Source: Salisapilia sapeloensis CBS 127946 (Eukaryota > Protista > Oomycota). From it: a DNA stretch of 37,398 nt. How positions within the stretch are numbered: position 1 is the stretch's first letter; each line of letters opens with the position of its first letter. Where the stretch lies: NCBI GenBank assembly GCA_023334545.1, contig JAADVB010000189.1, positions 1 through 37,398 of the forward strand, written 5' to 3'. Below are positions 1 to 37,398 of the stretch, piece by piece. The notes beneath the pieces were generated by a model, which saw only the letters and a list, made by a program, of their open reading frames with translations, was not told the origin of the DNA and did no database searches. Made by a program: the position numbers and the translations under genes.

Positions 1-665
1 GCCACGATCGGAATGCCGAGTCGTTCCTTGACCTCGTACGCCTGCGTCACGAGTGCCATGGACGCCAAGCCATAGAGACGATGGTTGTCTTCGGAGCAAT
101 GGACTTCACAGAAATGCTTATAGTATGGGCCCATGTTGGCGTTAAAGTAGCGCATGGCACATACGATGATGCCGTAGTCGTACTTGGGCGCAATACCATC
201 GACTACTTCTTGCTCCTTATTGTATTCCTGAGCAGCTCGCTTCAGTCCGTTATTGACACTAGCAAGCACTTCCTCCAGAGACATTCTGCCTGGATCAACC
301 ACCAATTGCGGCGCAAAGCGAGCCTCAAAGTACCGGACACCAATGGCATATTGATCACATCCGAGCTCATACGCCACACGTTCCAAGGCGTCAGTCGTAC
401 CAAGGACAGCACACGTATAGCTAAAGCACTCGAGGTACTCTTCCAAACTATTGTACGTCTCTTTAAAGACAGTGGTGTTAAGCTCCTTTGCGTCATACGT
501 TGGCAGCTTTACGCCTTGTTCCTGTGCAAGGTCGATAAGCGTTTCTGGGCGAATGCATCCGTCCAAGTGACAGTGAAGGTCTGTCTTGGGTACTCGACGT
601 AGGAATTCATCCGGGAACTGGTCGTTTTTAGGGAAAGAGGTCTTGGTAGAGTCGTCGGAGCTCAT
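1..665 (-). CDS. ADA: Adenosine deaminase (5' part; CDS continues beyond the left window edge)
   Basis: Open minus-strand frame from ATG at 665 to the edge, 221 codons: MSSDDSTKTSFPKNDQFPDEFLRRVPKTDLHCHLDGCIRPETLIDLA...SLEEYLECF...ALERVAYEL...GVRYFEARFAPQL...GIIVCAMR. PKTDLHCHLDG is the metal-binding HxH motif of the adenosine/AMP deaminase family. It is absent from the ORF track because no stop lies inside the window. Confidence 0.92.
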   Translation of the reverse strand, partial: MSSDDSTKTSFPKNDQFPDEFLRRVPKTDLHCHLDGCIRPETLIDLAQEQGVKLPTYDAKELNTTVFKETYNSLEEYLECFSYTCAVLGTTDALERVAYELGCDQYAIGVRYFEARFAPQLVVDPGRMSLEEVLASVNNGLKRAAQEYNKEQEVVDGIAPKYDYGIIVCAMRYFNANMGPYYKHFCEVHCSEDNHRLYGLASMALVTQAYEVKERLGIPIV

Positions 666-950
666 GATCTAAGAGGCACGGGCCGAGGATCTGTAAAATG
701 TTTTTCAGAGGATGATGGCCATATGAATGATGGTCTTTGATCGCTTTGCCACGTACTTCAAGTTGGTATGAAAAGCTAGTACTGGTCTATCGATCCATGT
801 ACAGTAGAAGATGTATTTACTATCCCTGTCACATCCAAGACACAAGCAAAAGCTGATATGAACGACTCATTGAATGGTAACTAGTTTTGTTATTGATATC
901 AAGTTGAGATGACGAACTCGTGACAAGTTTCGTTGCGCTAGAAAGATATT

Positions 951-3900
951 CTAATCGTCGTCGCCGTACAATGCCGACTTGGACAGCAGCACTGGCATTT
1001 GAATCGGCAACCCGGCTGCAATCTTACTCTCGACTTCCATCGCTTCCACGCGCATATTAAACCACCTACAGAAGAAACATCGTCAGTACATCCACCCCCG
1101 ACTCTAACAACATATAAGTAAACGCACTCTTTCACAGCAGCAGTCGAGTACGGCCATAGATTCCTCGGAATCTCCTCCGCCGCTTTTTCATTCCCAGCAA
1201 GACTCTCCAACTTGCCATACGCATCCTTGGCATCAAACTTGAGCGTCACTTCATCCTCCTTTCGTGCAGCCGTCTCCGCATTCGCGTTCTGAGTCAAGAC
1301 TTCGATCCAGTCTCGCTGCTCTTCAAAGTTCGAAGCGCACAGGACAAACCTCGTGTACCCACTATCGACACTAAAGCAATGGAAGAGCACGACGCGTGTG
1401 CCTTGGGACTGATCCATCTGATTCGGCAGCTCCTGCACGACACTCCCGATGACATTGATCTCTCGTTTCACAGGACCATTCTCCGTATCCGAGTACCCAA
1501 GCTTGTTATTCTGCAAGTAAAAGTGTTTCGGTTTCCACGTATTCTTGTAGATAGTCCCTTGTTTCAACAGCATCCCCTTCTTTTTCCACGTCGCTTGTGG
1601 CACCTTCTTCCCAGACACCACTGCTTCCTTCGACACGTGCGCATCCATATACAACTTGGCCGCAGCGTAGATGGATTCAAGCCGTCGATCGAACTTGAGC
1701 TGGATGTTCTTATCCATCTTCGGCTGGATGTCTGCTTTGTTCGGGGCAAAGTCTTCCGAGATACTGCGCGTCTTCTTCAATGTCGTATCGTGCGCTCCGT
1801 CCGAGTTCCGGCGCTCGACCTTGCCATTCCTTTCGACAGGAGACGACGTCGCGCGTCCAAAGCCACCGCTTGGGGATTTCGGTGACGCCATGGGTGAGTT
1901 CCGAGGCGAACTGCGTGGCGATGGAGACTCTTTACGTGGTGTAGACGATCCCAAGCGTTTGCTTACTGACTCGAGGATGTTGCTCGCACTGTACGACCTC
2001 GAGCGTCGGTTTCCTTCACCTGAATTGTCATTCCCGAGTGACTGGTTAAAGTCGTGTGCGACGGCATCAATCTGTCGACGACTATGTGGTGGTGTATTGA
2101 CAAACGAAGCTCCTTGCTGCGTCCATCCATGCGGCTTCATTGCTCGGAACGCAATGAGCGTTTGGAAAAAGTTGCGTACTTCTCGACTCCAATGCAAAAA
2201 GAGTCGGTAGAAGCACCTCAAGAGTTCAAATCGAAGTTTATCTGCATGTCGTTCTGGGAAACAGTCCCAACTATTGTAAATGAACTCGAGTGTCGTGAGT
2301 ACGACTTGCGTATGTTCAGAATCTAATAGAATACGTAAGGCAGAGCATAGGAAACGAAAGTCAAACGAAGGCGGGAGTAACGACACTTCGTCGTCGGCTG
2401 GGATCGAGTACTGGTCGTCCTGATGGAAGTTCCATCGGTCGTTATTCTCCAAGTGTGATAGGCGGTAGGAGCCGAGTCGAACACGCCAGCTTCGGATCAT
2501 GTACATCCAAACACCAAGGAGTTCAATCGCACCAATGACTGCCGGAACGTCATGGACACTCGTGCTCCGGAGAAGGAACTTGGTCATCGGGTTAATCAGC
2601 CGAGGGTTCGACAGCATCGTACACGACACTTTGTAAAGCGATGGAGGTAACCAGCCAGACTTTTGCGTCTTCAACTCCAGAAAGAAAACCTTTAACACTT
2701 GCGTGTATCCGGGCAGATGCGACCATCCGATCTTTTGGTTCAACACTGCAAGCGTATCAAGTACATACCAGAGCCACTGGTCTACTAGTAGAATATTGAG
2801 CGTATTCGTTTCTCTCGTAAGTCGACGGAATCGAGATTTCCATGCTTCCGATGTAATCTCATACTTATCCTCGGCCTCTTCTTCCTGTGCTTTCAATGCC
2901 TTTTCACCAAACTCGTCATAAATCGCTTTATGGAAACGCCGCCAATCTAAGTGAGCTTCCAATCCATCCATAGCAAACAAATCTGCGCTTGCACTGATTT
3001 GAAAGTCCGATTCAAGTTCCGGGACAAACTCTTCATACGAGTCTGCCCAGAGCTGATACAATTCGACACCAAACGATGGTAGACGGAAGCACAGGACCGA
3101 GAGAATGCGTGCGGCGAAGAACATCAAGTTGTTGTTCATCACGCCACGGACACTAACCGTCTGTAGGACACAGTACTTGGTTTCCACGAGCATCGCACGT
3201 AGTTTCAGTCCGAACTCCAAGTCTTTCTTGGAGATACATGGCGCAGGTTTCGATCCAAACGCAGGTGCAGACACGGTCGAGTCGAAGCCAAGCAACGGCA
3301 AGTCGCTCAACTCGGCACGTTTCACGAGGTAGAAGAGAAGCTCGTAAAAGACATTACGCAACGTATAGTGTCGGACCCGAATGTTATCTAGTAGGAACTG
3401 CCACAAGCGCAGCAAAATGTTTTTCGTCTCGTCCAGAGCTTCCGCAGAGGCGTAGACCCACGACAGCATCGATGCTTTATGAGAGATCTGGAGCATCTTG
3501 AGGACCTTGGTCGCCTTCCGAACCTTGGCTTCTTTATCATCCTTCTGACGCACAGCCATGAGCTCCACGAGATCCTGCATCTTCTCCAACACTCGCTGCG
3601 CTTCCGACGGTATCACGACCTTTGCTTTTCCCTGGAGCTTACGAGAAGTCCCGCCGACGATGACAGAGCTACTAGACGAGATACCGTGTTCGCTAATGAC
3701 ACCACAACGTAGCTGTCGGACGTCTGGAATGCGTTTGAACAAGAGTGTGCCGTAGATAACAGCTACTTGATGTCCCTTTAGCGTCAAACTTTGCTCAAAG
3801 TGGCTCGTGACGAGATAGTCGGATAAGCCCAGTCCGTCTCCTTCATCACTCCCATCCATCTTCCGACGCATACGCTCTTGCAACGCGTCTTCAAAGCTCT

Positions 3901-5110
3901 TTTCTAACGACAGCCAGGTCTGACCAAAGAGAATAGTGTTCTTAATCTCGTCATCGACTTCCACATCGTCCTTACCCTTGTTCTTGAGCTCTTTCTTGTA
4001 CTTTTCTAGTAACGTCGTGAAGCCACCATCCGGATCCGTTGCGATTTGACCTCGTCCGACCAAGAGCTGACGAATCTCAAGCGTTAACGTCGCAGACATG
4101 AGCTCATCAAACGTACTGTAGCGTGTAATTGGTGGCAAGTAATCGTTTGCAGTCGACCACGAGACGGAGACCGGATCTTCCGTCGGTAGCAAGTCATCCA
4201 TCAACTCTTCTTCTGCTCCTGTATCACTCTGACTAGGCAATTGCTGCGAGTTTGGTCGTGATACTCGAGATGACAAGACAGCGAGACGAGCAAGAGATTG
4301 GAAACTAACTTCCTCCACCTCTGCGATCGATCTCTTCTCAGCATGTTTTAATGAATTACCCATGTAAAACTTTTCTCGCGTCCCGATCGTACACTTGTAA
4401 CTGACGGCGAATCTTTTTAGTGGGAGAGAAGTATCTTCTTGGAAATCATGACCTTCTGGACGATCCATCTCGTTCGCGATACTTGGCATCATGATACCAA
4501 CGTCACTCACCGAGATATTCCATTCGCTACATTGCTCCATATAGCAATTAAACACGACACGACCGTTGTCACAACCTGCGAGATGATGGTCATGATGGAC
4601 AGGGCCAGTGGAAATGGTCCATAGGTCGACTTTTGCACTTCCGATGAGAGCTCTGGAGTGGAACGTCCGGTTCGTGAAGACTTTAACCACGAGCGATTTT
4701 TTTGATAACTCTGCAAGAGTCGTTCGATACTCAAACGCGATTAAAAGTCCCTTGTAATTCGGGTTGAGATCTCCTTTAATCACAGGTGTCGAGTACGGAG
4801 ATTTCTCGTCCGGGTCGTCCCAATAGAACTCGACGAACGGATCGCTTTTGCTGCTAAACTTGCGTGGTTGCAAGTTCCGACATTGAATACCTGAAATACG
4901 AACTCGAAATAAACAAGACGTGTCTGGCGTTGACTCCTTGTGGGACTCAAACATGGACTGCAGTGTGTAGCGCGGACTGAGCTTTCGATTGGCGTTTCGT
5001 ACCGGATCGTACATTTCACCAAATTCAATCGTCGCAGCTGAAAGACCGTTTATTGAATCTTGATTCGCACTTCGGGGAGATGTGCCCGAGCTGCTCGTCG
5101 GTGAGTTCAT
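951..5110 (-). CDS. Large C2-domain / DUF1765-like / PH-domain protein (~1365 aa; join 5110-1128, 1065-951)
   Basis: N-terminal C2 (VRISGIQCRNL..KSDPFVEF..TPVIKGDLNPNY..LIGSAKVDL). Helical region with LFLHWSREVRNFFQTLIAFR, resembling DUF1765. PH domain (KKGMLLKQG..WKPKHFYL..LGY..FVLCASNFEEQRDWIEVL). A 62-nt GT..AG intron (1066-1127) with a TACTGAC branch site restores the C-terminus AVKEWFNMRVEAMEVESKIAAGLPIQMPVLLSKSALYGDDD*. Confidence 0.8.
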
Positions 5111-5393
5111 GCTGTTAATGTGGTCGGAAGGACGTTTGCTTATTTATGTGTCTTTCGAGTATAAATGGCACACCAACGTTGTACGAGTACGACTAGGAAA
5201 GGCACAGCAGGTATGAGAAAAAGAGGGAAGGTCGTGCACTGGCGTCCAAGGCGGTCTTCTTCTCGTTCTTCGCCGCGACAAGTTCGGTCGCTTCTCGCCT
5301 TTTTCTGGTGTGTGAGTATATCGGCGCTTTGGCTCAGCTTTGACGCGCTGTCTGGACACCGGACAATATGATACAACCAGACACGTCCGAACG

Positions 5394-5416
5394 CACGTGA
5401 TTGGCGCAAATGACGT
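5394..5416. promoter_or_regulatory. Clustered CACGTG, ATTGG (reverse CCAAT) and TGACGT motifs upstream of the C2-PH gene
   Basis: The sequence CACGTGATTGGCGCAAATGACGT lies ~290 bp upstream of the ATG at 5110, in the divergent intergenic region. Confidence 0.35.
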
Positions 5417-6270
5417 GCCAACTCGTCTTGGAAGTGATATTGAAGTTGAGATGGGGCTATGGAAGACACGATGCTGAGGCAGGGTGTCTCGAGGCATTAC
5501 ATGTTCATGAATATGGGTTTGTAAACGAGGTAGATATGTTGGATGTATGGAGCGGGTGGGCAGGAGATGGGTTGGAGATGCGGGGTTACCACTGTGCGGT
5601 ACGCTTGTAGGCGGTACGTTGGACGCCTAGGTGTACGAAAAGCGGATGAAAAGCTGCTAAAGATACTTTAATCGACGTCGGTTGAGGGTCGATGCCATCG
5701 TGCATGTCCAGGGCAATCGGATAGCAGTATGAACCATTACGATATAAAGAAGCGCTTGTAGTACCTTTTAAGCCAGTTTCATGGATGCAAATCAATGACG
5801 CATTAGTTCTCTTCCGCACGACTAGACTCTTCTTTCTCTCGCTTAAAATGAATCTACACACTTTTACTCCAAGGACAAATAAGTGATGAACACATCGCTA
5901 TGACACTTGCCAGAATTTTCTACGCACATACTATTTGAAACGCTCGGTCGAAACCGTGGCGACAAGCACTTGCACGATTTCATCCAATTCCATCTTTCTT
6001 TTTCCTAGAACATGTAGACCGTACTTGATACTTGCAGTCGAAACCCCCTTACAATAAAGATGCAGTAGTAGACTAGACGACAGCTTACGCATCCCAACTA
6101 TCTTTCGTTTTGTATAGACGAAACGTCAGTCGGACAGCAGCGCATCCTCAAGGGTTGCGAGCACTAGACCGAAGAAAATCGTTCTCACTTACGATCTCGC
6201 GCGATTCGAAGCAGGTCGCTAGAGCTATTCCATTATAAAAGCATTTCGTGAGCACCTTCAGAAGGTAGAC

Positions 6271-8414
6271 ATGGAAGTCTGTGACTCGGAGAACCAGTGT
6301 GAATGCCATCCGATTCCAGACTTGAGCAGCTCCTGTGAATCGCAGGAGAGCACACGCCATGCCAAAGCAGTTGGGCATTATGCAAGCAGCTCCACTGCAT
6401 CCATCGTGTCGGAAGAAGATGACTTTAGCTGCCATCGCATAGGCGGGCAGTCTCCTGAGAAACATACTTTCTTTGGTGAAAATCAGCGACTAAAGCAAGA
6501 TATACAAGAACTACATAAGACGCTAGCAAAGCGTGATGCGCAAGTACAAGAGCTGCAGGAACGGTGCCAGTACTTGGTCGGCAAGTTACAAGAACAAGAT
6601 GAAAGGATTGCTCAAAGCTTAAGTGTATCGGAGCATCCGCTACGATCGAGTGATTTGGACATCGACAGCTCGTCTCAATCCATTGCTCACAACAGCAATA
6701 TGAAAAGATATTCTGGTGCTGGAGCTGCAAGGGAAATGGTAGACGATCGTCTAGACTCGATGGGTTTCTCCGGATCTCGCGTCGAGTCCGTCGTGACTTC
6801 CTTGGCTCAAAGCAGTCGTACGAAGCCTCAAGACATTCCTAAAAATGTCAAAGATCCAGGCCATCGTACTCGATCCAGTAGTAGTGCGTTAGAAAGGATA
6901 GGCAAAGCTGTAGATAAGATCTTCTACTTCTCTCCATCTTCTTCTAAACACTCGTGTCGTGCACGAAAGAAAGTAGAGAAAGACACTTCGAGTTCATCCA
7001 CCAAGTCCGACAAGACTTCTCCTGATTCACGAGAGCTTCGTCGCCAGCGTTCTCTCCATATGATGGAAATGGAACCAACACGACAGCAGACGCATGTCTC
7101 CTCTCGAGCAGCTACCATCGGACGATCGCATAGTGTCACTGCCGACCATGGCTACATCCCGCGACCACCTCGTGACATGTCCAGGAAACTCAGCGCCAGT
7201 GACTTTGGTCTACTAGCAGAACCGGTGGATGATGAAGACAGTAGTGACGACGAAAGCGCTTCAAGTAGAGTCATGAAGCCACCTGCAAGTGACTCTAGTC
7301 TCCAACGCACTCGAACACGCTCTAGCTCACGCAGTTTACGCGACCTGTTCGCTGCCATCGACGACGCAGATAAAGTACCAGAGAGTGGACGACAGATATC
7401 TCGACCAAAGTCATACTCACTTGTGCTAGATGCACCACAGAGTAGCTCTAGCAAGACGCCTGAGAAACTATTGTATGCTACTTTTCTTTCGAAACTACGT
7501 CGTCCTGAATGTCGCGACATGCTCACGTCTGTCCAACGCTTCGTGAACTCAGTGCTCGGACCACGAGGTGACTGTCGCCCACCACGTCCGAAAGACTACG
7601 TCGACTATACGTTCTATGGTTCACACGACTTTAAAGGCCGCTATCGAAACTTTTTCGAGAACCTCGAAGTGGAGCTACGTCACCATCGAGCTTGGAAGTA
7701 TGCTTCCGACGCGGAACTCATACAAGCACGTAACGGAGTGGAAAAGTATGTCATGGACAAGCTCTGCAACGTCGCGATGCACCATCTACCTGAATGTGCG
7801 CATTGGAAGCAGCAGGATGATGCGCTACTTTATCGCATGAAAGTATTGGCGTTCGTGACGCCAGATATGCTCGACATCAATCTTTTGATGCGGAATGAAG
7901 TCGTCTGGTCACTCGCAGAAGACGAGCTACGAAGGATTAACGCATACTGGTCTCCTGGAGATAAACTGAACTGCATCGTCCGATGCTGCAGTGTCATCTT
8001 TGGTGTCTTGAATCTGTCTCGAGCTGCATCTGGAAAGCGACCAGGTGCAGATGACTTTCTACCGATCTTTATCTACATCGTCCTGCGATCGCTTATTCCT
8101 CATCTGTACTCGAATTGTGAGTACATAGCGACCTTCCGGAACAAGCAAGACCTCATGTCCAAGTATTTCTCTTTTTATGCATCAAGCCGATTGGATATCT
8201 AATGCGTATTGCTGTAGAGCTGGATACTGCTTTGTAAATCTACAAAGCGCTATCGAGTTTATCAGTGTCTTGGATGCATCCATGCTATCTGTCTCGGAAG
8301 ATGAGTTCAACAGGTACCTTGTTTTCCTTTATTCTCTTCTAGTAGTCATTTAAAAGACACTTTTGTAGACTGTATGACGAAAGTGAATGCAAGGTACGGA
8401 CAGGAGGGACCTAG
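6271..8414 (+). CDS. VPS9: VPS9-domain Rab5 guanine nucleotide exchange factor (~677 aa; join 6271-8162, 8218-8313, 8369-8414)
   Basis: N-terminal coiled coil and Ser-rich linker, then a Rabex-5-like helical bundle and VPS9 motifs (ELRRINAYWSPGDKLNCIVRCC..PGADDFLPIFIYIVLRS). Two 55-nt introns add the expected AGYCFVNLQSAIEFI helix. Confidence 0.88.
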
Positions 8415-8511
8415 ATGTCGGAGTTAAAGCAGGGTCAACTGAATGAAGTCGTTTTACTTTTTATCCAAACTAGACTACATGCAAGTCGAGTACACCAACG
8501 TTTGTACATGT

Positions 8512-9705
8512 TTACTTGGCAAGTATTGAAATCATTTCTGACTCTGCACTGTCCCATTCATGTGGAGCATCCAGAGCATCGATTCCATCCCACATGACAT
8601 GGAAATGTCGTTGGCTCTTGGCGACAAGGCTCACTCCTCCAAGCATCAATGGGACGATATAAAGCAACGCGGGTTGACCTGATACGACATCTCTCAGTAG
8701 AATCGTCATGACGTTCGCTAGTAGTAGCCCGACTGCGTACGTTGCAAGGGCGACGGCAAAGTAGTCTACTTTGTGCTTTCGTTTGAACTGATGCGACTGG
8801 AGAGCATAGTCAAAGCGTAGGCAGAAAGCAACTAGTAGGCCTGGTAAAGCGATGTCTCCCATGCCCAAGATACTACGTCGCGGCTCGGGAGAGAAGAGGA
8901 CAGGCACGGTGAATAACATTGGGACACCGTCATGAGTAGTGTTATGCTCCGTATCCATTCGATTGTTCCCAGTAGCCACATCTACCATGACGTTGCTGCC
9001 GAAAATGTATGGAGAGACGTAGACAAAGAAGATGTCGTAGGCAAAGGCAGTGAGAAGCAGGCTGAAGGCTACTCGTAAGGACGCTAGCTGCAGCCAGTCG
9101 AGCACTGTTAAGCAGAGTGTGGCACACAAGATGTCTTGGAGCACCCAACCGTAAGAGCTGTCTCGATGCCAATACCACATCACCACAATGCTGAGAGATA
9201 CGAGTGAACTGAGACCAAGGACGAGCAAGTAGGACCGATCATCAAGATGTGGTCGCAGCCGAAACAGTTTATAGCACACTGGCAGCACGACCACATTCGT
9301 GAGTGCGATGGTAGCGCCCATGACAAAGAGCAAATTGACAAGTACCAAGAGATTGACATAGTATAGCAGTAGGAGAGTGCCGGAAGCAGCGAGTAAAAAG
9401 TAGATGGCATGGCGACTCGATAGTCGAAAATGAGGTTCACCCTCGCTATCCAGTACAATATGGTCTGTCGATTCCGGAGATACTTCCACGTCCTTGAGAA
9501 CCTCATCGATGCTACCATACCCACTCTTGTTCTCCGAGCTGCTATTGCGTTCATCGATTGCTATCTTGGCTGATGGGTGGAAAGCATCCTGTCGCGTCGT
9601 CAAAGCCGATCGCTCTACTCGACAGGCATAATAGGCTCCAACAGCTACGACACTGACGCCCATGAGCCACATAAGAAGCATCGATGCATTCCAGACACCC
9701 GACAT
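8512..9705 (-). CDS. Signal peptide peptidase-like intramembrane aspartyl protease (A22B, SPPL2-type, no PA ectodomain)
   Basis: Multi-TM protein with the catalytic YD (FAYDIFFV), GxGD (LGMGDIALPG) and PAL (GQPALLYIVP) motifs. Confidence 0.92.
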   Translation of the reverse strand: MSGVWNASMLLMWLMGVSVVAVGAYYACRVERSALTTRQDAFHPSAKIAIDERNSSSENKSGYGSIDEVLKDVEVSPESTDHIVLDSEGEPHFRLSSRHAIYFLLAASGTLLLLYYVNLLVLVNLLFVMGATIALTNVVVLPVCYKLFRLRPHLDDRSYLLVLGLSSLVSLSIVVMWYWHRDSSYGWVLQDILCATLCLTVLDWLQLASLRVAFSLLLTAFAYDIFFVYVSPYIFGSNVMVDVATGNNRMDTEHNTTHDGVPMLFTVPVLFSPEPRRSILGMGDIALPGLLVAFCLRFDYALQSHQFKRKHKVDYFAVALATYAVGLLLANVMTILLRDVVSGQPALLYIVPLMLGGVSLVAKSQRHFHVMWDGIDALDAPHEWDSAESEMISILAK

Positions 9706-9798
9706 GCCTCGGGTCGATCGGTACGAGATTTGTCGGCTCGTTCTTACGACCTTCGAGCAACTTTACTAATAGGTACATCATACCGCATGCGTCTGGCT

Positions 9799-11019
9799 AT
9801 GATGGAGTCTTCCGGGGAGCAATGGCGAAATCTCGTGGCGTTCTGGTTGCTAGGTTATATCAACAACCTCGGTTATGTAATCATGATTGCTGGTGCCCAA
9901 GAGATCTCTGCTGGCGGTGTCGGTCTAGTCTACTTTTTTGACATCTTCCCTGCACTCGCCGTCAAACTCACGGGTCCGTATTGGTTCCCTTATGTCTCCT
10001 ATCGTCTGCGGACGTTCGCCGGGTCCTGTTTCATGCTCTTGAGCTTTTGGATAGTTGCTCTTGGACAGCACTCGCTGTCATTACAGCTACTTGGAGTCGC
10101 CTTCTCCGGTCTCCAGTCCGGTATGATGGAAGCATCCTTCCTGGCTTTAGCCTCTTTCTATGACAGTCGCAAGTGCATCACGTGCTGGTCGAGTGGCACT
10201 GGTCTTGCTGGTGTAGGTGGATATGCCTGGGTTGCCACCATCCATCTCTGGCTCGGCTATAGCTTTCCTACTACGCTCATGCTTGCATCAATCTTCCCTC
10301 TTGCCTACCTCCTAGTGTTTATCGTACTCCTGGATACGAGTCATCTCCCTGTCCCAAGCAACTGCATCTACTCTGCGATTCCAGAGACTGATATGGATAA
10401 AACAGAGGCACAGAAGGCATTCCAGCCATCGACATTAAGTAGAGACACAGAGGAAGTAGAGGCTTTACGAGGCACACGCCAACGTCTACGCTTTGCAATG
10501 ACACTCGGACCGTACATGATCCCATTGACTGTCGTCTACTTTGCAGAGTACACGATGCAGACAGGTGTATGGTCCGCCATCGGCTTCCCCGTCCACGATG
10601 AAGCAGCCCGCCAACAGTTCTACGCGAGCGCCGGTCTGTGCTACCAAACCGGTGTCTTCCTCTCTCGCTCTTCCGGTGTCCTCTTCCAAGCGACAAGACG
10701 AGTGCTGTATCTAATGCCGGCACTCCAGACTCTACTCCTCATCTTCTTCTCGCTCGTTGCGACGTACCACTTCTGGTACAACTGGTCTCTCCTCATCTTT
10801 TGCTTCATTGCAGGGCTACTAGGCGGAGGTGTCTACGTAAATGCATTCACACTCATATCCACAGAGGTAGCACCCAGCCGAGTAGAATTTGCACTGAGTG
10901 CTGCTTCCCTCGGTGACACGGTGGGTGTTATGATGGCCGACTTGGCTGGACTAATACTACAAGGCTGTCTCTACTCTATCAATCGACTACCTGGAGCTAC
11001 GGTCAACATCACGTGCTAA
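9799..11019 (+). CDS. CLN3: CLN3/battenin (BTN1) lysosomal/vacuolar membrane protein (~406 aa)
   Basis: RNLVAFWLLGYINNLGYVIMIAGAQEI, WSSGTGLAGVGG, PLTVVYFAEYTMQTG, YQTGVFLSRSS and GLLGGGVYVNAF are CLN3-family motifs. Probable start at 9799; the upstream ORF extension overlaps the SPPL gene. Confidence 0.92.
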   Translation: MMESSGEQWRNLVAFWLLGYINNLGYVIMIAGAQEISAGGVGLVYFFDIFPALAVKLTGPYWFPYVSYRLRTFAGSCFMLLSFWIVALGQHSLSLQLLGVAFSGLQSGMMEASFLALASFYDSRKCITCWSSGTGLAGVGGYAWVATIHLWLGYSFPTTLMLASIFPLAYLLVFIVLLDTSHLPVPSNCIYSAIPETDMDKTEAQKAFQPSTLSRDTEEVEALRGTRQRLRFAMTLGPYMIPLTVVYFAEYTMQTGVWSAIGFPVHDEAARQQFYASAGLCYQTGVFLSRSSGVLFQATRRVLYLMPALQTLLLIFFSLVATYHFWYNWSLLIFCFIAGLLGGGVYVNAFTLISTEVAPSRVEFALSAASLGDTVGVMMADLAGLILQGCLYSINRLPGATVNITC

Positions 11020-11068
11020 TATGATTGTATCTGTATTCAAGTAGACAGAATCGATAGATTACGATGAT

Positions 11069-12403
11069 CTATGCATTGGATTTCTTCATAAACTGCATCA
11101 AATCCACTTTCTTACGAGCTGGACGGACCAATTGATCTCCGTTCGTACGTCCGTCGGGACGCACAGACGATCTACACAACAGTTAATACTAGTTTCAGAC
11201 GTATACAAGAGATTAGACGTACATGATACGTTCCGCGCGACTAAGTCTCTTGTTTCCATCATCTGCAGTGGTTTCTTTTCCAGGCTGCCGTCGATTCAGC
11301 AACTGTTCCATCGGATCCACGCGTTGTTTCTTTTGTCTATGTATGGAAGAGCTAGATATCGATGCAATGGATCCTCGTCGAGGTCCTTCTAACGACGTCA
11401 TCTGCATCCCTTGCCTTTGCTTTACCCGTCCCGAGTCGGATAGCTGCAAAGGCACACCAAGCCATGCGTCACCCTTTTTCTTCTTCTTCCCTGATGCAGG
11501 TGGAACCTTCCATTTACTCGTTCTCTGTGACGATTTGGATGTGTAGACACCTGACGACAAGTTCTTTGGTTGTTTCGACTTATTAAAGACAGACTTTCGG
11601 AAGCCACCGACAGCATTGTTCAGTTGCTGTCGACCACGTCCTGCGTCCATAAATTTCGTAGCAATGTGGTGCATACAGAACTGAGTCTTGGATTTGTTAA
11701 CAGCGAGACGACAGCGACCATCTCGTGCCGCTGTGCCTTTACAAATACCAAAATCGACTGAAGTACCTAGTTGCACTAGTTCATGTGGCTTGGAGATACG
11801 GAAGGCAAAGCGTTTATCTTCGGAGGATGGAAGCATCGTTGCGTTCAAGATAGCGATGATAGACCCTTCGACCATTTTCCAATGCGTTTCGTACGCCTGA
11901 CTGAAGAGGAAGACACCGACTTCGATGCCTTCCAAGTCCGTGACCGCCCAGACCATAAAGGAGGAACCGTTAGATGTGGATTTCGAAATTGTCTTTCTAG
12001 CCAAGACGCCAATGCTCACCCAGTCAACCTACTTGTGATAATAACGTGTAAGAAAGAGTTTAAGAAGTCGAAAGAGAGCAAATACAGTGGTATCTGAAAA
12101 GGTAGATAGTGGCTCGTTCTCCATTCTGGAGATGGATATGAACTTTCGACCTTGCATCTCTTGCTGAAGGTCCACTGCACTGATCAATCGATCTTTGATC
12201 CGCAGTTTCGAATAGCTTTCCACTTCATACTGCACGTCCTTTGCTTTCTTCTCACTCGGTAGAGCAGTAGTTGGTGTTGACTTCGTCGTCGTATCATTTT
12301 TATTTTGCAGCAATGGTTTCTTCTGACTTTCGTCCTGTGCACTATCATTTGACGTTCCTGTCTGGGATAACGCCATCCAATTCCACATCGTACCACCCGC
12401 CAT
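11069..12403 (-). CDS. MCM10: MCM10 DNA replication factor (~408 aa; join 12403-12086, 12028-11223, 11171-11069)
   Basis: OB-fold core (RIKDRLIS..VDWVSIGVLARK..FMVWAVTDL..VFLF..HWKMVEGSIIAILN) followed by the CCCH zinc finger (LGTSVDFGICKG..CRLAVNKSKTQFCMHH). Introns of 57 and 51 nt keep the frame. Confidence 0.85.
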
Positions 12404-12525
12404 TTTGCCTACTTCTGTCCTCGCTTCGTGTCCGAATCATATTGACCAATCCGATACCTTTATTTATAATATCTTCCAATCAAATATCTCTTTAGGAATA
12501 ATACTCCTCTACCTTATCATCGAAG

Positions 12526-13395
12526 ATGACTCGCCACAGTAAGAACGCGAGTGCCGGTACGCACTTCACATACCACGAGCGAAAGAAAGCAGGATATGGA
12601 ACGTTAAAACGTCGATATGGTCAAGACGCTCAGATTGCATTTGGCGTCTGCTGTCTCTGCCTCTCTTCTGTGCATGGGAATGAACCATTGGCATCCCCAA
12701 GTGGTTTCATCTATTGCAAGGAATGCATTTACACGAACTTGTTATCGCAAAAGCAGGCTATTCAAGAACAGACCAAAGCCTACGAAAAGTACATGGAACA
12801 GCAGGAAGAGCAGGCACAAGATGCACAACTAGCAGAAGAACGTGCTTCGCTACAAGCGTTCTTGACTTCCCACGCAGGACACGCGACACCTTCTACCTCA
12901 TCTACGAAGGACAATAAACAGGAGATCGTGAAGCAATTAACCGAAAAAGTGGATTCCAGGACGGATCAAGAGCGACGGAAGGATCTCCAACGGACATCGT
13001 TTTGGATCCCAGAAGCCACCCCTGAGACGCAGACCGTCGTGCACAAACCAGACAGCAAGACCAAAGACCCGATGAGCAATGAACCGATGAAGATGAAACA
13101 CCTTATGCCAGTCCAATTTACCTGGTCCGAACCGAATGACACGGATAAAGGCAGAAACGTCCTGTGCGCCGTGACGCAGAAGGAGATTACGCATCAGCAG
13201 GCAGTCCTTCTCCGTCCATCCGGTCAAGTCGTGTTAGCAAGCTGTCTAGAAAACATGGTCCTCCCGACCATGACGTGCCCTGTAACTGGTCTGAAACTCC
13301 GGAAGAAGGACCTGATCTATCTCCATCGACAAGGCACAAGCTTTAGTGCCCATAGCAATGTGGAAGCGAAAAAGTATCGTCCATCGACCATTTAA
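12526..13395 (+). CDS. NOSIP: Nitric oxide synthase-interacting protein (U-box/RING-like, spliceosome-associated)
   Basis: MTRHSKN..FTYHER, GVCCLCL..PLASPSGFIYCKECIYTNLLSQK, SFWIP and the C-terminal GTSFSAH..AKKYRP are characteristic of NOSIP. Confidence 0.92.
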   Translation: MTRHSKNASAGTHFTYHERKKAGYGTLKRRYGQDAQIAFGVCCLCLSSVHGNEPLASPSGFIYCKECIYTNLLSQKQAIQEQTKAYEKYMEQQEEQAQDAQLAEERASLQAFLTSHAGHATPSTSSTKDNKQEIVKQLTEKVDSRTDQERRKDLQRTSFWIPEATPETQTVVHKPDSKTKDPMSNEPMKMKHLMPVQFTWSEPNDTDKGRNVLCAVTQKEITHQQAVLLRPSGQVVLASCLENMVLPTMTCPVTGLKLRKKDLIYLHRQGTSFSAHSNVEAKKYRPSTI

Positions 13396-13431
13396 TTCTC
13401 TTCTCAAACGATTTCTTTTCTATCTTGACGT

Positions 13432-14916
13432 TTAAATATATTCTGAAATGTCTGAGTAAGCATTCGGACGACGAGCACATGTCGTTTGGATGCCATACGT
13501 CTTGAAAATAGCATTCTGAATCGCTGGCAATGGTTTGTGATCACGTACGAGCTGTCGAACTTCTTGTAATGCAGCATCACAATAGTCTGCACTTGACCAC
13601 TTGAAGACGTTGGATGTAGAAGAACGAGTTGGGAGCGAGAGCGGGAGACCAAGCGTCTTGGAAGTATGCAGACTTTCCAATGTAACGAGCAAGATCTTAT
13701 CTCTTGTTGTTACTCCTGCGTAGGATAGATAAGCAGGTGTTTAGTAGTGATCTAGAGAGGGAGTGCACCTGAGTCGATGAGCTGTTGGACGGTTGCCATG
13801 CCTTCTTTCTCGTTTCTTGCGAGGATGACGGAGAGACCGTCAGATTGGTCTTGAAGCTCTGTGCTGTTTAACTCGACACTTGTGGTGTAGATACGTGTAT
13901 CATGTTGAAGGGCATGCACAAGACGATCTGGTAGCTCTTTGTGTTCATTGGAATTGGATAGGACAAAGACATTGGACAAGGACTCTTGTTCACATAGTGC
14001 CAATAAATACTTGGTTAGACCAGCAAGAGCATTCACATAGACTCCAAAAGTACGCAGTGAAGACGTAAAGACGTCCGTTGCGTCTAATGGAATGACGACG
14101 ACACCTTGGACAATCGAATTAGATTCTAAGACCAAATACCATCAGTCAGTCTATACAAGTAGATGAATATAATACGAGATGACCTTTACGCATCTGTCGA
14201 AGCAAAGCTCTGGCGTTCGCAGCATCCTCTTCACTCGAGACTTCGAACTCCACGATAGACGTTCGATCGGTTAAGCGTTGCATGGCGTTCTTTGCATTTA
14301 AATGGAGACCTAATCGATGCCATAACTCGTGTACAGAGTATTCGACGCCACTCTTCCATGGATCCATGCAAAGGATATGGTTCAAATGACGACGCTTGGA
14401 TACTTTGGACACGGCCGAGTCGGGGGATGCTAGTCGCAACACATACTCTTCGTCCTCTAGCACGTCCTCTTGGGCTACCTTGGCATTGTATAGACTCCAC
14501 ATGCCATACATGAGTCCATAACTACCCATGATGCAACGCATGGAGCGAACAGACGTGAGCCAGAGTGTCCGACGAGCACGATTTGGAGTTGCTGACGCTG
14601 CAGATAGACTAGAAAGCGGTTTAAAAAGCTCCATACGCTCTGGAGGGTTGCGAAGGGAAGTGTAGACAGTAGATGGGGATACTCCTTGCCAAATGCAGCT
14701 CGGAAGGACGTTGCAAGCTGCATATTTGAGAGCAAATCGGAGAGGGATCGGACGTCGTTCGACATGGCCACAGCCTTCGATGAAACCTAGCGTGAAAGTC
14801 GAAAAGACAATGCCGCCAAACTGCATTTGCTTATCACGGATGGCACTACTACGTGTAGCTGCCTTGACGGCAAAGTCACTTGGCAAGGACCGATGGCTGT
14901 CTACCTCAAAATTCAT
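13432..14916 (-). CDS. Uncharacterised protein (~457 aa; join 14916-14184, 14125-13769, 13715-13432), with N-terminal hydrophobic segments
   Basis: Three ORF-track fragments join in frame through 58-nt and 53-nt GT..AG introns. No family was recognised. Confidence 0.6.
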
Positions 14917-15022
14917 GTTTCGCGTTTCTGGAGGTGTGTTGTCTGTCCCATAATGATTGTTCGAGATAGTAGTAAGAAATCAATGCAATTCATTAAGACG
15001 ATGGTCCTTTGTCGCTGAGTTT

Positions 15023-16620
15023 TCATGTGATGATCATTTCTTTGTCGATAGCTTCAACAAAATAGCTTCTTCGATGAAATACTACTTCATGCAAAGTAGT
15101 ATCTGCATCTTGCTCACTGCGTTTAAGCATGACGGTTATTGTTTTACTCCACGCAAAATACTTGCATTTTGTATGGTGAGTGTTCAACGTTTGCTTCGTT
15201 CGAAATCGATGTAAGAAACATATTTGAAAAGCCCGCGAAAAGCGTTTGTCGAAGAGCCACGGATATGCAGTAACTTCAAAAGATTGATTGTAGTATTTTA
15301 GAGCTCTGTCGAATTGATACTGCTTGTCGGACTCTAGTCTCGATTGTCGTGAAGACATAGTAAAGTTAACAGATAGATCTTCTAGAGACAAGTGTCAAGT
15401 CAATAGCACCAGACCCCTACTCTTTCTAGCCACGAACGGATGTACATCTTTCGATGCTTCCTCTTTTAAATGACTTTGCATGAACTAACAATTTGTAGCT
15501 TGAATATCAAGTCTTTAGCATGCTATGGCTAGCACGCTTCTTGTGCCCAAAAGAGACCAATTTTGGAACGTAAGAAAGCTAGGTTTCTGCTACGTAGTAG
15601 AGCAACACTCTCTTTGCATCCATAGCAGTCTACCTACTGCGCAAACACTTTTAAAGGTGCATTCAGCAGCGTTCGATTGCCCTGTCTATTGCTGCAGCCC
15701 GTGTTTCCGCAAAGCATCCGTTGCTTCTGAATCTCTTCATCACCTGCTGCATCTCGCCCTGAAGATTAGAGATTCTACAAACGTTGCTTCCTTCAGATTT
15801 TCTACGTATCTCGTACGACAGGCTCGCTTCGCATTGTGGTGGATCGTAAAAAGATCGTGTAATGATGCGCGTGCCAAGTAGAGGATGAAGAAGGTTTATG
15901 GCATTTACACTTCAGTACAAACAAGAAACGATAAGACCAATTGATCGAGTGAATTATACTTTTAGAGCAGAGTGGTAGAGAACGAGAGTAGGCTGTACAC
16001 ACTCTGCTCAACAAAGAAAGAGGGTTAAACCAGAAAGATTCGATGACTCGTGCTAGATGGAAATGCAGACCCTTTCTGGATTCTGTGTTGGGTAATAGAT
16101 CTGCACATGGATATTCGTGTGCCTCTTCTTTCGCTCCGCGGTAGCAGAATCTGTGCTATCGAAACGCAATGCAGCGCAGTAGCTGAACGCTTGCCATCCT
16201 TCACGATGTACCAAAGACCTCTAGCCAGAAGATCGTGTTCGTCTATGCACACCACGCGAGCGTCGTTGCTTCAGAAATGCTGTTTGCGCATTGCCATACT
16301 GCACTCAAGAGCAATTAGAAGTGGACAACAAGTACGTGTCATCAGCGCCTCTAGTCGCTCGCACGTTTATTGCAACGATTGAAGATCGGGGTTAAAGCAG
16401 TAGTGGACCAGATAACGAAATTGTCTACCATCGAAAAGAACTGAATGGCTGGAGACTTCGATGAGCTATCGATCCTTCCTTACTTGGTGGCTGTTTATCT
16501 TTTTCTATCCCTCACCTTTCTATCCATTAACTGCCGAAGCTTCGTGATAGGATCGAATGGACACGGCAGACAAGGAAAAATTCTGGTGCCATACGTCACA
16601 TAGAGCGCTTTCGATTCGAC
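15023..16620 (-). other. Unresolved intron-rich or decayed minus-strand locus
   Basis: Several ~50-120-codon open stretches (e.g. VHREGWQAFSYCAALRFDS.., VNAINLLHPLLGTRIITRSFYDPP.., and ORF 15023-15391) are separated by intron-sized GT..AG segments. I could not splice them into one frame. Confidence 0.3.
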
Positions 16621-16672
16621 CGTCGCGTGTGTCTGCACGTTGAAGTTAACAGCTCAGCCGACGACGACGGGC

Positions 16673-16704
16673 GGTCATCTCATGCGAGTGGAGGTCATCT
16701 CATG
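16673..16704. repeat. 12-bp direct repeat GGTCATCTCATG x2 (20-bp period)
   Basis: Exact copies at 16673-16684 and 16693-16704, in a divergent intergenic region ~30 bp from a CCAAT box (GACCAATAG, ~16730). Confidence 0.75.
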
Positions 16705-16989
16705 AACAGGAATCTGTTCGATGCCATCTGACCAATAGAAAATAAACGCAAGCGCGCGGTGGTAGGTGCGAAGTGTGCCATCCAGTCAGATTTAATATTC
16801 AGTTTCAGTCTACCTCGAACCAACACGAAAAACCAAATTCCTTGTGGTGACTAATGTCGACTGTCGCACTTTTGTCTGACGTACCCTCATCCAATCCACT
16901 GGATACGACACGTCGCAGGAACCAATGCCGCTCAAGCTTCAGTTTCCAAGTTGTGACCTACCGCACAAGTGACCACTCGCATTCAAACA

Positions 16990-17382
16990 ATGGGCATTCG
17001 ACCGCAATTCAAATCCGGTGCTCTACAAGTGCACCACCACCCGGCCGCACATTCGGGACAGCATGTCCTTAAGAAGAAGACCAAGAATGTGCCGCAATTG
17101 CCTACGCGTGAACCTACACCCATGGAACGTGAAGTTGCCGAGGTCAAGGCAAAGGTACTGAAGAACTATCCGCACAAGCAAACGCGATTCAGTGTGAGCC
17201 AGATGTGCCGGGTCGGTGCTCCGATCCAGGCACCGATGGATGTCATGTGGACCCGTGTCCCTCGAACGATTGTCAGCGGCAAGGCTGTGCCGTTCACTGT
17301 GACCAAGCACAGATATCGTCGACGAAAGATGATGAAGCCTCTTCCATCCATTCAAGAAGAGCGTCTTCGAGCAGTTGTATAA
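16990..17382 (+). CDS. Small basic orphan protein 1 (130 aa), C-terminal LPSIQEE motif
   Basis: Intronless ORF with the ATG preceded by an initiator-like CGCATTCA. Shares motifs with the two downstream orphans. Confidence 0.65.
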   Translation: MGIRPQFKSGALQVHHHPAAHSGQHVLKKKTKNVPQLPTREPTPMEREVAEVKAKVLKNYPHKQTRFSVSQMCRVGAPIQAPMDVMWTRVPRTIVSGKAVPFTVTKHRYRRRKMMKPLPSIQEERLRAVV

Positions 17383-17393
17383 CTCGATACTCG

Positions 17394-17428
17394 AGCGATA
17401 GGATAGTACCCAATAGCGATAGGATAGT
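17394..17428. repeat. 14-bp direct repeat AGCGATAGGATAGT x2 (21-bp period)
   Basis: Exact copies at 17394-17407 and 17415-17428, immediately after the stop of orphan 1. Confidence 0.7.
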
Positions 17429-17767
17429 TAGCACCAACGCGTCTGTCGTCCGCAATGTCTAATGGAGAGCAAGGTTGCCCATGCGCGCGTCACTGGTCTT
17501 GTTTCCATACTTGTACAGGACAAATTGCTCGAGGCGGCACAGACATTTCAATTTATTTACAATACAAACCATCGAGTTTATGCATTTAAATAATTTCTTC
17601 AATCTTGTGATTGCTGCCAATGCCTACCATCGTTTGCGCAAGAATTGTCATCTATTCTCTCTGTACCCAAAGTTGGGTTTGGTCACCTGGATTTGCATTT
17701 GATCTAATCGACTTCACTCTGTTCAAATAGAGTTCTAGTGGCTTGGACATCATCTAGCAACTCATCG

Positions 17768-18358
17768 ATGCTAAAAGTTTTGCGTTTCAATAGTATTCGT
17801 CGTGTACAATCGCTAGGAAGAATGAAATCTTCGAAAGACGTGTCTGTAGCTGTCGATCCCAGCCGATCACACAATGTACGAACTGTAAAGTTTTCGACAC
17901 ATCTTGAAATCTCCATCCTTTTGCCGATCATGGGAGCTACCACGCCGGACAACAGTCCTAGCTCGCTTGTCGATGTGGAACGTCGAGGGAAACGATCGAA
18001 CCGCCCAAGACGACCCTCGATGCCGTCTCTAGCATCAGACGGACGACGGCATGCCACAACGGATGTGGAGCGTAAAAACGAGCCTATGAGATTCCTACAG
18101 GACGTCGAAAGACTTAAGCAACACATTTTGTATACGCATCGGATCAAGTTTTGGCGCTTCCGGATTCAACAGATGAAGTTCTACGCGACGCCACCGGTAC
18201 TGATCCCTCCCGTCGTCAGTGGAAATCCAAAGACATGCATGATTTACGTTGGAGGCCGGCGTGTTCCGGTGACTCGACAGCATGCCAACAATTTACGTCG
18301 TCATGTTTTTCGTCACGGTCGCATGACACCACTGGAGGAGAACACATTATATAAATGA
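17768..18358 (+). CDS. Small basic orphan protein 2 (196 aa), RTVKF and C-terminal MTPLEE motifs
   Basis: Intronless ORF with its first ATG at 17768. Central DVERLKQHIL..FRIQQM motif and C-terminal PLEENTLYK resemble its neighbours. Confidence 0.65.
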   Translation: MLKVLRFNSIRRVQSLGRMKSSKDVSVAVDPSRSHNVRTVKFSTHLEISILLPIMGATTPDNSPSSLVDVERRGKRSNRPRRPSMPSLASDGRRHATTDVERKNEPMRFLQDVERLKQHILYTHRIKFWRFRIQQMKFYATPPVLIPPVVSGNPKTCMIYVGGRRVPVTRQHANNLRRHVFRHGRMTPLEENTLYK

Positions 18359-18768
18359 CCCTTCTCGTCATACGGAGATGCGTGTATGGATACCGACATA
18401 TTGCTTACTCTATATGCATCCTTCATGTTGTTCGGTTTCCAACTATGTCACTATGAATGATGTTGATCGTGGTAATCGTGTGGATACGATGACATGTCGT
18501 CTCGTGTGGGATTATTCTTTCGGTCCAGCGCGCTCATCCCATCCCGCCGAGATGACGAGTACTCATGTATCTTCCAATCAACATGCTGGATGTCGTCCGC
18601 CACGTCCCAAACCCTTGATTTTGTCCAATCACAGCGCTCTAAAGGCAAACATCAATTTGGACATGTACCTTGAAGTGTCGCTTCGCGTCAACTATGCTTG
18701 GTGTGATAATCTCTTTGCAAAAGTAAATACTGTCCACGCGAATTCGTAGCCACAATCCGTTTGAAGAC

Positions 18769-18781
18769 TCATTTCCATATT
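18769..18781 (+). promoter_or_regulatory. Oomycete-type initiator (TCATTTCC..ATATT) for orphan 3
   Basis: Matches the YCATTYY initiator consensus, 38 nt upstream of the ATG at 18807. Confidence 0.5.
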
Positions 18782-18806
18782 CGCGATTCATCGTAAACAT
18801 CGAATC

Positions 18807-19169
18807 ATGGGTTTCCACTTGCTGCGTCGTGGTAGTCCCCACTCCAAGAAGAAACATGTTGAAGAGCCTTTGGATACTGTTGTAACCAAGTTGCCCAAGC
18901 ACTCGATTGAAAAAGTCCCGCTCGCACCAGTTTCAGATATAAAACCCGTAGAAGCGAGAGCTCTGGCAGAGGTTCGACATATAAAGTCACGTATCAAGCG
19001 CCGGCCACACCATCGCTACTTTAGTTTTGATCACATGAAACATCGATGGGGAGGCATCCAACTACCAAAGAAAGAGCCTATCATGCCCATGACTCGCACA
19101 GAATGGCACAAGATCTGTGCACAGCGTCGCAAGTTAAGTCCACTTCGAGAAGATGTCATGTACACGTGA
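18807..19169 (+). CDS. Small basic orphan protein 3 (120 aa), C-terminal LSPLRED motif
   Basis: Intronless ORF with an initiator upstream. Central AEVRHIKSRI..HRYFSFDHM motif and C-terminal PLREDVMYT. Confidence 0.68.
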   Translation: MGFHLLRRGSPHSKKKHVEEPLDTVVTKLPKHSIEKVPLAPVSDIKPVEARALAEVRHIKSRIKRRPHHRYFSFDHMKHRWGGIQLPKKEPIMPMTRTEWHKICAQRRKLSPLREDVMYT

Positions 19170-19893
19170 GACACCCCCAGTCTATTGTACATATTTACTT
19201 GAAATTCCGTGGAAAATTGACTTCCCGCGAGATGCATTTCGTTGAGCCTTCCAGCTCCATGACAACGTCGATCTTAATTAAATACATTCGCACTGTGACT
19301 TTATATGAAATCCACACTGTTCATGTCAAGTAGTATTTATATATATGCTGATCTGCCTCGACACCCTAATATGAGCTACGCTTCCTGCGCACGGGAGAAA
19401 GTTGCATGTCCGTTGTACACCGGAAAATTTTTGATTGGAGCCACGACCTTTCACAGCATCCCACTTCAACTTCTAATCCAATCAGCATTCAAATACGGAT
19501 ATATCCCGGATAATGTTAACTGATCCTCACGTCCGCGCGACGTCAGAATCAGAAGCAGTGCCAGAAGATCCCTTCATCCCTCCTTTTGGCCTCTCTTTTC
19601 ACCTCCAAGTACGTTGTCTTGCAACTCTACTCTTGCGTATAATCTACGACACGAATGCACCCAAGACAAAATCATCTTATAACGTCTGAAATGTCCGATT
19701 AAAGATATATGGTTGCTACACTTGACTGCGCTTCCTCATGCGCTTTCCTTGTGCTATGATCATTGCTGCATATCGTGACCACTTCCCTCCCATATACAGA
19801 CACAATTGTGCTGTAAAATTGCATATTTCTATTGCATTTATCGCTTGCTATCACCAATTACTTGTATCTTTACTAACTCTACTTGTAGCAGCC

Positions 19894-21819
19894 ATGCAGC
19901 GATATCTTCGTCCTAGCACTACCCGTCAACATCTTGTACGCTCCGTTCGCTACTTTAGCAGCAACGACTACGTCCAGAACACGACGATCCCAACGTTCCA
20001 CTTCCAAAAGAGTCTTCCTCGTCTCCCAGTCCCGAAACTCGACGACACGCTCCGTCGATACTTGGACTCGGTGGAACCTGTCGTATCTCCGGATCAATTC
20101 AAAGAAGCCAAAGCTGCCGTGGAGAAATTCCGTACAAACCAAGGTCCAGAACTCCAACAAGCTCTTATCGCTCGTGACGATGCGCACAAGCACACTTCCT
20201 ATATCAACAAGTGGTGGGGTGAAATGTACTTACAAGACCGTCGCGCCCTTCCAATCAACTACAATCCTCAGATTAAGCTCAAGGAAGATCCAGTGGCTGC
20301 TAAAAATGCGCAAAACCAACGTGCAGCTTCGCTCATTGCGTCCTCCGTTCGTGTCTTTCGAACACTTCGTGACGGACGACTCGAACCGGACTTGTTTAGC
20401 TTAAAACCAGACATCTCTAGTAGCAATGCGTTCAAGTATTTTTGTAAATTCTTGCCGGAATCTGTCTCATTCTACGGCGCCGCAGCACTTAGCTCGTATC
20501 CGCTCGATATGAGTCAATATGAACACTTATTCGCATCGACTCGTATCCCTCGAGAGATGGAGGATGAGCTACAGAAGTTTAACGACACTCGACACATTGT
20601 CGTGCAACGTGGGAGTCGATTCTACAAGTTCGATGTGCTGAATGAAGACGGGAGTCAAGTCCCTGACGAACAAGTTCTCGCGCACGTCGACTCGATCCTC
20701 CAAGAGCCTTTGCAATTGAGCTCCAAGGAAGAGCCTGGAATGGGGCTCATGACGACGTTAAAGCGAGATGAATGGAACAACGCTAGGCAAGAGCTCTTGG
20801 CATCCGGTGATGTGAATAAAGAATCACTCAAGGCGATCGACAGCGCTCTCTTCCTCGTCTGCCTTGACCACGAGTCACCGACGACTCGACCAGAGTACGG
20901 TCGTCGGTTCCTCGTTGGTGATGGCGCCAACCATTGGTTTGATAAGAGCATCCAACTCATCGTCGCAGCTAATGGCGCAGCGTCCGTCAACTTTGAACAT
21001 GCATGGGGTGACGGTGTCGCTGTCGTGCGTTTCTTGAACGAACTTTTTACGGATAGTATCTCTCGTCCTGTCCTAACTTCCTCCTCTTCTGCTCCATCGC
21101 ATGAATTAACGTGGCAACTAAATGATAAGTCGAAGAAGTCGCTTGTCGATGCTCACGAGACGTTTGCCAAGTGGAACGATCGATTGCTCTTTGAAGCTGC
21201 TGAGACACCAGTGTCCAAGGCCATTGGGAAGCAGTACAAGATCGGAACGGATGGGATCATGCAGCTAGCCATTCAACTCGCACACTTCCGTCTGCATCAG
21301 AACTTTGTCTCGACGTACGAAAGTGCTAGCACAGCAGCCTTCCGTCATGGTCGAACGGAGACGGTACGATCATGTACGAATGAAGGTGTCGACTTTGTCA
21401 AGACCATGGTTGATGCCAGTGCTTCCAACGCTGATAAGGAACAAGCCTTGCGTACAGCCGTAAAGAAGCATAGTGAGCTGACGAAGAATGGGGTCATGGG
21501 CCAAGGGTTTGATCGACACCTCTTTGCTTTGCAAAAGATGGCAGAGCTGGAAGGACAGCCAACGCCGGAGATCTTCAAGACACCAGCTCATGCTGTCATG
21601 AGCCACATTATCATCTCCACGAGCACATTGACCAGTCCAGCGTTGGAAGGTGGTAGCTTTGGTCCCGTGAATGAAGACTGCTACGGCATTGGCTATGGCA
21701 TCGCAGAGGAAGGTTCACTCTTCCAAGTGTCCAGCTATCGTCAGGACTTGCCGGATCTGACCAATCTCTTGGCACAAAGTGTCATGGACATTGAAAAGGT
21801 GCTTGCGAATAAAGACTAA
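19894..21819 (+). CDS. CPT2: Carnitine O-palmitoyltransferase 2, mitochondrial (~641 aa)
   Basis: Arg/Ser-rich transit peptide (MQRYLRPSTTRQHLVRSVRYFS), then TFHFQKSLPRLPVPKLDDTLRRYL, NHWFDKSIQLIV, catalytic FEHAWGDGVAV, STYESASTAAFRHGRTETVR and GQGFDRHLFAL. Confidence 0.95.
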   Translation: MQRYLRPSTTRQHLVRSVRYFSSNDYVQNTTIPTFHFQKSLPRLPVPKLDDTLRRYLDSVEPVVSPDQFKEAKAAVEKFRTNQGPELQQALIARDDAHKHTSYINKWWGEMYLQDRRALPINYNPQIKLKEDPVAAKNAQNQRAASLIASSVRVFRTLRDGRLEPDLFSLKPDISSSNAFKYFCKFLPESVSFYGAAALSSYPLDMSQYEHLFASTRIPREMEDELQKFNDTRHIVVQRGSRFYKFDVLNEDGSQVPDEQVLAHVDSILQEPLQLSSKEEPGMGLMTTLKRDEWNNARQELLASGDVNKESLKAIDSALFLVCLDHESPTTRPEYGRRFLVGDGANHWFDKSIQLIVAANGAASVNFEHAWGDGVAVVRFLNELFTDSISRPVLTSSSSAPSHELTWQLNDKSKKSLVDAHETFAKWNDRLLFEAAETPVSKAIGKQYKIGTDGIMQLAIQLAHFRLHQNFVSTYESASTAAFRHGRTETVRSCTNEGVDFVKTMVDASASNADKEQALRTAVKKHSELTKNGVMGQGFDRHLFALQKMAELEGQPTPEIFKTPAHAVMSHIIISTSTLTSPALEGGSFGPVNEDCYGIGYGIAEEGSLFQVSSYRQDLPDLTNLLAQSVMDIEKVLANKD

Positions 21820-21861
21820 ACGAATACAAAAGTCATGGTGAAAAGATTTTCTTCTTGTTGT

Positions 21862-23515
21862 TTATCGTCGTCGAGGTTGCTTTGGACTTCGAGATCGTCC
21901 TGCTTCCGATGGTCGGTCACTACTACCTCGTTTACGAGAGTCATCTCGACTAGTATTCGATGGATTCGTAGGTGGAGCATTCGAGCTGTAAGGTTTTCGG
22001 CTTCGATTCGCATGTTCACCTGATGTCGGACGGTCATTTCGACCACGAGCATCTCGAGATGGAGGATGTTGGTTGCGATTATTACGAGGTGGATTCTCAC
22101 GACGATCACGATTATCATGACGATTCGCATTATGCGGACTCGTGCGACTGGTATTCGAGTCAGGAGGTTTAATCGCAGCATCAGAAGTGTCTTTACGTGT
22201 CTTCCACGGAAGATTCTCTTCCGTCACAGGCTCCACTGTCTGCGTACGGAACGACACAGGTTCCTTTCCTGGTTCATCAAACGCCCAGTCACGTGGCTCT
22301 GGCTCCTATTGTGCTTATTAAAGAGATAGTAGATCATACTAGATACATATAAACGTACGATTTCTTTAAAGTATTCATGCTGGAGAGCATCCTTGGCAGT
22401 TATTCGTACCTCTGGATCTACTCTTCACGTCAATACACTTGCCTAGATGCATGTATAGGTAGGTCGTACCATATTCCAATAGACGAGAGATGAGGTCTAA
22501 GAGAGCTGCACCTCCACGTCCAGCACCACTGTTCAAGACGTTCTTAAGCTCCGATTGCGTCGGATACTTCCTCTCACGTCCCATCTGCATCACTTGTGGA
22601 TACTCTGGTAGTTTGTCCATTCCTTTCCAGCTCTGTGGCGTCGGCATCCCCAAGACTTTAAAGATTTTATCCAACTGATAATTCTGAAATGGCGCGTTAT
22701 TCCCTTCCACCTCTTTCCCACAAAACAATTCTCTCGAGTTTACAATCTCGGCAAAGATACATCCGACAGCCCACATGTCCACTGCCTTTGTATAGTGTTT
22801 CGCACCTAGTAATAGCTCTGGTGCTCGATACCAGAGTGTCACGACGACACGCTCCACGTCTGAAAGAGCTTTAATCGGTTCCTTATACACTCGTGCCAGA
22901 CCGAAATCTATCTCGAGAGATTAATACGATTGATAACATTGTATGGTAGATACATGTACCTCCTAATTTCACTTGCCCACGTTTACGTCCGTGTCCGACG
23001 ACAAGGATATTCTGCGGCTTCATATCTCGATGCATGACCCACGAATCGTGCATATAGTCCACACCTTTAAGTATCTGATACATCAGCGATTTCTTCGTGT
23101 ACTCGGACAATTTCTTCTGTTTGCTTTGCAAAATGATGTCGTGGAGATCATGATCGCCGTATTCAAATACTAGAGCAAGCGTCTTATCTCGAGGATCGAC
23201 GTGAACGTCATGCAAATGCATGATGTTGTCGTGCTGGAGCTCTCGAAGGAGCTTAATCTCACGCACAGTCGCACTGGAGAGCACGACGTCGTTCGCACCT
23301 TCCTTATGAGGCTTGACGACCTTGACGGCAAATGTCATGGGCTCTTCATCTTCTGGGGCGTTCCCACTGGATGATGTCGAGCCTGGACGAGGAAGCACCG
23401 CGGACGAGAGACCTTCAGCTTTATACACTAAACCATACGTTCCTTCCCCAATTTTACCCAGAATCTTATACTTGTCCGTAAACGTTTCTGGTCGTCTTAA
23501 AGCCGTTCGACGCAT
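21862..23515 (-). CDS. CDK8: Cyclin-dependent kinase 8 (Mediator kinase) (~498 aa; join 23515-22960, 22907-22470, 22417-22359, 22305-21862)
   Basis: IGEGTYGLVYKA, SATVREIKLLRELQH, HRDMKPQNILV, spliced KLGDFGLAR, VVVTLWYRAPELLLGAKHYTKAVDMWAVGCIFAE and spliced EYDPEVRITAKDALQHEYF. Introns of 52, 52 and 53 nt. Confidence 0.9.
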
Positions 23516-23746
23516 CGTTCCTAGACACGAGTACACTCGACGAGGCCAAGGCACAGTAGCTGTCCGCGCCTTATTGTCCGATGCTTACTCCATCCACATA
23601 ACATCAATACTAATAACACATCCTTGCTCTGCATGTTGTATGCTCGTTACTAGCGACACACCATTTTACTAATCTGCACTTTACACTTGGGCTGAGTATC
23701 CTCCAGAGACACAGAAAACGGCTTGTCGTATTGCAAAAACACCCGA

Positions 23747-24621
23747 ATGAAGTACTTGGAAGAGCTCCCGCTTACGGGCTTGAACGCCCACTTGGGGCAC
23801 TATGAACTTGGCGATCGACTCCTTAGTTGCAAGTTAGAAGCGTACTCGTGTAAGAAAGCTGGGAGTGCAAAACGACTTGCAAAATCACTCGAGCATTCGT
23901 ACCAGCAGGAGATTAGTACGAGCTATAGTTATGGCAGTCTCCCCGAGGAGACTTGCTTACCTTCGTCCCTCGGATCGATATCCCAGCCGGCGACGAGAAA
24001 ACTGCTCATCGACCTCATCTCGACCATGAACGCTAGTTTCCCAGACTATGACTTTAGCACCGTGCGACCAGAACAGTTCGTCAAAGAAGCTGATTATCGA
24101 CGAGCTGTGCAGGGTATTAACCACGATTTGGCCGAGCTTATTGATCAAGAAGGTCCTGGCTTTGTCGAGAAGATGTGGGGTGCCATTCACCAAGTCATGA
24201 ATCTCGACGAGTGCGAGGTGTATTCCTATCTCCCCGACATGGATAGCGATCCTTTTAGCGACGGCACCTTGTATGATACTTGTTGATATACTAGAAGAAG
24301 AGGAGCTCATATATATCGTAGATGGTCCTTTAACTACTTTTTCTACAACCGGTCGCAACGGAAAATTCTCTACTTTACGTGCATGGCCAAAGGGTACGTT
24401 GTATACGATAAGTAGACACTTGTCAGTCATTCATGCTGGTCGTAGACTCTCATATGATGATGACATGGATGACGAAATGATGGATGAACGCCAGTCCTCC
24501 GATGGAGATGACAGCGCTGGCGTCGCGGACTACTTCGGCATGTCTCCAGACTGGTACGTTCCTACTTGCCAATCGATACGAAAGCATTTCTAACATGAAT
24601 CTTAGGGAAGATGGAGCTTGA
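23747..24621 (+). CDS. MAF1: MAF1, repressor of RNA polymerase III (~239 aa; join 23747-24270, 24322-24393, 24446-24553, 24606-24621)
   Basis: MKYLE, KLEAYSCKKAG, LISTMNASFPDYDFS, CEVYSYLPD..DPF and the spliced LWSFNYFFYN motif, followed by an acidic tail. Introns of 51, 52 and 52 nt. Confidence 0.93.
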
Positions 24622-24783
24622 TTCCTTATCCACGTTCGTATCCCACTACTTTTCATTTCGTCCGACAGTTTTCCTTGTTTCCATAAAGCCAATACGATAC
24701 GGACATTTCTTTTTCTCCTTTGAACAAACATAAATTTTTCATCTCTTACATGTCTCCTCTTCACAAATGACAGTAGCATACAA

Positions 24784-25764
24784 TTACTTGGGAGGTGCAA
24801 GTACAGTAACTGGGAACTCGATCTTCATCGATTCTCCATAGTTCATCTCACACTCGACTTCGAGACGATAGGAACACGAGACAAAGTTTCCTCTTGTCGA
24901 CGGATTCTCTGCGTCTTCCACAATCGCTACTTCCAATGGATCTTCAAACGTATCTCCTGCCTTGGGTCCAAATGCGTACTGATGGTCCACACACACAGAG
25001 CTCGAGAGATCGTTGGAGGCATGCGGGACGCTGCTGTAGACAGCGACGTCTTGGTAAAGTCGAACGTGGACGTGTTTCACGTTCACGGTGGACTCGTTCC
25101 CGATCACGCAGTCGACCATGATGGTATCTCCTAATGTAAATCGACTCTTGCGAATTGTAGCAGCAAAGTGGCATGTGCCAGCGGAGAAACAACGGAAGAG
25201 TCGAATGACTTTCGAGATCGTCTGCTCCATCGGGTCAGACTGCGTAACAGCGGACCTCGGATGCTTGTTCGCGATGGCGTGCGGAAGTTTGGGCTGAATC
25301 GTCAGTTCCATCGTCTGATAAATGTCCGATGAGTGGTCCGTCTTCACACGAATCTTGGCTTGGAGCGTATACTTGATGGTCAAGTGAATCCTTGTATTCG
25401 GTACCGGGGATGAGACTACGTCGACACCGACAGGTATGTCGGACGGAAGGATGACGTGGAACGGGTAAAGGTATTCGCCGGTGATGCATGGAGAAGGTAA
25501 CGCAGTCACGAGCACTGGTTGGTGGAGGAACTCCTGGTACCTCGAATGATGGTTATCACCGACGGTCCATTGTGCAATTTCTTCTCCGACGAGGACCAAT
25601 TCCAGAGGTTCGCACTGAATCGTATTGCGGATGGTTACGCATAGCGTGCCTGTGACAGCATCGCCAGCTCGCAAGTTTTCGTTATCGAGCTTGATATTCA
25701 GTGAGCCACATACACCCAGCTCTAGCAATTCCTCCGAGGTTTTCCCCGAAGCTGTTTGGGACAT
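24784..25764 (-). CDS. Alpha-arrestin (arrestin N and C domain) protein (~326 aa)
   Basis: LRAGDAVTGTLCV, GEYLYPFHVILPSDIP, IKYTLQAKI, FTLGDTIMVDCVIGNESTVNVKHV and VSCSYRLEVEC..IEFPVTV are typical arrestin-fold strands. Confidence 0.82.
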   Translation of the reverse strand: MSQTASGKTSEELLELGVCGSLNIKLDNENLRAGDAVTGTLCVTIRNTIQCEPLELVLVGEEIAQWTVGDNHHSRYQEFLHQPVLVTALPSPCITGEYLYPFHVILPSDIPVGVDVVSSPVPNTRIHLTIKYTLQAKIRVKTDHSSDIYQTMELTIQPKLPHAIANKHPRSAVTQSDPMEQTISKVIRLFRCFSAGTCHFAATIRKSRFTLGDTIMVDCVIGNESTVNVKHVHVRLYQDVAVYSSVPHASNDLSSSVCVDHQYAFGPKAGDTFEDPLEVAIVEDAENPSTRGNFVSCSYRLEVECEMNYGESMKIEFPVTVLAPPK

Positions 25765-26248
25765 GGTCGTCGAATGGAATCCTAAAGTACACACCGATCG
25801 ATTCGATCCGTTCGAATCGGTATTAGGGCCGAAGTTCAGATCACAATGCAACGACAATGCCAATCGTTATTTGTTTAAAAAAAGAGTACCCATATGACTC
25901 ATTGATGTGGATGTGCATCCAAATGCTAATGCTCTTTCTGACGATCGACAGACACGAACACAAGTACTCAAGCGCTTTTACAGACTGACGGTACATCAAG
26001 TGGGCATTGACACTGTGCGATTGTCACTCCGGCTTTGTGAATACCTTGCATACAGTATCTTTCACCTTTGATCCGCCCACCTTGTCGACTACGCCGTATA
26101 GATTACTCACTGATCTGTCTTGACTTGAATCAAGTATGGGATGGACTGCGGAACGAGGTCAGTGGATCGACTTACCGCCACATGCTATTCCGTGTCCGTT
26201 TGTACTCAAAAGCTATCTGATGCACTCGTCTATTGGTCCGTGTTGAGG

Positions 26249-26260
26249 TCATTTCAACTC
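26249..26260 (+). promoter_or_regulatory. Oomycete-type initiator TCATTTCAACTC (reverse CCAAT at ~26232) for GH17
   Basis: YCATTYY match ~60 nt upstream of the ATG at 26311. Confidence 0.5.
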
Positions 26261-26310
26261 TTTCCATTTAGAGACCACTTCGCCGCTACGACGCGACTCG
26301 AATTACTACC

Positions 26311-27993
26311 ATGAAAGTCATGACTTGGACCTTATCTGCCGTTGCGGCACTTATGCTTGCTTCCACCGTCGATGCCGAAGGTGTCTGCTACGACCCGGAC
26401 CACGTTTCTGGTAAGAGCACGCAGTCCGTCCAAACTGATATGGCCGAGCTCAAGCAACGAGGCTTCAATCACGTCCGAACGTACATCTCCAAGTTTGGTA
26501 ACACAAACCTCGGAGACGCGATCGTCGGTTCAGGACTTACGGCCATGCTTGGTGTCCCGTACCCGAACGGTGACTACCGAGACCAGATGGAAGCTGCCAT
26601 CTCGACCGCTAACAAGGGTGGCGTCGATGTGATCATGGTTGGTAACGAGAACTTGGCTGGAGCTGGATCGGTCCCTGGTGATATGATTTCCGTCATTCAG
26701 GAGGTCAAGAGCCGTGTCGGTGGAAACGTGAAGGTTGGCACCGTCCAGCGGAACACCGAGTTCCTGGAAAGTAACTCCGTTGCGGGTTTCGACAAGCTCG
26801 TCGAAGCCTGTGATGTCGTCGGTGTGAACATCCACCCGTTCTTCACGCCAGGCACCCAGGCCGATAAAGCCATTGACGTCACGGACACCCAGTGGAACGC
26901 CATTCTATCGGGTGGTTTGCCTGACATTCGCAATAAGTTGTATCTGACTGAGACTGGATGGCCATCGTCTGGTTCTACGGGAGGAAACAATGGTACGCCG
27001 CAAGGTGCTGCTACCTACTTTAACTCGTACCAGCAGTGGAGCCAAAGCATTGCTGACGACAAGAAGTACTACTTCCAAATGTACGACGTCCCGAGTCGTA
27101 GTCAACAATACGAGAAGACATTCGGTCTCTTGACGGCGAACGGACAGGACAAATACACGAATGCTGCCTATGCCTCCGCTACGGCTCAAACTCAAGACCA
27201 GACTCGTGCAGAAACGCCTGAGCAGACCCCAGCGGAAACTCCCACGGAAGCTCCCACGGAAGCCCCAACAGAAGCCCCAACAGAAGCCCCGACGGAAGCC
27301 CCGACGGATGCGCCTACAGAAACCCCAGTGGTAGAGCCTGCAAATTCTGCTACGGAAGCACTTACCGACGCTTCCAAGGACGCTACCACGAAAACGATTA
27401 CGGACGCTACCACGGAGTCGGCGGCGGATGACTCCACCGATGAACCGACCCCAGCTCCATCGGTAGCTCCGACTGACGCCTCCACTACTTCTGCTGAATC
27501 CAGTGGAGCTTCTGTTGATGTCCCCTCTGAAGGCTCATCGGGTTACTCTTCCACAGGTTTCAACACGACGGACGCTACGTCTGTTGATGCCGACAACGCC
27601 AGCGCTTCGTCGAGCGTAGACCTGCCTACCACTAGCTACTCTCAAGGAGAAACAACTGCTAACGAAGCTGATCCTGCTACCACTGCTACTGGAACGAGCT
27701 ACGCGGCCACAGCCGATGATGCTGCGAATGCGAACAAGGTTGGCGACAGCTCCCCCACAGAGGCTGCTTCGGGCGCCAACGAGGCGAACACGCAGAGCAG
27801 TGGAGCCACCACTGGCACTACTGTCGGTGTCGTGGTCGGATGTGGCGCTGCGGCTGCGATGGCTGCCTTTGGTTTCATCTACCAGGCTCGTCGTAAGGCC
27901 AAGCAGCTGGAGGAAGAAGAAGAGCAGTGGGGAGCCGACGGGATGGGAGACCACGGTGCTTTAGCGACACCGACGGCGACACCCATGCTGTAA
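26311..27993 (+). CDS. Secreted, membrane-anchored glycoside hydrolase family 17 (beta-1,3-glucanase/glucanosyltransferase) with mucin-like stalk
   Basis: Signal peptide and GH17 barrel with both catalytic Glu (MVGNEN, LTETGWPS), then PTEA repeats, a Ser/Thr-rich stalk, a TM helix (VGVVVGCGAAAAMAAFGFIY) and a short cytosolic tail. Confidence 0.9.
   Translation: MKVMTWTLSAVAALMLASTVDAEGVCYDPDHVSGKSTQSVQTDMAELKQRGFNHVRTYISKFGNTNLGDAIVGSGLTAMLGVPYPNGDYRDQMEAAISTANKGGVDVIMVGNENLAGAGSVPGDMISVIQEVKSRVGGNVKVGTVQRNTEFLESNSVAGFDKLVEACDVVGVNIHPFFTPGTQADKAIDVTDTQWNAILSGGLPDIRNKLYLTETGWPSSGSTGGNNGTPQGAATYFNSYQQWSQSIADDKKYYFQMYDVPSRSQQYEKTFGLLTANGQDKYTNAAYASATAQTQDQTRAETPEQTPAETPTEAPTEAPTEAPTEAPTEAPTDAPTETPVVEPANSATEALTDASKDATTKTITDATTESAADDSTDEPTPAPSVAPTDASTTSAESSGASVDVPSEGSSGYSSTGFNTTDATSVDADNASASSSVDLPTTSYSQGETTANEADPATTATGTSYAATADDAANANKVGDSSPTEAASGANEANTQSSGATTGTTVGVVVGCGAAAAMAAFGFIYQARRKAKQLEEEEEQWGADGMGDHGALATPTATPML
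27229..27326 (+). repeat. 12-bp coding tandem repeat (PTEA) in the GH17 stalk
   Basis: CCCACGGAAGCT/CCAACAGAAGCC-type units encoding PTEA x5 plus PTDA and PTET variants. Confidence 0.9.
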
Positions 27994-28264
27994 GCATGAA
28001 GACAATTTTGCTGACAAGAGACCGCGTGAAACAGTTTTGCGGATGAACGGGTAGGAAGTGAACTGCTCTTGCATCTTTTACAATAGGACGTATACTTTAC
28101 AAGGAAACGCTTATTGTACATGCCTTTTGATTCCTATCCTTTTACTATTTTCTATGACCATGTGATTCTTATAATCAAGGAACGAAGTCAAGGTTGTAAG
28201 TGACATGTGCACCATTTCATGTTATCATACACATATCGAGTCAAAGGTTGATAGAAGTCGTGCG

Positions 28265-29667
28265 TTAACCAGTCTGCGATGTTATCTGTGGTGTCTCTGT
28301 CGATGGAGTTTGTGGAGTGTTGTCGGATGTCTCCGTTGGAACCTGTGAACTGGTAACTTCAGGATCTCGGTGATTTTCTTTCGAAGTTTCTACTGTCTCG
28401 CCAATTGCTTTAAGTGATAAGGACGGAGCTGAGGCAGATCCAGCTAAGGTTTCCTCACCGGCTTTCGATCCATTTTTGTCTACCTCCGACTGAGCAATCG
28501 TTTCAAGTAAATTGCTCGACTGCCGTTTTGCAGACGAAAAGGTGAGCCCACGAACAGCCTTCGCGGCCATTACACCAGCTCGGAAACGACGTCGAGCATT
28601 GTACCGCTTCATCTCGGCTGAGAAGTGCGGTAAAGCTTCGTCATTAACTTCATCCAGTTTCTAAATGAAAAGCATCAGTACGACAAATCTGTCCACAAAA
28701 ATGAGAAGATGTACCGAAATCCAAGGATGATTGAGTACTTCCTGAGCCGTATATCTCTTCTTCGGATCGACAACGAGTAGTCTTGCGATAAAATCCTTGG
28801 CTGAAGTCGACACAGAGTCCCAGTACGGAGACGGAAAGTCGTAAATACCAGACTTGATTGACGCAAACAAAGCAGCATTGTTTTCATCGTAGAACGGAGG
28901 AAAGCCACATAGACTAGGAGTGAAAGGATGGTAAGAAGTTACAACGGACAAGCAAATAAATCGAGGTAAAACTTACAGAATGTACGCGATGACACCAAGA
29001 CTCCACATGTCAACTTCAGCATCATACGGTCTACCTTCTAAAACTTCTGGAGCTACGTAGCCTGGAGTACCACAAGCCGTCTGCATCAATGACTCGCCGC
29101 GAACGAGTTTGGCAAGCCCAAAGTCTGCTATTTTAATTTCAGCATCTTCCTCTGTCGATGAATAGAGAAGGTTTTCTGGTTTCAAATCACGATGGGCAAT
29201 TCCCTTTTGATGGCAGTACAATAATGCATGTGAAAGCTTTTTAACAACTCCACTAGCTTCACGTTCAGAGTACTTTTCCTTCTCAACGATACGATCGAAG
29301 AGCTCTCCTCCCGTCATCTCTTCCATAACCATATAGAAAGTTTTATTGCAATCGAAAACCTCGCGAAGCTTTACGATGTTCGCATGGTCTAGAAGCTGAA
29401 GTACCTCTACTTCCACTCTCAATGCTTCTTCATCTTCTGATGTCAGACTAGCCTTATCAATGCACTTGATCGCCCAATGACTATTATCCGATTTGTTCAC
29501 GGCACTTTTAACCGTTGCAAAGCTCCCCCTATATGGACATGAATACAACGATGTGATAGATATTCATCTAAATGCACGAACGTTCCAAGCGTCTTGCCAA
29601 GTTTGTAGTATTTGCTGCACTCATCTCGCTTATAAAAGTCCGTCACCTTCTTAATGATCTGGGACAT
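28265..29667 (-). CDS. Ca2+/calmodulin-dependent protein kinase (CaMK1-like) (~410 aa; join 29667-29582, 29528-28977, 28913-28715, 28660-28265)
   Basis: Spliced LGTGSFATV, HRDLKPENLL, IADFGLAK, TACGTPGYVAPE and LLCGFPPFY, then the autoinhibitory/CaM-binding helix MKRYNARRRFRAGVMAAKAV. No EF hands. Introns of 53, 63 and 54 nt. Confidence 0.9.
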
Positions 29668-29864
29668 CCTTCGTCACGTGAAAGGTCTACAAGTGAATGA
29701 AATCGTTTCATCAATCATATCTCGCCTTCATGTACTATAAATATATCTTGTACTTGTAAAACGGATAATTAATGATCCTAGATACTTTTCCAAAAATGTG
29801 TTTTATTTCGGAAACTTTTATCATCCAAGTGACCTAATAGATACGACCGTATTCACTTGCAACT

Positions 29865-31098
29865 TTAGTACGGCTTGGACGACTTACGTGCCTTCTTCAG
29901 TCCTGCCGGATCTCCTTTCGATTTCTTCTTCTTCGACTTGATGGAAGTTCCGGACGGCACGGACACTGGACTCCACTTGCACAAACGAGAATCTTCACCA
30001 CCAGTGTAGAGAGACTGTCGCTGTGGGTCGTAGTATGCAGATCGGACGCAAGCTTTATGACCACCTTGCAACGAACCAACGTGCCCTAATTGCTGTTGCT
30101 GGTTAAACGGATTGACGCCAACGACGTGTAGCTGGCCGTCGTGGTTTCCAGACAGGAGGAAGAGCTCATCGCTTTGTTGGTCGTAGATACAGTCAACGAG
30201 GTAGTCCGTTGGTAGTCCATTGTCATTGCAATCCTCTCGGATCCGATCGAAATGGTGGAGTCTTTGCGCCGTCTGCAAGTTCCACAGATCCAACGTCTCG
30301 GAGCCAGTAAGACAGAAGACGTTTTCCATCTCCTGGCCGAAGAAACCAATGTGTGAAACTGCTGATTCAGCATTCAAGATGGATTCTAACGCATCTTCTT
30401 CTTCGGGAATAGTGCAGTCAAAGAAGCATACGATGCCGTCTTCCGACGCCGTGACGACAAAGGAAGGACGAGTTGGATGGAACCGAACGCGAGTGACAGC
30501 GTCCAAATGACTTTCACCATACTCTCCAAGCTTCTTGCCTGTACGCACATCAAAGAAGTGGGCATTGTCGTTCGTACCAGCTACTAACAACGTATCGCCA
30601 CGTCCGACTGATAGACTCCAGACTTCACTACCGACGTTCACAGGCAATGCTGGTTGGGCACAAGAGGTACGTAGATCCCATAGGTTTACAAAATGATCAC
30701 TAGAACAACTTGCAAGGTTGTAAGGCGTCGTCTCGGATGCCCATAGCTCATTTACGACATTCTGATGAGCTACAAACTAGATGGACAGTAAGCAAAGGAC
30801 GAGCGTAATGCATAACTAATGCAAACAGTACCTCCATGTCCAGTGCAAGTGTCTCCTTGTTGCGTAGCTGTATACGATTATTGGATAGCGCCACTGCTAG
30901 TGGTCCATCACCAGCAGTCGATTTGCTATGTCATGCCAATCAACTTTTAACTCTTCATATATTCCAAGTGCATCATCCAAATTACCAATCAAGCAAGTAT
31001 TCATAGTCATAATCTTCACTCAACGCACTTTGCTGTCCAAAATGTGCCACCGCTGTCTGAGCAAGCGAGAAACCTCCATTCGTCAGTGCGTCACGCAT
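29865..31098 (-). CDS. WDR89: WD40-repeat protein, WDR89-like (~372 aa; join 31098-30986, 30925-30832, 30776-29865)
   Basis: LAVALSNN, LASCSSDHFVNLWDLR, GEYGESHLDAVTRVRFHP, TASEDGIVCFFD and LYTGGEDSRLCKW, with a basic tail. Introns of 60 and 55 nt keep the frame. Confidence 0.8.
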
Positions 31099-31232
31099 CG
31101 TCCGCCAAAGCTTATCAAGTCGTGTCCATTCACTATTTTCCACCACTTCATCAACTAATTCCACACCTTTCTCTTTCCTACTCTTTCGTTTCGTTCATAC
31201 CAATCTTTCATTCCCTTTAGAGCAACATGCAT

Positions 31233-33193
31233 CTACTCTGTCTTTTGTTTCTCTCCGCTACTAGCATTCGCTGCTGCCTTCAGAACATTAACCACCGTCT
31301 TGATACGTCCAATGAACACTTGACCAGTCGAAAACGTCACGAGTAGCATAAAGACGACAATAGCCCAATACAAGTGAGACAGCGTCGAACTCACGTGCTT
31401 GCAATCGTACATGGGTACATCAATTCCAATGCTCTCGTAGCAAAAGAGATCTTGGACGATACGGAAGATGAGGAGACCAAGTGCTAATGCGCCTGGCACA
31501 ACGTAAAATTCCAAATTCTTGTACGGATCTCGCTCAGCGTTCACCTCCAAGTACTTCTGATGCGATTTCTCCAAATCGTTTTCCAACTCATTTCGGAACT
31601 TGAGGATCTGGTTATGACGACCCATACGTGCATTCGCGTCAAAGATCGACATGGCTGCTTCAAAGCACGCGTGATGGTGTTCCTCAAGCTCCTTTGGAGA
31701 AACAAAGTGACAGCCACGTCCAGCCATGGTATCCATCTCCCGCTCATACCGGATCATAGCTTTATCCTTACTGTTAATATTGTTCGCTTCAGCCGTAGCT
31801 TCCAACAGGGTCTTGGCTTCCGGAAAGTTCGACGCGTCACGGAAGATCGCAGCGTACGTCTTGATATACGTCTGCAACTCCCTCGCATTCACTGTACTTC
31901 CATGAATCTTCTTCGGCTGTAAATTCTCTGGGGCAAAGAGTTCATCCAAGTAATTCGTAAGCAATTCCATGAACCGATCGTCAATAGCATCGACGGATCC
32001 ATCATACTCCCTCTCCGTGACTTCATGTCCAGGATGCGGCAAGAGGAAGCAGTCGACTTTATCAAAGCAAGAGCTAATCTGCTCTCTCGTCGCAGATAAA
32101 TCTTGCTGCGTACGTTCACCAAGTAACTCTTGCATATACTCTTTCATGTCCTGACGTTTCGAATCGAGACTTTGCTTACGTGAAAAATCTTGCCAGTCAC
32201 GTACGAGGAAATCGAGACGTTGGAACGGACGAGGCAAAGACTCTTCGTTCTCTTCTCCATCCGTCTCGTCCTTTTCGTTCGTTTCTTTATCTTCCGAAGA
32301 AGACATCATTTTATCCAACGTCGGGAACTTATCATCGGCACTTCCAGACTTACCGAATAAAGCCATGCGTCCATACTCGGTGAATAGAGCCAAGTGCTGC
32401 AGGTTATCTTCTTGCACGCGTTTGTCGACATTATAGATCTGATAGGAACTCAGGAGAGTCGAGAGACCAAAGATACTAGCAGTTAACATCTGTGTCGTCT
32501 CGGAATCAAACATGCCTTGCGTGTCAACGAGGAAGATGGCAATCTCTTCGCCAGACTTGTTCCGACGGTAGAAGGGCGTCTCCCACATCCAAATACCAGT
32601 CGTATTCCGCTTCCGACCGGCACGCCAGGAGAATCCCTTCTCGCCATTCTTCTGCTCTTCATTCGAGTTGCCTTCGAGACGAGCATCTTCCTTGTTGTCG
32701 ACGCCAGCGAGAACCCACTCTTTCCATTTCGCTAGACCACTGTCCGCGATGTCGTCTCCACGGCCAAGCATGTGACCATCAGGATTGTGACGCAAGTAAC
32801 GTAGGAAGAGATCAAGCACGAACGACTTGCCCGTACGAAAGGCACCGACGACCGAGTAGATGGCTACTTTGGTGTTTTCCGGAACCTACGACAAGTATCA
32901 GCAAACATCGACACGTGTATGTGGACAAAATGAACATACCCTGCTAAAGATGTCATTCAGAGCTTCTTCATTTAGCTCAAAACTTTCTCCTTCTTCATCA
33001 ATATTCACGATCTATTCACTTGATGAAGAAGATATCACAAATAATGATCCGCAGACTCTACCTGTCGAGCACGTGGAATCGGCTGCGACACATTCGCTGG
33101 TGCATCTGCCACCGTCGATACAGGAGCTGGTGGAGGTGATGTAACCTCTTCCTCAGAAGGTGCGGGGGCCGCAGGTGTGTCCGAATCGCTCAT
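31233..33193 (-). CDS. ATL: Atlastin (GB1/RHD3-type ER-fusion GTPase) (~618 aa; join 33193-33062, 33011-32940, 32885-31233)
   Basis: P-loop SVVGAFRTGKSFVLD, G2 RNTTGIWMW, G3 LVDTQGMFD and G4 FLVRDW, then CFLLPHPG, a helical bundle and two C-terminal TM segments. Introns of 50 and 54 nt. Confidence 0.92.
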
Positions 33194-33282
33194 CCTCGTC
33201 GCTTCTCCTCAGATCTTTGTCTGAGACCCCCTCTGGCCTCGGCTTGCTAGTCACTTCAATCAAGTACGATTTATCATTCTAT

Positions 33283-33318
33283 CTAGAGGTAACCTAGAAG
33301 GAAGCTAGAGGTAACCTA
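33283..33318. repeat. 14-bp direct repeat CTAGAGGTAACCTA x2 (22-bp period), upstream of atlastin
   Basis: Exact copies at 33283-33296 and 33305-33318. Each has a palindromic AGGTnACCT core. Confidence 0.75.
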
Positions 33319-33359
33319 TGACTATAGATTAGGAGGAAGGATACATGTATTTAATCTAC

Positions 33360-34619
33360 TTAGACGGAATGCGTCGATAAAGATCGGAGTCGGCGGAAAG
33401 GAGTGAGAGCCCAGTTGGTGGCAGAGCGCCAAGCTCCAGCGGCAAAGTCGAAGAGAGCATGACGGTCTTCGTCCATGTCTGGTTGGCGTAATTCATGCAA
33501 TCGCTTTGATTGGGAAAAACGCTGGCTTTTTGCGTTTGCCCACCATAAAACAGCATATGTGTCGTCGTCATTGCACTGGATAACCATCCCAGGAAGCCAT
33601 TCGTCATGATCTAGCACTTCCACTGGATCGCCTCTTGTCAGTTCCGTCGTCTCCTCTACTTTTGTCGATTCGCTTTTTTCTTCTTTGGCAAAGACCTCTT
33701 CATCTGTGTCCTCCGTCTCGCTTTTAGAACTCTCACGAGGTGAAATGGATGCGTACTGGGCATTCACTTGTGTCAAGTACGTCTCTGCTGTTTCGAACCC
33801 CTCGGATAGTATCTGACGCATGGGTGACCATGCCATGGGTGCTTGATGTAATTGATCCGGGACGAAGCTGTAGACGTGTGTGAATCGTTTGACAAGTCCA
33901 TCGATCTCATAGTCCCTCGGATCAATCGACTGTGGCTTTCGACAAAGCGGACATGACTGGAGCTGATGCTCTGATGCCTTCGATAGGCACGTCCAGCAGA
34001 ACGTGTGTTCGCAAGACAATGTAATGGGCGTCTTCACATCCGATGCGAGACAGATCGGACATGGTGTCAACGCACTTGACAGCGTATTAGTACCGTCCGG
34101 TAGGATGCACATCATGATGCGATCGAGTAAGGACGCTGTCTTCTCGCATATACGTTCAAGGCAGACTGGATCCAGGAAAGGCTGCTGGAGTAACTCGTGG
34201 TACGTAAGCACTTTGAGCTCACAGTGTGCAGCTTTATCAAACTTTTTGACGATCTTGGTGATTGCGAGTGAATTGAGCACGATGTAGCGTCGAAACGTAT
34301 CGACTTTCTGTGACAATTGTAACGCATCGAGGAGTAGAACGCGTGCTTGAGATGGAGACAGCACCCACTTTCGACCCAATCCTTTTGTCAATTGGACCAA
34401 GTCACTCTCTTCAATGTCTTGTCGAATACATTCATGGGTGCAATTGATCTTTTCGATTTCATGAAGCAATAGTCGATGAAATTCACCGACAGCTTGTGAT
34501 AAATCCGTCGATGATGTACGTGTGAGCTGTTTAATCTTGCGCTTTAAAAACTTGTAGTCCAAGTAATCCTGTTGCCATTCAGGGCATGCCAGACTGCGCA
34601 TTCGTTTGCCAAACTTCAT
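33360..34619 (-). CDS. SPX-RING (NLA/BAH1/Pqr1-like) E3 ubiquitin ligase with a C-terminal Tudor/Agenet-like segment (~419 aa)
   Basis: SPX start MKFGKRM..EWQQDYLDYKFLKRKIK and lysine cluster LNSLAITKIVKKFDK. C3HC4 RING (CPIC..LSCEHTFCWTCL..CPLCR). Then LTRGDPVEVLDHDEWLPGMVIQCNDDDTYAVLW. Confidence 0.88.
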   Translation of the reverse strand: MKFGKRMRSLACPEWQQDYLDYKFLKRKIKQLTRTSSTDLSQAVGEFHRLLLHEIEKINCTHECIRQDIEESDLVQLTKGLGRKWVLSPSQARVLLLDALQLSQKVDTFRRYIVLNSLAITKIVKKFDKAAHCELKVLTYHELLQQPFLDPVCLERICEKTASLLDRIMMCILPDGTNTLSSALTPCPICLASDVKTPITLSCEHTFCWTCLSKASEHQLQSCPLCRKPQSIDPRDYEIDGLVKRFTHVYSFVPDQLHQAPMAWSPMRQILSEGFETAETYLTQVNAQYASISPRESSKSETEDTDEEVFAKEEKSESTKVEETTELTRGDPVEVLDHDEWLPGMVIQCNDDDTYAVLWWANAKSQRFSQSKRLHELRQPDMDEDRHALFDFAAGAWRSATNWALTPFRRLRSLSTHSV

Positions 34620-36406
34620 CCTAGCTTCGCTCTTGGTCTGTCGATCTGTGCGATTTCTCAAGTGCGTTGACACTTGAACTGTTGGATCAATGGGATGATT
34701 CGTGCTAGCTCGTGAGTATACAATATTAAAGGAAGGTGAGGACGATCGAATCTAACAAAAAATCTTAGACGGATGCAAGCGAATGCGAATGGATGCAAAT
34801 GAATGCAACATCCGACTATTTGATTGTGCTCTTCCCCTGGCTGTAGTGCGAATAATTCGTCTCGTACACTACTGGAAACCCGAAAAAAGCTATTCGGAAC
34901 ACCGGAACTCTTATTCAAATTACATTACTCAGGATGTATACTCAATACAACGTCAATCATACGCTCGAAACGCTTTCGTCATGCATGCCAGCGACTGAAT
35001 CTAGCGAAGCATCCATGCATCTCTTGTCGAGACATTTGTTTCCTTTATTTCCAAGAGCTTTCCACGAGTGCCTTTTATCTTGATTGATTTGAATTTCAAG
35101 GTAAGATTCAGCTCGATGTTGACCGCCTTTGTCATCGTCACCTACAATAAACAAACTTCTAGAGATTTAACTACTCACGACTATCCAAACTTGGCAAAGT
35201 AAGCTACAGTCACAAGTAAATAGCTTATTAAAGAACTATGAGTAGTCTGTCTTGGTCAATGTGGAAACTTGGCAATACAAGCGCAGAGGAACGAGCCGAA
35301 ATTCAATATGAGCGCGCATGAGAGCAGCCGAATCACAAAATTTTCTCTCTCGCTGTGTAGTGAATCTTATATCTTTAAGCAGGGTGCTTCAGTTGCTGAA
35401 ATCTACAAAGGACTATACCATTCATAGAGTTCTCGCGTTGCGAATGCCGGCACTGGCCTTCAAGGTACACTACCTTTAATGTTGTTTTATATATGTATGA
35501 AGAGGAAATAGGAGCAAGCTTAAGACGTTAAGTAGATAAAATATTGCTGCTAACTATAGTCAGCGTTACGGATAAATAAATAAATAGCAGGATATATTTG
35601 AAAGAATACATTAATTTGTTTATTATTTCCTTTTCTAAAGTCAACCTTAGTTTCCTGGTTAAATTTGCGATCATGGCTGTTTTAAATGCGATTACGGAGA
35701 TCAATCTATCAGCGTATTAATTTGCTATTTTCTCTTAAGAAAACAAAAAAGTAAATAGTGCTCCTATCGATTTTGTACGAACGTCTTTTAGCGACAGCTT
35801 CGCGATTGATGCGTTATGTACATACAAAACGGTGGTCAAGCGATCGCGAAATAGATCAATGCGGCAGATGACCTTAAGACGCAATCCCGGATCGTCTTAG
35901 TTTTCGCACCAGATTAGAAGCTAGAAGAGGTACCTCTGAGGACGCAGGCATAGCCAGGTTGGTCGTCACTGGCGAGTATCTAGTCGAACTGAAATCGAGC
36001 TATGAAATAAAAGCCTTCAGAGTACCTTTGTGTTACGTGGGCGATACGAAAGTAAACCACATACGAGGTCCTGGCCATCCAACACGGCCTCCTCCGAAAT
36101 GGAAGACATTGCGGACTGATGCCAAGTCGTTAAATAGTAGATATCACAAAATAGTTTTTGTATGTTTCTCTACGGGTGCTATAAGCATGTTAAACGTACT
36201 CGCTTGCTCCTCCATCTATGCGTGAGTGTCTAGTTCCCATCCTCTGGCCTTTCGCTTTCTAACTTGAGGTGTGTTCCTACAAACTTCAAGTAGAGATACT
36301 TGAAAGGACGGATGGGGTTTTCAGCGAGCTCTCATGAGGCAAGGAATGGGATGTAGAGCCTCTGGACCATCCCATGATACGCTTTGAAGTGCACTCTGTC
36401 TATCTA

Positions 36407-36704
36407 TGTCAAAATTGGATATTCGAAAAACAAAAGTTTTGGTGATCGACTCGCGATCGCTACCTCGTTGTCTGCTTACTCCAGTGTTCGCTCGATCCGC
36501 GACTTTTCGAGATCATACAAAAAGCTAGTGAGCCCAGAATTCGCAACACTTTCCTTCCAGTTAGCGCTGTTGTTTTAAGTGACTAGGTTTTTGTATACCT
36601 CAGAGCAGCCAAGCCGCCAACACAACATCCTCGAGCGCAAGACACAAGGTAGCGAGCTCGAGTCGACGACCAAACTTTTGTCTTTCAAACTCCCAATTTT
36701 GGCA
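36407..36704. mobile_element. ~300-bp foldback / MITE-like element with long degenerate inverted repeats
   Basis: 36407-36465 and 36647-36704 are inverted repeats (48/59 matches by hand alignment). A second inner pair lies at 36515-36532 / 36579-36596. CTA flanks both ends (possible TSD, offset by one base). No ORF. Confidence 0.6.
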
Positions 36705-37398
36705 CCTATGAGTAGAGAATGCTCAAAAGTGTCTAGTAGACTGGTCTAGAGTGTCTATAAGTCGTTCCTTCATCTCTAAAAGGATCAAAGTATGTCTACG
36801 ACTGTTCAAGGTATGTGTGTACTGGAAGACTCGATTGCTGCCCGAGATTGCCATGCGCGTGCAGTCACAGTACCGACATCATTGATAGATCGAGCTAGGG
36901 CGTAGACACACAATGTGCAGTGACTGCTCCGACATGACTGCTCCAACAAAAGTACAGAACTGAATGATAACGCTTCGTCTCCTTTACTCCAAATTCAGCA
37001 CGACTCGCCAAGCAGCGCTGTGCAATATATTTTATGAAATATTTTACTAAGGCCGTGTTCGTTAAGCAGATAGTTGGGAAATATGCTAGACATTTAATGC
37101 AATATGATAAAACATGGATAAATTGTCATTGAAATTGATACCCAAGTCTTTGGTGGTTCCTCTTAATGTTATGTCGATATCTACCTTTCCATTCCTTTTC
37201 AAGTTTATTGTCCGTTCCTCTGTCCTGCTCTGGCGGGCATAGCGTAGAGCACATCGTCGGAAGTCATCGAGGTTGAACTTGAATTCGATTTACTTGCAAC
37301 CGTGAGCTCTTCGCCATTTCAGTGGGACGGGTACAGTGCGAGTCGAAAATAACGCTCAATTATTTCATCGACCACTGTACTATGCCTGTTCCGAAAGA

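Follow-up and report, generated by a model that had tools for sequence, protein, structure and literature searches.

Three small, very basic proteins of Salisapilia sapeloensis belong to an uncharacterised oomycete family with a conserved LxxIxE-like C-terminal motif

Three intronless genes and their transcripts

The window, a 37,398-nucleotide stretch of Salisapilia sapeloensis CBS 127946 (contig JAADVB010000189.1), carries three intronless open reading frames in a row on the forward strand, here called ORF1, ORF2 and ORF3. Their coordinates and their lengths of 130, 196 and 120 aa are those given in an earlier note on this DNA, which had also correctly placed a terminal motif near the end of each frame; these motifs lie 5-7 residues before the stop. 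The basic, K/R/P-rich composition described there is likewise borne out, with pI values of 11.4 (ORF1), 11.6 (ORF2) and 10.6 (ORF3), a K+R content of 19-22% and 8-10% proline. ORF2 measures 196 aa from its ATG and 206 aa if started at an upstream GTG, with its end at 18358. The features of the locus are as follows.

16581-16844, + strand: upstream (promoter-side) region of ORF1, alignable with a paralogous locus on contig C486 (64% identity, against 37% further upstream)
16845-16989, + strand: 5' leader of ORF1; in run X3 the deep RNA contig begins at 16845
16990-17382, + strand: ORF1, 130 aa, intronless; family member, very highly expressed
17311-17337, + strand: basic patch of ORF1 (residues 108-116), directly N-terminal of the terminal motif; R/K dominate positions -7 to -10 from the invariant glutamate family-wide
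17341-17358, + strand: terminal motif of ORF1, LPSIQE (L118-E123), followed by E124; fits the ELM-type B56 pattern; E123 invariant in 81 sequences
17383-17585, + strand: 3' UTR of ORF1; RNA contigs end at 17584-17585; conserved with the C486 paralogue
17768-18358, + strand: ORF2, 196 aa from the ATG at 17768, intronless; family member with a long unique N-terminal extension
18323-18340, + strand: terminal motif of ORF2, MTPLEE; in the motif column of the family alignment; near miss of the strict B56 pattern (M..L.E)
18807-19169, + strand: ORF3, 120 aa, intronless; degenerate family member without the PPVxIP...VxGK core
19134-19151, + strand: terminal motif of ORF3, LSPLRE, with Y at +4; fits the ELM-type pattern and aligns to the invariant glutamate column

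Transcription was read from RNA contigs of coded runs that carry no condition or life-stage label; spliced joints of the GT..AG type in the contigs identify the runs as RNA. All three frames lie in such contigs; untranscribed ORFs would have spoken against the reading of the earlier note. The ORF1 contigs reach k-mer depths of 549-6264, compared with about 20 for the neighbours. ORF2 and ORF3 are transcribed at a low level: the contigs of ORF2 run from 17752 or 17808 to 18388 or 18687 at a depth of 8-19, and those of ORF3 span 18734-19300 at a depth of 12-21. The three frames are separate, intronless, transcribed genes.

ORF1 has as its tree partner a paralogue in the same genome (C486:26059-26445). 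Between the two, dN/dS is 0.16, and identity by codon position is 81% (first), 89% (second) and 54% (third); ORF1 is a real gene. Homology between the two loci begins at about 16581. The core of the leader (16820-16898) is 94% identical, and an upstream ATG at 16854 is retained with its first codons in both copies. Identity across the 3' UTR is 82-85%, falling to only 43% past 17585, and this UTR sequence is present only at these two loci. A search of 16500-19400 against Rfam gave no match.

A conserved oomycete family with a shared C-terminal module

Similarity within the trio is weak (pairwise BLASTP E = 0.004, 0.33 and 30), so the trio by itself is no proof of kinship. An exhaustive HMMER profile search identified 72 public relatives, of which 40 reach E <= 1e-10, and the S. 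sapeloensis genome contains nine family members, dispersed and with open frames; all family counts given here refer to these 81 sequences. Every named public relative is an oomycete "hypothetical protein", from the genera Bremia, Plasmopara, Phytophthora, Hyaloperonospora, Peronosclerospora, Globisporangium and Aphanomyces, and the family extends over both peronosporalean and saprolegnialean oomycetes. An HMM built from public oomycete relatives only recovers ORF1 at E = 1.7e-22 and ORF2 at E = 2.2e-22. ORF3 is recovered weakly (E = 1e-4, 11.7 bits) in two collinear fragments, and BLASTP of ORF3 against the public members gave no match. ORF1, ORF2 and ORF3 are members of a conserved, uncharacterised oomycete family of small, very basic proteins, about 120-200 aa in size and with a pI of about 10.5 family-wide.

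The earlier note had proposed that these small, basic, intracellular proteins form an old and diverged family outside any described one, and this description stands. In Pfam, no family recurs at E <= 0.1 for the three ORFs and all 81 members, including the Endosulfine/ARPP19 and PP1 inhibitor families, a sequence profile search of the PDB gave nothing below E = 0.5, and the fold searches described below were empty. Its terms "orphans" and lineage-specific cluster have to be given up in view of the 72 public relatives, the dispersal of the nine genomic members and the spread across both oomycete lineages. A word-index protein search returned 0 matches for the nine-member alignment and only two for the 81-member alignment; because the exhaustive search found 72, this is a limit of the index and not an absence. 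The literature search gave no publication that connects LxxIxE to oomycetes, and no mention of any of six family members looked for by accession or locus name.

Near-noise similarity within the trio and the empty word-index search would also be expected if the ORFs were open by chance and lay in untranslated regions or non-coding transcripts, but this explanation is extremely improbable and already contradicted for ORF1 and ORF2: it is opposed by the low dN/dS of ORF1, by the public proteins found by profile, by public-only HMM scores of about 1e-22 for ORF1 and ORF2, and by nine open paralogues in the genome.

In the tree, ORF1 pairs with the C486 copy, while ORF2 and ORF3 sit on long, unresolved branches, that of ORF3 having a length of 3.66. 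A recent tandem triplication is ruled out, since ORF2 and ORF3 group neither with ORF1 nor together. The neighbours of the trio in the window are absent beside the relatives that were fetched (Bremia L027 and Logan contig L028). In Bremia, two family members are convergent and lie about 1 kb apart.

The family shares a C-terminal module of ~85 residues. It starts with an amphipathic helix (E..LK..I), followed in order by RFS[LF]S.M, PPVxIP, V.GK.VP.T+.MW, a basic helix or patch, and, just a few residues before the C-terminus, the terminal motif [LM]-[DEPS]-x-[IV]-x-E. The central motif noticed earlier in all three frames corresponds to the block E..LK..I....K..RFS..M of this module. Conservation spans the whole module, beyond the tail: P82 is invariant, and P78, V79, V95, G97 and T103 are nearly so. 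The ordered blocks are complete in ORF1 and ORF2. ORF3 is missing PPVxIP and VxGK and keeps the others in order.

Structure models reach pLDDT values of 75-84 with pTM of 0.39-0.44; a local pLDDT of 84 goes with a pTM of only 0.44, and the terminal motif is modelled as coil. The best structural Z scores in a VIA wide fold search, 2.2 and 2.0, fit an extended protein. Foldseek against the PDB gave no match with the full model or the module, and neither shape (TM <= 0.35) nor features led to a usable result in the ESM Atlas. Judged by these models, the family proteins appear largely non-globular, with the terminal motif in a probably accessible, non-globular region near the C-terminus.

The missing core raises the question of whether ORF3 alone is a decaying copy, a transcribed relic that makes no working protein. 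Its fragmented profile match is the weakest family match, BLASTP links it to no public member, about 13 residues are deleted across PPVxIP...VxGK, its tree branch is long and its RNA depth is low. Against this, ORF3 starts with an ATG and stays open over 120 codons, it has RNA contigs of its own, and it retains, in order, its N-terminal helix block, FSF.HM, MPMTR, basic patch, LSPLRE and the tyrosine at +4. We consider decay unlikely.

Three apparent orphans thus become part of a defined, highly expressed family that is conserved throughout the oomycetes and has a clear domain plan, and they lead to a specific hypothesis, that of tail-dependent docking to PP2A-B56. Among oomycetes are major pathogens of crops and animals, and a large share of the oomycete proteome still consists of unnamed "hypothetical proteins".

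The terminal motif and its predicted docking to PP2A-B56

The ELM-type pattern for B56 docking is either [LMFYWIC]..I.E or L..[IVLWC].E. The earlier note had read an LxxIxE-type ending in each of the three ORFs. This applies strictly to ORF1 (LPSIQE) and ORF3 (LSPLRE), while ORF2 (MTPLEE) does not match, and one third of the family has a different spacing. Within the last 45 residues, the pattern occurs in 51 of the 81 family sequences, compared with 4.9% of shuffled sequences. Six of the nine members in the genome match; ORF2 and the copies on contigs C523 and C512 miss.

Aligned over the family, motif position 6 is glutamate in 81 of 81 sequences and position 4 is isoleucine, valine or leucine in all of them (I 64, V 12, L 5), which bears out the positional conservation that the earlier note had wanted checked. 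Position 1 is L or M in 54 of 81; in another 26 the hydrophobic residue is shifted by one, giving [LMV]-P-x-x-[IV]-x-E (LPxxIxE) with proline at position 1. Position 2 is D, E, S or T in 53 of 81. R and K are the commonest residues at -7 to -10 from the invariant glutamate (R+K 50 of 81 at -7). The glutamate lies a median of 5 residues from the C-terminus, and an aromatic residue occupies +4 in 37 of 81 sequences, often as the very last residue. By alignment, the terminal motif is family-wide and its key residues are positionally conserved among the relatives.

The genome encodes a canonical B56 subunit (PF01603) on contig C989 (E = 8.7e-130), in a gene split by introns, and a second, divergent one on C433 (E = 4.3e-86). 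Complex prediction was run with ORF1 and a single exon-sized open piece of the C989 B56. The model places L118, I121 and E123 of ORF1 in the HEAT 3-4 pocket with a score of 0.75 in all three runs, compared with 0.01 for the best control. At least 51% of contacts are common to the runs, and the pLDDT of the partner is at least 48. The score mark is one reached by 51 of 78 solved complexes and by 2 of 108 mismatched pairs, in a calibration that was made without peptides or disordered chains. Predicted contacts of the three motif residues on the B56 piece are K58, H62, Y65, G66, E101, I102, S105, I106 and N108-A111. They fall in the segments ...HRIYGKF... and ...EILGSIINGFA..., which we take to be the human pocket. 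The modelling check suggested earlier was passed as far as placement and controls go, but this may reflect solved B56-LxxIxE structures that the model has memorised.

Basic patches within about 15 residues N-terminal of LxxIxE raise B56 affinity (PMC7108865), and the basic cluster of the family lies within this distance. We regard docking of the family tail to PP2A-B56, as predicted by the model, as possible at slightly less than an even chance. The basic cluster and the LxxIxE tail would then form a bipartite docking signal, in which the tail inserts into the HEAT 3-4 pocket of the B56 regulatory subunit and the basic residues lie on an adjacent acidic patch. In this way the remainder of the protein would be tethered to the PP2A-B56 holoenzyme. 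More speculatively, the docked protein could serve B56 as a substrate, compete with other LxxIxE clients or work as a targeting subunit, and the conserved RFSxS block could be a candidate phosphosite, possibly presented to the catalytic subunit; the adaptor, inhibitor or decoy roles put forward in the earlier note are likewise conjectural. Among the copies, ORF1 would be the abundant one, ORF2 a low-level one with an extra N-terminal region and ORF3 an eroded one that keeps the two ends of the module.

The same conservation can be read differently: the family would be real, but the tail, [RK]n-L-[DP]-x-I-x-E-x-[VI]-x-aromatic-COOH, would be one of several linear blocks of an abundant, basic, extended protein that binds another partner (nucleic acid or chromatin, the ribosome, the cytoskeleton or flagellar apparatus, or another docking domain), its likeness to LxxIxE being coincidental. 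We hold this to be a credible alternative, if a somewhat doubtful one. The conserved tail reaches beyond the B56 core, with a +4 aromatic that docking does not explain and a fixed distance to the C-terminus; the leucine is shifted by one residue in one third of members, which puts a proline disallowed by the published pattern at position 1 in 26 of 81; and the pattern itself carries little information and is frequent by chance. Conservation of the entire module rather than the tail alone, and a locally confident but non-globular model like those of proteins that fold onto a large partner, also point away from B56. The very high RNA depth of ORF1 and a family pI above 10 would also suit a structural binder of nucleic acid, ribosomes or cytoskeleton. 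On the other side, the residue preferences are close to those of B56 ligands (I > V > L at position 4, invariant E, position 2 acidic or Ser/Thr, and a basic patch on the N-terminal side), the controls of the complex prediction, which passed, were clean, and no alternative partner was suggested by any of the family, structure or feature searches.

A further step would see here a dedicated oomycete family of abundant, small, basic PP2A-B56 regulators with diversified paralogues and an invariant C-terminal anchor of basic patch plus LxxIxE. They would set B56 availability by acting as titratable competitors, as inhibitors or as targeting subunits, and they would be functional analogues, evolutionarily unrelated, of what ENSA/ARPP19 is for B55. 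We judge this full scheme rather improbable. If B56 docking is true, a short docking motif would, unusually, be the invariant core of a whole protein family and not an add-on, and PP2A-B56 regulation could be approached through this family in a lineage other than animals, fungi and plants. Should docking fail, a well-delimited family is left to be explained; a conserved, non-globular module of ~85 residues without a known fold must have a conserved partner that awaits discovery.

Comparison with known phosphatase-binding proteins

Two other phosphatase motifs resemble parts of the module. The PP1-binding RVxF consensus is [RK]-x(0,1)-[VI]-{P}-[FW], with proline excluded at x and F or W required. 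The family block [KR]-x-V-P-[FLMY]-T is only superficially alike (K-A-V-P-F in ORF1, R-R-V-P-V in ORF2, I-M-P-M in ORF3), and the PP1 reading is ruled out by a near-invariant proline at the excluded position and by L, M, V or Y in place of F in many members. PPVxIP and K.VP were compared with the ELM-type calcineurin patterns PxIxIT and LxVP, respectively, and would not fit them, having Pro at position 2 and Val instead of Ile in the one and no Leu at position 1 in the other.

Phytophthora LWY-type RxLR effectors, which are secreted and consist of folded repeats, hijack host PP2A by taking the place of the B subunit on its A/C core. Like them, the family would consist of oomycete proteins engaging PP2A, as predicted here. 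In contrast, its members show no signal peptide, LWY repeats or Pfam match, and they would dock the organism's own B56.

ENSA/ARPP19, acting on PP2A-B55, and BOD1, acting on PP2A-B56, are small, abundant and largely unstructured proteins that each act on one PP2A holoenzyme. The family has the first three properties in common with them, which makes them a working analogy for a competitor or inhibitor; any inhibitory role of the family is purely conjectural. Among the 81 members, Pfam reveals no sequence or profile relationship to these proteins, and the docking mode differs.

The nearest known system is that of LxxIxE clients with an N-terminal basic patch, such as KIF4A, RepoMan/CDCA2, NHS and AIM1 (PMC7108865). 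Like these, the family has an [LM]xx[IV]xE core in which the glutamate is invariant and position 2 is acidic, Ser or Pro; Lys and Arg cluster within a few residues on the N-terminal side, the surroundings are extended or disordered, and insertion at HEAT 3-4 is predicted. It departs from them in the LPxxIxE variant of one third of its members and in the conserved +4 aromatic near the C-terminus, and its binding is a prediction only. Known clients are large, unrelated proteins that carry the motif as a small addition, whereas in the small proteins described here it forms the invariant C-terminus by which the family is defined.

The trio and its relatives

The window is eukaryotic DNA (~48% G+C), and the three small ORFs lie in a row upstream of a carnitine acyltransferase gene:

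16990-17382, forward strand: ORF1, 130 aa
17768-18358, forward strand: ORF2, 196 aa counted from the first ATG
18807-19169, forward strand: ORF3, 120 aa
19738-21819, downstream of the trio: carnitine acyltransferase gene (Pfam PF00755, E = 3.5e-173)

The trio proteins are strongly basic (pI 10.6-11.6, K+R 19-22%), and their terminal motifs, which resemble the B56 docking motif LxxIxE, lie exactly where an earlier note had placed them. BLASTP between the members is weak (E = 0.004, 0.33 and 30), so the trio by itself is no proof of a family. The earlier note's description of the trio as orphans was not borne out, as relatives exist in the same genome and among public proteins. A six-frame search of the organism's 22.4-Mb assembly located an ORF1 paralogue with 73% identity on contig C486 and more distant paralogues with open frames on C59, C523 and C512. 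A profile of these paralogues added members on C1300 (402 bases including the stop) and C902, giving nine family members in total. A word-index protein search with the own-genome alignment gave no matches; a single-pass exhaustive HMMER search over 1.84 billion representatives brought up 72 proteins with E-values of 0.001 or below, and for 40 the value is 1e-10 or lower. All named matches are oomycete proteins labelled "hypothetical" or "uncharacterized", from Bremia lactucae, Plasmopara halstedii, Phytophthora boehmeriae, Hyaloperonospora brassicae, Peronosclerospora sorghi, Globisporangium ultimum, G. splendens, Aphanomyces astaci, A. euteiches, A. stellatus and A. cochlioides. The best public relatives are 30-45% identical to the window's proteins, which marks the organism as a distant lineage of oomycete type. 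An HMM built from the 72 public sequences alone, so as to avoid circularity, recovered ORF1 at 1.7e-22 and ORF2 at 2.2e-22; ORF3 reached just 1e-4, its match split into two collinear pieces.

In a maximum-likelihood tree, ORF1 pairs with the C486 copy (100/79), and ORF2 and ORF3, both on long branches that are not resolved, group neither with ORF1 nor with each other, which rules out a recent tandem triplication. Bremia lactucae (CM033814.1) carries two members, at 7992-8381 (+) and 9359-9820 (-) of locus L027, convergent and ~1 kb apart; small clusters or local pairs are therefore not unique to the window. Two public relatives, P0001 (260 aa) and P0045 (226 aa), contain two module copies in one predicted protein, through a genuine tandem fusion or because neighbouring family genes were merged in the gene model.

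Transcription and constraint

Assembled contigs came from four public runs of one study (two samples, coded metadata), which are RNA, as the contigs carry GT..AG joints (16485 to 16550 and 19608 to 19705). ORF1 lies within contigs spanning 16845/16983-17585 at a k-mer depth of 549-6264, compared with 260-750 for the acyltransferase gene and ~20 for the flanks. Contigs cover ORF2 from 17752/17808 to 18388/18687 (depth 8-19) and ORF3 over 18734-19300 (depth 12-21); in one run a single contig joins the two, which does not imply a single transcript. The trio genes are real and expressed. Between ORF1 and its C486 paralogue, dN is 0.175 and dS 1.07 (dN/dS 0.16), with 81% identity at first, 89% at second and 54% at third codon positions. 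A chance-ORF reading is excluded for ORF1 and ORF2. ORF3 may, with a minor probability, be a decaying copy, although it retains both module ends in frame.

The carnitine acyltransferase gene has a real leader intron: in two runs the contigs leave out a 96-base GT..AG stretch, 19609-19704, shortly before its ORF. A low-level transcript adjoins ORF1 upstream (15941-16874); its 64-base GT..AG intron (16486-16549) is removed in some contigs and kept in others, and the family profile does not match it.

Homology between the ORF1 and C486 loci begins near 16581 and ends at 17585, which is also where the RNA contigs end; contigs alone cannot fix transcript ends. The core leader (16820-16898) is 94% identical to C486:25881-26046 of the same assembly, and the 3' UTR (17383-17585) is 82-85% identical to C486:26456-26633. 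The UTRs are thus more alike than the coding synonymous sites (third positions 54%, dS ~1.07), which suggests that they hold conserved post-transcriptional or promoter-proximal control elements. These sequences were found at the two loci only and matched no Rfam family. The ORF1 leader also has an ATG of its own, which starts a frame of 72 codons (16854-17072, +) running past the main start in another reading frame; in the paralogue this ATG and the opening 14-15 codons are almost unchanged. The transcript may or may not start 5' of it, since contig starts vary from 16845 to 16999.

A conserved module and its terminal motif

In the alignment of 81 family sequences (nine own-genome, 72 public), a variable, low-confidence N-terminal region precedes a module of ~85 residues, consisting in order of an amphipathic helix (E..LK..I), RFS[LF]S.M[KR], PPVxIP, V.GK.VP.T[KR].MW, a basic helix and the terminal motif. 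P82 and E123 (ORF1 numbering) are invariant, and P78, V79, V95, G97 and T103 nearly so. AlphaFold2 with this alignment gave pLDDT 74.9 and pTM 0.39 for the full protein and 84.1 and 0.44 for the module alone; the models are confident locally and undefined globally. Foldseek found no fold match in the PDB, VIA wide gave best Z values of 2.2 and 2.0 against 7-8 typical for unmatched models, the Atlas fold search stayed at TM <= 0.35, and Pfam and PDB sequence profiles gave no match. The models picture an extended protein that would be made of linear blocks. An MG start occurs in 22 of the 81 members (ORF1, the C486 paralogue, P0003, P0005, P0007, P0009, P0011 and others), many reading MG-[ILV]-x-P-[QP]-[FL], a conserved N-terminal motif whose position 6 does not fit what we take to be the usual N-myristoylation preference.

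Residues of the terminal motif in 81 sequences, each anchored on the invariant E
-7 to -10: R/K predominate
-5 (motif position 1): L 45, M 9, P 25
-4 (motif position 2): D 29, E 10, S 9, P 9, T 5
-2 (motif position 4): I 64, V 12, L 5 (81/81)
+4: Y, F or W in 37

Among sequences without L or M at -5, 26 carry L, M or V at -6, giving LPxxIxE. The invariant E lies a median of five residues from the C-terminus. An ELM-type B56 pattern occurs within the C-terminal 45 residues in 51 of the 81 members, compared with 4.9% of composition-matched shuffles; it fits the tails of ORF1 (LPSIQE, with E next) and ORF3 (LSPLRE) and is narrowly missed by ORF2 (MTPLEE). The motif residues, whose free variation among relatives the earlier note had named as counting against its proposal, are instead conserved across the 81 sequences.

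Predicted B56 docking and known systems

The genome holds an intron-split canonical B56 gene on C989 (PF01603, E = 8.7e-130) and, on C433, a divergent B56 gene (PF01603, E = 4.3e-86). The latter (G000:C433:38560-39666) has an uninterrupted 582-codon frame (1288-3036 of locus L024, minus strand); its protein has an N-terminal extension and an acidic tail, with HRLYYK retained at the site of the pocket. ORF1 residues 91-130 were modelled with one exon-sized open piece of canonical B56 (279 aa), a partial partner taken by reference with the other exons not joined. The complex scored 0.75 in three of three runs (best control 0.01), with at least 51% of contacts shared and a partner pLDDT of at least 48; of 78 solved complexes 51 attain the score mark, as do two of 108 mismatched pairs. 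ORF1 L118, I121 and E123 are predicted to contact K58, H62, Y65, G66, E101, I102, S105, I106 and N108-A111, within the segments HRIYGKF and EILGSIINGFA, which we take to be the HEAT 3-4 LxxIxE pocket. As a family with solved complexes can pass because the predictor has memorised them, and peptides and disordered chains are uncalibrated, the result shows compatibility of the ORF1 tail with the pocket, binding itself being predicted only.

A basic patch up to ~15 residues N-terminal of LxxIxE boosts B56 binding via a conserved acidic patch (Wang et al. 2020, PMC7108865), and the family's R/K cluster occupies this position. We give predicted docking of the family tail to B56 a nearly even chance. 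That the tail binds another partner, its likeness to LxxIxE being coincidental, is a serious prospect at somewhat less than even chances, because one third of members have Pro at motif position 1, conservation extends past the B56 core to a +4 aromatic that is frequently the last residue, and constraint acts on the whole module, not the tail alone. High abundance and high pI would likewise suit a protein with a structural role, bound to a different large partner.

The motif class that the tail resembles, B56 LxxIxE with a basic patch, is already known. The RVxF motif of PP1 binders is ruled out by a near-invariant Pro where RVxF excludes Pro, and ENSA/ARPP19, BOD1 and PP1 inhibitors have no detectable relation to the family (no Pfam match). 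We found no Pfam entry, structure or literature for the family: it is a new protein family, marked out by a tail that resembles a docking signal of a known type.
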